Below are positions 1-64,000 of a DNA stretch of 64,000 bases, one piece after another. Made by a program: the position numbers and the translations under genes. The DNA comes from Desulfobacterales bacterium. Its GTDB lineage: Bacteria > Desulfobacterota > Desulfobacteria > Desulfobacterales > UBA5616. The stretch is taken from the NCBI GenBank assembly GCA_046483495.1, contig JAWODC010000049.1, positions 1 through 64,000 on the forward strand, given 5' to 3'. Within the stretch, counting starts at the first letter, position 1. Every line of letters begins with the position of its first letter. The notes beneath the pieces are model-generated. The model ran no database searches and was not told the DNA's origin. It saw only the letters and a program-made list of their open reading frames with translations.

Positions 1-68
1 GCTAGTCAAGCACTCATATGATTTTTTTATCCCTCCGCTCTGCCATGCCTGAAAATCGAATGGTAACC

Positions 69-1085
69 CTAAACCGCCTGCGGAATCGGTTGCCGGATAA
101 GACAGACCACTGTGTTCTGAATGGAAGACGACTCATTCACGTTATGCATCCCGGCCGTTCGGGGGGCAAATCGACGGAAGAAGGTTTTCGGGTGAATTCC
201 GGGAAACCTGTAAACCGCCAAACCAACGGTTTTTTCATCGATTTCCGGCGCAGGCGGCTCCGGGGGCGTCACTCCGGAGACGTCCTGCGATTCGGCCGAA
301 TGTTGCAGCAGCCCTTCCAGTGCCTTGCTAAAGATCATCATTTCGTGATTGTTATTGTTTCGGACCGGCACCGGCGAAATATGCCATAGAGGAGCCGGCG
401 GCTTTTCCGCTGTGTCCCGGTTTTCCAACAAATGGGTGATGACGCTTGTACTGTCTGTGGCATAAACCGTATATTCTTCGGGGTCATTCAAGTGGAGTAT
501 CGACCAGGACCGCATCCGCTCCGATACCATGTACTCGCCCAAATCCGCCTGCGCATCACCTCGGCCGGCAGATAAAAGCCGCTCGAGTTTTTCCGGCTCT
601 CCTTTCAATCCGTCATATAGATCCTGTTCCATTTGCTCGATAGTCATCAGTCTGTCCATTGCGGTGATTTCCTGGGCATCATGCTCTTGTGCCAATGCCA
701 GAAACAATCGAGCGACAAAAACATCGTCAACGGGGGTCTCTGTTGGAGCCTCCGCCCCGATTCTTTTTTTTATGTCCGCCTTTATTCTCGACACCGCGGT
801 GTCACTGTAAAAGGGAACGGGGCTGCGGCGGGCCGTTAGAAAAGCCGTGGATCGGTCATCATGGATATTCGCCCAGTTTTTGTATGCTTTCAATACTGAC
901 GCCAGCCGATCTTCATCGCCGGAAACCGGCGTTTTCACGTATACGGGCTGGTCTTCCCCGGAAAGGGAAACATCGTTTTCGGTGGCATATCCAATACCGT
1001 ATACCACGGTTTGGGAGAAAAACGAGTTCAGCCGTTTGGCGGCTTCAGCCGACAGGGTCGTAAATGGAAAATATAACGATTTCAT
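69..1085 (-). CDS. Hypothetical protein (338 aa)
   Basis: Long ORF whose ATG overlaps the stop of the upstream cysK-cysS fusion (ATGA, 1082-1085); no recognisable motif. Confidence 0.75.
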   Translation of the reverse strand: MKSLYFPFTTLSAEAAKRLNSFFSQTVVYGIGYATENDVSLSGEDQPVYVKTPVSGDEDRLASVLKAYKNWANIHDDRSTAFLTARRSPVPFYSDTAVSRIKADIKKRIGAEAPTETPVDDVFVARLFLALAQEHDAQEITAMDRLMTIEQMEQDLYDGLKGEPEKLERLLSAGRGDAQADLGEYMVSERMRSWSILHLNDPEEYTVYATDSTSVITHLLENRDTAEKPPAPLWHISPVPVRNNNNHEMMIFSKALEGLLQHSAESQDVSGVTPPEPPAPEIDEKTVGLAVYRFPGIHPKTFFRRFAPRTAGMHNVNESSSIQNTVVCLIRQPIPQAV

Positions 1086-3367
1086 GACATTTCATCTAAT
1101 TTTGGATCCAGCAAGGTAATGCCCATGGATTTGAGCTGATCACGTATCTGGTCGGCGCGTTCGAAATTTTTTTCTGTCCGCGCCCGGTTTCTTTCGGCGA
1201 TCAGTGCCTGTACATCGGATCCCGGTGGTGTATCTGAAAAGTCAAATACTTGCAGTACGGCATCGATCTGTTTGAAGGCGTCTACGATTTTGAGTGCATC
1301 CTGACCGTTGATGCAATGGTCCGAAATCAAATGGTTTACCTGACGCACCTTTTTAAAAATCGATGCTAGTGCAGCGGAAACATTGAGATCGTCGTCCATA
1401 GCGGCAATAAATCCGTGGCGGAGGTCGTAGATGATCTGGTCCAGCTCATCCAATGGAGGTGCCTGGGCATCCAGACGCATCAGGGTCTGTATTACCTGAT
1501 CGAATCGCCGCAATCCGCGGGCGGCATTGTCCAGACGATTTTTGGAAAACGTCAACGGTTTGCGATAATGCCCGGACAGAAGCCAATACCTCACCTCCCT
1601 GCCCGAGTACCCTGAATGATAGAGCGTTTCCAAGGTCAACCGGTTGCCGTTTTCCCCGATCTTTTTGCCGTTTACCAGGACCCGTTCGCAATGGATCCAA
1701 TACCTTGCCGGAATTTTTCCGGTGACAGCCCGGGCGATGGCGATTTCATTCTCGTGATGGGGAAAAACCAATTCGCGGCTGCTCGCGTGGATATCATAGG
1801 TTTCACCCAAATATTTCATCGCCATGGCGGCACATTGAATGTGCCACGACGGCCGGACATTTCCCCACTGGGTTTTCGAGAAAATCCCCCGTCGAAGTTC
1901 GGACAGCTTGGTTCGCTTGAACAAGGTGAAATCACGAGGATTATCCTTTTCATAATCATCTAAATCGACAGTGGCGCCCACCCTTATCTTGTCGATATCG
2001 ACGCCTGAAAGCCGGCCGTAATCGGAAAACCGGGATATGTCGAAGTACAGCGATTTCAACTTTTCATAGGCATATCCCTTCTCAACCAGTTTTCGGGCCA
2101 TCCGGATCATATCGTCGACATGTTCACTGGCTTTGGGGTAATGATCCGCCGGTTTGATGCGAAGTGATTCAAGATCTTCCATGAACGCCCGAACATAATG
2201 CCGGGTAAATTCCGGCAAATCGATGCCTGCTTTTTCAGAGCCTTGAATCGTTTTGTCGTCCAGGTCGGTGACATTCATGACATGCTTGACCGAAAGGCCG
2301 CGATATTCAAGATACCGGCAGAGCAGATCGGAAAAGACGAATCGACGACACTCGCCCAGGCCCATTCTGGCGTGAACGGTGGGTCCGCAGGAGTATACGG
2401 ACACCTTGTGGGGCGTTATGGGAACGAAGGTCTCTTCGGTACGCGACAGGGTGTTGAACAGCTTCAATCCGACTTTTTCTTTGACGGCAAAAAGCGGCGT
2501 ACTTAAGTACCGTTCCCCGCCGTCCGGCAATATGACCACCAGCGTGCCCCTGTCCATCCGGCGCGCCTGTTTTATCGCGGCAAACATTGCGGCCCCGCTG
2601 CTCATCCCTACAAAAAGCCCTTCCTCTTTGGCCAGTTGCCGGGCGGTTTCGTAAGCATCTTCATCATCGATGTTGATGATGTTATCCAATCTTTTTTTTT
2701 CGTAAATTTCAGGGACGTATGCTTCTTTCATATTTTTGAGGCCCTGAATTTTGTGCCCCAGGTACGGCTCCACGCCGATAATGTGAATGTCAGGGGCCAA
2801 TTCCTTCAGTCGCCGGGACAACCCCATCAGGGTGCCTGTTGTTCCCATGGTCGCTACAACGGCGGAAAGGCGGCCCCCGGTTTGACGCCAGATTTCTTCG
2901 GCAGTGCCATGATAATGAGCCTTCCAATTGGCCTCATTGTTAAACTGATCCGTCATGAAATACCGATCGGGGTTCTCGCGGGCCAGGCGATAGACTTCCT
3001 CGATGGCGCCGTCCGTCCCTAAGTGGCCGGGTGTCAGAAGGATTTCGGCGCCCCTGGCTTTCAAGATTTTTTGGCGTTCCAGGCTGGCGGCCTCGGACAT
3101 CACCAGCAGCAGCCTGTAATTTTTAACGGAACAGACCAGCGCCAACCCGATGCCCGTGTTGCCGCTGGTTGCCTCGATGACGGTTTTGTCAGGTGTGAGT
3201 TTGCCGGAGGCCTCTCCGGATTCAATCATGTAAAGTGCCGCACGGTCTTTTATGGAGCCGCCGGGATTGAGATATTCAACCTTGGCGAATATCGTAATAT
3301 CGGGGTTTGGGTTTACTTTCCGAATTTCGACCAGCGGTGTATTTCCGATGGTGTCTAATATTGACAT
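1082..3367 (-). CDS. cysS: Cysteine synthase (PLP, CysK/CysM-like) fused to a cysteinyl-tRNA synthetase-like domain
   Basis: N-half has NPGGSIKDR (PLP Lys), TSGNTG, GTTGT, GMSSGA and PDGGERYLST. C-half has LFNTL, YSCGPTV, NVTDLDDK, RPSWHIQC, FPHHENE, MDDDLN and ADQIRDQL. Start taken at ATG 3367 (MSILDTIG); 3373 is possible. Confidence 0.92.
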   Translation of the reverse strand: MSILDTIGNTPLVEIRKVNPNPDITIFAKVEYLNPGGSIKDRAALYMIESGEASGKLTPDKTVIEATSGNTGIGLALVCSVKNYRLLLVMSEAASLERQKILKARGAEILLTPGHLGTDGAIEEVYRLARENPDRYFMTDQFNNEANWKAHYHGTAEEIWRQTGGRLSAVVATMGTTGTLMGLSRRLKELAPDIHIIGVEPYLGHKIQGLKNMKEAYVPEIYEKKRLDNIINIDDEDAYETARQLAKEEGLFVGMSSGAAMFAAIKQARRMDRGTLVVILPDGGERYLSTPLFAVKEKVGLKLFNTLSRTEETFVPITPHKVSVYSCGPTVHARMGLGECRRFVFSDLLCRYLEYRGLSVKHVMNVTDLDDKTIQGSEKAGIDLPEFTRHYVRAFMEDLESLRIKPADHYPKASEHVDDMIRMARKLVEKGYAYEKLKSLYFDISRFSDYGRLSGVDIDKIRVGATVDLDDYEKDNPRDFTLFKRTKLSELRRGIFSKTQWGNVRPSWHIQCAAMAMKYLGETYDIHASSRELVFPHHENEIAIARAVTGKIPARYWIHCERVLVNGKKIGENGNRLTLETLYHSGYSGREVRYWLLSGHYRKPLTFSKNRLDNAARGLRRFDQVIQTLMRLDAQAPPLDELDQIIYDLRHGFIAAMDDDLNVSAALASIFKKVRQVNHLISDHCINGQDALKIVDAFKQIDAVLQVFDFSDTPPGSDVQALIAERNRARTEKNFERADQIRDQLKSMGITLLDPKLDEMS

Positions 3368-4014
3368 GTGCATGTGGCAAGTACCTTTAATATTTCGTTC
3401 CAAACCCCGTCTTCATTTTGGGATGCATCGATAATTCTGAATCTGCGGGGTTCGGCGGCGGACAGCGTCAGATACCCCTCCCGGACGCACTGGTGAAAAT
3501 CGATTTTTTCTTTTTCGAACCGGGTTTCCCCGTCGGGGCGGTCCCCGGAGTGCACGGCATGCCAGGCCCTTTCAAGTCCGATTTTCGGGGGCAGGTCCAA
3601 AAGAAAGGTTATATCAGGCTTCCGATCTTCCAATATCACGTGGTGAAGTGCGGCAATCAGATTCATATCCAGCCCTCTGGCATGTCCCTGATAGGCGAGG
3701 GTGGCATCGAAAAACCGGTCACAAACAACGGTTTTCCCGCTTTTCAATGCGGGACTGATGATTTCCCGGACATGCTGCGCCCGATCCGCCATATACAGAA
3801 GCAGTTCCGTCATGGGATCCATTTGGTGGTTTTCGGCATCCAACAGAATGGACCTGATTTTTCGGCCGATCGCCGTCCCCCCGGGTTCACGGGTGGTGAT
3901 GCATGTCCGTCCCTCACGGGTGAAATAATCAACCATTCGTTTCATCAGAGTGCTTTTGCCGGATCCTTCGATGCCCTCAAGGGTGATAAATAGTGCCCGC
4001 TTATCGTTTTGCAT
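3355..4014 (-). CDS. tmk: Thymidylate kinase
   Basis: FITLEGIEGSGKST P-loop, TREPGGT, CDRF, LAYQG; start moved to ATG 4014. Confidence 0.95.
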   Translation of the reverse strand: MQNDKRALFITLEGIEGSGKSTLMKRMVDYFTREGRTCITTREPGGTAIGRKIRSILLDAENHQMDPMTELLLYMADRAQHVREIISPALKSGKTVVCDRFFDATLAYQGHARGLDMNLIAALHHVILEDRKPDITFLLDLPPKIGLERAWHAVHSGDRPDGETRFEKEKIDFHQCVREGYLTLSAAEPRRFRIIDASQNEDGVWNEILKVLATCTCQY

Positions 4015-4948
4015 AAAATTGTCTTTCCAGCAACCGGTGATAGGGTGTCCAGTTTTCTCCGGATACTTCGGATTCCATGAATTCCCGAACACCGTTTACC
4101 TTGGCATCGATTTCATCGATATAATTCAGCAGTATGGCTTCGATGGTTTTCGGGGGCTCGGGGGATCCGAACTCGCGTGAACCGTGATGACTTACGATCA
4201 TGTGCTCGATCAGCTGCTCCGTTTCCGCGGGGAATTGCCGTAGAGTCGCGATTTTTTCCCGAACCATAAGAACACCGATGACGATATGGCTCAACAAGCG
4301 CCCCTCATCTGAATAGTCGATTGCGGTTGAATACGTCAATTCCCGAGTTTTTCCAATATCGTGCAAAACAGCACCGGTGATCAGCAGCTCCCGATCGACA
4401 CCGCCGTAATGACCGGCTGTTTTTTCCGCCAAAAGCGCTGTTGAGAGGGTGTGTTCGAGCAGCCCTCCCAGGTAGGCGTGGTGCATTTTTTTGGCGGCGG
4501 GTGCCGTCTTAAACCGGTTTACAAACTCGGCATCCGCGTAAAAAGCCTCGAGCAAGGACTTCAGGTGAATATTTTCAAACGTGTTCGAGATCTGCCGGAG
4601 CCGCTCGAACATTCGCTCGATGTCCCGGTCGGTGGACGGCAAAAAATCCGAAGGGTCGACATCTTGGGCATCGCAAGGCGAAAGAACCTTTATAACCAAT
4701 TGGGGGGCCCCCCTGTACTCGGAGATGCTTCCCGTTAATCGAACGTAATCGCCTGATGCAATGGTGTGGCCGATCTCGTCCACACCGTCCCACATGACAC
4801 CCTTCAGAGAACCGCTCTTATCCGAAATCGTGACGGACAGATAACAGTTGCCGTCTTTTTTGTGGGATATCATCTTTTCGGCCAACACAAAAATGTCCTC
4901 GACGACATCCCCGGCTTTCATATCTTTTATAAAAACAGTTTTCATCAT
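4001..4948 (-). CDS. YhaM/Cbf1-family 3'-5' exoribonuclease (OB fold + HD domain)
   Basis: N-terminal OB-fold-like region, APAAKKMHHAYLGGLLEHT, LHDIGK, SHHG, YIDEID. Confidence 0.9.
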   Translation of the reverse strand: MMKTVFIKDMKAGDVVEDIFVLAEKMISHKKDGNCYLSVTISDKSGSLKGVMWDGVDEIGHTIASGDYVRLTGSISEYRGAPQLVIKVLSPCDAQDVDPSDFLPSTDRDIERMFERLRQISNTFENIHLKSLLEAFYADAEFVNRFKTAPAAKKMHHAYLGGLLEHTLSTALLAEKTAGHYGGVDRELLITGAVLHDIGKTRELTYSTAIDYSDEGRLLSHIVIGVLMVREKIATLRQFPAETEQLIEHMIVSHHGSREFGSPEPPKTIEAILLNYIDEIDAKVNGVREFMESEVSGENWTPYHRLLERQFYAKR

Positions 4949-4975
4949 TTCTTTCGCAGCTGATCATCTATCGCC

Positions 4976-5728
4976 TTAGAACCATTGTTTCAACTCGTCC
5001 AGCAGGCGGTAATCCGTCATGTCGCACTTGATCGGGGTAATAGATATATAATGGTCGCAAATCACCCGGCCGTCAATATCCGGATGTTCATACCAAGGAT
5101 CGGAATCGCAACCGTGCCAGTAATACACGCGTTTTCTGGGATCTTCCCGCTTTTTGAAGTATTCATCGAAAAACTGGGTGCCCTGCCGGCTGATCCGAAT
5201 CCCTTTCGTGTCTTTTACGGCCATATTGGGCAGGTTGATGTTTAAAAAAGTGCCGAAAGGCAGCCCCCTGTCTGCCACCCGGTCAATGACCGTCTCGACG
5301 AATTCGGCGGCCTCGGCAAAATTGGAGCTGTCGACGGGGGCTTGCATGGAAACCGCAATGGCGTTAATCCCATACAGCGCCGCTTCTTTAGCCGCGGCTA
5401 CGGTCCCCGAGTAGTTTAGATTGACACCGACATTGGCGCCTGAATTGATCCCGGAAACGACCATATCGGGCTTTTCTTCCAACAGCTCCAGCAGGCCGAG
5501 CTTGATGCAGTCCGCCGGGGTGCCGGAAATGCTGTAGGCCGGCCCTTTGCCGTCGAGGTGAAGTGTGGCGGCCCGCAGCGGGGTGTGGAGCGTGATGCCG
5601 TGCCCCACCGCACTCTGCTCCTGTTCAGGCGCTGCAATAACCACGGCGTTTTTTGCGGCCAGCCGGTTGTGAAGAGCCCATAGTCCCTCGGCATAGATGC
5701 CGTCGTCATTTGTCAACAAAATATTCAT
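4976..5728 (-). CDS. surE: 5'/3'-nucleotidase SurE
   Basis: MNILLTNDDG, GTPADC, VSGINSGAN, YSGTVAAA. Confidence 0.95.
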   Translation of the reverse strand: MNILLTNDDGIYAEGLWALHNRLAAKNAVVIAAPEQEQSAVGHGITLHTPLRAATLHLDGKGPAYSISGTPADCIKLGLLELLEEKPDMVVSGINSGANVGVNLNYSGTVAAAKEAALYGINAIAVSMQAPVDSSNFAEAAEFVETVIDRVADRGLPFGTFLNINLPNMAVKDTKGIRISRQGTQFFDEYFKKREDPRKRVYYWHGCDSDPWYEHPDIDGRVICDHYISITPIKCDMTDYRLLDELKQWF

Positions 5729-5959
5729 AAAGCAAAAGCGTTTTTGTGTCCTTTGAGAGAACCTATAGCCCAACTCGCCAAGATTTTAAATGCCGAATAT
5801 TCGAAAAGTATGGCTTGATTTTTTGGCACCGGTAATTTTATATGGAATATCTTTTCGTTTATCAAGCTGTTAATTTCCACTTGGAAACGGATGATCAACG
5901 CTGTGCAAATCGTGCACGAATCGACTATTCGAACTCCCGTTACGCGGAAAGGTCAACAC

Positions 5960-8275
5960 ATGCGACGCAGTCTGTTGCCGGTCTCTTTTCCGGTCATTCT
6001 TTTAGTATGCCTTTTTCTTTTTTTATGCACAGCACATTTTGCAGGGGTCTGCGCTGCGGATGATTCACAATCCTACGAGCAGATTATTTTAGGCGACCCG
6101 AATGCCCCATGGGCGATCCGGGCCGATGAAGTGACATACTACGAACAGGATGACCGGTATGAGGCCCGGGGGAATGTCGTGATTCGGCAAAGGGGCAGAA
6201 CGTTTTATGCGGACCGGGTGATCTTTGACAGGCCTGCCATGCACATTTCGGCGATGGGGAATGTGATGCTTCAAGTGGGCGAAGATATTTTGAGGGCCCG
6301 TTCACTGCAAATGGATGTTAAGACGGAACAGGGGGTGTTGATCGATGGTGAAGTTTATTTGGCCAAAAGTAATTTTATTCTGAAAGGAGACCGGGTCGAA
6401 CAGATACAACCCTATGTATTCCGTATAGAAGATGCTACGGTAACCACCTGCGACGGTGATACGCCGGCATGGCGCATCACCGGGAAGAACGTTACGGTTA
6501 CGATAAACGGGTATGGGTTCGTCCGGCATGGAACGCTGTGGGTAAAAAATATTCCGGTATTTTACACCCCGTTTTTTGTTTTTCCGGTGATGGTGGAACG
6601 CCAAACAGGCCTGCTGATTCCCAGAATCGGGATTTCCGACCGCAAGGGTTTTGAATACGACCAGCCGCTGTATTGGGCTATCGATCCCAACTCGGATGCC
6701 ACCGTTTATCATCATTATATGTCTGAGCGGGGGAACAAAATAGGATTGGAATATCGATACATGCTGGATTTCGATTCTATGGGCATCGCTATGTTCGATT
6801 ATCTCGATGACCGAAAAATCGATGAAGGTACACCCGATTCGGACGCATATGGGTATGACCATGACGTCTGGGATAGAACCAACTCGGATCGGTACTGGTT
6901 CAGAATGAAAGCCGATCACTATCTGGGGAATGGGTTCGATGCCACGGCGGATCTCGACATTGTCAGCGACCAGGATTTTCTTTTGGAGTTTCGAGACGGA
7001 CAATCGGGGTTTTTTAACACCGAAGATCTCTTCTTTGACTATTTCGGGCGGGATCTGGACGGCTACGAGGACCCGGTCCGGGTCAATCAGGCAAATATCA
7101 ATAAAACAGGCCTGACCTATTCATTCAATTCGGGGGTCCGATGGTATGACGATGTCATCGCGCGGCGGCATCTGGATGAGGACACCACCGTTCAGAACCT
7201 GCCCCGTGTTCTTTTCAGTACATCGAAAAAGCCGATTCGTGATTCTTCGTTGTATTGGCGGTCCGATTCCGAATATACGTATCTATTCAGCGAGAACGGA
7301 ACTCGAGGCCATCGTCTCGATATTCATCCAAGGCTCTATCTGCCCGGATTCTACCATTCCTATTTTTCCGTTGAGCCCTCCGTAGGCCTGCGGGAGACCG
7401 TGTGGCATGTTGATGAGCTCGATGAAAGTCCACTGGAAACCGGCGAACAGGGTATCGGTTTTCGTCATCTGATCGAGGCGAATATCGAGGCCCGATCGGA
7501 AATGTATCGGATACACACGATCGATTCCGAGCATATCGATTCGGTAAAGCATTCCATTATTCCCCGTGTCGTCTACCGGTATATTCCGGACGTGGACCAG
7601 GACGAGCACCCGTGGTTCGACGGGCTTGAAGACGATGTAAATCGTGTAAAACAAACCAATCAGATCGGCGTGGGCATCACCCAATTCCTTACCGGGCGGA
7701 CCCGGCCGGTAACCCGGCCGAACGGTGCTGGAAGGGATGCGGATTTGGGCCCGGAAGCAGGCGGCTTTCGATACCTGCCCCTGATGCGGCTCGATGTAAT
7801 GCAGGGATACGATTTCCATGAGGCCGCAGAAGACAATCCGGCGGATTTTCGAAATGGAGAGGACCGGCGGCCTTTTTTGCCTCTTGACGTGGAACTCGAG
7901 TTCATGTACCCGGAAGTTTTGTCTGTGCAGTCGGATTTAAAGTGGGACCATTATGATCATCGGTTTGTTTCACGAAATGTTGAATTGCGTTTGGCGGATG
8001 ATCGGGGAGACCGGCTTGGACTCAATTACCGGTTTACGGACGAGCTCGTTGAATATATCAGTGCGAATATCGGCATAACGCTCACCGACAGTCTGTTCGC
8101 CTATGCGGATTACCAGCGCAATCTCATGGAAGGAGATGTTGTTGAAACGATGGTTGGGATTATTTATAATGCCCAATGCTGGGTGCTGGATGTGCGCGTT
8201 TCGGATGAAGAAGATGATCGAAAAATCGCCTTTATGGTGACATTGAAAGGGCTGGGTGAAATCGGGGCCCGATGA
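5960..8275 (+). CDS. lptD: LPS-assembly outer-membrane protein LptD
   Basis: Signal peptide, N-terminal OstA-like region, TTCD...W, PVFYTP, RQTGLLIP, C-terminal QCW and LKGLG. Confidence 0.88.
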   Translation: MRRSLLPVSFPVILLVCLFLFLCTAHFAGVCAADDSQSYEQIILGDPNAPWAIRADEVTYYEQDDRYEARGNVVIRQRGRTFYADRVIFDRPAMHISAMGNVMLQVGEDILRARSLQMDVKTEQGVLIDGEVYLAKSNFILKGDRVEQIQPYVFRIEDATVTTCDGDTPAWRITGKNVTVTINGYGFVRHGTLWVKNIPVFYTPFFVFPVMVERQTGLLIPRIGISDRKGFEYDQPLYWAIDPNSDATVYHHYMSERGNKIGLEYRYMLDFDSMGIAMFDYLDDRKIDEGTPDSDAYGYDHDVWDRTNSDRYWFRMKADHYLGNGFDATADLDIVSDQDFLLEFRDGQSGFFNTEDLFFDYFGRDLDGYEDPVRVNQANINKTGLTYSFNSGVRWYDDVIARRHLDEDTTVQNLPRVLFSTSKKPIRDSSLYWRSDSEYTYLFSENGTRGHRLDIHPRLYLPGFYHSYFSVEPSVGLRETVWHVDELDESPLETGEQGIGFRHLIEANIEARSEMYRIHTIDSEHIDSVKHSIIPRVVYRYIPDVDQDEHPWFDGLEDDVNRVKQTNQIGVGITQFLTGRTRPVTRPNGAGRDADLGPEAGGFRYLPLMRLDVMQGYDFHEAAEDNPADFRNGEDRRPFLPLDVELEFMYPEVLSVQSDLKWDHYDHRFVSRNVELRLADDRGDRLGLNYRFTDELVEYISANIGITLTDSLFAYADYQRNLMEGDVVETMVGIIYNAQCWVLDVRVSDEEDDRKIAFMVTLKGLGEIGAR

Positions 8276-8446
8276 TTATGGACCATGAATTTCGGGGGTT
8301 TGTGTTGAATACTGGAACAAATGGTATACACCGCCGCTAAGATCGATGGCGGATGAGAAACCGCCTGAATTGCCGAAAACACGAAAAACCGGTTAAGCGC
8401 ATTCTGTGCCGCATAAACAAACGGCCGATCCGTCGGCCTTGAAAAG

Positions 8447-8980
8447 ATGACGATGCTGCCGAATCATTTCCATCCCGAATGGTATGTACTGCATACGAAA
8501 AGCAGGTTTGAAAATGTCGTTTACGACGGCCTTTACAAGAAATCCATCGATGTCTTTTTGCCCAAAGTAAGGGTCAGAAGCCGCCGTAAAGACCGTCGGG
8601 TTGTGCTGAACGTCCCCCTTTTTCCCGGGTATCTTTTCGTAAAATCGGACCTCCACCCGGAGAGGCATCTCGACATCCTGAAAACCGTCGGGGTGGTGCG
8701 CCTGATCGGCAATAAGGAAGGCCCCATTTCGGTGAGCGGGCAAACCATCGAATCGCTTAAAATCATGGTGTCGGTTGGGGATGCCGTTACAACGGGCAAC
8801 AGGCTGAAAAAAGGAGACCGGGTGCTGGTTGTCAGAGGCCCGTTTACAGGCATTGTCGGGAGGTTTCACCGGTACAAGGGCGGACATCGAATCATCGTCA
8901 ATATCGAAGCGCTCGGACAGTTTGCCGGTGTCGAAATTCACGAAGAAGATGTGGAGCCCGTGCCTGAAATAATTTCATAA
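8447..8980 (+). CDS. NusG-paralog transcription antiterminator (UpxY/RfaH/LoaP-like)
   Basis: WYVLHTKSRFE, PLFPGYLFV (NGN domain), KOW motif KGDRVLVVRGPFTG. Confidence 0.9.
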   Translation: MTMLPNHFHPEWYVLHTKSRFENVVYDGLYKKSIDVFLPKVRVRSRRKDRRVVLNVPLFPGYLFVKSDLHPERHLDILKTVGVVRLIGNKEGPISVSGQTIESLKIMVSVGDAVTTGNRLKKGDRVLVVRGPFTGIVGRFHRYKGGHRIIVNIEALGQFAGVEIHEEDVEPVPEIIS

Positions 8981-8984
8981 CCGC

Positions 8985-9013
8985 TTGACATCTTAAAAAG
9001 TTTTGTTTAGAAA
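8985..9013 (+). promoter_or_regulatory. Putative sigma70 promoter for ihfB-holB-ricT-metG
   Basis: TTGACA (8985-8990), 17 nt, TAGAAA (9008-9013); AGGAGG RBS before ATG 9056. Confidence 0.55.
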
Positions 9014-9055
9014 AACATCATAGATAATATCACTATCTTTTTTGTAGGAGGATAA

Positions 9056-9331
9056 ATGAATAAACTCGAGTTGATTTCCGCCTTGAAAAACGAAGCCAAT
9101 ATTTCCAAATCAGAGGCAGCGAAGGTGGTTCAGATATTTTTCGACAGTATGGCCGATGCCCTTGCTTCCGGCGAACGGGTGGAGATAAGGGGGCTATGCA
9201 GCTTCTTTGTCAAAGAATATAAGAGTTACACCGGTAGAAATCCCAAAACCGGTGAAAAGGTGCAGATTAAACCGAAACGGCTTCCGTTTTTCAAGGCGGG
9301 GAAAGAACTAAAAGAGCGGGTAGATTTTTAA
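9056..9331 (+). CDS. ihfB: Integration host factor beta / HU-family DNA-binding protein
   Basis: RVEIRGLCSF, GRNPKTGE, FKAGKELKERV. Confidence 0.85.
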   Translation: MNKLELISALKNEANISKSEAAKVVQIFFDSMADALASGERVEIRGLCSFFVKEYKSYTGRNPKTGEKVQIKPKRLPFFKAGKELKERVDF

Positions 9332-9335
9332 TCAA

Positions 9336-10388
9336 GTGAACGGGTTTGACTCAATACTAAGTCAAGACAGGCCGATACGGACGATAACCCGATTCCTTCT
9401 GAACAATAGAATTCCCCATTCGCTGCTATTTACGGGAATAGAGGGCGTTGGGAAACGAACAACCGCTCTTGCATTTGCCATGGCGGCAAACTGTTCAGGG
9501 GCGGAAGCAGCCGTTTCGGAAAAGTCCTTAACTGAAAACCACCGGCGTAGTCCTCGCATAAACGCCTGTGGCGTGTGCCGGTCCTGCCTGAAAATCGGAT
9601 CGAAGATCCACCCGGATGTTTTCCACGTTGAACCGGAAGGTTCAATGATCAAAATCCACCACATACGCGATGTCGGTCGACGTATCGCGTTCAAACCGTA
9701 TGAAGCGAGATTTCGATTTGTTATCATTGGTGAAAGCCACGCCATGAATGCTTCAGCCGCCAATGCGCTGCTGAAGCTTTTGGAAGAGCCGCCGGATCGA
9801 ACGGTTCTAATTCTCACGGCACGTGAGACCTCCGACCTTTTGCCCACGATCGTATCCCGATGTCGGCATATCCGATTCAATCCCATCTCCCAAAAAGACA
9901 TCGAGCAGCTGTTGGTGCAAAATGCGGGCATTCCCGCGGCCCAAGCCGTTATTCCGGCAATCATGGCCGCCGGCAGTTATTCGCGAGCGTTGACTATCGG
10001 CCGATCGAATTGGGTTCACCGAAGAAAATGGCTGATTGCCGCCTCCGGTTTGGACAATCCGGAAACCCTTCCCCGTCAATCCCTATCTTTACTATTGGCT
10101 TTTTCGGAAAAACTGGCTAAAAACAAATCGATGGTGATGGATTCACTGGAGGTGATGAAGACGTGGTTAAGGGATCTGCTGGTCTACCGGTATACACCGG
10201 ATCGGATAATGCATAAGGACCTGATCGACCTAATAAAAAAAGCATCGGTTGCGTGCACGGCAGGGGAACTGATCCGAAAAATCGAAGCCGTCAGCCGTGC
10301 CCAGAAGGATATTGCGGACAACTTGAATCTGCGGCTAAGCCTCGATATCATGATGCTGAGGCTTGCATCGAACGAAGAATCGTTATGA
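9336..10388 (+). CDS. holB: DNA polymerase III subunit delta'
   Basis: HSLLFTGIEGVGK, CGVCRSC, HPD, AANALLKLLEEPP, LLPTIVSRC; GTG start. Confidence 0.93.
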   Translation: MNGFDSILSQDRPIRTITRFLLNNRIPHSLLFTGIEGVGKRTTALAFAMAANCSGAEAAVSEKSLTENHRRSPRINACGVCRSCLKIGSKIHPDVFHVEPEGSMIKIHHIRDVGRRIAFKPYEARFRFVIIGESHAMNASAANALLKLLEEPPDRTVLILTARETSDLLPTIVSRCRHIRFNPISQKDIEQLLVQNAGIPAAQAVIPAIMAAGSYSRALTIGRSNWVHRRKWLIAASGLDNPETLPRQSLSLLLAFSEKLAKNKSMVMDSLEVMKTWLRDLLVYRYTPDRIMHKDLIDLIKKASVACTAGELIRKIEAVSRAQKDIADNLNLRLSLDIMMLRLASNEESL

Positions 10389-11200
10389 AAAAAATTATCG
10401 GCGTACGGTTTAAGCCGGCCGGAAAAATATATGATTTCGACTGCGGTGCCTTTGTACTGAAAATCGGTGACCATGTAATCGTGGAAACCCAGTATGGGCT
10501 TGGTTTGGGCACTGTTGTGAATTCTCCCCGTCCGCTTGAGGACGCCGAGGATGTCAAGCCGCTTAAAAAAGTTTACCGGCCGGCCGGGGAAAAAGATTTC
10601 GAACAGTTGGAAAAAAACAGGGAGGTGGAACAAAAGGCCTACGTATTTTGCCTGTCGTGCATAAACAAGCTGGGCCTCAAAATGAACCTTTTCAATGTTG
10701 AAAGCACCTTCGACGGGGGGAAGCTGACGTTTTACTTCACCGCCGATGGAAGAGTGGATTTTCGTCAGCTCGTAAAGGATCTGGTGAAGGAGCTTTCCGT
10801 TCGAATCGAGATGCGGCAGGTGGGAATCCGGAATCATGCCAAAATGTGCGGCGGTATCGGTAGATGCGGTCGGCCGATTTGCTGCTCGGCGTTTATGGAA
10901 AGTTTCGGTCCGGTTTCCATTCGCATGGCAAAGGAGCAGGGGTTGTCCCTGAATCCCACGAAGATATCCGGACAGTGCGGCAGGCTCATGTGCTGTCTGA
11001 CTTTTGAAAATCAGACGTATATCAACCTGAAAAAGGGATATCCCAAGATTGGCAAGATGGTCATGACCCAGAATGGGAAGGGCAAGGTAACACGGCACAA
11101 CCCTTTGCAGCAGAAAATCGCCGTGCAACTGATCGATGGTCCGGAAGCCGAATTCGACATTGAAGCGATTCAGGTGGAAATGAAAAAGGAAGCCGGATGA
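10385..11200 (+). CDS. ricT: PSP1/YaaT (RicT) regulatory Fe-S subunit
   Basis: GVRFKPAGKIYDF, RVDFRQLVK, GGIGRCGRPICC, KISGQCGRLMCCL; ATGA overlap with holB. Confidence 0.92.
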   Translation: MKKIIGVRFKPAGKIYDFDCGAFVLKIGDHVIVETQYGLGLGTVVNSPRPLEDAEDVKPLKKVYRPAGEKDFEQLEKNREVEQKAYVFCLSCINKLGLKMNLFNVESTFDGGKLTFYFTADGRVDFRQLVKDLVKELSVRIEMRQVGIRNHAKMCGGIGRCGRPICCSAFMESFGPVSIRMAKEQGLSLNPTKISGQCGRLMCCLTFENQTYINLKKGYPKIGKMVMTQNGKGKVTRHNPLQQKIAVQLIDGPEAEFDIEAIQVEMKKEAG

Positions 11201-13122
11201 CCTCATCATTTTATATAACCACCCCGATTTACTACGTCAATGCCAGACCTCATCTCGGGCATGCTTATACAACGATTGTGGCCGATGTTGCGCGCCGGTT
11301 TGCGCAAATGTGCGGTCTGGACACGTTTTTACTTACCGGTACGGATGAGCATGGGGATAAAATCGTCCGCTCCGCCAGAGCCGAAAACCTGAGTCCAAAA
11401 GCCTACGTTGATATGATCAGCGGTCAATTCAAGGCCTTATGGCCCAAATTGAACGTTCATTACGACCGGTTTATCCGAACCACGGAACCCCGGCACATGC
11501 GGGTTGTGGAACGGATTCTTCAGCGCATTTATGATTCAGGAGACATCTATTTCAGCGAATATGAGGGGCGATACTGTTTCGGTTGTGAACGGTTCTATAC
11601 AGAGCGCGAACTGGTGGACGGCAAATGTCCGGATCATCAAACGGTTCCGGAAAACATCAAAGAGTCGAACTATTTTTTTAAGATGAACCGATATCAGCAG
11701 TGGCTGATCGATTATATCCATCAACATCCGGATTTTATCCGTCCGGAGCGGTATAAGAACGAGGTGCTCGCGTTTTTACGGGAACCCCTGGAGGATTTAT
11801 GCATATCCAGACCCAAAAAGCGCCTCCAGTGGGGCATCACCCTGCCGTTCGATCCTGAATACGTCACCTATGTATGGTTTGATGCGTTAATCAACTACAT
11901 TTCAGCCTTGAATTATCCGGATGGACCCGAATTCAAAAAATACTGGCCCCATGTTCAGCATGTGGTGGCCAAAGATATTTTGAAACCCCACGGCATTTAT
12001 TGGCCTATCTTGTTGAAAGCGGCCGGAATACCCATCTTCCGACATCTCAATGTACACGGGTATTGGAATGTGGATGACAGCAAAATGTCCAAAAGTCTCG
12101 GCAATGTCGTAGCGCCTCTGGAAATGAAAGAGGTCTATGGACTCGATGCGTTTCGATTTTTTCTGATGCGGGACATGGTGTTCGGTCTGGATTCCAGTTT
12201 CAGTGAATCCGCCTTGGTTGAGCGCATCAATTCGGATCTGGCCAATGACTTCGGGAACCTCTTCAGCCGCGTGCTGACCATGGCGCACAAGTATTATCAA
12301 GGAAAAGTTCCGGAGGTCGATCCTGTCATAGAAAATGAATTGCAGTTGGGCCTGGATAGCGATGCCCGCCAAGCCGTGGAAGATTACGCGTCCGCTATGG
12401 AAGGATTTGAATTTCATAAAGCCCTGCTGTCCGTGTGGTCGTTCGTCGGCAGGATGAATCGATATATCGATGTGATGGCGCCCTGGGAACTGGCAAAGAA
12501 TCCGTCCAGCGGCAAGCAACTGGACGCGGTCATCTATAACCTTCTGGAAGGGCTTCGCGTTTTGGCCGGCCTGGTTTATCCGGTGATGCCCGAGACGGCT
12601 GATAAAATGCGGCTGCACCTTGGGCTGAAATCATCCAATGTAGATGATGGGCTTGCGTCGCTCAAAGCATGGAATCTGATCCGCCCCGGGATGCAATTGC
12701 TGAAATCGATTTCCCTTTTCCCTAGAATCGAGCGGGAAACACGTCAAAAGAGCCAACCGGGTACGGCGGCGGAATCCGCTTCGGAAGCACCGGCGTTCAA
12801 GCCGGAAATTTCGCTTGAAAACGTAAATGCACTTGATCTTCGTGTGGGAACGATTTTAAGTGCCCACAAAATTCCCCGAGCAAAAAAACTTCTCCAGTTG
12901 GAGGTTGATATTGGTGAAAAAAGAACGATTGTCGCCGGAATAGCCGATCACTACAATCCCGAATCCTTGAAAGGCAGACAGGTTGTTATCGTTGCCAATC
13001 TCAAGCCGGCCAAACTGATGGGCGTTCTGTCCAAGGGAATGGCGTTGGCCGCGGGCGATGAACAAAAACTGGCTTTGGTGCTTCCGGACAAGCCGCTGAA
13101 ACCAGGGACGCCGCTTCGGTAA
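11197..13122 (+). CDS. metG: Methionine--tRNA ligase with C-terminal tRNA-binding domain
   Basis: FYITTPIYYVN, HLGH, GTDEHG, YVWFDAL, KMSKS, C-terminal NLKPAKLMG. Confidence 0.97.
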   Translation: MTSSFYITTPIYYVNARPHLGHAYTTIVADVARRFAQMCGLDTFLLTGTDEHGDKIVRSARAENLSPKAYVDMISGQFKALWPKLNVHYDRFIRTTEPRHMRVVERILQRIYDSGDIYFSEYEGRYCFGCERFYTERELVDGKCPDHQTVPENIKESNYFFKMNRYQQWLIDYIHQHPDFIRPERYKNEVLAFLREPLEDLCISRPKKRLQWGITLPFDPEYVTYVWFDALINYISALNYPDGPEFKKYWPHVQHVVAKDILKPHGIYWPILLKAAGIPIFRHLNVHGYWNVDDSKMSKSLGNVVAPLEMKEVYGLDAFRFFLMRDMVFGLDSSFSESALVERINSDLANDFGNLFSRVLTMAHKYYQGKVPEVDPVIENELQLGLDSDARQAVEDYASAMEGFEFHKALLSVWSFVGRMNRYIDVMAPWELAKNPSSGKQLDAVIYNLLEGLRVLAGLVYPVMPETADKMRLHLGLKSSNVDDGLASLKAWNLIRPGMQLLKSISLFPRIERETRQKSQPGTAAESASEAPAFKPEISLENVNALDLRVGTILSAHKIPRAKKLLQLEVDIGEKRTIVAGIADHYNPESLKGRQVVIVANLKPAKLMGVLSKGMALAAGDEQKLALVLPDKPLKPGTPLR

Positions 13123-13202
13123 TCATCCTCAATCGACCGGGATGAACATGCAATAATTCCATAAAAACGGCAGCGAACCGCTGCTTCACAGTGAAAGCGC
13201 AT

Positions 13203-14573
13203 ATGAAGCGACAACTGAGCTGGAGAGACTATCAGGAATCCTTGCAACGATCAGCGCTTCGAAAGCGCCGCTTATCGCGTGCCGGTATCGGGCTGGCCAT
13301 ATTTGCGGTTTTGGCGGCTTTCGGCCATGGGCTTATCGGTTTGCCTTTCATAAAAAAATCGGATGAAGGCGCACCGTCGCAAATGCCCGGTCGAAAAAGC
13401 GTTGCATACCCATCAGACAATCTGCTGGACAAAAAAGCCGTTAAAGCCATACTGGAAAATAATGCCGCTGTCGATGCGACCGGGAAGCACTTTGAATTTT
13501 CCACCGGAAACGATGATTATATCGTAACCACCACGTTTGACGAGTCGCTTCAGGACTTCATAAAACGCAAAATCGATACGAGAACCGCACGGTACATCGG
13601 AATCGTGGTAACGGATCCCTTCACCGGCAAGATAATTGCCATGGCCAATTACGACCGCACCGATTCCGCCGGTGTATTGTGTGCTGAGAACCGATTTCCG
13701 GCGGCCAGTGTTTTCAAGATCATCACAGCGGCTGCCGTGATCGAACGCTTTGATTTTAACGAACGGAAAAAAATCGCCTACAATGGAAAAAAACACACGC
13801 TGTACAAATCTCAACTGAAAAATCAGAACAACCGGTATACCAATTGGGTAACGCTCAAAGAGGCATTCGCCACATCGATTAACCCCGTTTTCGGGAAGCT
13901 GGGTGCGCTATATCTCAAAAAAGACATACTGGAGCAATACGCCATGGAATTCGGATTCAACACGGCGATTGATTTCGAGCTGCCCTTGTCAATGAGCGAA
14001 TTTACCGTCCGGGATAATGCGTACCAGTGGGCCGAAATCGCCAGCGGATTCAACCGCATCACCAAAATTACACCCCTTCACGGAGCTCTGATCGCCGGAA
14101 CCGTCATCAACGGTGGAAAACTGATGGAGCCTTTCATCATCGAAGCGATCAGCAATGATGAAGGACGGCTGGTATATGCGGGGTCTCCGAGGCGCGTTAA
14201 GCAGGCAATATCGGAAAATACCGCACGAATCGTACAGGTGCTGATGTCCGCAACGATCAATACCGGCACCTGCAGGAAAACATTTCGAGGCTACGGGAGA
14301 GACAGGGTGCTTTCACGATTGGACATGGGCGGCAAAACCGGATCGATCGATAATGCCTCCCATGATGTGCGGCTGGACTGGTTTGTGGGATATGCCCGGG
14401 ACAAAGCCGGAAACGGCTGTATCGGCGCGTCTATTTTTGTCGCTCATGAAAAATATATCGGGACACGTGCCTCACAATATGCGAAAATAATCTTCAAGCA
14501 CTATTTCAGCGATTATTTTGCCGGCAAAAAAACCTCGGGCGGCATACCGGAAGCATCGGCAAAATTGTCTTGA
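13203..14573 (+). CDS. Penicillin-binding protein, transpeptidase domain with N-terminal membrane anchor
   Basis: SxxK (ASVFK), SxN (SIN), KTG (GKTGS), DWFVGYA; one N-terminal TM. Start 13203 or GTG 13191. Confidence 0.85.
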   Translation: MKRQLSWRDYQESLQRSALRKRRLSRAGIGLAIFAVLAAFGHGLIGLPFIKKSDEGAPSQMPGRKSVAYPSDNLLDKKAVKAILENNAAVDATGKHFEFSTGNDDYIVTTTFDESLQDFIKRKIDTRTARYIGIVVTDPFTGKIIAMANYDRTDSAGVLCAENRFPAASVFKIITAAAVIERFDFNERKKIAYNGKKHTLYKSQLKNQNNRYTNWVTLKEAFATSINPVFGKLGALYLKKDILEQYAMEFGFNTAIDFELPLSMSEFTVRDNAYQWAEIASGFNRITKITPLHGALIAGTVINGGKLMEPFIIEAISNDEGRLVYAGSPRRVKQAISENTARIVQVLMSATINTGTCRKTFRGYGRDRVLSRLDMGGKTGSIDNASHDVRLDWFVGYARDKAGNGCIGASIFVAHEKYIGTRASQYAKIIFKHYFSDYFAGKKTSGGIPEASAKLS

Positions 14574-14648
14574 TGGTCTTCTTCCCTTTTTTGCAATGCC
14601 GGCGACGGTAAACCAACATATGTTTTGTTTCATGAAAGAGAGAGAGAA

Positions 14649-15839
14649 ATGCCCGGTTTTGAATGGTTTGGTGATGAAGAACGAAAAGAAGTCGATGACG
14701 TGCTGGAAACGGGGGTTTTGTTCCGCTTCGGTTTCGATCAAGCCCGAAAAGGCCACTGGAAAGCACAAACCTTCGAGAAAGAACTTTCCCAAAAAACCGG
14801 CGCCCGTCATGCCCTGCTCTGCTCCAGCGGCACGGCCGCGCTTTCTGTGGCCCTGGCATCATGCGGCATCGGCGCCGGAGACGAAGTTGTCGTTCCGCCG
14901 TTTACGTTTATTGCCACAATCGAATCGGTGATCAATGCAGGGGCGGTACCCGTGTTTGCCGATATCGATGAAACCCTCTGCCTCGATCCGGATAGTGTTT
15001 CAGCCGTTCTCACCCCGCGGACCCGCGCCGTTCTGCCTGTTCATATGTGCGGTGCAATGGCCAGAATCGATGAATTGCAGGACCTCTGCCGTAAAAAAGG
15101 GCTGGTCCTTATCGAAGATGCCTGTCAGGCTTTCGGCGGAACCTACAAGGGAAAATCATTGGGCACATTCGGATCCATGGGGTGCTTTTCTTTCGATGCG
15201 GTGAAAACGATTACATGCGGGGAAGGCGGAGCCGTTGTCACCGATGATCAGCAGCTTTACACGACGGCGGATTGTTTTGCCGATCACGGACATGACCATG
15301 TCGGAACCGACCGCGGGCTCGAGGGGCATCCCATTCTCGGCACCAATTTTCGAATCAGCGAACTGAATGCGGCCGTTGGATTGGCCCAGCTGCGAAAGCT
15401 GGATAAAATAGTCTCGGTACAGCGCTCCCACAAGTCTGCGTTAAAAGAGGCCATGAAAAGGTTCGGAAAAATTTCGTTCAGGCAGTTGCCCGATGAAAAG
15501 GGCGACTCGGCAACCTTTCTTTCTTTCTTTCTGCCGGATGAATCCACGGCCGAAAATACAGTAAAACAGCTGGCCGGGGCAGGCGTTGACGGCTGCTTCT
15601 ACTGGTATAACAACAATTGGCACTATTACCGCAGATGGGAGCATTTAAAGCGCCTCGATTCGGCTGCCGGATTGCCTGTCCGGCTGATGGAAAATCCACC
15701 GGATTATCGGTCACTTTCCCTTCCGAAGTCCGACGGCGTTATGCGCCGGCTGATTTCCATGCAGATAAAATTGTCATGGTCCGAAAAAGATCTCAGCAGA
15801 CGGATCGAAACCATCGAAAGCATATTGGAGCAGGCCTGA
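14649..15839 (+). CDS. kdnA: DegT/DnrJ/EryC1-family PLP aminotransferase, KdnA-like (Kdo8N synthesis)
   Basis: MPGFEWFG start, SSGTAAL, EDACQA, SFDAVKTITCGEGG, DHGHDH, GVDGCFYWYNNNWHY, IKLSW; these match Shewanella KdnA as I recall it. Confidence 0.8.
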   Translation: MPGFEWFGDEERKEVDDVLETGVLFRFGFDQARKGHWKAQTFEKELSQKTGARHALLCSSGTAALSVALASCGIGAGDEVVVPPFTFIATIESVINAGAVPVFADIDETLCLDPDSVSAVLTPRTRAVLPVHMCGAMARIDELQDLCRKKGLVLIEDACQAFGGTYKGKSLGTFGSMGCFSFDAVKTITCGEGGAVVTDDQQLYTTADCFADHGHDHVGTDRGLEGHPILGTNFRISELNAAVGLAQLRKLDKIVSVQRSHKSALKEAMKRFGKISFRQLPDEKGDSATFLSFFLPDESTAENTVKQLAGAGVDGCFYWYNNNWHYYRRWEHLKRLDSAAGLPVRLMENPPDYRSLSLPKSDGVMRRLISMQIKLSWSEKDLSRRIETIESILEQA

Positions 15840-18800
15840 TGTTTTCCCGGCATTTGAATATGTGCGGCATCGCCCGATGCATGCGGCGCATTTTACATGT
15901 ACTCAGAAAACCCGTTTATTTCGGCCGAGACCTTGGAAGCGTTCCGGGGGACGGGATTGTCTTTTTTCCTTTGAAACGCAATGTTTTTTACTGCGGATTG
16001 GCCGGAATCCTATCATTCCAAAAGGAAAAACCTACTCAAACGGTAAACGTTTCCGATATTGAGCATCTCGTGGAAACGGTTTGCGCCAACAACATCACCA
16101 CGCATCCGGCAAATAAATCCGATTACCTGGGCGGAGAGGCCGCTATACAAAACCTCCTGACTGCGGTCCGGCTGTTGAAGACCGGAGAGGCTTTTTACCG
16201 GATATTCAATGACGAAAAACTTCAGGCATCATTGAGGCGATACGACGACCGTTTGAAGGCGGTGATCACAACGGATTCCGGCATCATTGCAAAACAAATG
16301 GGAAATCTCCAACCCGAAACGGTAGCCGCCATTATCGATCGTTTGGAAATACTCAAAGATATCGAGTGGTGCATAACGTCCGAGGTGCTTGAAAACATCC
16401 ATAAAGTATGCCAACTGGGATGCGACCCGCAAAACTCTCCGAGTATGGCCAAATTGCTGATATTCAAAAAAATCAATTCCGTATTAAACAGTATCGACCG
16501 TTTGGAGGTGCGGGGCCGGGACTCCGCGGGCATATCCATCATGTTCTGGATGGATCCGGTTGTATTCGCAGAATTTGAATCCGGTCTGAATGAAACGGAA
16601 CAGGGGCGTTTGTTCGGATCATACCAAACACGCCTTACCCGGGACGTTCTTTTAAATCAGGGCATCGATGTCAGTCCGTCTCGACGGCGCGACGGCAAAT
16701 CCGCCGTTGCCATTACGTTTGCCTATAAATTTGCCTCTGAAGTCGGGAGCCTGGGAGACAACATTTCTTTTTTGCGAAAGCAGATCCTGTCCGATGAGAT
16801 TCTTCATTACGCCGCATCATTTCCGATTCAGCAGGATTCGGTATGCGCCCATACCCGGTGGGCATCCGTGGGGGCGATCAACGAATGCAACTGCCATCCG
16901 GTGGATAACCATAAGTCCGCGCAAACGGAAATGTGCCCGGGCGTCATACATGTATGCCTGAACGGCGATATCGACAATTACATGGAAATCAAGCAGGAGC
17001 TCGAAGGGGCGGAGTGCCGAATGACGGCCGAAATTACCACCGACACCAAAATCATCCCACTGCTGATCGAAAATTACATCCAGAAAGGGGAAACGGTTGT
17101 CGAAGCATTTCGAAAAGCCGTAAACCGATTTGAGGGATCACACGCCATTACCATGCACACCGATTTGGCACCGGGAAAGCTGTTTCTTGCCCAGAAGGGA
17201 AGCGGACAGACCATTTTTGTCGGGTTTGCTGAAGATTTTTACATGTCTTCCTCCGAAGTGTACGGATTTGTCGAAGAAACCGACAGGTACATCAAAATGG
17301 ACGGTGAGAAGGTCGTTGACGGGCGAAACGGAAAAACCCAGGGGCAGATTTTTGTTCTGGACCAGAGCTCTTTCGGCGGTCTGTCGGGAGTCGGGGCTGT
17401 TTATTATGACGGAACACCCATCACACTGACACATAACGACATAAAACAGACACGCATCACTTCCCGGGATATCGACCGGCAGGGCTTTCCCCACTACTAC
17501 TTTAAGGAGATCTCCGAATCTCCGGTTTCGGTCGAAAAGACCCTGGAAAACCGGTGGCGGGTGATAACGGACGGACGGCGGCGATACGGGCTTCATATCG
17601 ATGACCAAACGATTCCTCCCGCCGTTCGTACAGCGCTGATGCACCAAAACATCCGGCGGATATATTTTGTGGGACAGGGAACTGCCGGAGTTGCGGCCCA
17701 GGTCTGTGCGGATGTTTTCAGCTATTTTTTGAATGATCCCCATCTCCAGGTGAAGGCGCTGAAGGCTTCGGAGATGAGCGGATTCCTCATCAACGATTCC
17801 GACGATGAAAAAACGTTCAAAGACGCCCTCGTGGTTGCCATCAGCCAGTCGGGAACGACCACCGACACCAACCGAACGGTGGACATGGTGCGGGAGCGTG
17901 GCGCCTACACCCTTGCCATTGTCAACCGGCGGGACTCGGACTTGACCTTTAAGGTGGACGGCGTAATGTACACCAGCAGCGGCAGGGATATCGAAATGTC
18001 GGTGGCATCCACAAAGGCATTCTACTCACAAATCGTGGCCGGTACACTACTGGGCCTGTTCGTGGCGGGACTGACCGGTGCACGAAACGATGCGTTCATC
18101 TCCGAGGAGATCAAACAGTTGCTGGCTATACCCGAAAAGATGCGCAGGGTGTTGGCGAGAGCGGACGCAATCGGCGATTCGGCCCGCCGTATCGCAGCGG
18201 CAAAAACCTACTGGGCCGTGGTCGGCAGCGGACCGAACAAAGCCTCTGCCGATGAAATCCGCATCAAGCTCAGCGAACTCTGCTACAAAACCATTTCAAC
18301 GGACTATGTGGAAGATAAAAAACACATCGACCTTTCGTCAGAACCCCTGATTATTGTCTGCGCTGCAGGAACCCGTCAAAATGTTTTGTCCGATATCATC
18401 AAGGACTGCGCCATTTTCCAGGCCCATAAAGCCGCACCCATCATCATTGCCGACGAGGGGGAAACTCGATTCGACCCGTATGCGTTGGATGTCTTTCATG
18501 TCCCTCCGGTGAGCGAACACCTGTCTCCGATTCTCAATACACTGGTGGGGCATATATGGGGGTACCACGCGGCCTTGGCCATTAACGAGGCCTCCACGAT
18601 GTTTTATCGCTTTCGTGAGGACATACGGCGGTTCATCGACGAACAATCGGAAAACGGCCTGGACGTATACGAGGTTGTTTTGGATAAGACCTTTCGGGAA
18701 AAAATCGCGGCATTTTACAGTGAGTTTAGAAATCAAAAATCGCAACATCGGCTCCCCGCTTTCATGGGGATCAATGCCGTTTCGGATTTGACCCTTCTTT

Positions 18801-19600
18801 TGAAATACCTTTCCGGACGCTTGCCGGTCACCGATTTTGAGCTGGATTTCGGGGAAAAAGGAACGGCTTCGAACATGCTGAACATTCTCTTCGAATGCAT
18901 CGGCGAGTCCATCAGTTGTTTATCCCGTCCGGTGGATGCCATCAAGCACCAGGCCAAGACGGTTACCGTGGGAACAAGCCGCATTCGTGAAAAGGTGGAG
19001 GGGATCCTGTTCGAGGCCTGCGGGGCTTTTGGTTTTGGTCCTACCCACCTCACCAACAGCAATGTCATGGTGCTGAAGAATCTCCAGGGGGTGGTTGAAC
19101 ACATAAACGGTGCCATACTGTACAAGATCGACGGCTTGAATCTGTTGGGTGAACCCACGGATGAGACGACGATCAACATCCTTCGAAAAACGGCTATGCT
19201 CAAGAACCTGCCGTCTCGTGTCGAAACAGATTCCCAGCTCAAGGGAACCAAGCGAATCATCGTTCGTCAGGGGAACGTCTACATCGGAAAAGGCCGAACC
19301 GACGGGCGCAGCATCCTGGTAATTCCTTTTATCAGCACAGACGCGGATCGGCCCAACATGATCGAGCATCTGCTGCTGCTCAACATTTCTTTCAGGCAGC
19401 ATGTACCTACGCAAACCAAGGTAAAGGCATTGGGCGGCAAATTCGAGAATATCAAAAGCATCGTTCAAGAAAACAGTATCATCTGGGAAGACGATTTTCT
19501 CGACCGCATGGCCATTGAAGACCTGTTCGGATTGTCTGCCGAGAAAGTTGGGGAATTTATCGTATCTTCGGTGTCCGGCCGGGACGATGGAACGGCCTAA
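15839..19600 (+). CDS. Extended GlmS-like protein (Ntn glutaminase + two SIS domains, 1253 aa)
   Basis: CGLAG, LEVRGRDSAG, HTRWAS, NGDIDN, SQSGTTTDT, VASTKAF, IKLSE, AKTVTVG; TGATG overlap with kdnA. Start uncertain (15839 or 15860). Confidence 0.85.
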   Translation: MFSRHLNMCGIARCMRRILHVLRKPVYFGRDLGSVPGDGIVFFPLKRNVFYCGLAGILSFQKEKPTQTVNVSDIEHLVETVCANNITTHPANKSDYLGGEAAIQNLLTAVRLLKTGEAFYRIFNDEKLQASLRRYDDRLKAVITTDSGIIAKQMGNLQPETVAAIIDRLEILKDIEWCITSEVLENIHKVCQLGCDPQNSPSMAKLLIFKKINSVLNSIDRLEVRGRDSAGISIMFWMDPVVFAEFESGLNETEQGRLFGSYQTRLTRDVLLNQGIDVSPSRRRDGKSAVAITFAYKFASEVGSLGDNISFLRKQILSDEILHYAASFPIQQDSVCAHTRWASVGAINECNCHPVDNHKSAQTEMCPGVIHVCLNGDIDNYMEIKQELEGAECRMTAEITTDTKIIPLLIENYIQKGETVVEAFRKAVNRFEGSHAITMHTDLAPGKLFLAQKGSGQTIFVGFAEDFYMSSSEVYGFVEETDRYIKMDGEKVVDGRNGKTQGQIFVLDQSSFGGLSGVGAVYYDGTPITLTHNDIKQTRITSRDIDRQGFPHYYFKEISESPVSVEKTLENRWRVITDGRRRYGLHIDDQTIPPAVRTALMHQNIRRIYFVGQGTAGVAAQVCADVFSYFLNDPHLQVKALKASEMSGFLINDSDDEKTFKDALVVAISQSGTTTDTNRTVDMVRERGAYTLAIVNRRDSDLTFKVDGVMYTSSGRDIEMSVASTKAFYSQIVAGTLLGLFVAGLTGARNDAFISEEIKQLLAIPEKMRRVLARADAIGDSARRIAAAKTYWAVVGSGPNKASADEIRIKLSELCYKTISTDYVEDKKHIDLSSEPLIIVCAAGTRQNVLSDIIKDCAIFQAHKAAPIIIADEGETRFDPYALDVFHVPPVSEHLSPILNTLVGHIWGYHAALAINEASTMFYRFREDIRRFIDEQSENGLDVYEVVLDKTFREKIAAFYSEFRNQKSQHRLPAFMGINAVSDLTLLLKYLSGRLPVTDFELDFGEKGTASNMLNILFECIGESISCLSRPVDAIKHQAKTVTVGTSRIREKVEGILFEACGAFGFGPTHLTNSNVMVLKNLQGVVEHINGAILYKIDGLNLLGEPTDETTINILRKTAMLKNLPSRVETDSQLKGTKRIIVRQGNVYIGKGRTDGRSILVIPFISTDADRPNMIEHLLLLNISFRQHVPTQTKVKALGGKFENIKSIVQENSIIWEDDFLDRMAIEDLFGLSAEKVGEFIVSSVSGRDDGTA

Positions 19601-19635
19601 CTGAATCCTTCCTGCAATTCTCCGGGAATTCATTC

Positions 19636-21813
19636 ATGCAGATCCGGCTGAGCGGTCAGATTGACCGCATAACGTATACCAATGAAGAGAACGGGTTTAC
19701 CATTGCCAAAGTCAAGGTGGCCGGACGCCGTGATTCGGTGACGGTGGTGGGAAACCTGCTGTCGCCGTCGCCCGGGGAAATTCTGGAGATGGAAGGCATC
19801 TGGACTTGCCATCCCCGGTTCGGTGAACAGTTCAAAATCGTGCGGTGTAAAACCCGAATGCCGGCGACGATCTCAGGCATCAAGAAATATTTGGGATCCG
19901 GATTGATAAAGGGCATCGGGCCGGTGATGGCGGACCGAATCGTTCAACGGTTTGGTAAAAACACCTTGAACATTTTAGAAAAGGAAATCGAAAAACTTAC
20001 ACGGATAGCAGGCATCGGGAAAAAACGGGTCGAGATGATCAAAAAGGCATGGGCCGATCAGAAAGACATCCGTGACCTGATGCTGTTTCTCCAGTCCCAC
20101 GAGATCGGTGCCGGATATGCCGTAAAGATTTTCAAACAGTATGGAGACCGGGCCATTACCGTTATTCGGGGAAACCCGTATCGACTTGCCATGGACATCT
20201 TCGGTATCGGCTTTGTTACGGCAGACCGCATCGCCTCCCGCATAGGATTTTCTAAAAATTCCCCCAGACGGGTGGAAGCCGGAATAATTTATCTTCTCAA
20301 CCACCTGTCCGACGAAGGGCACGCCTACTATCCTTTGGATTTGCTGGTTCAAAAGGCTGTCGATGTGCTGGACATCGAGGGCGAAACCGTCCTCTTTTGC
20401 CTGAGAAATCTTTCGGCAACCGAAAAAATAGTGATCGAGGAAAATGTGCGGCCCGACGATGGAGGCCAAAGGGTTTACCTGACCGGTTTTTATGTCGCGG
20501 AAACAGGGATTGCCCGCTTTATAAAGGCGTTATCCGCGGCGCCGGCATTCGGGTCCGTGGTGGATGGAAGAAAGGCCGCACAATGGGTGGCATCCCGGCT
20601 TGACATTCAACTTGCCGACAAGCAACTCGAGGCGGTGCGATCGGCCCTTTCTCATCCGGTTTTGGTGCTCACCGGCGGACCCGGAACCGGAAAGACCACA
20701 ACCATCAATGCTCTTTTGAAAATTTTTCTGAGGATGCGGAAAAAAGTCATGCTGGCGGCCCCTACGGGCCGGGCGGCCAAGCGCATGAACGAAACCACCG
20801 GACACACGGCAAAAACGATTCACCGCCTGCTGGAATATTCGCTTCAAAAGGGGGGATTCGCCAGAAACGATCAAAAACCGCTGGACTGCGATATCCTGAT
20901 CATCGATGAAACCTCCATGATCGATACCATCCTCATGTACCACCTGCTCAAAGCGGTGCGCCCGGGAACCATATTGGTATTGGTGGGTGATGTCAATCAG
21001 CTGCCCTCTGTCGGCGCTGGTAACGTACTCATGGATATCATTCGTTCAGGACGTGTACCCGTCGTGGGATTGAATGCGATTTTCAGGCAGGCCCAGGCAA
21101 GCCGCATCATTGTGAATGCACATCGCATTAACAGCGGAAAAATGCCTGAAATCAATTGGGGGCGTGACCGAAAAAGCGATTTCTATTTCATTCACCAGGA
21201 GGATCCCCAACGGGTTCTCGACATTATCCTGGATGTGGTAACGGTTCGAATACCGAAACGATTTGGACTGCACCCGATGAAGGATGTTCAGGTGCTGACC
21301 CCCATGCATAAGGGCATTGCAGGAGCGGGAAATCTCAATGTGCGGCTTCAGCAGGCGTTAAATCCCCGCACCGGCATCAGTATCGGTGGTCGTGAATTCA
21401 GGGTCAATGACAAGGTCATGCAGATTCGAAACAATTATGATAAAGAGGTTTACAACGGCGACATCGGCAGAATTTTAAGAATTGTTCCCGAAAAGCAGGA
21501 TGTTTCCGTGCGATTCGATCAACGAACCGTACCCTATGACTATTCCGACCTGGACGAATTGGTCCCGGCCTATGCCATCAGCATTCACAAATCACAGGGG
21601 TCCGAATATGCCGCGGTGGTGGTTCCCATTTTGACCCAACATTTCATCATGCTCCAGCGGAATCTACTGTATACCGCCATCACCCGCGGCCGGAAACTCG
21701 TGGTGTTGGTGGGCGCGAAAAAGGCGCTCGCCATAGCCGTCAAGAACAATACCGTCCGGAAACGCTACACGTATTTACAGGAGCGTCTGGTGTCTATCCC
21801 TTCACCAGGGTAA
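19636..21813 (+). CDS. recD2: ATP-dependent RecD2-like helicase
   Basis: HPRFGEQF, HhH GIG motifs, GGPGTGKT, APTGRAAKR, IIDE, VGDVNQLPSVG, IHKSQGSE, LYTAITR. Confidence 0.95.
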   Translation: MQIRLSGQIDRITYTNEENGFTIAKVKVAGRRDSVTVVGNLLSPSPGEILEMEGIWTCHPRFGEQFKIVRCKTRMPATISGIKKYLGSGLIKGIGPVMADRIVQRFGKNTLNILEKEIEKLTRIAGIGKKRVEMIKKAWADQKDIRDLMLFLQSHEIGAGYAVKIFKQYGDRAITVIRGNPYRLAMDIFGIGFVTADRIASRIGFSKNSPRRVEAGIIYLLNHLSDEGHAYYPLDLLVQKAVDVLDIEGETVLFCLRNLSATEKIVIEENVRPDDGGQRVYLTGFYVAETGIARFIKALSAAPAFGSVVDGRKAAQWVASRLDIQLADKQLEAVRSALSHPVLVLTGGPGTGKTTTINALLKIFLRMRKKVMLAAPTGRAAKRMNETTGHTAKTIHRLLEYSLQKGGFARNDQKPLDCDILIIDETSMIDTILMYHLLKAVRPGTILVLVGDVNQLPSVGAGNVLMDIIRSGRVPVVGLNAIFRQAQASRIIVNAHRINSGKMPEINWGRDRKSDFYFIHQEDPQRVLDIILDVVTVRIPKRFGLHPMKDVQVLTPMHKGIAGAGNLNVRLQQALNPRTGISIGGREFRVNDKVMQIRNNYDKEVYNGDIGRILRIVPEKQDVSVRFDQRTVPYDYSDLDELVPAYAISIHKSQGSEYAAVVVPILTQHFIMLQRNLLYTAITRGRKLVVLVGAKKALAIAVKNNTVRKRYTYLQERLVSIPSPG

Positions 21814-22600
21814 TTCCGGACCGTTCTATGGCGCGCTGTTCGAAATCTTTCTGGAAACCCGGCGAAAAATTCATATAAGAGGGAATCGGGTAGCGCAGCC
21901 CCGCTTTATGCGTTGCGCTTACCCCGTCAACGAGGATTTCCAGCTTGTCGCAGGGGCAGGAAAACATAACCTCCGAATCCTGGGCTCCGCCCCACACCCG
22001 GTCTCCGTTTCCCAGTATCACCAACTGGGGCTTTTGGGTGATGATCGGTTTTGTAACCCCTTCATGACAGGACCCGGTTCTGCCTGCCGCCGTAAATTCA
22101 AGTGCACCGCCTTCATGGAACAGGTAGCCTTGGATCAGGCGCATGGCCTGTGCCGGCAGGCAATAGATCAGGACAACATCCGGTTCGATTTTGGTTCTGC
22201 ACAGAGGGGATATCACCAGTGCTGAAATCGCTTCCTCCATCGGATAAAGGTAAGGGTAGGATTTCTCCAGGGTTTGCAGGTCCTTTCCGTACAGACCGAC
22301 GGCAAAGTCGCTCAGGTCTCCTCCACCCCCTTTTGTCCGGTCCCATCCGTAAAGGGCTCGCGCGCTCCTGCAGTTGATGTCTTCGGGTCCGATTTTCATG
22401 GTCCAGCCGTAGGTCCGGGCCATGTTGAAATTCTGGCATACGAAATTCTGCAGGCCGAGATCCCGTAAAGGGGTCTTGTAGGAAAAATTCAGTTGCGTTT
22501 CCTCGCGGATCAGGTTTACGGCAAGAGGAAAGGTTGCCGGCCGAATATAGCGTTCCAGCCGCTCTCCCATCGATTGGTATTTTTCAAGTTTTGGTTGCAT
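21794..22600 (-). CDS. DUF169-family protein
   Basis: TFPLAV, FVCQ..MARTYGW, PDVVLIYCLPAQAMRL, GSC, GNGDR pattern. Confidence 0.75.
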   Translation of the reverse strand: MQPKLEKYQSMGERLERYIRPATFPLAVNLIREETQLNFSYKTPLRDLGLQNFVCQNFNMARTYGWTMKIGPEDINCRSARALYGWDRTKGGGGDLSDFAVGLYGKDLQTLEKSYPYLYPMEEAISALVISPLCRTKIEPDVVLIYCLPAQAMRLIQGYLFHEGGALEFTAAGRTGSCHEGVTKPIITQKPQLVILGNGDRVWGGAQDSEVMFSCPCDKLEILVDGVSATHKAGLRYPIPSYMNFSPGFQKDFEQRAIERSGITLVKG

Positions 22601-22920
22601 TTTCTGCGTTTCCTTGTATGAGTTCGTTAGTGTCCGTCCAGGCATCGTAAGCTGCTTGCAGTCTGCGAATTGCCGTATCAGTGGATACAAACGATCCGCT
22701 TCCGAAAGAACCTTGCGGACCAATGCCTTTTCTCTGCTACCATAGGTTCATGTGTTAGGAAAATGAAAAAAGTCAAAAAATGCTGAACCGTTTCCGCTTT
22801 CCATTGAAAAAAATGCGCAGCTGATCTAAACTAATTGTTCAAATCCGAAGTGCATCACTTGCTGAATTGAAAACCCTGCGTTCCGGGGTATGCCGTCGCT
22901 CTAATCAGGATACCCGAATC

Positions 22921-23694
22921 ATGAAAATCAGTGTTGAACTATCCCATGTGTGCTCCCTATCCGACATCCCCGATCATGCCGCTGCAATTGAAGAAAACGG
23001 ATTTCATCGGGTATGGGCGCCGGACACACTGGTTTCGCCATGGGACGCCTGGCTTGCCGCGGATCTCGTGGCGCACTATACATCCCGGGTGAACATCGGG
23101 TTGGGTGTCACCAATCCCTTCACTCGGCACCCCATGGTCACGGCGCAGATGGCTGCCACCCTTCAGGCGGTCAGTGATGGGCGCCTCGCCTTGTCTGTCG
23201 GCAAGGGCATCGGCCGCTTGCTCGAAAAGGCCGGTATTTCGACGCACCCGCGTGCTGTGGAGGAGTGCATCCACATTCTGCGCGGCCTGATATCCGGCAA
23301 ACGGGTGACGTTCCAGGGCGAATTCTTTCGTATCGACCATATTCAATTGCGCACGATTCCTCCCGAGAAAGCCGTCCCGATTTACATGGCGGCCGTAGGT
23401 CCCGAAAGCTGGAAAAAGGCTGTGAATACGGCAGACGGGATCGAAACGATCTGGAGCGATCAAACTGCCGGCATCAAGCAGCGCACCATGAAGGAATCGC
23501 CGCTTCCGACCGCGGCCCTCGTGCCTTTTTCCCTGGCAGAGGAGGCCTTTTTCCCAAACACCCTCGGGTCCTTTAAAGAACTGGCCTACGCGGCAGACCG
23601 GATGAACCGCTCGCGGTTCGATGAAATGATCATCGCCTACCGGGACCTGGGAGATCTGGCATGCGCCAGGGAAATCATCGACACTTATGGTTGA
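22921..23694 (+). CDS. LLM-class flavin/F420-dependent oxidoreductase (short form)
   Basis: GFHRVWAPD, GLGVTNPFTRHP, SDGRLALSVGKG, PIYMAAVGP. Confidence 0.8.
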   Translation: MKISVELSHVCSLSDIPDHAAAIEENGFHRVWAPDTLVSPWDAWLAADLVAHYTSRVNIGLGVTNPFTRHPMVTAQMAATLQAVSDGRLALSVGKGIGRLLEKAGISTHPRAVEECIHILRGLISGKRVTFQGEFFRIDHIQLRTIPPEKAVPIYMAAVGPESWKKAVNTADGIETIWSDQTAGIKQRTMKESPLPTAALVPFSLAEEAFFPNTLGSFKELAYAADRMNRSRFDEMIIAYRDLGDLACAREIIDTYG

Positions 23695-24193
23695 TCGGAA
23701 GAGGCTATTTCGGCGCAGGTTTTTCTTCGTGACTTTTGGTGTCGGGTGGTGGGCGTTTTACGGATTCGTTCAAAGCGTCCCCGCAATCGATGTTTTTCCG
23801 GATTGGGTTGAAAAACTGGCATTCAGATGTCAACAGCGGCTGCTCACACCTGTTACCATCGAGCGCTTGTCTGTGAACGATCCGGATTACGCCGAAAATG
23901 CAGGCGTATATCGGATAAAAGGCGAGGGCGAATTGAGGAAAGTGCCGGACCCGTTTGTCATATTGCATGGCATATTTGCATCGAAGGACTGGCATCCGGA
24001 TGCGCGGCAACTTGCCGACGGTCATGGCAGTTCATCGTTCGTTTATACCGGAAGCGGCCGCAGTTGCCGCATTTTTATTTGGACCGATTCAGCCTGTGAG
24101 AATGACGCGATAGGCCATCATCCGACGCTGTTTTGGTTTGCCGTCGACTGCAGAGAATCCGTTTCGCACGAATCGGCGCCGACACCCCCTTAA
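23687..24193 (+). CDS. Hypothetical protein with N-terminal TM/signal segment
   Basis: ATG overlaps the upstream stop; basic N-terminus followed by a hydrophobic stretch. Confidence 0.5.
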   Translation: MVDRKRLFRRRFFFVTFGVGWWAFYGFVQSVPAIDVFPDWVEKLAFRCQQRLLTPVTIERLSVNDPDYAENAGVYRIKGEGELRKVPDPFVILHGIFASKDWHPDARQLADGHGSSSFVYTGSGRSCRIFIWTDSACENDAIGHHPTLFWFAVDCRESVSHESAPTPP

Positions 24194-24239
24194 ATCGGCT
24201 TCCAGGCGAAAGGCGGCATGAAGAATTGCTCTTTTCGCC

Positions 24240-25046
24240 TCATTTCCCCTGGAATTTCGCAGGCCGTTTTTCCAAAAATGATCGAATGCCCTCTTCCCGG
24301 TCCTCGGTATTGAAGCAGTAATCCTGACCGAAGAACTCCAGCCGCCCGTGAATATCCAGGCTTGTTTCCAGGGCCTGGTAAACCATGGCCTTGGAAACGG
24401 CGATGGCCACCGGCGGACCAGCGGCGATTTCAGCGGCCATTTCGCCTGCGGCTTCCGCCAATTTTCCCGCTGGAACCACCGCATTGACCAGTCCGATTTC
24501 CTTTGCTTCCGCGGCGCTGATCATTTTGCCGCGAAATATCAGTTCGCAGGCTTTGGCCGGCCCTACCAGCCGGGTCAGCAGAAAGGCGCCGGCCGATTCC
24601 GGCGGGATGCCCCGGCGGGTCCATATCGCCCCGAAAACGGCATCTTCCGAAGCAATGCGGATATCGCAGGCAAGGGCGAGGCTGAAGCCCTGTCCGACGG
24701 CAAACCCGTTGACCGCAGCGATTGTCGGCTTGGTCATGTTCTGCAGCGTGTCGGCGAATCGCATCAGTTCAGCGGGGATTCCGGCCAGTTTGCTCAGCGG
24801 TGTCCACTGCTGTTTTGCCTGATCCGAATCGCCCGGCCGCTCTTTTACATCTTCGCCGGCGCAGAAAGCACGGCCCTCCCCGGTGATGACGAGCACCCGC
24901 GATTCAAGATCCTCTTTCAGGGCGTTCAAGGCGTCCTTCAGTTCACGCCCCATCTCGACGGAAAGGGCGTTCAGGCTTTGGGGACGGTTGAGTTTTAAGG
25001 TGGCGATGTTGTCTTTCTTTTCGATGATCAGTGTGTTGTAGGCCAT
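24240..25046 (-). CDS. Enoyl-CoA hydratase/isomerase
   Basis: LNRPQSLNAL, AFCAGED, AAVNGFAVGQG, LACDIRIA, FLEKRPAKFQGK. Confidence 0.92.
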   Translation of the reverse strand: MAYNTLIIEKKDNIATLKLNRPQSLNALSVEMGRELKDALNALKEDLESRVLVITGEGRAFCAGEDVKERPGDSDQAKQQWTPLSKLAGIPAELMRFADTLQNMTKPTIAAVNGFAVGQGFSLALACDIRIASEDAVFGAIWTRRGIPPESAGAFLLTRLVGPAKACELIFRGKMISAAEAKEIGLVNAVVPAGKLAEAAGEMAAEIAAGPPVAIAVSKAMVYQALETSLDIHGRLEFFGQDYCFNTEDREEGIRSFLEKRPAKFQGK

Positions 25047-25076
25047 ACGTGTTCTCCTTTGCAGCGCCCTTATCGT

Positions 25077-25997
25077 TTATAGTTGAAAAAAGGCCATGGC
25101 AAGCGTCATAGAGAAAATGGATAACACCGTGGAGACAACAATGGAAGCATAAGCCAGCTCGGTGTCGCTGTTCAATTGTGAAGATAACACATAGATGACG
25201 CTGGATGTGGGCAAGGTAAAATAAATCATGCCCACGTAAAGGGGAAGGCCGCTGACATCGAACCATCTCAAGAACCCAAATCCCACCACGGGCAGCACCA
25301 AAAGCTTGACGGCGGCGGCGAGAAACGCCTGTTTACGGTGCTGCCGAAATCCGGAAAGCGTCAATCCGCCGCCGATGGAAATCAGTGCCAGGGGAAGGGT
25401 CATGGAACCGGCCAATTCAAACGTATTGTTCAAAAAAGCCGGAAACCGGCCTGCCGTGTTGGCATAAATAATACCGGCGAGGCATCCGAGTATCAGGGGG
25501 TTGGAAACCAGCGCCTTTGCCAGCATCCGGTTTCGCTGACCGGCCGAATAGTTTTTGCCCGAATACCAGATGAGCGTGATAACGGACAGTACATTGATGA
25601 TGGGTATCACGAATCCGATCAGGACGCCGAGAAGCCGGAAACCTTCTTCTCCGGTGGCGTTCAATACGATGGCGATGCCGATATAGGAGTTAAACCGAAA
25701 GCAGCTCTGGGCAAATGTTCCGGCCTGATAATCACCGATCCTGACGATTCGGATCACCGCCAGGCTGATGAGAAAAACGGCCGCTACCGCCAGGATTACG
25801 GCACCGCAGAAGGTCCAGTCGATGTTCACGGTGGAGGCGCCGCCGATTTTCCAGAACAGCAGCAGGGGGAAAAAGGCAAAATAAATCAGCCGGTCGGCCG
25901 CCGCCAGAAAAACGCTGTTGGTCAATCCGATGCGTTTGAGAATCACACCCAGAAAAATGAGTCCGAATACAGGAAAGATACTGTTGAATACGATCAT
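25077..25997 (-). CDS. AEC (auxin efflux carrier) family transporter
   Basis: About 10 TMs, RFNSYIG, NPLILG, PLALISIG, KLLVLP, LPT motifs. Confidence 0.85.
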   Translation of the reverse strand: MIVFNSIFPVFGLIFLGVILKRIGLTNSVFLAAADRLIYFAFFPLLLFWKIGGASTVNIDWTFCGAVILAVAAVFLISLAVIRIVRIGDYQAGTFAQSCFRFNSYIGIAIVLNATGEEGFRLLGVLIGFVIPIINVLSVITLIWYSGKNYSAGQRNRMLAKALVSNPLILGCLAGIIYANTAGRFPAFLNNTFELAGSMTLPLALISIGGGLTLSGFRQHRKQAFLAAAVKLLVLPVVGFGFLRWFDVSGLPLYVGMIYFTLPTSSVIYVLSSQLNSDTELAYASIVVSTVLSIFSMTLAMAFFQL

Positions 25998-26206
25998 CTG
26001 TTTTTTGTGATCCTCCGGCAGTTTCCCTTAGGCACATAAAAACCGACGGGGGCCGGCCGGTATGCCCTTGAATTTATATTTACAATGATTTACGGTAATT
26101 CGGGATGCTTAAGAATTTGAATTCCACCCATACCATATTTGCAGAACATCTTACAAGCAGCAGGCGGATTCCCGCATATGCAACCGATTCATAAAAGGAC
26201 GGCTTT

Positions 26207-26980
26207 ATGACTATTCTGACGGAAAAAAATGATCGCGTTTTCACAATAATTATCAATCGGCCGGATGTTAGAAACGCCGTTGACGGAAAAACCGCCGGTC
26301 TGCTGGCCCAAACCTTCCGGGAATTCGAGGCGGATAACGATGCTGATGTGGCCGTACTTTGGGGGGCCGGCGGATGTTTTTGCGCCGGGGCCGACCTGAA
26401 AGCCGTGGCCGAATCATCATCATCCCACCGCCTGGAGGAAAACGGAGACGGTCCGATGGGACCGTCGAGAATGCTTTTGTTCAAGCCGGTAATCGCAGCC
26501 GTATCCGGATATGCCGTAGCCGGCGGTCTTGAACTCGCCTTGTGGTGTGATTTGAGAGTCGTGGAAAAAAGCGCTGTATTCGGCGTGTTCTGCCGTCGCT
26601 GGGGCGTACCGCTGATCGATGGAGGCACCATTCGCCTGCCTCGTCTCATCGGATTGAGTCGGGCCATGGACATGATTTTGACCGGACGGCCAATTGAATC
26701 GGAAGAAGCTTTGGCTATCGGGCTGGCCAACCGGGTGGTCGATGACGGCACCAGCCGCCGGGAGGCGGAAAAACTTGCCCGGGAATTGCTGAAATTTCCG
26801 CAAAACTGCTTACGTCACGACCGAATGAGCGCCTATGAACAGCACACCATGGATATGCCGCAAGCCATGCTGAATGAATTTCACCATGGTATGGCGGTGA
26901 TCGAAAGCGGAGAAACAAAGGCCGGCGCCGGGCGATTTTTCGGCGGCAGAGGGCGCCATGGAAATTATGAGGATATTTAA
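26207..26980 (+). CDS. Crotonase/enoyl-CoA hydratase family protein
   Basis: RPDVRNAVD, FCAGADLK, YAVAGGLELALWCD, CRRWGVPLIDGGT. Confidence 0.92.
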   Translation: MTILTEKNDRVFTIIINRPDVRNAVDGKTAGLLAQTFREFEADNDADVAVLWGAGGCFCAGADLKAVAESSSSHRLEENGDGPMGPSRMLLFKPVIAAVSGYAVAGGLELALWCDLRVVEKSAVFGVFCRRWGVPLIDGGTIRLPRLIGLSRAMDMILTGRPIESEEALAIGLANRVVDDGTSRREAEKLARELLKFPQNCLRHDRMSAYEQHTMDMPQAMLNEFHHGMAVIESGETKAGAGRFFGGRGRHGNYEDI

Positions 26981-27076
26981 CATGCGGAATATATTGCCGT
27001 CTGCAGGATGGGAATGGTAAACTGGTGAAATCGAAGGCAAGCCTCATTTTCAACGTTAAGTGAAGGAGGACTTAAT

Positions 27077-27931
27077 ATGTCGGCCAGAAAAGCAATCCTG
27101 GCGGGGAGCTGGTATCCCGCAGGGGCCTCGGCCTGCCGGCGGGAAATCGAACGGTACGTGCAAGATGCTGCCTATACGCCGGATCCGCAAAAACAGTACA
27201 AAGGCGGCATCGTTCCACATGCCGGATGGCATTTCTCCGGGAGTATCGCCTGCAACGTTATCGACAGCCTGAAACATAAATCCTCGATCGATGTTTTCGC
27301 CGTCTTTGGTATGCATCTTCATCCCCGGTCTCCGAATTATATCATGACGGAGGGGGCGTGGGAAACGCCGCTGGGTGATATAGAAATCGAATCACGGCTG
27401 GCGGTCGAACTTTCAAAACGGTTTCCCTTCACCGTCGAAACCGGCGATTGGCATACGCAGGACAATACGATCGAAGTGCAGCTTCCGTTTATCAAGTATT
27501 TTTACCCGGAGGCCCGTCTGGTTCCCATCGGTGTTTCGCCGGCGCCGTCTTCCCTGGACATCGGGCGGACGATCGTTCAGCTGTCGAAGGCGTTCGGTCT
27601 TTCCATCAAGGTCCTCGGCTCTACGGATCTGACCCATTATGGGGCGAATTACGGTTTTTCGCCCCATGGCGTGGGGGAACAGGCGTTGAATTGGGTGGTG
27701 CGGGAAAACGATGCCGCTGTTATCGAGGCGATGGAAGCCATGGACCCGGCCAAAGTGATCGAAGAGGCGCTCGAACACCATAATGCCTGCTGTGCCGGCG
27801 CCGCCGCATCGGCCATTGAAGCCGCGAAAACACTGGGGGCATCCAGCGCCGAACAGGTTCGGTACGCCACCAGTTACGAAAAAAGTCCTGGAGAGAGTTT
27901 CGTGGGATATGTAGGTATCGTTTTTTATTGA
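27077..27931 (+). CDS. amrB: AmmeMemoRadiSam system protein B (MEMO1 family)
   Basis: AGSWYP, PHAGWHFSG, WETPLG, IEVQLPFI, STDLTHYG, VGYVGI; AAGGAGG RBS. Confidence 0.9.
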   Translation: MSARKAILAGSWYPAGASACRREIERYVQDAAYTPDPQKQYKGGIVPHAGWHFSGSIACNVIDSLKHKSSIDVFAVFGMHLHPRSPNYIMTEGAWETPLGDIEIESRLAVELSKRFPFTVETGDWHTQDNTIEVQLPFIKYFYPEARLVPIGVSPAPSSLDIGRTIVQLSKAFGLSIKVLGSTDLTHYGANYGFSPHGVGEQALNWVVRENDAAVIEAMEAMDPAKVIEEALEHHNACCAGAAASAIEAAKTLGASSAEQVRYATSYEKSPGESFVGYVGIVFY

Positions 27932-27968
27932 CGATCTAATTCCAAACACCAGGGTGCCGAAAATCACA

Positions 27969-28130
27969 AGCCCTGTTGAACGGTCGACGGAACCTCTATG
28001 GATTATATTTTAATCGCCGCTTGGTATCGAATCCGGAAGAAAACATCGCGCGGTCCCCGGCCGCGCGATTCCGGAACAAATACCACAGGCATGGGGACAG
28101 CTGAGCATGAACATCCGTCTTTAACGGCGT
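27969..28130 (+). ncRNA. Candidate structured RNA (rod with central bubble, 6S-like architecture); family unassigned
   Basis: Nested complementary segments: GTTGAA/TTTAAC, GACGGA/TCCGTC, TGGTAT/ATACCA, TCCGGA/TCCGGA, ATCGCGCGG/CCGCGCGAT. Confidence 0.3.
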
Positions 28131-28258
28131 AACAATCACAATCCCTTTTCCTTGTCAAGAATTTTTATCGAGGCTTTTTCTCCCCTGAATATACCGCAAT
28201 ACGAAGAATATAGTGATGTCCGTAGAAGTTATCTGTCTACAAAATAATGCGTTTCGAT

Positions 28259-29389
28259 CTAAGTGCCTTCCGGAAACACCTGGCCTCTATATTCACCAAG
28301 GCGCTGTTTGCGTTCGGCCAGGCCGGGGCGTGCAAATTGCGGATGTCCTTCTTTGCGGGTCCTGCCGTTTTTAATGGCTTCGGATCGCAGTCGCCGTCCG
28401 ATCGTCCGTTCCATTTGCCGGCCGAGCCGGAGAATGCGGTCGACATCATATCCATGCTCGATTCTCATTTCATCGATCTGGACCAGCAAGTCCTCTAATG
28501 TAACTAATCCGACGTATTGGGGGTCTTCATAGTAATAGTCTCCCGTACCCCCAACCGGGCAATCGTCCATAAAATTGCTGGGCTGTCCTCCCAACCCTCC
28601 CAGGGTGCCTTCGAAATGGGTGATGCCTGCCTGAAGAGCGGCCAATACAGACGCCGAACCGATGCGCTTGGTTTCGTGAAAGTGGGCGATGTGCAGGCGG
28701 GGATCCGGCATTTCATCCAAAATCATGGAGAAATAGCGGTACACGTCCGGAGCAGATGCACTGCCGTCATGATCGGCATGTTCGACATCATGAGCGCCGA
28801 TGTCCAGCCACCGTTTCGTAAAGTCGACGGCATCCTTCAGATCGGTTGCACCGCCGATCGGACTTCCCCATATGGTGCTGACGGTCCCGCACATGACAAG
28901 GCCCGCGTTTGTGCATTTGTTGATGCACCGCTCAGCCTCTTTCCAATATTCCGGCAGGGTGGTGCCTGAATTGGCAAAATGGTGCTGCTCCTCGGTGGAG
29001 ACCATCATTAATAACCGGTCCGGACCAACGCCTCTTTCTTTCAGTGCGATGGCCCGATCCACGGATTTTTCACGAATCGTAACGCAGGTCAGGGTGATGT
29101 CGTTATATTCGATGCCGTTTTTCCTGCATTTGGTTTTGAAGCGGTCTCCTCGAAGATGGGCCAGAAGCTCCTCTGCATCCGTGAACTGGGGCATGATGTA
29201 AGGATTTCCAAGATTTGTAACCTCTATATCACGGCATCCGGCCATGATAAGCTCTTCAAGATAATATATCTTGGCCCGGGTGGATATGAATTTTTCTTCA
29301 TGCTGGAACCCGTCTCGAACCGTTATATCCCCGACGGTGACCCGTTTGGGCATACGCGGGAAAATGTTCCAAAAATCATACTCGGTCAT
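28259..29389 (-). CDS. HMG-CoA lyase family (DRE-TIM metallolyase)
   Basis: DITVRDGFQHE, ADHDG, HFHETK, GGLGG; lies in a leucine-catabolism context; start at ATG 29389. Confidence 0.85.
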   Translation of the reverse strand: MTEYDFWNIFPRMPKRVTVGDITVRDGFQHEEKFISTRAKIYYLEELIMAGCRDIEVTNLGNPYIMPQFTDAEELLAHLRGDRFKTKCRKNGIEYNDITLTCVTIREKSVDRAIALKERGVGPDRLLMMVSTEEQHHFANSGTTLPEYWKEAERCINKCTNAGLVMCGTVSTIWGSPIGGATDLKDAVDFTKRWLDIGAHDVEHADHDGSASAPDVYRYFSMILDEMPDPRLHIAHFHETKRIGSASVLAALQAGITHFEGTLGGLGGQPSNFMDDCPVGGTGDYYYEDPQYVGLVTLEDLLVQIDEMRIEHGYDVDRILRLGRQMERTIGRRLRSEAIKNGRTRKEGHPQFARPGLAERKQRLGEYRGQVFPEGT

Positions 29390-29414
29390 ATGGCGTTCCT
29401 TTCGATAGGCCGTA

Positions 29415-30212
29415 TTATTCTCCCCTGAATACGGGTTTTCGTTTCTCGGCAAAAGCGGCCAGCGCTTCTTTCCGGTCCTTCGTCGGGATGGTTTTCTCAT
29501 AGGCTTCGGACTCGAGGTTCAGTGCCGATTGAAGCGGCATTTCCATCCCCCGGTTAATGGCGTATTTTGCCTGCTGCACGGCTATTGGGCCGTTTGCCAC
29601 GATTTCTCCGGCAAGGGACAGGGCCGCTTCCATGAGATGTTCGGGTTCGATCACCCGGTTTACAAGTCCGATGGCCAATGCTTCGCCGGGTTCGATGCGC
29701 CGGGCGGTATAAATCAATTCCTTTGCCTTCGCCGGTCCGACGAGGCGGGGCAGCCGCTGGGTTCCGCCGCCGCCGGGAATTACGGCCAGGCCGGTTTCCG
29801 GAAGTCCCAGTACCGCATCAGCCGAGGCCAACCTGATATCACATGCCAGGGCCAATTCCGTTCCGCCGCCCAGGGCAAAGCCGTTGATTGCAGCGATGAC
29901 AGGAACACGAACGGATTCCACCGATATCATGGTTTCCCGAATTGCCGCAATAAACCCTTTGACATCCTCTTCGGACATGCTGCGCCGCTCCACGAGGTCC
30001 GCTCCCACACTAAAGGCGGCCTTTTTCCCCGGCGGCGGGTCGGCCCCGGTGATGATGATGACCCGTATCGCCGGGTCGGCGTCTGCCTTCTCCATCATGT
30101 GTTTCAGGGTTTTTACTAAAGCCAGGTTCATGCTGTTCATTGCCTCGGGCCGGTTCAGGGTCAGCACGAGAATGCCGTCTTCACGCTTTTGGGCCAATAG
30201 TGTCTCAGGCAT
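29415..30212 (-). CDS. Enoyl-CoA hydratase, probably methylglutaconyl-CoA hydratase
   Basis: GADLVER, ALGGGTELALACD, PETGLAVIPGGGGTQRLPR; next to HMG-CoA lyase. Confidence 0.85.
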   Translation of the reverse strand: MPETLLAQKREDGILVLTLNRPEAMNSMNLALVKTLKHMMEKADADPAIRVIIITGADPPPGKKAAFSVGADLVERRSMSEEDVKGFIAAIRETMISVESVRVPVIAAINGFALGGGTELALACDIRLASADAVLGLPETGLAVIPGGGGTQRLPRLVGPAKAKELIYTARRIEPGEALAIGLVNRVIEPEHLMEAALSLAGEIVANGPIAVQQAKYAINRGMEMPLQSALNLESEAYEKTIPTKDRKEALAAFAEKRKPVFRGE

Positions 30213-30277
30213 GTAATGTTCCTCCCGTGTGCAGGCGCTTTAACGCAGAGCGTCACCTCGAGTCGGCTGCGCCTGGG

Positions 30278-32233
30278 TCAGTCCTCCGCCAGTTCGGGCA
30301 GGTGGGTAAAAAATTCCAGTGATTCGGGATTGATCAGGGCATCCTTGTTCATCACCGGGCATCCCTCGACGGTTTGTTTTACGGCCAGTTCCACTTTTTT
30401 CATGTTCAGCGTATAAGGGATATCGGGTACGGCCAGTATTTTCGATGGGACATGGCGTGGTGACGCATGTTTCATGATGGCGGACCTGATGCTGCTTTTC
30501 AAGCCATCGTTTAAGGCGCTTTCCTCGGAAAGCTTGACAAACAAAATGACCCGGGTATCGCCTTTCCAGGGCTGTCCGATGACAAGGCTGTCCTCAATTT
30601 CAGTAAACCGCTCCACCTGGCGGTAGATTTCCGCCGTCCCGATGCGGACCCCGCCCGGATTCAAGGTGGCATCCGAGCGTCCGTAGATGACCACACCGCC
30701 ACGGTCGTTTATGCTGATGAAATCCCCATGGCGCCAGGCTCCCGGATACACATCGAAATAGGCGCTGTGGTATTTTTTGCCTTCGGGGTCATTCCAGAAA
30801 TAAATCGGCATCGAAGGGGAAGGTGAAACGCAGACCAACTCGCCGCGGCGGTTTACAACGGAACGGCCGCTTTCGTCGAAGGCATGCACGTTCATTCCGA
30901 GGGCCCTGCACTGAATTTCACCGGCATAAACAGGACCCATGGGATTTCCCGCAACAAAACAGCCGTTTATGTCGGATCCCCCGGAAATGGAGGACAGCCG
31001 GACATCCGTTTTGACGGCATTGTATATGTACTCGAATCCTTCTTCCGACAGCGGACTGCCCGTGGACAAGACGGCTCGAAGGTGAGCCGGATCGTATTCC
31101 CGTCCGGGAAATATTCCCGTATTCTGCAGCGCGTTGATGTACCCCGCGCTCACGCCCATGATGGAAATACGCTCTTCCTGCACCATTCGCCAAAGCGTGT
31201 CGGGCGTCGGGTAAAACGGATTTCCATCATAAAGCACCACGGCGGCCCCCACTGCAAGCGAACTCACCAGCCAGTTCCACATCATCCACCCGCAGGTGGT
31301 ATAATAAAAAATGATATCGTCCTTTTTTAGATCCGTATGCAGCATCAACTCCTTTAAATGGTTGATCAGCACGCCGCCTGCGCCCTGTACCATGCACTTG
31401 GGAAGTCCTGTGGTTCCGGAGGAATACATGATGTAAAGGGGATGTTCGAACGGCAGCTGTTCACATGCGAGCTCGGCGTCGGCAAAATCGTCAATAAACG
31501 TCTCATAAACCAACGCATTGGGAATTTGGCCGATATCCAACGATGTGCCGGTATAGGGGACGACAACGACCGTTTCAATGGACGGCAGCTCTTTTATAAT
31601 GCCGGAAATTTTTTCGAGGGAGTCGAACCGCTTTCCTTTAAACAGGTATCCATCCGCCGTGAAAAGCAGTTTCGGCCGAATCTGAGAAAATCGATCCAGA
31701 ACGCCCTTGATGCCGAAATCCGGGGAACAGGACGACCAGACGGCGCCGATGCTTGTTGCGGCGAGCATGGCAACGACCGTCTCCGGTATATTCGGCATGA
31801 AGCCCACAACACGGTCACCGGGCGTAATCCCAGCGGATTTCAGTGAAGCCGCGAGCCGGGAGACCGCCTCGTAAAGCTCGGCATACGTCATCCGGAACGG
31901 CGGATCGACTTCATTTTTGAAGATAAGAGCCGTGCGGCCGTCCCGATACCGCAGCAGATTTTCAGCGAAATTAAGGCGGGCCCCGCCGAACCACTTGGCC
32001 CCCGGCATCTTTTTTTCATCATCGACAACCGACTGAAAGGGTCGAGACGCAATGATGCCGGAAAAATCCCACATTTCCGACCAGAACGGGGAAATGTGAT
32101 TGACCGACCACTCCCAAAGCTCTTCATAGGAGGTCAGGGTCATGTTATATCGGGCGTTCACGCGCTGCATAAAGGCATGCATGTTTGAAGCCGCTGCTTC
32201 CTCGGCGGAAGGCATCCATAAGCACTTGGCCAT
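30278..32233 (-). CDS. Acetoacetate--CoA ligase
   Basis: RLNFAENLL, SSCSPDFG, YSSGTTGLPKC, TTCGWMMWNW, GRSDATLNPGGVRIGTAE. Confidence 0.93.
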   Translation of the reverse strand: MAKCLWMPSAEEAAASNMHAFMQRVNARYNMTLTSYEELWEWSVNHISPFWSEMWDFSGIIASRPFQSVVDDEKKMPGAKWFGGARLNFAENLLRYRDGRTALIFKNEVDPPFRMTYAELYEAVSRLAASLKSAGITPGDRVVGFMPNIPETVVAMLAATSIGAVWSSCSPDFGIKGVLDRFSQIRPKLLFTADGYLFKGKRFDSLEKISGIIKELPSIETVVVVPYTGTSLDIGQIPNALVYETFIDDFADAELACEQLPFEHPLYIMYSSGTTGLPKCMVQGAGGVLINHLKELMLHTDLKKDDIIFYYTTCGWMMWNWLVSSLAVGAAVVLYDGNPFYPTPDTLWRMVQEERISIMGVSAGYINALQNTGIFPGREYDPAHLRAVLSTGSPLSEEGFEYIYNAVKTDVRLSSISGGSDINGCFVAGNPMGPVYAGEIQCRALGMNVHAFDESGRSVVNRRGELVCVSPSPSMPIYFWNDPEGKKYHSAYFDVYPGAWRHGDFISINDRGGVVIYGRSDATLNPGGVRIGTAEIYRQVERFTEIEDSLVIGQPWKGDTRVILFVKLSEESALNDGLKSSIRSAIMKHASPRHVPSKILAVPDIPYTLNMKKVELAVKQTVEGCPVMNKDALINPESLEFFTHLPELAED

Positions 32234-32360
32234 TTCTCCTCCCTTTTTTTTCTAAGCGTCCTTACACCGCTATGACGGTTTTAAGGCCGGTTGAAACGAC
32301 GAATCACGTATTCTTCGGATCTCGAGGATTAGGCCGAACATCGTCGGCCCTTCGGCCCAA

Positions 32361-33971
32361 TCATATCCGCAGCACCCCATGGGGTGTTTCGGAGAAGTCC
32401 CGGTTCAGAGCGACGGACAGTGAAATGCCCAACACTTTGCGCGTATCGGCCGGATCGATAATGCCGTCATCCCACAACTCGGAAGTGGCGTAATACGCGC
32501 TGCTCTTCTCGAGATAGTCTTCAGCAATGCTCTGATGTATCTGTTGCTCTTCTTTGGCTGACAGCGTCTTTCCCCGGCGCTCCAAAGCTTTCAAACGAAT
32601 CTGGGTCAACGTCTTAACCGCCTGTTCCAGGCCCATGACGGATATCTGGGAATTCGGCCAGGAGAACAGGAACCGGGCGTCATAGGCGCGGCCGCACATG
32701 GCGTAGTTGCCGGCCCCAAAGGAACCGTTTGTCATGATAGTCAGTTTGGGGACATCCAAATTGGCTTGGACCATCAGCATTTTGGCGCCGTCTTTCGTAA
32801 TGCCGCCGTGTTCGTACTCCTTGCCCACCATGAATCCGGTGATGTTCTGCAAAAACAGCATGGGAATCCGGTCACGGTTGCAGAGCTGCATAAACTGCGT
32901 GCATTTTTGGGCACTGTCCGAGAAAAGAACACCGTTGTTGCCGATCACGCCGATTTTCCAGCCGTAAAGGTAACCAAAACCGCACACAGCGGTAACGCCG
33001 TAGTCCGGTTTAAATTCATGAAAGCGGCTTCCGTCGACAATCCTCGCGATGACTTCCCGCATATCGAACTGCTTTTTGACATCATCCGGAATGATGCCGT
33101 ACAGCTCTTCAGGATCATAGAAAGGCTCTTCGGGCTCCCGAAGGTCCACCGCGGCTTTGGCCGGCCTTTCAAATGTCTGGACGATTTCTCTCACCAGCGC
33201 AATACCCTCCTCTTCGGAATCGACCGCATAATCAGCGGTTCCGCTGATGCCGGCGTGCACATCGGCCCCACCGAGCTCGTCAGCCGATACATCTTCGCCG
33301 GTGGCGGCCTTGACCAGCGGCGGGCCGCCGAGGAAAACGCCGCCGGTTTTTCGAACCATCACGGAATAATCGCAAAGGGTGGGAACATATGCACCGCCGG
33401 CCGTGCTGTGGCCCAAAACGAGCGCCACCTGCTTTACCCCCATGGCACTTAGAACGCATTGGTTGCGAAACAGCCGGCCCGCGGAATGATGGCGGTCCGG
33501 AAAAAGCTCTGACTGCATGGGCAAAAAGGCCCCTGCCGCATCGACCAGATGGACCAGGGGCAGCCTGTTTTCGATGGCGATATCCGTCGTGCGCACCATT
33601 TTCTTGGTGGTCAGGGGGTACCATGCCCCGCCTTTTATGGAACTGTCATTTGCCATCACCAGGACTTCACGCCCGCTGACAATGCCGATTCCGGAAACGA
33701 TGCCGGCACCGGGTACGGTACCGTCATATGCCAGACCGGCCGCCAGGGTGGACAATTCCAGAAAAGGGGTGCCATGATCAAGGAGAAGATCGATTCTTTC
33801 CCGGACTCCCAGCTTGTTTTGTCGCCGAAGCCTTTCAATATCCCTTTCGGGGCGATTAAAACGCGCCGCCCGAATACGCCCACGAAGCTCTTCAACCCGT
33901 TTGCGGTTGCAGGCATCATAAGCGCGGAACGTGGCGGAAAGCGGGTCTATGGCGGATTGGATCCGGCGCAT
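32361..33971 (-). CDS. Acyl-CoA carboxylase carboxyltransferase subunit (MccB/AtuC-like)
   Basis: RERIDLLLD, ANDSSIKGG, GAFLPMQ, TAGGAY, GGPPLVKAATGE, GAGNYAMCGRAY. Confidence 0.9.
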   Translation of the reverse strand: MRRIQSAIDPLSATFRAYDACNRKRVEELRGRIRAARFNRPERDIERLRRQNKLGVRERIDLLLDHGTPFLELSTLAAGLAYDGTVPGAGIVSGIGIVSGREVLVMANDSSIKGGAWYPLTTKKMVRTTDIAIENRLPLVHLVDAAGAFLPMQSELFPDRHHSAGRLFRNQCVLSAMGVKQVALVLGHSTAGGAYVPTLCDYSVMVRKTGGVFLGGPPLVKAATGEDVSADELGGADVHAGISGTADYAVDSEEEGIALVREIVQTFERPAKAAVDLREPEEPFYDPEELYGIIPDDVKKQFDMREVIARIVDGSRFHEFKPDYGVTAVCGFGYLYGWKIGVIGNNGVLFSDSAQKCTQFMQLCNRDRIPMLFLQNITGFMVGKEYEHGGITKDGAKMLMVQANLDVPKLTIMTNGSFGAGNYAMCGRAYDARFLFSWPNSQISVMGLEQAVKTLTQIRLKALERRGKTLSAKEEQQIHQSIAEDYLEKSSAYYATSELWDDGIIDPADTRKVLGISLSVALNRDFSETPHGVLRI

Positions 33972-33972
33972 T

Positions 33973-34476
33973 TCAGGCTTCCTCCTCTTTGGCCAGGGTG
34001 ACCAGGACGGCATTTTTGTCAAAGGTTTGCCCAATAGTGAAATGTATCCGCAAAACCGTCCCATTTCGGGGAGCCGATATTACCGTCAGGATTTTCATGC
34101 TTTCGATGGTCATTATGATCTGCCCTTTTTCAACATAATCTCCCGGTGCGACGTTGATTTCCACGACTGTTCCCGGCATTGGGGCCCGGGCCGAATTTTC
34201 CTTAACTCCGGAAGCCTGGACAGCCTGTTCCACCGGGTCTACCACGCGTGCACAAACGGTACGATCGAATGCGTGAACATAAACGGTCTCTCCGCTGACG
34301 GCCAGCCGCATGCAGGCGCGGCTGCTCCCGAAGTGAACGGTCACCGCATCATGTTCATTGCGTTGAATGCCGGCGGATTGAGCCGGTTCATCGGCGATCT
34401 TCAGGCGCCGAGAGCCCGGGGCGCCGAAAGCCGAAACCTCATACCGGTGATTAGAAAGATCGATTCGGCGGCGCAT
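33973..34476 (-). CDS. Biotin carboxyl carrier protein with N-terminal BT-like linker
   Basis: APMPGTV...IESMKI...ISAPRNG (biotin Lys in ESMK). Confidence 0.85.
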   Translation of the reverse strand: MRRRIDLSNHRYEVSAFGAPGSRRLKIADEPAQSAGIQRNEHDAVTVHFGSSRACMRLAVSGETVYVHAFDRTVCARVVDPVEQAVQASGVKENSARAPMPGTVVEINVAPGDYVEKGQIIMTIESMKILTVISAPRNGTVLRIHFTIGQTFDKNAVLVTLAKEEEA

Positions 34477-34477
34477 A

Positions 34478-35956
34478 TCAGTTCCTCCAATCCCCGATGC
34501 CATTGTACGGAAAGGGGGCGGCAAGGTCCGGGTCGATGAAATCACGATGACTGAGGGCTATGGCCGCCAAAATCAGATGCCGTTGCTTCTCTGACAGCGA
34601 AGGCGGCTGCAAATGGTCGGCATTTCTGTGAATGAATCCCGTGTCAATCCGCCCCTCGCAAAATTCAGAATGGGACAGCAGTTGCTTTAAAAAATCGATG
34701 TTGGTGGTCACGCCCAGTACAAGCGTTTGATTAAGGGCTTCTCTAGCGCGATTCAACGCCTGCTCTCGATTCGGACCGTGGACGATCAGTTTCGCCAGCA
34801 TGGGATCGAAGGCGGATGTCACCTTCATTCCCCTGATATAGCCGTTGTCCACGCGTATGCCCTCACCTTTCGGCATTTCGTAGGTCAACAAGCGGCCGAC
34901 CGCCGGGAGGAAATCGTTTTCCGGGTCTTCCGCATACAGGCGCATTTCGATCGCATGACCCATAGATTTTATTTCTCCCTGGTCGAACGGCAGCTTTTCA
35001 CCCCGGCAGATGCGGATCTGCAGTTCCACCAAATCCATTCCGGTCACCATCTCGGTCACGGGGTGCTCCACCTGTATGCGGGTATTCATCTCCAGAAAAT
35101 AGAACCGGCCGTCCGGAGCCAGGAGAAATTCAACGGTGCCGGCATTGCGATAGCCGGATTGTCGTGCAATCGAAACGGCGGTTTCGCAGATGCGTTGCCG
35201 GAGATCGGATGAGAGGCAGGGGGACGGGCTTTCTTCGACAATTTTTTGAAAACGCCGCTGAATGGAGCATTCTCTTTCGCCCAGATGAACGACATTTCCG
35301 AAGTGGTCCGCCAGGATCTGGACTTCGATATGCCGGGGATTGTCGATATAGCGTTCCGCGTATAAGGTGTCATCACCGAAAAATCGTATCCCTTCCGATT
35401 TGGCCAGATGCATGGCTTTTCTTAGTTCGTCCGGACCACTGGCGATATGCATCCCCTTGCCGCCGCCTCCGGCCGCCGATTTGATTAGCAGGGGAAATCC
35501 GATTTCATGCGCCAGGTGGAAAAAGTCGTCTGCCGATTCGTTTTCCGCCGCGGAAGGCGCCAGCGGAAACTCATGTTCAATGCAAAAGGACCGGGCCAGT
35601 AATTTATTGCCCATCAATCGTATGGTTTCGGGCAGCGGGCCGATGAACCGAATGCCCTCCCGGGCAACCCGTTGCGCAAAAGACGGGTTTTCCGCCAGAA
35701 AACCGAAACCCGGATGAACTGCGTCTGCTCGCGTCTTTTTGCAGGCGTCAACAATTTGATCGATATTCAGATATGCCGCCACCGGTGAAGGGCCTTCAAT
35801 CCGGACGGCTGTGGACGCCATTCGAACGGCGGGGGAATCTGCATCCATTTCATGATATGCCAGCACGCCGGAAAGTCCCATTTTATTGATGGTGCGTAAG
35901 ATCCGGCATGCGATTTCGCCCCGGTTTGCCACGAGTATCGTGTTCAGCTGCTTCAT
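34478..35956 (-). CDS. Biotin carboxylase subunit
   Basis: ANRGEIACR, HPGFGFLAEN, GGGGKGM, ERECSIQRR, EMNTRIQVEHPVTE. Confidence 0.95.
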   Translation of the reverse strand: MKQLNTILVANRGEIACRILRTINKMGLSGVLAYHEMDADSPAVRMASTAVRIEGPSPVAAYLNIDQIVDACKKTRADAVHPGFGFLAENPSFAQRVAREGIRFIGPLPETIRLMGNKLLARSFCIEHEFPLAPSAAENESADDFFHLAHEIGFPLLIKSAAGGGGKGMHIASGPDELRKAMHLAKSEGIRFFGDDTLYAERYIDNPRHIEVQILADHFGNVVHLGERECSIQRRFQKIVEESPSPCLSSDLRQRICETAVSIARQSGYRNAGTVEFLLAPDGRFYFLEMNTRIQVEHPVTEMVTGMDLVELQIRICRGEKLPFDQGEIKSMGHAIEMRLYAEDPENDFLPAVGRLLTYEMPKGEGIRVDNGYIRGMKVTSAFDPMLAKLIVHGPNREQALNRAREALNQTLVLGVTTNIDFLKQLLSHSEFCEGRIDTGFIHRNADHLQPPSLSEKQRHLILAAIALSHRDFIDPDLAAPFPYNGIGDWRN

Positions 35957-35979
35957 AGTGCCGGCACCTCCGTTTGAAA

Positions 35980-36531
35980 TTAAAGCGTTCCGACCCAGAA
36001 AACGACCGCGGTTTTTTCCGTCCTGTTTGTAATGACCTGTTTTCGGGGCTCTACCCAGTAATGTGCCGCATCCCCTTCTTTTAAAGTAACCGTCTGATCG
36101 CCGTGCGTCAATTCAAGTGTTCCCTGGATCATGCAGAGCAGCTCCTGACCTGTTTTGATGTTTTTTCGAATGGGAATGGATTTTCCCGGAGAAAGGATCA
36201 AGACGGCGCTGTCCAGAACCGTGCGATTTTCGGGTGGAATAAAGCGCCGTGTAACAAACCCGGCACGGGGGATTTCGACGTCATTAAGATTCGCTTTTCG
36301 AATGACATTCAGCTTCTGCTGGTTTTCAGCCTTATTCAGGAGATCGCCGGCATTGATCCCGATGGCATTGCAGACCTTAATCAAGGTGTCCACCGAGGGC
36401 GAATTGACATTGTTTTCAACCTGGCTGAGAAACCCCTCCGAAATGCCCGCCTTTGCCGCAACGGTTTTAAGGGTGAGCCTTCGATCTTTTCGGTGCCGGC
36501 GAATCATGGGCCCGATGTTCATTGCAACCAT
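35980..36531 (-). CDS. XRE-family HTH + cupin transcriptional regulator
   Basis: LTLKTVAAKAGISEGFLSQVENN..SPSV HTH; C-terminal cupin (LKEGDAAHY). Confidence 0.88.
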   Translation of the reverse strand: MVAMNIGPMIRRHRKDRRLTLKTVAAKAGISEGFLSQVENNVNSPSVDTLIKVCNAIGINAGDLLNKAENQQKLNVIRKANLNDVEIPRAGFVTRRFIPPENRTVLDSAVLILSPGKSIPIRKNIKTGQELLCMIQGTLELTHGDQTVTLKEGDAAHYWVEPRKQVITNRTEKTAVVFWVGTL

Positions 36532-36644
36532 CTCCGTTTTGGGAATATGCCGGTCGGTGTCCGGGCGGAATTGCAGCTTCTACGCATTCCGGGTCGGGTA
36601 TGTATCGATTCACATGACGAACACGAACCTGAGTGATAAAATAT

Positions 36645-36694
36645 TTGACACAGGTAAATATTAGGTATATATAAAACTTGTTCTTTTCTGTCAA
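36645..36694. promoter_or_regulatory. Bidirectional sigma70-type promoter with a shared -10 region
   Basis: Plus strand: TTGACA 36645-50, 17 nt, TATATA 36668-73. Minus strand: TTGACA 36694-89, 17 nt, TATATA 36671-66. Confidence 0.65.
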
Positions 36695-36737
36695 GCAGTA
36701 AATTCCCAGCACATGTGTTTTCAAAGAGAGGTGATCT

Positions 36738-37886
36738 TTGGACTTCGATCTTACCCGAGAACAAGACATGATCCGGAAAGAAGTTCGGAAATTTGCTGAA
36801 GCCGTTATCACTCCTGCGGCAGCCGAACTTGATGAAAAAGAGATGTTTTCATCCGATCTCACCCTGCAAATGGGCGGAATCGGCCTATTCGGGATGGTTG
36901 TTCCCGAGGCCTACGGCGGGCAGGAAATGGATTACCTTTCCTACATCATTGCCGTCGAGGAGGTCGCACGGGTGGATGGATCACAGGCAGCGACCATCGC
37001 GGCGGCCAATTCTCTGGGAATCGGTCCCATATGGATGTACGGAACCGAATCACAGAAACGCAGGTACCTTCCCAAGCTGTGCCGCGGTGAAGGGCTATGG
37101 GGATTCGGTCTTACGGAGCCCTCGGCCGGGTCGGATGCGGGCGGCAGCACCACCACGGCGGTTCGCGACGGCCGCCAATGGGTGCTGAACGGTTCGAAAA
37201 TATTCATCACCAATGCCGCATGCGACCTCTCGATGGGCGTTACGGTTCAGGCCGTCACCGGAAAGCGCCCGAACGGAAAACCGGAATACACGTGTTTTCT
37301 TTTGGAGCACGGCTCACCGGGATTTACGAGCGTTCCAATGAAGGGCAAGATGATGTGGCGTGCCTCCAATACGGCACAATTGTATTTTGACAATGTGCGG
37401 ATTCCGGAGGAAAATATCCTTGGAAACGTCGGGGATGGATTTCACCAGATGCTCGAAACCCTTGACGGGGGCAGACTGTCCATCGGGGCCATGGGACTCG
37501 GAGGCGCCCAGGGGGCTTACGAATCGGCGCTGGCATACGCCAAATCCCGCGTGCAGTTCGGACAACCCATTTGTAAATTTCAAGCCGTGGCATTCAAGCT
37601 TTCCGATTGCGCCCTTGAAATCGAATGCGCCAGGAACGTGCTGTACAAGGCATGCTGGTTGAGAGACAAAAAGCGGCCCTTTGGAAAAATCGCCGCCATG
37701 GCGAAGCTGTATTGCTCGGAAGCCATGGGACGCGTGGTCAATCATGCGGTTCAGATTCATGGCGGCTATGGTCTCTTTCGGGATTATCATGTGGAACGAT
37801 TCTACCGGGACCAGAAACTTCTGGATATTGGAGAAGGAACTTCGGAAGTGCAGCGGATCGTGATTGCACGGCACATCGGCTGCTAA
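36738..37886 (+). CDS. Acyl-CoA dehydrogenase (short/branched-chain; isovaleryl-CoA DH candidate)
   Basis: TTG start after GAGAGGTG; FGLTEPSAGSD, NGSKIFITN, RVQFG, QIHGGYG, IGEGTSEVQR. Confidence 0.9.
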   Translation: MDFDLTREQDMIRKEVRKFAEAVITPAAAELDEKEMFSSDLTLQMGGIGLFGMVVPEAYGGQEMDYLSYIIAVEEVARVDGSQAATIAAANSLGIGPIWMYGTESQKRRYLPKLCRGEGLWGFGLTEPSAGSDAGGSTTTAVRDGRQWVLNGSKIFITNAACDLSMGVTVQAVTGKRPNGKPEYTCFLLEHGSPGFTSVPMKGKMMWRASNTAQLYFDNVRIPEENILGNVGDGFHQMLETLDGGRLSIGAMGLGGAQGAYESALAYAKSRVQFGQPICKFQAVAFKLSDCALEIECARNVLYKACWLRDKKRPFGKIAAMAKLYCSEAMGRVVNHAVQIHGGYGLFRDYHVERFYRDQKLLDIGEGTSEVQRIVIARHIGC

Positions 37887-37902
37887 TACACGTGGAGGTA
37901 AA

Positions 37903-38541
37903 ATGGACAAGAATAACCATAAGCCCCATATCAATGTCGACTATTTCGAGGATTTAACCGGCGAGGTTTCAAAACCCGCCGCCGAACCCGCTCAAGCAAT
38001 CGGTGAACGGATCAGCACCCTCAGAAAGGAAAAGGGCATGTCTCTCGACGAATTGTCACACCTTTCGGGGTTCGATGTCGATTTTTTGTCGGATATTGAA
38101 AAAAGCCGGGTGCAGCCGCAGTTGGGCACCGTAATAAAGCTGTCTAAGGCCCTGGACGAGGCGTTTTCCCGTATTCTTTCAGACGTGGGAGATCAGTTGT
38201 ACTCCATCTCTCGAAAAGGTGACGCCAAACCTGTTGCCGGTTCCACTTCTCGACAGGGGAAAAAACATCTCTACACTTACAAAGGCCTTGCCCCCGAAGT
38301 CAAAGGGCGGCACATGGAAGCCGTGTTGGTGAGGCTGGAAGAAGGCAGGGATGAAGCGGTCTCCGTACACCAGGGAGAGGAATTCGTTTATGTACTGGAA
38401 GGTTGCGTTTATGTGAAACTCGGCGATGAGGAATTCGAGCTGGCCCCCGGCGACAGCATCTACTATCTTTCCACCATTCCGCACCTGCTTTCAGCCGTAA
38501 GTGAAAAAGCCCTCATATTGGCGGTTATCTATATCGGTTGA
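37903..38541 (+). CDS. XRE-family HTH + cupin transcriptional regulator
   Basis: GMSLDELS HTH, PQLGTVIKLSKAL, HQGEEFVYVLEG cupin; GGAGG RBS. Confidence 0.9.
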   Translation: MDKNNHKPHINVDYFEDLTGEVSKPAAEPAQAIGERISTLRKEKGMSLDELSHLSGFDVDFLSDIEKSRVQPQLGTVIKLSKALDEAFSRILSDVGDQLYSISRKGDAKPVAGSTSRQGKKHLYTYKGLAPEVKGRHMEAVLVRLEEGRDEAVSVHQGEEFVYVLEGCVYVKLGDEEFELAPGDSIYYLSTIPHLLSAVSEKALILAVIYIG

Positions 38542-38583
38542 ATGTCCGAGTGGTCAACAGATAAGGGGATTGGAGGCAAACCG

Positions 38584-39765
38584 ATGGATTTTGAACTGAG
38601 TCCTGAAATTGAAGCGGTGCAAAAAGAGGCGCGCCGGTTTGCGATAAAAGAAATTTTGCCCGGAACCGGTGAAGATGTGTTCAAGCGGGACCTGGTATCC
38701 AAAATGGGTGCTCTGGGATTTTTCGGATGCGCTTTTCCGGTTTCATTCGGCGGATCGGATCTCGGCTTTCTGGCGCATTCAGTGGTATGCGAGGAAATCT
38801 CCCGGGCGGATTCCGGGCTGCGTTCGCTGTTTAATTTACAGGCTGCTACAGTGGCCTACACCATCATGGAGTGGGGCTCGCCCGGCGTTCGGAATCACTA
38901 TGTAAAGGATCTCGTCCTGGCAAAAAAACTGGGGTGCACCTGCTTCTCTGAGCCGAACGCCGGATCGGATTTGGCGTCAATGGAAACGCTCGTTGAAGAC
39001 AAGGGGGATCACTATCTGATCAATGGATCGAAAACATGGATCTCCAACGGCACCGTGGCCGATATCGCCATTGTATATGCAACCCATGATAAAAGCCTTC
39101 AACATAAGGGAATCTGTGCGCTTGTCGTTGAAACCGATCAGCCGGGGTGGTCGGCTCGTGAAACGCCGAAATTGGGAGACAGGTCCTCTCCGATTGCTGA
39201 GATTCATTTGCACAACGTAAAAGCACCCAAGGAAAATCTGCTGGGGGAATGGGGCGGGGGCTTCAAAGTGGCGATGACGGCGCTCGACAGGGGGCGGATC
39301 AGTGTGTCCAGCGGGGCAGTGGGGCTGGCCCAGGCCTGTATCGACAGTTCGGTCGAATATGCCAACAGGAGGATGCAGTTCGGAAAACCGATCAGCCGTT
39401 ATCAACTCGTAAAAGGCGGAATCGCCGAAATGGTGACCTACACTGAAGCAGCACGGCTGATGGTGAGGAAGGGCGCCTGGCTGAATGACCAGGACCTTCC
39501 GTTTACCCGTGAAATCGCCATGGCGAAATATTTTGCCGGTGAAACCGTTGTCAAGGCAGCGGGGCTGGCCATGGAAATTCACGGCGGAATGGGGTATTCT
39601 CTGGAATTGCCGGTCGAGAAGTATTACCGGGATTCAAAGTTATACCAGATTGGAGAAGGCACGGCGAATATCATGCGGCTGCTCATTGCGGATGATGCAT
39701 TGAACCTGAAAAAAGCCAACCGGAAACGCCTTCATGTACCGAGTGAATTTAGAAATCTCCAGTAG
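38584..39765 (+). CDS. Acyl-CoA dehydrogenase (resembles non-decarboxylating glutaryl-CoA DH family)
   Basis: SEPNAGSD, EDKGDHYLINGSKTWISN, GLAQAC, GEGTANI, C-terminal KKANR. Confidence 0.85.
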   Translation: MDFELSPEIEAVQKEARRFAIKEILPGTGEDVFKRDLVSKMGALGFFGCAFPVSFGGSDLGFLAHSVVCEEISRADSGLRSLFNLQAATVAYTIMEWGSPGVRNHYVKDLVLAKKLGCTCFSEPNAGSDLASMETLVEDKGDHYLINGSKTWISNGTVADIAIVYATHDKSLQHKGICALVVETDQPGWSARETPKLGDRSSPIAEIHLHNVKAPKENLLGEWGGGFKVAMTALDRGRISVSSGAVGLAQACIDSSVEYANRRMQFGKPISRYQLVKGGIAEMVTYTEAARLMVRKGAWLNDQDLPFTREIAMAKYFAGETVVKAAGLAMEIHGGMGYSLELPVEKYYRDSKLYQIGEGTANIMRLLIADDALNLKKANRKRLHVPSEFRNLQ

Positions 39766-39943
39766 GTGCCCGGTCATTACGAGGGCATTTTGGCTGCGCT
39801 TCAATTCAGGTGTTCGATCCGCTCTTTCTGGCGGTGAACTCGTTGCATCCAAAGGGGGCTGTCATCGAGATAGATTTCCGCTCTCCTGAAGATACGTTCA
39901 AAAATGTTTTGGGACCTGTGAATCGAACAGGATTCGGTCGGCT

Positions 39944-40021
39944 CGAAAGTATCGATGCCGGTGTAAATCGATCCAGGCCGCACAGGTACGTGAACGGCTT
40001 GAAGACACTCCCCGGCTGCCG
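39944..40021 (-). pseudogene. Relic of a class A PBP transpeptidase (SxxK region)
   Basis: Translates RQPGSVFKPFTYLCGLDRFTPASILS with no upstream gene body. Confidence 0.6.
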
Positions 40022-40036
40022 CATCTCGAGGGGCAA

Positions 40037-41362
40037 CTAACTTTTGGCAGGCCCTTCCATCGGCACCGGTGCCGGCTGGGCGTCGTTTTGCTGCTTTTCA
40101 GGCGGAGCGGCAATGACCATGCACACAACACCGGCGGCCAGTACAGCGAAAATTCCGATAAAAGCCGGATCATAATTGCCGAAGGTATCCGCCATGTACC
40201 CGGCCAGATAAGGAGCCGGTGCGACGAACACGAGGGTTAGCGGGGTAATGACACCGGCGAGGTTTGCAAACGCGTCCGGTCCGAAATAATTGCCCCGCAT
40301 GACCGGGAGAAGCACGAGAATGGTTCCGTAGGAAAACCCGTAAACAACGCCGCCGGCGAGCAGGGCCGGCAGGCTGGGCGCCTTCCAGACATTGTACACC
40401 ATAGCCATGATGACGAGCAGGGATACGGAGATCAGCCATCTCGGTTCGATGCGATCGCCTACCCACCCCATGGGAAACCGGGCAAAACCGCTGCTCAAGA
40501 CCACAATGCTCATAACGGATGCCGCTTCCATTTCGGTATATCCCAGATCGGTCAAATGAAGCACCATATGCGTTACCAAGACCTGCAGCGGAATCGTGCA
40601 TGCAATCTGTCCGAACGTAATGCAGTAAAGGCTTCGGGTTTTTAGGATTTGCCTCATGCGCCAGTTTCGGGATGTCCGAAAAGTCTGATATCGCCGCTTC
40701 TTGCGTTCATTACCGTCTTGAATTTCCGGAGAGATGTTGTCGGGAAACTGCCCCAAATCCGAAGGCTTGCTGTAAATCTTCAAAGAGAGCAGGACCATCA
40801 GGGAGACAAGGATGGCGCACGCCATCCACGCAGACTGCCAATTCCCGGTTTTCTGTATGAGCCGGGTAAACACGGGCGTAGCCAAAAACCCGCCGATGGA
40901 TGTGCCCGTCATCACGATGCCCATTGTCGTCGCCCGCTTCAGGTTGTACCAGAAGGTCACGGTCGTTTGAGTGCCGAGATTGAAAAAGGCAAATCCAAAC
41001 GGCAGAAATACGCCCCATATGAGCGTCCATTGCCACAGCGCCGTTGTCGCCGTGGCGAGCAGAAGCATTCCCGAACCGAGTATGGCAAGGCCGATCATGA
41101 TGGACCGGCGGGTTCCGGACCGGTTGATTACCGCTGCTGCAAGCGGCATGGCCAGGCTTAAGAATACGGGACGCAATGTCGCCGCCAGTGACGCCTCCCC
41201 CCTCCCCCATCCCGTTTCCTTGACCATGGCGGGAAAAATGACGGTAAACCCGTAAAATCCCATGCCCAGAACGACCATGTTGGTCACAAAGAGGATGAAG
41301 ACCAACTTCCTGCCGTAGAACCTTCGGCCGGCCCCACGGATGATATGTTCTGTTTTGGCCAT
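40037..41362 (-). CDS. MFS transporter (OFA/MCT-like)
   Basis: About 12 TMs, GWGRGE, INRSGTRR and GWVGDRIEPR loop motifs. Confidence 0.88.
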   Translation of the reverse strand: MAKTEHIIRGAGRRFYGRKLVFILFVTNMVVLGMGFYGFTVIFPAMVKETGWGRGEASLAATLRPVFLSLAMPLAAAVINRSGTRRSIMIGLAILGSGMLLLATATTALWQWTLIWGVFLPFGFAFFNLGTQTTVTFWYNLKRATTMGIVMTGTSIGGFLATPVFTRLIQKTGNWQSAWMACAILVSLMVLLSLKIYSKPSDLGQFPDNISPEIQDGNERKKRRYQTFRTSRNWRMRQILKTRSLYCITFGQIACTIPLQVLVTHMVLHLTDLGYTEMEAASVMSIVVLSSGFARFPMGWVGDRIEPRWLISVSLLVIMAMVYNVWKAPSLPALLAGGVVYGFSYGTILVLLPVMRGNYFGPDAFANLAGVITPLTLVFVAPAPYLAGYMADTFGNYDPAFIGIFAVLAAGVVCMVIAAPPEKQQNDAQPAPVPMEGPAKS

Positions 41363-41382
41363 TCAGATTCCATCAGCCGCAA

Positions 41383-42201
41383 TTAGAGCGGCCAAATCCG
41401 GTTTAAAAATGCCGTCACGGTTTCGTTAAACGCTGCCGGAGCTTCTATCGCCGACGCATGGCCCGTTGGAAAGATGCGAAGAACGGCGTCGGGAATGGCG
41501 AGTTCCATGGATTTCGCAACCTCGAGAGACATGAATCCGTCCTGTTCACCGGCGATGATCAATGCCGGGCATGCCAATCGGGTCAGATCCGGGGGATTCT
41601 CCATGGAGCTCATAATTGCCTGAATAATAGGCACATAATGATGGGGATCGTTTATTTTTTTGATGGAGGTGTACATCCGGAAAATTTCCGGCTCTCTTTC
41701 TTCGAATCCCGGGGACAGAGAAAGCCGGGCCATAACCTCGGCGATAACGCCGATGTCGCCGGTTTGCAGAATCTCCACCATTCGGGCTCTTTGCTCCTCC
41801 ATCCGTTTAACGTCTTCGGAGGAGACCTGCATATCGGGCCCCATGACGCCGCTGTTGGCAAATACAAGACCGGCGGTCATCTCGGGGTGCTTCAGAGCGA
41901 AATTCAAGCCGATCCGGCCTCCCATGGAATAGCCGACAAGGCAGACGTTATCTATTCGGAGATGCTGCAGCAGCGCAAAAAGATCGTCTGCGAACAGCGC
42001 CATGCTGTAATCGCCTTCAGGCGTTTGGGTCCGGCCATGCCCCCGGACATCGTAGGCAAGGACTTTGCAGCGTTTTGAAAACTCCGGGACCTGATTGTAC
42101 CACATGGCAAGATTATCGCTGAACCCGTGGATCAGAACCAGGCAAGGCCCTTCACCGGAAAGTTCATAATTGATGTGTATGCCGTTGGCTGTTGCTTCCA
42201 T
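41383..42201 (-). CDS. Alpha/beta hydrolase (enol-lactonase-like)
   Basis: LIHGF, YDVRGHGRT, GYSMGG nucleophile elbow, GEQD, TGH. Confidence 0.9.
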   Translation of the reverse strand: MEATANGIHINYELSGEGPCLVLIHGFSDNLAMWYNQVPEFSKRCKVLAYDVRGHGRTQTPEGDYSMALFADDLFALLQHLRIDNVCLVGYSMGGRIGLNFALKHPEMTAGLVFANSGVMGPDMQVSSEDVKRMEEQRARMVEILQTGDIGVIAEVMARLSLSPGFEEREPEIFRMYTSIKKINDPHHYVPIIQAIMSSMENPPDLTRLACPALIIAGEQDGFMSLEVAKSMELAIPDAVLRIFPTGHASAIEAPAAFNETVTAFLNRIWPL

Positions 42202-42229
42202 GGCTGCTCCTTTCCGTTTTGGCCGGCAT

Positions 42230-42470
42230 CGGCCGTCATTTGTTTTGCATACCCGTCACGCACGACGGCAGATATGAGGTCGAACAGCGTTTCGGGATCC
42301 TGGCGGCGCAAAACCACGGCATCGTATTTCGAACCTGTGGCCGGCACCCATTCGCGTTTTTCGGCGTTAATCGCCTCGAGAATGCTTTCGGCCGCTTCTT
42401 GCGGTTACATGCCGGTGTCAATCGCCGTATCGCTCACGCCGCGTCGTGTTCCATCGGTAAACGGCGAAAA
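42230..42470 (-). pseudogene. 3' relic of an SDR-family oxidoreductase with in-frame TAA
   Basis: FTDGTRRGVSDTAIDTGM*PQEAAESILEAINAEKRE...LRRQDPETLFD...GYAKQM; stop at 42405-42407; no Rossmann N-terminus. Confidence 0.5.
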
Positions 42471-42493
42471 CAGTTTCGATCGCCATTGAAGGC

Positions 42494-43300
42494 CTATTTC
42501 AGTGCATACTGTTTCTCGATGAGCAGATCCTGGGAACCCCGGGTGATCACGCCCCCCTGGATTTCCACGATGGGCAGTTGTTTTAGTGCGTTTATGACGC
42601 GGGCAGACATCGGAGCCCTTTTCCACGCAACCGTATGAAAAAGGATATGTCCTTTTCCCAGCCAGGCTTCCGTAAGTTCCGTTGCTGCGGGCAGCGCTGT
42701 GGCAAAACTGGCGTCGGACGATTTCATGTCGCACGACGGGATGTATTTCCATCCCATCCAGACGGCATCCCGCGCCTGCCGGTTGATGAGTTCGAGCTCT
42801 TCATCAGATGCCTTGGTAAGGTCGCCGATTTCCCCCTCGAGAAGCAGTATACCGCCTTCTGAAACCGAAAAACCTCTCTTCCCATTGACAATCCATGCAT
42901 CGGGAATGTCCGCCATGAGTTTGGGTGCACCAAGCACTTCCCGGCCGACCATGATCGGCATGAATGCATTTTCCCACAAGACCAATGCGAAATTCCCCGT
43001 CACCCTGTCCCGCCGGCCTTCGAATTCGGCGGAAACATTCACCGCCACCAGGTTGTAGCCGCCGCCGGCCATAAAATCCACTCCCCTGCACATCACGAAG
43101 CTGACGGAAATTAACGGTGGGTCCGTTGCCTTGAATCCCGGGGGCAAATACTTCGAAACGGCCTCTTTTTCGGTTGCGTACATGACGGTAATGGACGTAT
43201 TGTCCGCATAATGCGCCGCCCTGCCGTTCCATCCTTCGACGGAGGGTCCAAAGTGCGCCGGCATGACATAGGGTTTACCTTCTTCGAATTCAAATCCCAC
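42494..43300 (-). CDS. Acetoacetate decarboxylase family protein
   Basis: YVMPAHFGP, YLPPGF, GGGYN, LVLWEN, GREVLGAPK (catalytic Lys); GGGAGG RBS, GTG start. Confidence 0.85.
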   Translation of the reverse strand: MGFEFEEGKPYVMPAHFGPSVEGWNGRAAHYADNTSITVMYATEKEAVSKYLPPGFKATDPPLISVSFVMCRGVDFMAGGGYNLVAVNVSAEFEGRRDRVTGNFALVLWENAFMPIMVGREVLGAPKLMADIPDAWIVNGKRGFSVSEGGILLLEGEIGDLTKASDEELELINRQARDAVWMGWKYIPSCDMKSSDASFATALPAATELTEAWLGKGHILFHTVAWKRAPMSARVINALKQLPIVEIQGGVITRGSQDLLIEKQYALK

Positions 43301-43770
43301 GCTGAACCTCCCTTCATTAAGTGGTTTTTTTCCAGGTGTTCGAGCCGCTGTGTTGCCTTTGTGCGGATGTATTTTTGAGCAGTCCGTTCTTGCCTTTCCA
43401 TTCGGTTAACGTCTTCAGGGACGGGCCGAATCATGGGCGGTCGATGTTTTTGTACTCATCCGGAATCGGCGGATTTTGGTTCAAAGCAAGCCCCGATCAA
43501 GGTTGAAAGGACAGGCCAAGCCGTCATAATTCAAAAAACAAGTGATTTTGTTGATTTCAAGAAATGAGAAAACGCAGCTTCAGCGCCATTCGGGACAGCA
43601 ACCTTTATAGCAGGGACGCCTCCGGAAAGCAATATTCCGGTAATTTAAAATACAGGTTCGGCTGTATTTACCGTCCGAATTCCGGGAATTATCATCATAA
43701 CTAGCAGCCCGGAGAAATGGGAAAACGCGTCCATTCTAAAAGATCATTGTAAAGAAAGGAGATTTTGAAA

Positions 43771-44217
43771 ATGGCATTTGAACTTACCCCATGGAGAAGA
43801 CCCACTGGTATTCGACCGTTTTGGAGGGGGATGGATGATCTTTTTGACAGGTTTTTAGGAGAAATGGCCCCGGCGGAACGAGCGTGGGAATGGACACCTT
43901 CGGTGGATATTTCCGAAACCGATGGAAATGTCGAAATTAAAGCCGAATTGCCCGGTATGGAAGCAAGCGACATCGACGTCAATGTCAGCGGAGATGTACT
44001 GACCCTGAGGGGTGAAAAGAAACATGAAGAAGAGAAGAAAGGGGAGCGGTACTATTGCCGAGAGCGATATGCCGGCTCTTTTCAGCGCTCTTTCAGGCTT
44101 CCGACCGGAGTGGAAAGCGACAAGGTGGACGCCGAATTCAAAAACGGCGTGCTTAGAATCAACATACCCAAGTCCGAGGAAAGCAAACAAAAAAAGATCG
44201 AAATTAAATCGTCATGA
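43771..44217 (+). CDS. Hsp20/alpha-crystallin small heat-shock protein
   Basis: PSVDISET, AELPG, ERYAGSFQRSFRLP, AEFKNGVLRINIPK. Confidence 0.95.
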   Translation: MAFELTPWRRPTGIRPFWRGMDDLFDRFLGEMAPAERAWEWTPSVDISETDGNVEIKAELPGMEASDIDVNVSGDVLTLRGEKKHEEEKKGERYYCRERYAGSFQRSFRLPTGVESDKVDAEFKNGVLRINIPKSEESKQKKIEIKSS

Positions 44218-44280
44218 TGGTGTTCGGCATCCCTTCTCCGGGTTGAACATTAACATTGATAAATAAAGCCATCCCTGATA

Positions 44281-44337
44281 GAAGCGGTTTTTATCCTTTT
44301 GTGTTCAATCAAGGCGTAAAACCGCTTCTCTTTTTTT
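44281..44337 (+). terminator. Probable intrinsic terminator after hsp20
   Basis: GAAGCGGTTTT ... AAAACCGCTTC stem followed by a T run. Confidence 0.55.
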
Positions 44338-44524
44338 CACGAAAACGGCGGTCGGCGAAAATTACCAGTCCATCCGGAAATAAAAAAATTCGATTCGGTT
44401 CAAGTGAAGGGGAATGTTATCCACAGGAATGCCTTGGTATTTTGAGGATTAAAATTTTTCGTCCATCCGAAAAATTAGCGAATAAACCCTTCTGGATGAA
44501 CCATTAACCTCTAAGGAGATCCAT

Positions 44525-45487
44525 ATGATATCCGAAATCACCGTTCAGAATCTTGACCCTGAACGGTTCATCCAGAACAAGATCGATGCAATAAAAACAG
44601 AGGTTGGTGAAGGAATTGCGATCAACGCTCTGTCCGGCGGCGTCGATTCCTCAACGGTCACCATGCTGGGCCACCGCGCGTTGAAGAACCGCTTGCGGAC
44701 CGTTTTCATTGAAAACGGTCTGATGCGCTCCTCGGAATCCGAACAGGTGATACGGCTTTTCCGGGATCTGGGGGTGCCTGTGGAAGTGGTGGACGCTCGG
44801 GAAGAATTTTTCAGCGCTCTTGTGGGTGTTGCGGATCCCGAGGAAAAGCGGGAAGCCGTCACGCAGACCTTTTACAAAAATGTATTCGGGCGGATTGTCA
44901 AAGAAAGCGGTGCGAAATTTCTGCTGCAGGGGACCATCCTGACAGATGTCGATGAAACGGTGGCGGGAGTAAAGCGCCAGCACAATGTCTTCGAGCAGCT
45001 CGGCATCGATCCACAGGCGGCTTTCGGCTATAAAATTGTGGAACCCCTCATTGAGCTTCGCAAAGACGGCGTACGCCTGGTCGGTAAGGCGCTGGGGCTT
45101 CCCGAAAGCGTTTTTCAGCGAATTCCGTTTCCGGGACCGGCACTCGCCGCACGTGTTATAGGAGAGGCGACCCCTCAGCGCATTGAAACCGTGCGGCGTG
45201 CAACCGATATCGTGGAGCGTCTTCTGAAGAGCACCGGCGCATTTCAGTATATGGCTATCCTGCACGAGGACCGGGTAACCGGCATGCGTGACGGCAAGCG
45301 GGATTATGGGCGGCAAATCGAGGTGAGGTGCTGGGACAGCGTCGACGCACGAACTGCCACACCGACGCGCATTCCGTTCGAGACGCTCGAAAAAATCGCC
45401 GATGAGATCGTGTCGACTGTTCCCGGCGTCGTGAGTGTTACGTACAATATTACACCCAAGCCGCCGTCAACGATTGAAGCCGTGTAA
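44525..45487 (+). CDS. GMP synthase subunit B (ATP pyrophosphatase + dimerisation domain only)
   Basis: ALSGGVDS PP-loop, DPEEKR, LLQGT, PFPGPALAAR, YNITPKPPSTIE; no glutaminase domain. Confidence 0.9.
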   Translation: MISEITVQNLDPERFIQNKIDAIKTEVGEGIAINALSGGVDSSTVTMLGHRALKNRLRTVFIENGLMRSSESEQVIRLFRDLGVPVEVVDAREEFFSALVGVADPEEKREAVTQTFYKNVFGRIVKESGAKFLLQGTILTDVDETVAGVKRQHNVFEQLGIDPQAAFGYKIVEPLIELRKDGVRLVGKALGLPESVFQRIPFPGPALAARVIGEATPQRIETVRRATDIVERLLKSTGAFQYMAILHEDRVTGMRDGKRDYGRQIEVRCWDSVDARTATPTRIPFETLEKIADEIVSTVPGVVSVTYNITPKPPSTIEAV

Positions 45488-45528
45488 ACAGTGTAAACAA
45501 GGTGGGGTTGTATAGGTTTAGAGGTGAT

Positions 45529-45552
45529 GGGTTATGGGTGAAGGGTGGTGGG
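45529..45552 (+). repeat. Heptamer-periodic G-tract array (G4-forming motif)
   Basis: GGG TTAT GGG TGAA GGG TGGT GGG. Confidence 0.5.
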
Positions 45553-45554
45553 CA

Positions 45555-46817
45555 CTAGTATGAAAACAGACCTTCTGCCTCAATTTCACTGACGGCGTCA
45601 CTGACGTTTTCCGACGTGATGATGTGGACATGGACCCCCCCGCTGGACAGCATATAGCCCGGCCCTTTATGTCGGATATCCTCCTTTATCCCAACGTGAT
45701 CCACACCGAGCGAAACCAGCCACTCCGCCACACGAATACCCTTGGCGGTTTTTACGTCTCGGTGGGGATTTTGGACGATTTCATGCTTTTCCACTTCTTT
45801 GTCGCTTCGACGGATGTGAAGGATGTCGAAAAAGGGCGCTTCTCCGAAATGATTGCTGATTCGGCCTGTTTCGGTCTCGAGCGGAAGCGCAACCCGTTCA
45901 TGCTTCCGTTCACTGGGCCCGTAGTGGATAAAGACTTTTTGAACATGGGGCACTTTTTCCCGGATATCGGCTTCGATATCCCCACTGATCCGATGCGCCT
46001 TTTCCAGATCATCGGTTTTCACCGTGATGGTTGTCTGGATAAAGCGGAATCGTCCGGCGTTTCTTCCGATAAGCGATTTGACATTGATGACCAGTGGGTG
46101 GGATTTGATGATGTCGCGGATGCTGTCCAGTGTCGAAAAGTCCATGGATGCGTCGAGCAGTACACGCATGCCGTTGAACAGCAGTTCCCATCCCGTACGG
46201 GCAATAAAAATGAGGATCAGGGCGGCACCGATCTGATCGACGGTAATTCCCCCTATGTCCACATTGAGATCGGCATAGCTTAAGGTGACCGATATCAATA
46301 CCACGATCGAGGAGAGAACGTCGACCTGGCGGTGCCGCCCTTCTGCAATCAGGGTTGGGGATTCCGTTTTACGGCCGATCGATATCGCGTATTGCCCGAA
46401 TAGCAGGGTGGCGGTCGTCGCGGCCAAGAGGAGAATAAGATAAGACAACGATATTTGGGGCGTATTTGCAGGTGAAACAATCTCACGTATGATTTCATAA
46501 CCTGCTATGAAAATGAAAATGGCGATAAAAATGGAAGCCAGGTTTTCAATCTTGTACAGTCCCAGTGGAAACGAACGGGTTTTTTTTGAGGACAGTTTTA
46601 CACCGCCGTAGATCACAAGGGATGAAACGGCATCTGTTCCTGAATCGATGGCGCTCGCGGTGATGGCAAGACTTCCGGAAAACATGGCCAACAGCGCCTT
46701 CATGACTGCGAGGACCAGGTTCAGAAGAAATGCGTATCCGGCAACCCGGTAAATTTGCCGGGTTTCCTTATCGACAGGCTCATCTGCCGTCTGTTTGCTG
46801 TCGCCGTTTTGTGTCAT
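45555..46817 (-). CDS. Cation diffusion facilitator with C-terminal NifB/NifX-like domain
   Basis: SGSLAITASAIDSGTD, GLYKIENL, HRQVD, LLDAS, then HFGEAPFF..NPH..KG. Confidence 0.9.
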   Translation of the reverse strand: MTQNGDSKQTADEPVDKETRQIYRVAGYAFLLNLVLAVMKALLAMFSGSLAITASAIDSGTDAVSSLVIYGGVKLSSKKTRSFPLGLYKIENLASIFIAIFIFIAGYEIIREIVSPANTPQISLSYLILLLAATTATLLFGQYAISIGRKTESPTLIAEGRHRQVDVLSSIVVLISVTLSYADLNVDIGGITVDQIGAALILIFIARTGWELLFNGMRVLLDASMDFSTLDSIRDIIKSHPLVINVKSLIGRNAGRFRFIQTTITVKTDDLEKAHRISGDIEADIREKVPHVQKVFIHYGPSERKHERVALPLETETGRISNHFGEAPFFDILHIRRSDKEVEKHEIVQNPHRDVKTAKGIRVAEWLVSLGVDHVGIKEDIRHKGPGYMLSSGGVHVHIITSENVSDAVSEIEAEGLFSY

Positions 46818-46970
46818 CGCGCCGTCGCCTTGAAAAAACCGCTCTCACCGAACCTCACCATCAATATGAGATCTGTTTCGTCACATCAAACTGCGTTCCC
46901 AAAACATTTTTTTAACAGCTTGTAAAAAGGTCGATACCGCTATATCGGTTTGCCGGCTGAAAGCTTTCGG

Positions 46971-47690
46971 CTAATCAAAGGCCATATGCGTTTTCCACAC
47001 TTCCCAGACTTTGCCGACAAGGTCCGGACCCGGTTTTAAGGTAATCTTTCCCGGTTTCCATCCGGAGGGGGTTGCTTCCGTGCCTTTGCTGTTTCTAACG
47101 TGTTGAAAAGCTTGTATCTGGCGGATTGATTCGCTTACATTCCGACCCACGGGAGGCGTCAGTACTTCGTACCCCTGGATGACGCCGTCGGGATCGATAA
47201 TAAATCTTCCCCGGGTTTCTACACCGGCATCTTCATCGAATACACCAAAGACTTTGCCGACCTTTCCGCCGGCGTCGGACAGCATGGCAAAAGGGACGCC
47301 CCCTTCAACCATTTTGGACAATTCATTATCATTCCACATTTTGTGGACAAATACACTGTCGATGCTCATGGAAAGAATTTCCACACCCAGATTTTGAAAC
47401 TCCAGGTATTTTTCGGCAACTGCCGAAATTTCTGTTGCTCAGACAAATGTAAAATCACCGGGATAAAAACAAAGCACTACCCATTTGCCCAGGTATTCTG
47501 AAAGTTTCACGGAAATGAACTTGCCCTGCCGGTATGCCGGAGCGGCGAAATCCGGCGCTTTTTTGCCGACTTGTATCATGGGTGGGATCTCCTTTAGGTT
47601 TACGGGTTCTTGAACACCCTTCTCCTCTGCCGCTTCCCCGACCGGGCCTCCGGTGGGACGTGCGCAGCCGACTTCCATCTCTTCGCCCAT
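46971..47690 (-). CDS. prxU: Selenocysteine-containing peroxiredoxin (AhpC/Prx1 family), 239 aa
   Basis: The two track ORFs are in one frame, joined by TGA at 47439-47441 at the peroxidatic position ([13 protein letters not shown]); GGAGG RBS upstream of ATG 47690. Confidence 0.9.
47411..47428 (-). promoter_or_regulatory. Putative bacterial SECIS hairpin
   Basis: mRNA TTTCGGC-AGTT-GCCGAAA starting about 11 nt after the UGA. Confidence 0.65.
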
Positions 47691-47710
47691 ATTTTCCTCC
47701 ATAATGAAGG

Positions 47711-47741
47711 TTTGAGATATAATAATAAACACTATCTCAAA
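47711..47741. promoter_or_regulatory. Inverted-repeat operator upstream of prxU
   Basis: TTTGAGATA-N13-TATCTCAAA overlapping a putative minus-strand TTGAAA-17-GATAGT promoter. Confidence 0.45.
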
Positions 47742-47863
47742 TCAGACGGCATTTTTCAATCCAAAACGAAAACAGCTTAAATTTTGAAGATCATCAGGGG
47801 CAGGACAAAAATGCAATTTTGGGTAAGGAATATTCTCCGTAAAAAGGTGCGGATCGGAAGGCT

Positions 47864-47995
47864 TCAGATCTTTTCCAAAACGGCGGCGAGATCTTCCGGC
47901 GTCACTATTTCGGCGAATCGTTTGCCGTTTTTGCTTCTCTCTTTATACATGTTCAGGCATAGGGAAACAATGTCGAGGACTTCTTCTTCAGAGAT
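47864..47995 (-). pseudogene. 3' relic of a sulfite/nitrite-reductase-like 4Fe-4S protein
   Basis: ISEEEVLDIVSLCLNMYKERSKNGKRFAEIVTPEDLAAVLEKI*; no start of its own. Confidence 0.4.
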
Positions 47996-49468
47996 TTATT
48001 CCAGATAATCCATAATGATGGGTGCTGCGCGGAGGGCGCTTTCAGCGGCGAGTTCCGTGCCGATGTTGTCCTTTCCCACATCCGCTCCCACGTGGAATAA
48101 CCCTTCGATCGGGGATGTAATGGACGGCCTGTCGGCTCCGACCTGGCCTACCACCTGGGCAAGTCCGATGATGTCCGACTGAAACCTTCCGCTGTATCCC
48201 TTGATTCCCGATCCTTTGATGACATCCCACCACAGCACGTTTTCGGCAATTCCCGGGAAAATCACGTCAAGCTCTTCGATCCGTTGATTCACATGAGCCT
48301 TTATATCACCGTTGGGGTCCGGCATGACTCCCGGGAAATTTAAGAGCTGCCTTCCGGGCGGGGCAAGGGAGGGATCCATATTGGAGGGGATGGGCATGAA
48401 AATAGAGAAACGGTTCAGCATTTCCTGATCGTCTTTATATCCAAACGCCGTAGAAATGTCGCCGGCCGTTGCGGACGCCTGCATGCCTGTGGGAATGCCG
48501 AAAACCACCGGCGGTTCGACAACCGGCTGTTTGAGCAAAACTTTTATATTGAGAAAATTGTCCATGAAGAGATCCGTTCCAAAAACACCGCACGAAAGGT
48601 TTTCAACATACGCCACATACGACGGCGAAAGGGACTTATGAGGAAGCATTGTTTGCACGGTTTCCTTGAGTCCGGCATTTGAAACGACCGCTTTTGCGTG
48701 GATTTCTTCCCCCGTTTTCAACGTTACGCCGTTTGCGCGGCCGTTTTCGACCCGAATCGATGCGACCGGAGAGCCGGTTTTTACGTGACCGCCGTAGTTG
48801 CGGATAACGGCGGCAAATCCATCCGGAATGGCCTGGCACCCGCCCATGGGGTATCCCAGGTTGCGTTTCAGGTGCCAGTTTTGGGTCATGCGGATGACTT
48901 CACCGGCGCTGGCCTCGAATGCAGCCACAACCCCCATGAGCATGCTGCGGTGGTTATGAAGGGACAGCAAAGCGGGGTGGGAGGAATATGTTTTAAGCCA
49001 TTCTTCATATGCAACGGCGTCCAATTGATGGGTTTTTTCAAGCGGCATGTGGTAAATGTCATGATTCAATTTCAGCGCCGCTTGATAGTCTTCTTCCGGC
49101 ATTTCAAATCCTTTTAACGTGTTTTGCATATCCTCTTCCGATGCCACACTGAGATCCGGATATACATATGAACGGCCGCCGAACAGTAAAATCGGCTTAT
49201 TGGCGGGGTCCGCATGCCAGAATTCAACGGCCTTCGGCATACCGGTCAGGTCGAGTATCCGGCCGAACGGCCCTTTTTCACAGGAAGCGAACATGTGAAT
49301 GAATGCATCGATAATGCAGCCGTTTTTGCGATAGCTCACGCATCGGCCCCCTATGGAACCGCCCCTTTCCAGGACGAGAACTTTTGCGCCGGCGTGAGCA
49401 AGAAGTGCGGCACACCCAAGCCCCCCGATACCTGCCCCGATTACGATTACATCCACGTTTTTATCCAT
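47996..49468 (-). CDS. Phytoene desaturase-like FAD-dependent oxidoreductase
   Basis: IVIGAGIGGL, LER..IGGRC, YPMGG, DPSLAPPGR, GLFHVGAD. Confidence 0.85.
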   Translation of the reverse strand: MDKNVDVIVIGAGIGGLGCAALLAHAGAKVLVLERGGSIGGRCVSYRKNGCIIDAFIHMFASCEKGPFGRILDLTGMPKAVEFWHADPANKPILLFGGRSYVYPDLSVASEEDMQNTLKGFEMPEEDYQAALKLNHDIYHMPLEKTHQLDAVAYEEWLKTYSSHPALLSLHNHRSMLMGVVAAFEASAGEVIRMTQNWHLKRNLGYPMGGCQAIPDGFAAVIRNYGGHVKTGSPVASIRVENGRANGVTLKTGEEIHAKAVVSNAGLKETVQTMLPHKSLSPSYVAYVENLSCGVFGTDLFMDNFLNIKVLLKQPVVEPPVVFGIPTGMQASATAGDISTAFGYKDDQEMLNRFSIFMPIPSNMDPSLAPPGRQLLNFPGVMPDPNGDIKAHVNQRIEELDVIFPGIAENVLWWDVIKGSGIKGYSGRFQSDIIGLAQVVGQVGADRPSITSPIEGLFHVGADVGKDNIGTELAAESALRAAPIIMDYLE

Positions 49469-49977
49469 TGTTTTCTCCTTTTTCGTAAATGTTGCACTTG
49501 CTTTGCTGACATGTTCGCCTTTTTGTAATGTTTATCGGCTTTGATGGGGTTAAATTGTCAAAAACCGGGACAAAACCCTTTCTTGCAATTGCTTCTGCGG
49601 GACAAAAACGGCTCCATTAAGAAGAAGAATGGACGACATGTTCGTTCAACACGACGGTATCGGTGCTGTCGAAATCTGAAGGAAAATGCTGAAAATATTT
49701 TTCATATTACCAGCGGGTACCAGGCATTACAATATCTATTTCGTATACACACGGTTTCCGTGGGGATCAAAAAACTCATTGACAATAATACCAAATCGGC
49801 TAAACACTAAACACTTGCAATGGTCGAAGAATCGGCCATGCGTCTACACCGCAACGGCCGACACGGTTTTCAGCACCTCCAATCGGGTTCGAAAAAAATA
49901 ATACGATTCGCCATTTGACATAGGACGTTGTCGGCACCGGCAAAAACTGCTGGAAACCTCATCTTCAGGAGAAATCT

Positions 49978-51123
49978 ATGGACATTGCCATCGAAGGGTT
50001 TGTTGCCCCGGGATTTGAACGGGTGAAAGAGGCGTTTGCCGCAAACTGGGAGGGGTATGAGGTCGGCGCAAGTTGTGCCGTGGTGCACAAGGGGAAGTGG
50101 GTGGTCGATCTATGGGGAGGCTACCGGCAAAGGGATCTGCAAAAGCCATGGCAAAAGGATACTCTGGTGAACGTGTATTCCACCACCAAGGGAATGGCCG
50201 CCCTGACAATCGCCATACTTGTCGATGAGGGAAGGCTGGATTACGATGACCGTGTCGTGGATTATTGGCCGGAATTCGGTGCCAACGGCAAAGAAAAGGT
50301 CACGGTGGCCCAGGTGCTCTCTCATCAGGCCGGCATTTGCGGGGTGAGCGAAAGGATTACCAACGCGGATCTCTATGACTGGGAAAAGATGACACGGCTT
50401 CTGGCAGAGCAGAAACCTTTTTGGGAACCGTGCAAGACGGCCGGATATCATGCCGTGACATGGGGATATCCCGCCGGAGAAATCGTCCGTAGGGTGACCG
50501 GCAAAACATTGGGGACCGTTTTTCGCGAGAAGGTGGCCAAGCCGTTGAATGCCGATTTCTTCATCGGTCTGCCGGATGCAGAGATGGACCGGGTAGCCGA
50601 CCTTGTGGGGCCGAATCGTGCAAGGGTTCCTCAAAAACCGGTCTTAAACCCCGAAGTGCCGCGGTTTTATTCCGTGGCCCTGATGAATCCCGGTATTCGG
50701 CCCTTCAAAGATGCGTGCTCCACTGCATGGCGCAAAGCGGAAATCCCGGCCGCGAACGGTCAGGCAAACGCCAGGGCCATCGCCCGAATTTACGGAGCCC
50801 TCGCAAACGGCGGTGAAATCGAAGGCATTCGGATCATCAGCAAGGCCGGCATCGACCGGGCCGTCCGGGAGGAAATCGTTGTGCCGGAAGATCCCGTAAC
50901 CGGCAGTCCCATGCGATTCGCCCGTGGTTTTATGCTGAATGTGGAGGACAATTACGGGCCCAATCCGGACTCATTCGGCCATGGGGGAGCCGGCGGGTCC
51001 ATTGGATTTGCCGATCCCGAAGCCAACATCGCCGTGGGATACGCTATGAATCAGATGCAGGTGAATCCGGATGACGAACCGCGCGCCGGTTTTTTGGTGG
51101 ACGCGGTGTATAAAAGCATTTAG
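49978..51123 (+). CDS. Serine hydrolase, beta-lactamase class C / family VIII esterase
   Basis: VDLWGG, YSTTK (SxxK), YWPEF, LSHQAG, GYHA, FGHGGAGGS. Confidence 0.92.
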   Translation: MDIAIEGFVAPGFERVKEAFAANWEGYEVGASCAVVHKGKWVVDLWGGYRQRDLQKPWQKDTLVNVYSTTKGMAALTIAILVDEGRLDYDDRVVDYWPEFGANGKEKVTVAQVLSHQAGICGVSERITNADLYDWEKMTRLLAEQKPFWEPCKTAGYHAVTWGYPAGEIVRRVTGKTLGTVFREKVAKPLNADFFIGLPDAEMDRVADLVGPNRARVPQKPVLNPEVPRFYSVALMNPGIRPFKDACSTAWRKAEIPAANGQANARAIARIYGALANGGEIEGIRIISKAGIDRAVREEIVVPEDPVTGSPMRFARGFMLNVEDNYGPNPDSFGHGGAGGSIGFADPEANIAVGYAMNQMQVNPDDEPRAGFLVDAVYKSI

Positions 51124-51206
51124 GTAGTGTCCATTCAGAAATAGGCACTTTCGTGAACCCGGAAATCGATTTTAAATGGAAAAAAAGCATTACCAGGAGT
51201 ACCCTT

Positions 51207-52142
51207 ATGGCGGCTGACATACCCTTCGTACAGGAATTTGAATTCCAATATGAAAGAATTGAACGCCTCAGCCCGTTGATTCGAAGGATCGTGGCCGACA
51301 ATCCGAATTTCTTTTCATTTTTCGGAACCAATACGTACATTATCGGGCAGGGAGAGGTCGCATTGATCGACCCGGGTCCCGACCTCCCGAAACACATTGA
51401 CGCGATTGTCAAGGGGTTGGCGGGTGAGGTCGTTACACACATTTTTGTCACGCATACGCATTTTGACCATTGGCCTGCATTTAAATCGCTGCAAGCCGCT
51501 TTCGGGGCAAAGACGTATGGGTATGCCGGTGAAGCAGAAGAAGGCCCGGACCAGGGGCTTGACCTCATGGAATTCCGCGATTTCGCCAATCAGGAACGTT
51601 TCGAAATGACGGGTTTCACTCCGGACATTCATGTCGAGCACGGTGATGTCATAACCGGCAACGGGTGGTCGGTGGAATGTGTTTTTACACCGGGACATGC
51701 ATCGAATCACATGTGTTACCAGCTTCGCGAAGAAAAAGCCCTGTTCAGCGGGGATCACGTCATGGGTTGGTCGACAAGCGTCATATCGCCTCCTTCGGGT
51801 AATATGGAAAATTATATGAGCAGTCTGGATTTGCTGCTGCAGCGGAATGACCGCCGGTATTGGCCGGCCCACGGTCCCGGAATCACGGATACGAAGCATT
51901 TTGTGAGGACTTTCATTGCGCACCGGCAGGAACGCGAGGAGCAGATCCTGGATCAACTGAAAAGGGGCGTCAATACAATATCCGCAATGGTGTCCGATAT
52001 GTACTCCGATGTTCCCGATTTCCTTCATCCGGCCGCCGAACGGTCGGTGCTGGCGGCGATCATCTACATGATAAAAAAGGGATTCATCACCTGTAAAGGC
52101 GACGTGTCCGTTCATTCCAAGTTCCATTTAACACAATTTTGA
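51207..52142 (+). CDS. MBL-fold metallo-hydrolase (LACTB2-like, C-terminal winged helix)
   Basis: GTNTY, THTHFDH, TPGHASNH, SGDHVMGWST, PAHG. Confidence 0.9.
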   Translation: MAADIPFVQEFEFQYERIERLSPLIRRIVADNPNFFSFFGTNTYIIGQGEVALIDPGPDLPKHIDAIVKGLAGEVVTHIFVTHTHFDHWPAFKSLQAAFGAKTYGYAGEAEEGPDQGLDLMEFRDFANQERFEMTGFTPDIHVEHGDVITGNGWSVECVFTPGHASNHMCYQLREEKALFSGDHVMGWSTSVISPPSGNMENYMSSLDLLLQRNDRRYWPAHGPGITDTKHFVRTFIAHRQEREEQILDQLKRGVNTISAMVSDMYSDVPDFLHPAAERSVLAAIIYMIKKGFITCKGDVSVHSKFHLTQF

Positions 52143-52178
52143 TTCACTACGGGCAATTCCAAAAAAGGAGTCTGTGAC

Positions 52179-52700
52179 ATGAAAGAAGTTCCTGAATATG
52201 AAAACTATCCAGTCAGTGAAGCCGAAATGGGCAAGCGATTTAAGAATTGGACCCAGGCTCTGGCGGACCAGATGGCGGTGCTTTACCGGGTGGGGAAGGA
52301 AATCGGGGGAGAAAAATTTGTAGACAGGCTGAAGGAGGAGTATTTCAAAATCGGACAGGAAAGAGCCCGCGCCTTGATGGCCCTTACCGGGACCACAAGG
52401 GAGGATTATAAAAACTGTTCGGGCGGCTTGCCGAATATCTGCAATCTGATCGACGATGCCATGGCGAATTTCTGGGACGGCTACATTGAAAATTCGGAAA
52501 CGGCATTCGAGAAGGAAATCAAAACCTGTCCGGTTGTCAAGCAGTGGTCCAATGAACCGGAAATCTGCGATGTGTTGTTGCGCGAATTCGTCAAAGGCGT
52601 GGCGCATGAACTGAATCCGAATTACCACACCGATGGGTTCAGCAAGCTGCTCGTATCCGGAGACGACTGCTGCCGGTATCGCCTCGAACTGAAGGCTTAA
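52179..52700 (+). CDS. ATC-hydrolase/V4R-like small Cys-containing protein
   Basis: TCPV..W..IC...G....LNP...GDDCCRY pattern; AAGGAG RBS. Confidence 0.6.
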   Translation: MKEVPEYENYPVSEAEMGKRFKNWTQALADQMAVLYRVGKEIGGEKFVDRLKEEYFKIGQERARALMALTGTTREDYKNCSGGLPNICNLIDDAMANFWDGYIENSETAFEKEIKTCPVVKQWSNEPEICDVLLREFVKGVAHELNPNYHTDGFSKLLVSGDDCCRYRLELKA

Positions 52701-52809
52701 GCAGCAGTCTTGCCGGAGGCGACGCTGCTCTGCAACCATCTACAACCAAGTGCCGGTTCAAAATAAAGCCGGTGCTGATCACTGGATGCTCGTTTTTGTC
52801 GCGCTCCGA

Positions 52810-53619
52810 TCAGAGCGAAATCCCGCCGTCCACCGCCACTACGGCACCGGTAATCATCCGGGCTTTATCGGAGGCGAAAAATACGGCGAGATGGCCGATG
52901 TCCTCCGGGGTTTGTTCTTCACCGAGGGGCGTCAGTTGCGCGACAACCCCTTCAAATACTTCACGCTGGGGCACATCGGCTAGATTTGGATCATTTTCTT
53001 TCATCGTGGCCGTCAGCATTTCCCAGGCCCTGGTCCACAAGAGACCGGGGCAGATGCAGTTCACGCGTATTCGCCTGGGTGCAAATTGACTGGCGTGCGT
53101 TTTGGTCAGATGAATGACCCCGGCCTTGGCGGCCCCGTAGGCGGGCAGCGTCACAGAGGGTCCGAGTCCCGCAATCGAGGCGATGTTGACGATGCTGCCG
53201 CCCTCCGCCATTTTTGGAGCGACGGCAATGGTGGATGCGAAGGTCGTTCTCAGGTTGGAGACGAGGTGCATGTCCCAGAGCTCATCGCTCATGACGGGGT
53301 TCAGAAGCTGTCCGCCCGCCAACTCGACCGGGGGTTGAGGGTCACCCACTCCGGCGTTATTGACCAACACATCGATACCGCCGTACTGAGAAACGATTTG
53401 GTCCGCCGCCTTTGCCATGACTTCCTGGTTCGAGGCATCGGCAATCATTCCCTTCACATCCCCCGGCATGGCCGCAGCGGTTTCATCGACGGGTGCGCCG
53501 ATAAGGTCGGTAATAATAACCCTGGCATTCTCCAAGGCGAAACAGCGGGCGATCCCGGCACCGATGCCGTTCGGAAAACCGGCGCCCGTTATCACGACGA
53601 CTTTATGGTTCAAATTCAT
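52810..53619 (-). CDS. SDR-family NAD(P)-dependent oxidoreductase
   Basis: ITGAG..GIG, NNAG, NIASIAG, YGAAK, VNCICPG, VDGG. Confidence 0.93.
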   Translation of the reverse strand: MNLNHKVVVITGAGFPNGIGAGIARCFALENARVIITDLIGAPVDETAAAMPGDVKGMIADASNQEVMAKAADQIVSQYGGIDVLVNNAGVGDPQPPVELAGGQLLNPVMSDELWDMHLVSNLRTTFASTIAVAPKMAEGGSIVNIASIAGLGPSVTLPAYGAAKAGVIHLTKTHASQFAPRRIRVNCICPGLLWTRAWEMLTATMKENDPNLADVPQREVFEGVVAQLTPLGEEQTPEDIGHLAVFFASDKARMITGAVVAVDGGISL

Positions 53620-53788
53620 GGTCTGCTCCTCTATTCGAGTGTTTGATATCCGGCAAGTCTATGGACGGCTTCTTGAAATCAATGAAAAAACAGAAAGGTG
53701 ATGCAAGCTAATGCATCAACTCTTATCCAAATTTCTTCCCGCAGGCAAGGCAAAAATGTTGCTCATTCGAAGCGCGGCGGCCACGGGC

Positions 53789-55351
53789 TTAAAACGGAAA
53801 ATCGCCATCGAAAGCCGATTCTTCGGGAATGGCTTCCGATTCTGGTTTTTTGGCCGTTTTATGAACCGCATTGCTTTTAACGTAGATCGCTTTGTATGGT
53901 TTTGTAGGGCATGCAAATTCGCAGGCACCGCATCCCACGCATATTGCCTCATCGATTCGGGGTGCCGATTTGTTGGTGTTCGTATCGAGCACCATGCGAA
54001 CGGCTTTGGTGGGGCAATGTTCCGCGCAGGCGCCGCAGTCCGTTTTTTGGGTGTACACGATGCAGTTCTTCTGAATGAAGGTTGCCGTGCCGAGCTGAAC
54101 CGTCTTTTTCGCATCCAATTTTTGAGGTACAATCGCACCGGTAGGGCAAACCGTAGAACAGGCGACGCAGTCAAAGTTGCAGTAATTTTTGCCGTAATCC
54201 ATACGAGGCTGCATAATGCCCGATAATCCGTATTCGAGAAACGCCGGCTGCAGCACTTGGGTGGGACAGGCCGCCACGCACAGCTGGCATGCCGTGCACT
54301 TGCGGGTATAATTCGCAAGAGAAAACGAGCCCGGCGGCGTGATGCCGGGTTGTCGGGGTACGGGGACGGTGCTCTTCCGATACGATTCGATGGGCTGCTG
54401 TGCAATGCCCGATGTGGTGTTTGAAGCGCACCAAAAAGCCGTAGCCGTAAGGATGAATTTTCTTTTTTCAGGATCTTTCAGGGCAGCCGGTTCGGAAGAA
54501 ACAACGCGCCATCGATATCCGATACCGGAGCCCGGGCATGCTGAAAAGCAGTTGTAGCACGAAACGCATCTCGAAAAATCGACCTCCTTGGCATCCAGGT
54601 TAATGCACCCGGCCTTGCATACCCTCTCACAGGCTCTGCACGTGATGCAATTTTCATCATCGAAACCGATTTTGAACAGGGAAAACCGCGACAGCAGGCC
54701 CAAAAAGGCGCCGACCGGGCAAATGGTGTTGCAAAACAGCCTGCCGTGAAAAAAACTCATCCAAAAGACAAGCGCCAACACGGCCAAACTGAAGACAACC
54801 GGAAAGAAGCCGGTTTTCACAGGATCGATCGGAAACAGTGCGTACACATCGAACGTGGACAGTGCATACACCAGGGTGTTGTTCAGCCACACGGCGGCCG
54901 GCCTGATAATGTGGGTCATGATTCTTCCGAAGTTGCTGTATGGGTCTGTCAGAATCACGCCCGTGACCGATCCCGAGAGAAAAAGGGTCAAAACCCCCGC
55001 CAGTATTCCGTAATGGAGTGCTGGATGGGGGCGCTTATAGGCATACTTCCGATGCGCTCTTTTTTTCCGGCCGAAAGCGATGATATCCTGCAGCACCCCA
55101 AGCGGACATAAAAAGGAGCAGTATACTCTGCCGAACCCAAGGGTAAGCATGATAATGAAAATAAACCCGGCAGCGGTCAATGCAGCGGCAGTCCAAAACT
55201 TCAGCAGGGAAGGCAAAAACTGGACGTACACGGCCGAATCGAAGACAATACGGGGAAGCGCGAGCCCCAAACCCAGAAAGGTCAGCGAAAGGGTCGAGAA
55301 TAGAAGGATTGAAGCAGGCACCCTGACCTTCTTCAAAAATGGAAGCCTCAT
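53789..55351 (-). CDS. Membrane 4Fe-4S protein (NapH/MauN-like + MauM/NapG-like polyferredoxin)
   Basis: GRVYCSFLCPLG, GRLFCNTICPVG, several CxxCxxCxxxC(P) motifs, PPGS. Confidence 0.88.
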   Translation of the reverse strand: MRLPFLKKVRVPASILLFSTLSLTFLGLGLALPRIVFDSAVYVQFLPSLLKFWTAAALTAAGFIFIIMLTLGFGRVYCSFLCPLGVLQDIIAFGRKKRAHRKYAYKRPHPALHYGILAGVLTLFLSGSVTGVILTDPYSNFGRIMTHIIRPAAVWLNNTLVYALSTFDVYALFPIDPVKTGFFPVVFSLAVLALVFWMSFFHGRLFCNTICPVGAFLGLLSRFSLFKIGFDDENCITCRACERVCKAGCINLDAKEVDFSRCVSCYNCFSACPGSGIGYRWRVVSSEPAALKDPEKRKFILTATAFWCASNTTSGIAQQPIESYRKSTVPVPRQPGITPPGSFSLANYTRKCTACQLCVAACPTQVLQPAFLEYGLSGIMQPRMDYGKNYCNFDCVACSTVCPTGAIVPQKLDAKKTVQLGTATFIQKNCIVYTQKTDCGACAEHCPTKAVRMVLDTNTNKSAPRIDEAICVGCGACEFACPTKPYKAIYVKSNAVHKTAKKPESEAIPEESAFDGDFPF

Positions 55352-55353
55352 AT

Positions 55354-56277
55354 TTATAAAACGATGCGGTCGATGTTGAGCTTCTTCAGGTCCATGGTCC
55401 CGGCACCCAATCGATCGGCGATGGTAATATAGGGCACGTCCGCAGGGTCTATGCCGAACAGTTTGGCCGCAGCCGTGTCCGCCGCAACCATATCCGTCGC
55501 TATGATCTGAGATTTCATGGTGACCAGATCGGCGGTGGATACACCCCTAGGCCCGTTTTGCTTCATCACGAAGTAGGCGTCGATGATGTTCAGATCCGGT
55601 TTTCGAAAGGCGGCAAAATCGGCAATGCACTGGTGCAGGTCGTTTCGATGCCAGAATCGCCTGTCCCAGACAATGCCCATAAGGTTTTTCATGGCAATCG
55701 TCAGCTTGGCGCCGCCGTGGCTCTTCAGGACGGGCACATTGATGAATACATCCGAATCGAGTACCAGTTCGTGCACTTTGGCATGGCTGAGGCTTTTTCC
55801 ACCGGGAATGTCGACACGCTGATAGTATCTTTCCGTATTTCCCGGCACCATTTTGCCGCCCGCCTCCTTGACGGCATGTTCGATGCCGCTGTTTGCGTAG
55901 CTCTTCGACCAGTTGTCACAGGTATGGTCGAACACATAAACACTTTTCGCGCCGGCATTCAGACATGCTTTGACAACATGCTTTACCAATCCCGGGTGTG
56001 TATTGCCGGCCCTTTCAGGCGGCACATCCCATCCGATATTGGGCTTGACCAAAACGGTCCGGTTTGGTTTGACAAAATGGCTTATTCCCCCCAGCGACTG
56101 AATCGCACGGTCGAACATGATCTCCGGCTCTGCGCCCTTGATTGCCACCATGTCGAATAGGGTATTCGCCTGCGGTGCATCTGCGGCGGAGCTCCACGGG
56201 CGGTTTCCAAAAACGAGGTAGGCGCCCGCCCCCATGCCGATTTGCAGGCTTTTTTTCAAAAAGGTTCGTCGTTTCAT
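55354..56277 (-). CDS. DUF362 domain protein with Tat signal
   Basis: MKRRTFLK, VLVKPNIGW, NTHP, NVPVLKSH, MKNLMG, DMVAAD. Confidence 0.88.
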   Translation of the reverse strand: MKRRTFLKKSLQIGMGAGAYLVFGNRPWSSAADAPQANTLFDMVAIKGAEPEIMFDRAIQSLGGISHFVKPNRTVLVKPNIGWDVPPERAGNTHPGLVKHVVKACLNAGAKSVYVFDHTCDNWSKSYANSGIEHAVKEAGGKMVPGNTERYYQRVDIPGGKSLSHAKVHELVLDSDVFINVPVLKSHGGAKLTIAMKNLMGIVWDRRFWHRNDLHQCIADFAAFRKPDLNIIDAYFVMKQNGPRGVSTADLVTMKSQIIATDMVAADTAAAKLFGIDPADVPYITIADRLGAGTMDLKKLNIDRIVL

Positions 56278-56718
56278 GTGTCCTCTTTTCCAATTTTGTT
56301 AGTTGTAATAGTTGCATACATGCCGGTTTGCTGCAAGCGAATTTGTGAAACCCGAACTTTTTCGGATGCATCAGGCATGCTTGACGAAATTCAACTTTAT
56401 GGAGTAAGTATGATTTTATCGGGAACATCCAAACGGTTGAATGCCTGTTACCCCAAAATCGATACCAATCGCCTAAGGCCCGATTCGGAAGCTTGCGCAT
56501 AAAAAGCAGCACCCGGTCTTAAGAAAGAAATGGCGGTTTTGCCGTCTGCTCCATTAAGCGCGTAATAATCTGATCTCGATGTGACCCCGGCCTGCATCTA
56601 TGGCAGCGCCGGCATTCGGCGCTTGGTTTTTTGAGAGAAAGGGAAATAAACGGTTCAGCTGGTCTGAACATCGTTCGAATGGCCTTGTATTTCACCCATT
56701 ATCATTGAAGGAGGCTCT

Positions 56719-57903
56719 ATGATCAACGTAGAACGAGAAGGAATTGAAAATGCCGGAGAAGTGGGACTCGATCCGGATCGCCTCTCAAGGCTAACCCAAT
56801 CGGTGGTGGAGGACACCGGCAAAGGGCTTTATGACGGGGCTGTATTCGCGGTGGGTCGCTACGGAAAGCTTGTGCTGCACGAAGCCGTTGGGCATGCGGA
56901 AAAAGCTTCCGAAAGGGCTGCAAAACGTGATGATGTCTTCATGATCATGTCCATTACAAAGACCTTTACCGCCGGAGCGGTTTTTTCGTTCATCGAGAAG
57001 GGGCGGGTCGAGTTGACGACCACGATCGCAGACGTCATTCCCGAGTTCGGCATAAAAGGAAAACAGCGGGTCACCGTGGCTCATCTGATGACGCATACCG
57101 GCGGAATGTCCGTCGACCTGCCGGCGATGCTTCCCGTAGAACAGGTGGGCGATCTTCAGGCATATGTAGCCGCGGCATGCAATGAACCGTTGAAGAGCCG
57201 GCCGGGCTCTCGGGTTTCCTACAGCCCCCTGACCGCACATGCCGTTCTGGCTGAAATGGTGCGGCGGCTGGACGGCGGCACCCGTCCTTTCAGACAAATT
57301 CTTGCCGAAGAACTCTTTGAGCCGCTGAAGATGAAGGATACATCCCTGGGTGTTCGAAAAGATCTCGAAGCAAGAAGAGTTCCCATCGTGGTGAGGGACA
57401 AAACCCCCGGCCTGTTCGATCCGCTCCTTTTGGGCGCCATGAACGACCTGATTACCGAAGAAACCGAAATTCCGGCGGGCGGTGCCGCATCCACCGCACT
57501 TGACCTGTTCCGATGGGCGGAAATGCTTCGAAACGGCGGCGAACTCGATGGAATACGAGTTCTGTCGCCCGGTCTGCTGAAACTCGCCGTAACGAATCAT
57601 ACCGGTGACATGCCCAATGACGTTTTCGATCATGCACGGGAAATACATGGCTGGGATCCATTCCCGGCTTACCTCGGGCTGAGCTTCTTCCTGCGCGGAA
57701 AAGGCATATTTGCCATGCCATTCGGCCAGACCACTTCCGAGAGAACATTTGGAGGATTGGGGGCCGGTTCGACCATGTTCTGGGTGGATCCGGAAAGAGA
57801 ACTGACATTTGTACTGCTGACATCCGGCCTTCTCGAAGAAGGTGCCAGCTTTTTGCGTCATCAAAAGCTTTCGGATCTTCTCGTCGCTTCGGTCGTGGAT
57901 TGA
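56719..57903 (+). CDS. Serine hydrolase (beta-lactamase family)
   Basis: MSITK (SxxK), LMTHTGG, VSYS, PAGG, WVDPER; GGAGG RBS. Confidence 0.9.
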   Translation: MINVEREGIENAGEVGLDPDRLSRLTQSVVEDTGKGLYDGAVFAVGRYGKLVLHEAVGHAEKASERAAKRDDVFMIMSITKTFTAGAVFSFIEKGRVELTTTIADVIPEFGIKGKQRVTVAHLMTHTGGMSVDLPAMLPVEQVGDLQAYVAAACNEPLKSRPGSRVSYSPLTAHAVLAEMVRRLDGGTRPFRQILAEELFEPLKMKDTSLGVRKDLEARRVPIVVRDKTPGLFDPLLLGAMNDLITEETEIPAGGAASTALDLFRWAEMLRNGGELDGIRVLSPGLLKLAVTNHTGDMPNDVFDHAREIHGWDPFPAYLGLSFFLRGKGIFAMPFGQTTSERTFGGLGAGSTMFWVDPERELTFVLLTSGLLEEGASFLRHQKLSDLLVASVVD

Positions 57904-57999
57904 AGCAACATGCCGAGCGTGTTAAGCACTGCGCCGATTTAAAACGAAAAGGCCGTATAAACATTGCTGCACCATCCGGTAGGGCGGCCGATTACCGGC

Positions 58000-58845
58000 T
58001 CACCGCTCTCCATAAAGCCGATTCGCCGCCATCAGCCGTTCGACCGTCGGCTCGTGAACGGTAAACGGGATGGTAATTGGATCGGGTTCGGCAATGAAAA
58101 GGTGTTTTGTAAACGGCGTCTGTTGGAGATTCCGATTGAAAGCCATGATCATGAGTTTTTCGAGATTCACCACGTCTTCGATATTGTAGCGCAGAAGCGT
58201 TTCTAAAGCGTACTCATTTTTCCGCCAAACATAGTCCTCCCAGAGGCGAACGGCGAAAAATCCATCGATGCCCGTCAATTCACCTCGATCAATGCCCAAC
58301 TGCCGTTCGCAGCTTTTCAAGCCGCCGGAATATCCCAGACGCCTGAGGACATACCGCAGATCGATATGTGCCTGGTTCAGGCGTATGTTAAAAAACGTTT
58401 CCAGAAAGGGGATATCGAAGCATTTTCCGTTATATGTGATCAGCAGGTCGTACGCCGATATATCATCGACGAAGTCTTCCAGGTTTTGCCCGTTGACGTA
58501 ATGGCGAATGGTGAATCCGTCATATAGGGCGATGGTAGTGATCTCGCAGATAAAATCCAGGCCGGTGGTCTCGATATCGATGTAGGCGGTCTTGCTCCTG
58601 AAGCTGGAAAACAATCGCCAGTGTTGGTGGGACGGCAGTGCCGCAGTAAAGTAGGCGGTGTTCCGTGCTTCCAGATGCCGGATGGAATTGCCGACAGCCC
58701 GCCTGATGAATTCTTTACGAGGAACCTTTGCCGCCGGACCACATCGCAGTAGAAAGGTTTGCCAATCGGTAAAACCCGACTTCCACAAGCTCAGTTCCGT
58801 CTTTAACCCGATGCCGGGGATATGGCAGAACGTATTTTGGAGCAT
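58000..58845 (-). CDS. YprB-like RNase H-fold exonuclease
   Basis: HIPGIG, YIDIETTG, YNGKCFD, HIDLR, GGLKSCE, YNIED. Confidence 0.88.
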   Translation of the reverse strand: MLQNTFCHIPGIGLKTELSLWKSGFTDWQTFLLRCGPAAKVPRKEFIRRAVGNSIRHLEARNTAYFTAALPSHQHWRLFSSFRSKTAYIDIETTGLDFICEITTIALYDGFTIRHYVNGQNLEDFVDDISAYDLLITYNGKCFDIPFLETFFNIRLNQAHIDLRYVLRRLGYSGGLKSCERQLGIDRGELTGIDGFFAVRLWEDYVWRKNEYALETLLRYNIEDVVNLEKLMIMAFNRNLQQTPFTKHLFIAEPDPITIPFTVHEPTVERLMAANRLYGER

Positions 58846-58929
58846 ACCCGAAATATTTTTCCTTGTTGACATTCGAGAGCTCTTTTATCATGAATCACCT
58901 ATCAGGAAAAGCCTAACCCGGGTGTTGAA

Positions 58930-59544
58930 ATGAAAAAGAGATCGCCGGTATTCAAGGAAAATTATACCTATTATCTCGAGAAAATAAAGGCCGTTTCACT
59001 TGAAAAGACCGCACAACGTCTCGGCGCCGTCGTTGAGTCGGACGGCATTGTCATTCCCCTGTTCGGCAGGCCCTACCGATTGAACTCCGAAGGCGTTTCG
59101 GATTCTCGCGGAAATGTGCCGGACTACTTTACCTGTGTCGTGCTGTTTAAATACGTCCTTATGTGTCCGGATTGGGAGCCGGTGGCGGGCGACTGGGTAT
59201 CGTTCAAAGATTTCAGGGACGCCGCCCCGCTGGTCAGCTATTTTTCTCAGCGGGTGGAAGGCGATTTGACCCGGCATTTCGCAGGCAGAGCCGACCGGCT
59301 TGCATCCGCCTCCACGCGAATCGGGGGCGTCTTTTCGGATCTTCGCCTCTCCTACACCGTGGCTGCTGTTTTCGAGGCATTACCGAAGATCGCCGTCCTG
59401 GTCCTGTTCAACGACAAGGACGACGAATTTCCCGCCGCCTGTTCCGTCCTGTTCCGGAACCAGGCCCAGGCATACCTGGACATGGAATGCGTGGCAGGAC
59501 TCGGAAATAGGCTGTCGGAGAAGCTTATTGGAGCGGATCGTTGA
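58930..59544 (+). CDS. DUF3786-family protein
   Basis: FGRPY, KYVLMCP, WVSFKDF, ALPKI, DDEFPAACSVLF, YLDMEC. Confidence 0.85.
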   Translation: MKKRSPVFKENYTYYLEKIKAVSLEKTAQRLGAVVESDGIVIPLFGRPYRLNSEGVSDSRGNVPDYFTCVVLFKYVLMCPDWEPVAGDWVSFKDFRDAAPLVSYFSQRVEGDLTRHFAGRADRLASASTRIGGVFSDLRLSYTVAAVFEALPKIAVLVLFNDKDDEFPAACSVLFRNQAQAYLDMECVAGLGNRLSEKLIGADR

Positions 59545-59622
59545 ACAGGGGTTGACGCACACGGCAGGGGTTCGGTTGCAGGGCTCTTGTATCGCCGAAT
59601 ACGCCCGGAAAGATTCCAAAAA

Positions 59623-60975
59623 ATGAATCAATCCCAACCATCGGTTTTGGAACATCCCTTTATCCGCTCTCCGCACCGGACCCTTGCCGGCATGTCGTTT
59701 CCCGTACTGCTGTCCTTGATAGCAGAACCGATGACCGGACTGGTGGATACAGCTTTTGTTTCCCGGCTGGGTTCGGCGCCGCTCGCCGCCCTGGGAATCG
59801 GAGCGATGGTGCTGTCGGGCATTTTCTGGATCTTCAATTTTCTCGGAATCGGGACCCAAACCGGTATCGCCCAGGCATACGGAAACCGGGATTACGAAAG
59901 AGGCAGACAAACCGCCTGGACGGCCGTAATTGCAGGCGCCATTCTGGGATTGGGAGTGGCGGCTGTCTGCACGCCTCTGGTTTCCGCGATTTCACATGCC
60001 ATGGGAGCCACCCCGAATGTGCATACTGCGGCCGTTGAGTATCTGCACATCCGATTGCTCGGAGCTCCGGCCGTATTGGTTTCCGTGGCGGCATTCGGGG
60101 CCCTCAGAGGGTTGATGGACATGAAGACGCCGTTTTACATAGCCGTCTTCGTCAATGGGGTGAACATCGTTCTGGACGCCGTTTTGATTTTCGGATTCGG
60201 CAACCTTCCACCTATGGGAGTCGCCGGCGCGGCATTGGCGGCCACGATCAGCCAATATATGGGTGCTGTCTGGGCGGGGGCGGCGGTCTATCGAAGGTTC
60301 GGCTTTTTTATGCGCCTGCCTATGAAGGATTTGGCTCGACTCTTCCTGGTGGGAAGAGATCTGTTTATTCGAACCGGACTGATCATTTTTTTCCTGCTTC
60401 TAAGCACCCGCTCGGCGACTAAAATGGGTCCTGAAGCCGGGGCCGCGCATCAGGCCATTCGGCAGGTTTGGGTATTCACGGCTCTTTTTCTCGATGCATT
60501 CGCAATCACGGGACAAAGCCTGATCGGTTATTTTTTCGGCCCGGGGGAGGTGGGTACGGCCAGAAATGCCGCCAAGGTCATTTGTTTGTGGAGCATTGGC
60601 ACCGGACTTCTGCTGACCGCCGCCATGGTGGCGGGCCTGGGAATCGTCCGGTCGGTTCTGGTTCCCCCGGATGCCTTCTATGCCTTTGGCCCGGCCTGGC
60701 TTGTAGCCGCCGCAACCCAACCGGTCAATGCCGTCGCCTTTGCCACGGACGGTATTCACTGGGGAGCCGGGGATTGGCGGTACCTGAGGAACGTTGTCTG
60801 TCTTGCGACAGGATTTGGAGCTGCAGGTATTTTTTTCGTCGAACATTCGATTGACCCTTCCCTCATCGATGTCTGGATCGTAATCGCGTTTTGGCTGGTC
60901 ATACGGGCTTTTTTCGGTATTGCTCGAATTTGGCCCGGGTCGGGCACGGCCCCTTTAAAAAACCGCAAAAGATGA
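59623..60975 (+). CDS. MATE-family (DinF-like) efflux transporter
   Basis: EPMTGLVDTAFV, RGLMDMKTP, NIVLD, GVAGAALAT, AAHQ. Confidence 0.92.
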   Translation: MNQSQPSVLEHPFIRSPHRTLAGMSFPVLLSLIAEPMTGLVDTAFVSRLGSAPLAALGIGAMVLSGIFWIFNFLGIGTQTGIAQAYGNRDYERGRQTAWTAVIAGAILGLGVAAVCTPLVSAISHAMGATPNVHTAAVEYLHIRLLGAPAVLVSVAAFGALRGLMDMKTPFYIAVFVNGVNIVLDAVLIFGFGNLPPMGVAGAALAATISQYMGAVWAGAAVYRRFGFFMRLPMKDLARLFLVGRDLFIRTGLIIFFLLLSTRSATKMGPEAGAAHQAIRQVWVFTALFLDAFAITGQSLIGYFFGPGEVGTARNAAKVICLWSIGTGLLLTAAMVAGLGIVRSVLVPPDAFYAFGPAWLVAAATQPVNAVAFATDGIHWGAGDWRYLRNVVCLATGFGAAGIFFVEHSIDPSLIDVWIVIAFWLVIRAFFGIARIWPGSGTAPLKNRKR

Positions 60976-61124
60976 ATCCCGTTTCGTCTCGCCCGTCCCG
61001 CTTCGTGTGCCCAAACCGCTCCGAACTTCAAGATAAAAGGGGATTGTTGACATGATAAATCACCGCTAGGCCCTTGATTAAGCCGGATTCGGTCTTACCT
61101 CTTTAAAAAAAGGAGGTGTGTATC

Positions 61125-62174
61125 ATGAATCACGTCATCGTACTGCTGATTATGTCCATGCTGGGAATTATCGCCTTTAGTTCATGTGCGTCGGCCGATG
61201 TAAAAACGAAAACGGCCACGTTTGCGGGCGGTTGCTTCTGGTGTATGGAAAAACCCTTTGAAAAACTCGATGGTGTTGTCTCGGTGGTTTCCGGATATAC
61301 GGGGGGAAAAACGGAAAGCCCCACTTACGAAGAGGTTTCATCAGGTTCGACCGGGCATGCGGAAGCCGTTCAAATCATATATGATCCTTCTCGAATCAGT
61401 TATGGTAAGCTGCTGGAAGTATTCTGGCGTCAAATCGATCCCACGGATGCCGGCGGCCAGTTCGCCGACCGCGGAACCCAGTACCGTTCTGAGATTTTTT
61501 ACCATGATGATGAGCAGCGAAGGCTTGCTGAAACATCCAAACAGGTTCTTTCGGAAAGCGGGCGTTTCGACAAGCCTATCGTAACGAACATCACCCCGGC
61601 CGGGCCTTTTTACAAAGCCGAGGGTTACCATCAGGAGTATTACAAACATCATCCGGTTCGCTACCGGACGTACCGGTCCCATTCCGGAAGGGAATCCTTT
61701 TTGGAGAAAGCCTGGAATAATGATGAGACAATCTTGAGCGAAACCGCATCGAAATCAAACCTGAAGCAAAGGTTAACGCCGATGCAGTACCGGGTAACGC
61801 AGGAAAACGGCACCGAACCCCCGTTTGACAATGCTTATTGGGACAATAAAAAAGAGGGTATTTACGTGGACATCGTGTCCAATGAGCCCCTGTTCAGTTC
61901 CACGGACAAGTTTGAATCCGGTACGGGATGGCCGAGTTTCACCAAGCCCTTGGAGCCCGAAAATATTCTAGAAAAAGAGGATCGGTTCCTCTTTACCGTC
62001 CGGACGGAAGTGCGCAGCAAAAAGGGAGATTCCCATCTGGGGCACGTCTTCGACGACGGCCCTCCCCCCACCGGCCTGCGATACTGCATCAACTCGGCAG
62101 CCCTTCGCTTCATTCCGAAAAACGATTTGGAAAAAGAAGGATTCGGCCGGTATAAAACGCTTTTCAACGACTAA
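61125..62174 (+). CDS. msrAB: Exported bifunctional methionine sulfoxide reductase MsrA/MsrB
   Basis: Signal peptide, [41 protein letters not shown]. Confidence 0.95.
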
Positions 62175-62190
62175 ACCATTCAACCACAAA

Positions 62191-62222
62191 AAAATCCGCC
62201 GGGACTGATCCCGGCGGATTTT
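62191..62222. terminator. Intrinsic (likely bidirectional) terminator
   Basis: AAAATCCGCCGGGA-CTGA-TCCCGGCGGATTTT perfect 14-bp stem after msrAB. Confidence 0.8.
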
Positions 62223-62396
62223 AACCGCCTCCGGACCGGCTGTTAAACATATCTTGATTCATCCCCACTGTTTTTGTTATGGATTGCAGGAGCCTTGTTC
62301 AGGTTTTTTCACTAGCGTTTGCGGGCGGTGTTTGGACATTCAGCGGCCAGGCCCGGTCTTTTGCGGGGTCGGGGCAAGGGCAAAGGAGGTCTTCCG

Positions 62397-64000
62397 ATGA
62401 CGACACAGCATTATGTTGAGGTTACCTATGAAAAGAATAATATTCTGGAACATGTGAAGGAGAGCATTGCCCGATTTCCGGATCGGGAACTCGTAATTTC
62501 CGGGGATGGATCCATACGCAAAACCTACCGGCAAGTCAATGAAAGGGCAAACCGGCTGGCCCGTCTTCTGCAACGATACGGCGTTAAAAAAGGCGATCGG
62601 GTTGCACTTTTTGAAAACAACCGGTGGCAGTATTTCGAGCAATACCTGGCGATTTTGAAGCTGGGTGCGATTTGCGTTCCCATGAACTTTCGATTGAAGA
62701 GCAGTGAGGCGCTGTTTATTTTAAATCAATCCGGCGCCGTCGTGCTGCTGTTCGAAGAACGGTATACCCCGATCTTCGAACCGATTTTACCGGAAATGGA
62801 ACATGTGAAGCATTTTTTATGCACCGCCGGCACCGTTCCCGATTGGGCCGGGGATTATGAACGCCTGCTGGCGGAATCTTCACCGGAGGATCTTCCGGCG
62901 CCCGACCTCGGCCTGGATGATATCTGCGCCATCTGCTACACCAGCGGCACCACCGGGTTGCCGAAAGGGTCCATTGCCACCCACCGGAACATCATGGTAA
63001 ATTTTTACTCGACCGAAATGGGTGAGGGATTCGATGATCCGATTTACAGTGAGAATGAACCGGGGTATCCTGTATTTCTGAACATCGTGCCCCTGTATCA
63101 CATCGCAGGCATCATTTCCACGTATGCCGTCATGTCATCCGGTGCCGCCATGGTTCTGCCCGATGCCTTTACCCCGAAGCTGTTCATGGAAACCGTGCAA
63201 CGGGAAAAGGTCAGCATTACGTATCTGGTGCCCACCATGTTCCACATGATTTTGGAGGATCCGGATTTCAAGAAATATGACCTCACGAGCCTGAAAAGCA
63301 TCGGATACGGCGCCATGCCGATGAACGATGCGCTCCTTCAGCGCATCCTTCGCGAATTCCCACCGGACATTCGATACAGCGATAATTTCGGCTGCACCGA
63401 ATGCAATGCCACCAGCATCGCCAAACGGCCGGAAGATCACGATCTTTCCGGGGAAGCGAAGGAGGTTGAAAAGAAACTTAAACGGCTTAAAGGAGTGGGC
63501 GTGGCAATGTCGTTCGGTATTGAAACGCGTATCGTCGATGAGCATAATCAGGAGGTCGGGCCCGGTGAAGTCGGGGAAATCGTTTGCAGGGGCGACAAGG
63601 TGACCCCCGGCTACTGGCAGAACCCCGAGGCAACAGCAAAAGCAATAGACGGGGAAGGCTGGTTTCATACCGGTGATATGGGGTGGAAGGATGAAGATGG
63701 GTTCTTTTATTTTGCCGACCGGGCCAAGGACATGATCAACCGGGGCGGGGAAAACATTTATCCCATGGAAGTGGAGCGCGTAATCGCCAAACATCCAAAG
63801 GTCATGGATGTGGCCGTTTACGGCGGTGCCGATCCAAAGTGGGGCCATATCGTGGCGGCCGCGGTGGTGCTCCGCCCGGGGGAAACACTTGCGGAAGAGG
63901 AGCTCATCTCCTTTTGCAAGGCCGATCTGGCCAGCTACAAGGTGCCGACTTTCATTGATTTTGTCGATTCACTGCCAAGAACATTCGAGGGCGGGAAGGT
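62397..64000 (+). CDS. Long-chain acyl-CoA synthetase / AMP-binding protein, runs off the window end (absent from ORF track)
   Basis: AAGGAGG RBS, MTTQHY..., YTSGTTGLPKG, PLYH, FGCTE, GWFHTGD, DRAKDMINRGGENIYP, LASYKVP. Confidence 0.93.
   Translation, partial: MTTQHYVEVTYEKNNILEHVKESIARFPDRELVISGDGSIRKTYRQVNERANRLARLLQRYGVKKGDRVALFENNRWQYFEQYLAILKLGAICVPMNFRLKSSEALFILNQSGAVVLLFEERYTPIFEPILPEMEHVKHFLCTAGTVPDWAGDYERLLAESSPEDLPAPDLGLDDICAICYTSGTTGLPKGSIATHRNIMVNFYSTEMGEGFDDPIYSENEPGYPVFLNIVPLYHIAGIISTYAVMSSGAAMVLPDAFTPKLFMETVQREKVSITYLVPTMFHMILEDPDFKKYDLTSLKSIGYGAMPMNDALLQRILREFPPDIRYSDNFGCTECNATSIAKRPEDHDLSGEAKEVEKKLKRLKGVGVAMSFGIETRIVDEHNQEVGPGEVGEIVCRGDKVTPGYWQNPEATAKAIDGEGWFHTGDMGWKDEDGFFYFADRAKDMINRGGENIYPMEVERVIAKHPKVMDVAVYGGADPKWGHIVAAAVVLRPGETLAEEELISFCKADLASYKVPTFIDFVDSLPRTFEGGK

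Follow-up and report, generated by a model that had tools for sequence, protein, structure and literature searches.

What does a cysteinyl-tRNA synthetase (CysRS) that has lost its ATP-binding motifs do when it is fused to an intact cysteine synthase? The question is raised by a gene in a 64,000-nucleotide stretch of a Desulfobacterales genome (hereinafter, the window), in which a first-pass annotation reported an intact pyridoxal phosphate (PLP)-dependent synthase running in frame into a full-length CysRS-like domain. The two domains indeed comprise a single ORF (Table 1) on which the Pfam and NCBIfam searches agree: the Pfam matches along the 761-aa protein are, in order, PALP (residues 4-282), tRNA-synt_1e (314-616), DALR_2 and CysS_C, and the protein scores above the cut-offs of both NCBIfam cysKM and NCBIfam cysS. 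In the AlphaFold2 model (mean pLDDT 90.7, pTM 0.74), the CysRS half matches 8QHP and 1U0B and the synthase half matches CysK/CysM. The same degenerate CysRS-like domain recurs in 119 close homologues and, within the same order, in 28 of 30 genomes, which rules out assembly error, chance or strain-specific decay. Most of the named relatives in the searches bear the label 'cysteine--tRNA ligase', probably a misnomer for the degenerate fusions. No description of the fusion was found in the main texts searched outside subscription journals, and passages of PMC2922099, PMC5424206 and PMC7311316 do not mention it.

Table 1. Features of the fused gene, its product and its neighbours in the window
Feature	Position	Strand	Evidence
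Fused ORF, cysteine synthase + pseudo-CysRS, 761 aa	1082..3367	-	ATG at 3367; Pfam, NCBIfam and fold matches
CysM-type PLP cysteine synthase domain, residues 1-295	2483..3367	-	PLP Lys40, TSGNT loop, Q141, GTxGT, S256 intact
Helix face E123/Y126/R130 on synthase (with A66, Y217, K224), candidate interface	2978..3001	-	family-specific conservation
Lys211 in QGLKN	2735..2737	-	148/148 fusions; gap-free alignment to 3DWG and 2BHS
Pseudo-CysRS domain, residues 301-755	1103..2467	-	Pfam, alignments, structure matches
Degenerate HIGH position, GLGE	2351..2362	-	HxG[H/N] in 6/148 fusions
Connective-peptide (CP) region with family-specific signature	1853..2077	-	conservation in 148 fusions
Zinc/cysteine site C512, H537, E541 (+ C327 at 2387-2389)	1745..1834	-	all four ligands in 93/148 fusions vs 82/84 canonical CysRS
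Degenerate GGxD, SSRE	1772..1783	-	G[G/A]xD in 2/148 fusions vs 83/84 canonical
Degenerate KMSKS position, KIGEN	1649..1663	-	second Lys in 1/148; KMS[K/R]-like in 18/148
Anticodon-binding residues R726, R730, F735, D739, R742, D754	1106..1192	-	alignment to 1LI5
tmk (thymidylate kinase)	3355..4092	-	stop overlaps fusion start; upstream neighbour in 58/113 loci
338-aa hypothetical protein	69..1085	-	start overlaps fusion stop; downstream neighbour in 54/113 loci

The 338-aa protein was rejected as an obligate partner: its gene is conserved in Desulfobacterales-like loci only, being found in none of the distant set, and it has no Pfam, NCBIfam or Atlas match. No tRNA genes were found in the window.

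The motif readings of the first-pass annotation (HIGH as GLGE, KMSKS as KIGEN, DIHGGG as DIHASS) were borne out: the HIGH region of the fusion reads CGPTVHARMGLGECRR and DIHASSRE replaces DIHGGGKD at 1772-1795; the metG gene of the window, as claimed, encodes normal HLGH and KMSKS. The degeneracy is conserved in the homologous fusions, none of the 148 retaining HxG[H/N], GGxD and the second lysine of KMSKS together. The last residue of HIGH, GGxD and the second KMSKS lysine are lost nearly universally; the loss of the first histidine of HIGH is lineage-specific, and this residue is still present in 82 of the 148 fusions. The 84 canonical CysRS used for comparison were selected by the HIGH and KMSKS motifs, so that their counts for these two motifs hold by construction. 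Other invariant CysRS residues are changed as well, namely W of LWK, G of GRPGW and E of WHIEC, and the terminal GTxW hairpin is absent from the fusions of this lineage. Two candidate features were discarded: an acidic residue after the histidine of 'HNG', considered as a pocket-blocking change, is matched by Glu in 30% of the canonical enzymes, and a new cysteine pair, C340/C560, is conserved in only 60% and 51%.

A second, canonical cysS with HIGH and KMSKS was found in the same genome (G000 C7) and likewise in 116 of the 119 other carriers (113 by score, 3 by motif), including all 10 single-contig genomes. With the conserved degeneracy and this canonical gene elsewhere, the sequence evidence gives good support to the earlier proposal that the fused domain has ceased to charge tRNA, and the charging of tRNA-Cys appears to be the task of the separate CysRS. 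The three exceptional carriers do not make the fusion a sole CysRS: G174, with no full-length canonical cysS, and G164, with a tail-less paralogue only, are 95% complete drafts, and the canonical cysS of G066 is frameshifted; the fusions of G164 and G066 lack the zinc cysteines. The single tRNA-Cys(GCA) of the genome under study has U73.

The fusion is present in 120 of the 301 genomes of the phylum, which are kin, so that the counts are not independent. To judge from the pooled dN/dS of 26 close pairs (0.073 for the synthase, 0.087 for the catalytic/CP part, 0.154 for the anticodon part), the CysRS half is under strong purifying selection, and the identity of the fusion to its relatives is about that of the true CysRS (61 vs 62% for G028, 57 vs 58% for G010). 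The loss of the catalytic motifs, the canonical synthetase elsewhere and the purifying selection jointly characterize the CysRS half as a pseudo-enzyme.

The PLP half, in contrast to this degenerate partner, appears catalytically intact: K40, S68-G69-N70-T71, Q141, G175-T176-x-G178-T179 and S256 are invariant in all 148 fusions, and the domain scores 368.9 bits against cysteine synthase TIGR01136 (cut-off 344.15) while remaining under the cysM and cysK equivalog cut-offs. Lys211 occupies the position of the phosphate/thiosulfate determinant. Its counterparts (numbering from 3DWI) are Arg220 in the O-phosphoserine sulfhydrylase CysM and Arg210 in E. coli CysM; because the latter is an O-acetylserine enzyme, the alignment is no proof of O-phosphoserine use. 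The genome contains serA and serC, and neither cysE nor metX was found in it. Genes similar to cysE are present in 57 of the 120 carriers vs 140 of the 181 non-carriers; they are absent in 8 of the 10 single-contig carriers and in 40 of the 42 carriers that were scored as lacking a second synthase. The synthase probably uses O-phosphoserine, the 57 carriers that do own a cysE-like gene counting against this route.

The zinc/cysteine-binding residues and the anticodon-binding C-terminus that the first-pass annotation described as kept are there: C327, C512, H537 and E541 for the former and, in the alignment to 1LI5, R726, R730, D739, R742 and D754 for the latter. The CP region carries a signature, YEK..S.YF, and an insertion, G.TVDL..Y.K..P.DF.L.KR..L.ELK.G, which is lacking in canonical CysRS; R485 is conserved in 100% and T466 in 95% of the fusions, and the invariant CysRS tryptophan W483, present in all 84 canonical enzymes, occurs in none of the 148 fusions. 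In CysRS, the region remodelled here normally holds the 3' end of the tRNA. The counterparts of the six anticodon-binding residues in E. coli CysRS are R423, R427, W432, D436, R439 and D451 (alignment to 1LI5), with 423 and 451 being, presumably, anticodon contacts. Such contacts are described for residues 427, 432, 436 and 439 (PMC13449415).

On the synthase side, the candidate interface residues, located on helix 114-131 of the AlphaFold2 model, are conserved in 85-100% of the 148 fusions; among 16 intact fusions from archaea and 20 synthases that stand alone, the figure is below 30%. Complex prediction for the two halves yielded a score of 0.56, compared to 0.00 for the best of three controls, with at least 90% of contacts agreeing between runs and a partner pLDDT of at least 83, a weak pass without a contact list. 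Of 157 solved complexes, 116 reached the mark set for this score, as did 2 of 215 mismatches; because the cases that reached it with 0.60 or less comprise just 18 of the 157 solved complexes plus both mismatches, the predicted interface between the halves is weakly supported. Covariation across the halves (MI-APC, 318 sequences, Neff 137) was dominated by phylogeny and uninformative.

In 13 loci, the pseudo-CysRS is encoded by a separate gene, and in all 13 the synthase gene lies directly upstream. The split synthases retain E123 and Y126 in 12 of 12 covered cases and Y217 and K/R224 in 13 of 13; the R130 position is D/E in all 12 covered. The CysRS half descends from the HIGN-type branch rather than from the host's own cysS. 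A quick tree places archaeal and bacterial fusions apart; a tree constrained to a single origin, in which the clade took in an unfused protein that is nested among the archaeal fusions, was 11 lnL units better (AU p 0.68), so that a single origin is not rejected, and in the synthase tree stand-alone synthases are interleaved with the fusions. The origin tree is not decisive between one and two fusion events.

With moderate confidence, and from sequence comparison, we interpret the fusion as a cysteine synthase that does not depend on CysE and that carries its own HisZ/GCN2-like pseudo-synthetase regulator, tied to cysteine or tRNA-Cys status. This is close to the cysteine- or tRNA-Cys-sensing module suggested by the first-pass annotation. 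The synthase would make cysteine from sulfide and from O-phosphoserine, the latter supplied by SerA/SerC, and would thereby avoid serine acetyltransferase, at which feedback usually acts. The dead CysRS would still bind cysteine on its zinc and tRNA-Cys via the GCA anticodon, and would dock, probably by the remodelled CP region, onto the E123/Y126/R130 helix of the synthase. In the simplest switching scheme, the sign of which is a guess, cysteine or charged tRNA-Cys would shut the synthase down and uncharged tRNA-Cys would activate it. The full scenario is advanced only tentatively: the charging state of the cognate tRNA would control a bacterial metabolic enzyme directly and specifically, O-phosphoserine sulfhydrylation starting when the dead class I synthetase reads the anticodon of uncharged tRNA-Cys and stopping when cysteine or Cys-tRNA-Cys occupies the zinc, and the whole would have arisen from an active fusion like the DPANN survivors. 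A bolder variant, in which the PLP half acts on aminoacyl-tRNA-Cys itself, is quite unlikely. The first-pass idea of a channel between cysteine synthesis and translation suits the degenerate form less well, since a domain unable to adenylate cannot take up cysteine for charging; for the intact archaeal fusions, it may be apt.

A subunit with a structural or tethering role is, in our estimate, unlikely. Such a dead CysRS would have no sensing function; it would stabilize or constitutively activate the synthase, or keep the synthase close to tRNA-Cys and to the true CysRS. Of the 148 fusions, 16 have lost both zinc cysteines (these 16 still have at least four of the five anticodon residues), and the anticodon-binding tail is missing in three split-form loci (L257-L259); zinc site and tail both being non-universal, the CP signature is the only constant of the pseudo-CysRS, which also fits a structural subunit. 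Together with the synthase patch, it is the sole feature retained in every lineage, and the split genes remain adjacent. However, closely related stand-alone QGLK[N/S] synthases occur without a partner, and the five polar anticodon residues, which a scaffold would not need, are complete in 142 of 148 fusions vs 69 of 84 working CysRS.

The same anticodon readers, the remodelled and conserved CP region and the apparently phosphoserine-adapted synthase would suit tRNA-linked chemistry, with Ser- or phosphoserine-tRNA-Cys presented to the PLP half and turned into Cys-tRNA-Cys in a SepCysS-like manner, or Cys-tRNA-Cys/persulfide serving as a sulfur or cysteine donor. We regard this as unlikely: no SepRS was found in the genome, which is 96.7% complete (best TIGR00470 match 24 bits, cut-off 381), nearly all carriers have a canonical CysRS, the TSGNT loop, whose role is to bind the substrate's free carboxylate, is intact, and the anticodon tail is absent in the three loci above. 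A weak or non-canonical ligase, with residual charging or MshC-like cysteine ligation, is suggested by the retention of HLGN and KMSRS in some fusions (L118, L140, L171, P0122), the score of the whole protein over the TIGR00435 cut-off and the intact fusions of archaea, but is very unlikely given that all three ATP motifs, W483, G504, G507 and E511 are changed in this protein and that the KMSKS loop is hypervariable in the family. The conserved anticodon readers could also serve to bind a tRNA-Cys-like mRNA element and so regulate sulfur genes independently of the synthase, a highly improbable role because the fusion gene, its start overlapping tmk, has no leader of its own, and the synthase-side patch favours protein-protein coupling. 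The different degeneration of the ATP motifs between lineages and the damaged fusions (G267 frameshifted, two others truncated) might suggest that a redundant fused cysS is decaying neutrally, but this is refuted by the dN/dS of 0.09-0.15, with identities matching those of true CysRS and frames open across the phylum.

If the proposed regulated synthase is real, it would explain cysteine synthesis in many sulfate reducers that lack serine acetyltransferase and how cysteine is limited under abundant sulfide without the usual feedback enzyme, and would make a class I addition to the few regulators that derive from synthetases, perhaps one reading a specific tRNA. Because the existing forms range from intact through half-decayed (HLGN/KMSRS) to fully decayed and also include split ones, the change from enzyme to regulator is directly testable.

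The fusion shares with class I CysRS (TIGR00435) the fold (TM by target 0.91 to 8QHP, 0.85 to 1U0B), the zinc ligands and the anticodon residues, and differs in lacking HIGH, GGxD, KMSKS and the tryptophan of LWK, in the conserved CP insertion, and in being joined to a synthase alongside a canonical copy. CysM (PDB 3DKI/3DWG), the Trichomonas cysteine synthase and E. coli CysM have, like the fusion, a short substrate loop and a basic residue at the K211 position; the spacing of 171 between K36 and K207 of the Trichomonas enzyme (PMC3773994) equals that between the PLP lysine and Lys211. To this synthase type, the fusion adds the pseudo-synthetase partner and a family-specific surface patch. 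Fusions of Woesearchaeota and Nanoarchaeota (e.g. MFW6014224.1) have the same domain order, a near-identical linker length and a QGLK[N/S] synthase, but H[I/V]GN, TGG and KMSKS are intact in 18 full-length examples and both family-specific patches are lacking; no paper on these intact fusions was found in the literature searched.

HisZ, the role of which is regulatory and non-catalytic, has no anticodon domain. It is an aminoacyl-tRNA synthetase paralogue linked to the pathway that makes its cognate amino acid (PMC7373986), as the pseudo-CysRS would be; HisZ belongs to class II, whereas the pseudo-CysRS is of class I, is usually fused, keeps its anticodon domain and would act at the last step. 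The SepRS-SepCysS system likewise combines a PLP enzyme, phosphoserine and tRNA-Cys (PMC5424206, PMC7373986), but SepCysS represents a different PLP family and the genome lacks SepRS. In GCN2, according to PMC4335047, a HisRS-like pseudo-synthetase within the chain of an enzyme activates that enzyme upon binding uncharged tRNA; GCN2 is a eukaryotic kinase with a class II fold, whereas the fusion keeps readers specific for tRNA-Cys and its output would be a metabolic enzyme.

A single minus-strand reading frame joins a CysM-type PLP-dependent cysteine synthase (residues 1-295) to a CysRS-like domain (pseudo-CysRS, residues 301-755), and its product passes the NCBIfam cut-offs for both cysKM (368.9 against 344.15) and cysS (374.1 against 340). 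The confident AlphaFold2 model of the fusion (116 sequences; pLDDT 90.7, pTM 0.74) matches both CysRS and CysK/CysM folds. As the first-pass annotation had claimed, the class I ATP-binding signatures are degenerate in this in-frame fusion, with GLGE at the HIGH position, KIGEN at the KMSKS position and DIHASSRE where CysRS has DIHGGGKD; its further claims, that the zinc ligands remain (C327, C512, H537 and E541) and that metG in the same window is normal (HLGH/KMSKS intact), also hold. Because these three defining motifs fail, the fusion falls, by its sequence, outside the cysteine--tRNA ligase family.

Coordinates of the fusion, its domains and other features of the host genome (G000; C, contig; L, locus)
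Feature	Position	Strand	Remark
Fused ORF	window 1082-3367	minus	single frame, 761 aa
PALP domain	residues 4-282 of fusion
CysRS catalytic domain	residues 314-616 of fusion
DALR_2 and CysS_C domains			also in fusion
338-aa protein	window 69-1085	minus	directly downstream of fusion
Third CysRS-like gene	G000 C27:77659-78900 (L202:4651-5916)	+	421 aa; upstream of ABC exporter pair
tRNA-Sec	G000 C46:184058-184155

The fusion set comprised 148 full-length sequences: 142 from genome loci, the query itself and 5 that represent clusters, with partial loci left out. It was compared with 84 canonical CysRSs, which were picked by HIGH- and KMSKS-like motifs, so that their counts for these two motifs hold by construction. 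HxG[H/N] is present in 6 of the 148 fusions, the second lysine of KMSKS in one, G[G/A]xD in two (83/84 canonical CysRSs) and the tryptophan of LWK in none (84/84); the three ATP motifs never occur jointly, and the degeneracy is conserved among homologous fusions, a check that the first-pass annotation had proposed. The decay is graded, from fusions with HLGN and KMSRS to those in which all motifs are gone; Desulfobacterales fusions often retain HxGE and have lost KMSKS. All four zinc ligands are kept in 93 of the 148 fusions versus 82 of the 84 canonical CysRSs, and five anticodon-domain residues scored by alignment (E. coli R423, R427, D436, R439 and D451, of which R423 and D451 are likewise taken as anticodon-binding) are jointly kept in 142 versus 69. 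PMC13449415 names positions 427, 432, 436 and 439 of CysRS as anticodon contacts. Sixteen fusions lack both zinc cysteines, and each still has at least four of the five anticodon residues. Pooled dN/dS values for 26 close pairs, some with dS near saturation, are 0.073 for the synthase, 0.087 for the catalytic/connective peptide part and 0.154 for the anticodon part, which argues that the pseudo-CysRS is maintained, not in decay.

Several architectural variants were observed. In one fusion clade (L120, L124, L126, L128-L132, L135), a Cys-rich stretch (such as LCTQCSQKEARCPE) extends the C-terminus, and the last helix contains a Cys. N-terminal extensions occur on some synthases or fusions (L014, 955 aa; protein P0155); in P0155, a part with a DGHHR motif, which looks ParB-like to us, precedes a QGLKN synthase, an arrangement that recalls the serine kinase that is reportedly the subject of PMC5120207. 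Protein P0166 (858 aa) apparently contains two tandem CysRS-like domains, and a HIGN-type CysRS at L216 (G151:C422) carries a C-terminal extension that we take to be glycosyltransferase-like.

The degenerate domain was detected in 28 of 30 same-order genomes (in two of them as contig-end fragments only), and a second CysRS scoring as canonical in 29. Across the phylum sample, 120 of 301 genomes, the host included, encode the in-frame fusion (two matched only in part); one further fusion is frameshifted and another is cut by a contig end. Named records are mostly from Desulfobacterales, with others from Desulfopila, two Acidobacteriota, Thermodesulfobacterium, Desulfofervidaceae and Desulfovibrio ferrophilus. 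Among the 119 other carriers, 113 match the host cysS at E 1e-140 or better (HIGH/KMSKS motifs of the match were read for 4 of the 113), three have an intact HIGN-type CysRS, one has a frameshifted CysRS, and in two, both drafts, no full-length canonical CysRS was found; all 10 single-contig carriers have a separate canonical CysRS. The second canonical cysS sought by the first-pass annotation lies on contig C7 of the host genome (96.7% complete), with HIGH and KMSKS present. The genome has a single tRNA-Cys(GCA), with U73, and also a tRNA-Sec. Its third CysRS-like gene retains HLGN, TGG and KMSKS, has WNIQD for WHIEC and HHDYT for HHENE, lacks the anticodon tail and forms a long branch in the CysRS tree; it mirrors the pseudo-CysRS and is possibly a ligase for another substrate.

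The fusion is the only cysteine-synthase-like gene detected in the host genome by tblastn. All 148 fusions share the same synthase catalytic residues and K211 (QGLKN), and the loop around K211 aligns without gaps to the O-phosphoserine sulfhydrylase CysM, in which R220 is the counterpart, and to E. coli CysM (R210). A basic residue at this position may confer phosphoserine use. Equal Lys-to-Lys spacing is found in the Trichomonas enzyme, according to PMC3773994. In the host genome, no cysE, metX or SepRS was found, and serA and serC are present; the OAS/CysE and OPS/SerC routes to cysteine are stated in PMC9855970. Genes resembling cysE occur in 57 of 120 carriers versus 140 of 181 other genomes, and are missing from 40 of the 42 carriers without a second scored synthase (a count resting on three scored candidates per genome), the genomes in both comparisons being kin and not independent; 8 of the 10 single-contig carriers also lack them. 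The K211 alignment, the gene complement of the host and the carrier counts collectively point to O-phosphoserine as the likely substrate. A conserved CxxCPP tail closes the stand-alone QGLKN synthases of related bacteria (L226, L228, L230-L235, L240), where it could serve as a redox, metal or persulfide element.

In the CysRS tree, the degenerate domains make up a single clade (SH-aLRT 98) nested among HIGN-type CysRSs and separate from the cysS of their hosts. Fusions whose motifs are intact make up a family as well (18 full-length and one fragment: P0124, P0294-P0311), from Nanoarchaeota, Nanobdellota or Woesearchaeota where named, which might comprise active bifunctional enzymes; intact and degenerate fusions may share one origin, which the AU test does not reject (p 0.68). 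At the host locus, surE (presumably, from its motifs), an HD-domain nuclease gene and tmk precede the fusion and the hypothetical gene follows it, the stop of one gene overlapping the start of the next; the 338-aa downstream protein has no family match. Because tmk (58/113 loci) and the downstream hypothetical (54/113) are almost absent from the distant set, their presence seems to reflect synteny within a lineage and not membership of the system.

The pseudo-CysRS has also gained features: near-invariant R342, E435, K436, S439, T466, D468, Y472, P477 and R485, and an L.ELK.G insertion, mostly within the connective peptide, are peculiar to it. On the synthase side, A66, E123, Y126, R130, Y217 and K224 are 85-100% conserved in the 148 fusions versus <30% in 16 archaeal fusions and 20 stand-alone relatives; in the AlphaFold2 model, E123, Y126 and R130 lie at i, i+3 and i+7 along helix 114-131. 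A metagenome search with an unfused pseudo-CysRS yielded 80 loci: the two genes are separate in 13 and fused in 66, and one locus is truncated at a contig end. Each of the 13 split loci has the synthase gene directly upstream of the pseudo-CysRS gene. Split-form synthases retain E123 and Y126 (12/12 covered) and Y217 and K/R224 (13/13), with D or E at the R130 position. At split loci L257-L259, the pseudo-CysRS (424-427 aa) ends before the anticodon-binding tail, with none nearby, and keeps the zinc ligands and connective peptide signature; these loci count against universal retention of an anticodon reader. A complex prediction for two synthase copies and fusion residues 298-640, a job unlike the calibration and with no contacts given, scored a weak 0.56 versus 0.00 for the best control, with contacts agreeing at least 90% between runs and partner pLDDT of at least 83. 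The mark is reached by 116/157 solved complexes and 2/215 mismatches, and at 0.60 or under by only 18/157 and both mismatches, so that the prediction lends weak support to a contact between the two domains; covariation between the halves was uninformative.

With sulfide plentiful and the CysE feedback step missing, control would have to sit on the synthase, and the dead CysRS would offer a cysteine-selective zinc site (PMC7373986) as well as a tRNA-Cys reader. We give slightly better than even chances to the pseudo-CysRS acting as a regulator of the synthase, a reading supported, at the level of sequence, by a synthase that is intact, a pseudo-CysRS that has lost its ATP site, is under purifying selection and retains its ligand residues, and a separate CysRS, and further by the paired new patches and the coupling that persists when the pseudo-CysRS is split off. 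The loss of one or the other ligand site in particular lineages hints at a single interface with two inputs, or at a scaffold; a scaffold without any sensing role is rather unlikely, and participation in tRNA-linked chemistry somewhat more so. Residual ligase activity appears improbable, and a role at the RNA level more improbable still. Neutral decay can practically be dismissed, pooled dN/dS being low and the domain maintained.

A literature search, with subscription journals and supplements outside its scope, found no description of the fusion, and the accessible portions of PMC2922099, PMC5424206, PMC9506716 and PMC7311316 do not mention it. The pseudo-synthetase is real, conserved and apparently undescribed so far, and it appears coupled to a probably CysE-independent cysteine synthase. 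Among known systems, HisZ has a regulatory role. The pseudo-CysRS of the fusion would probably work in like manner to HisZ (PMC7373986) or to the HisRS-like domain of GCN2 (PMC4335047).
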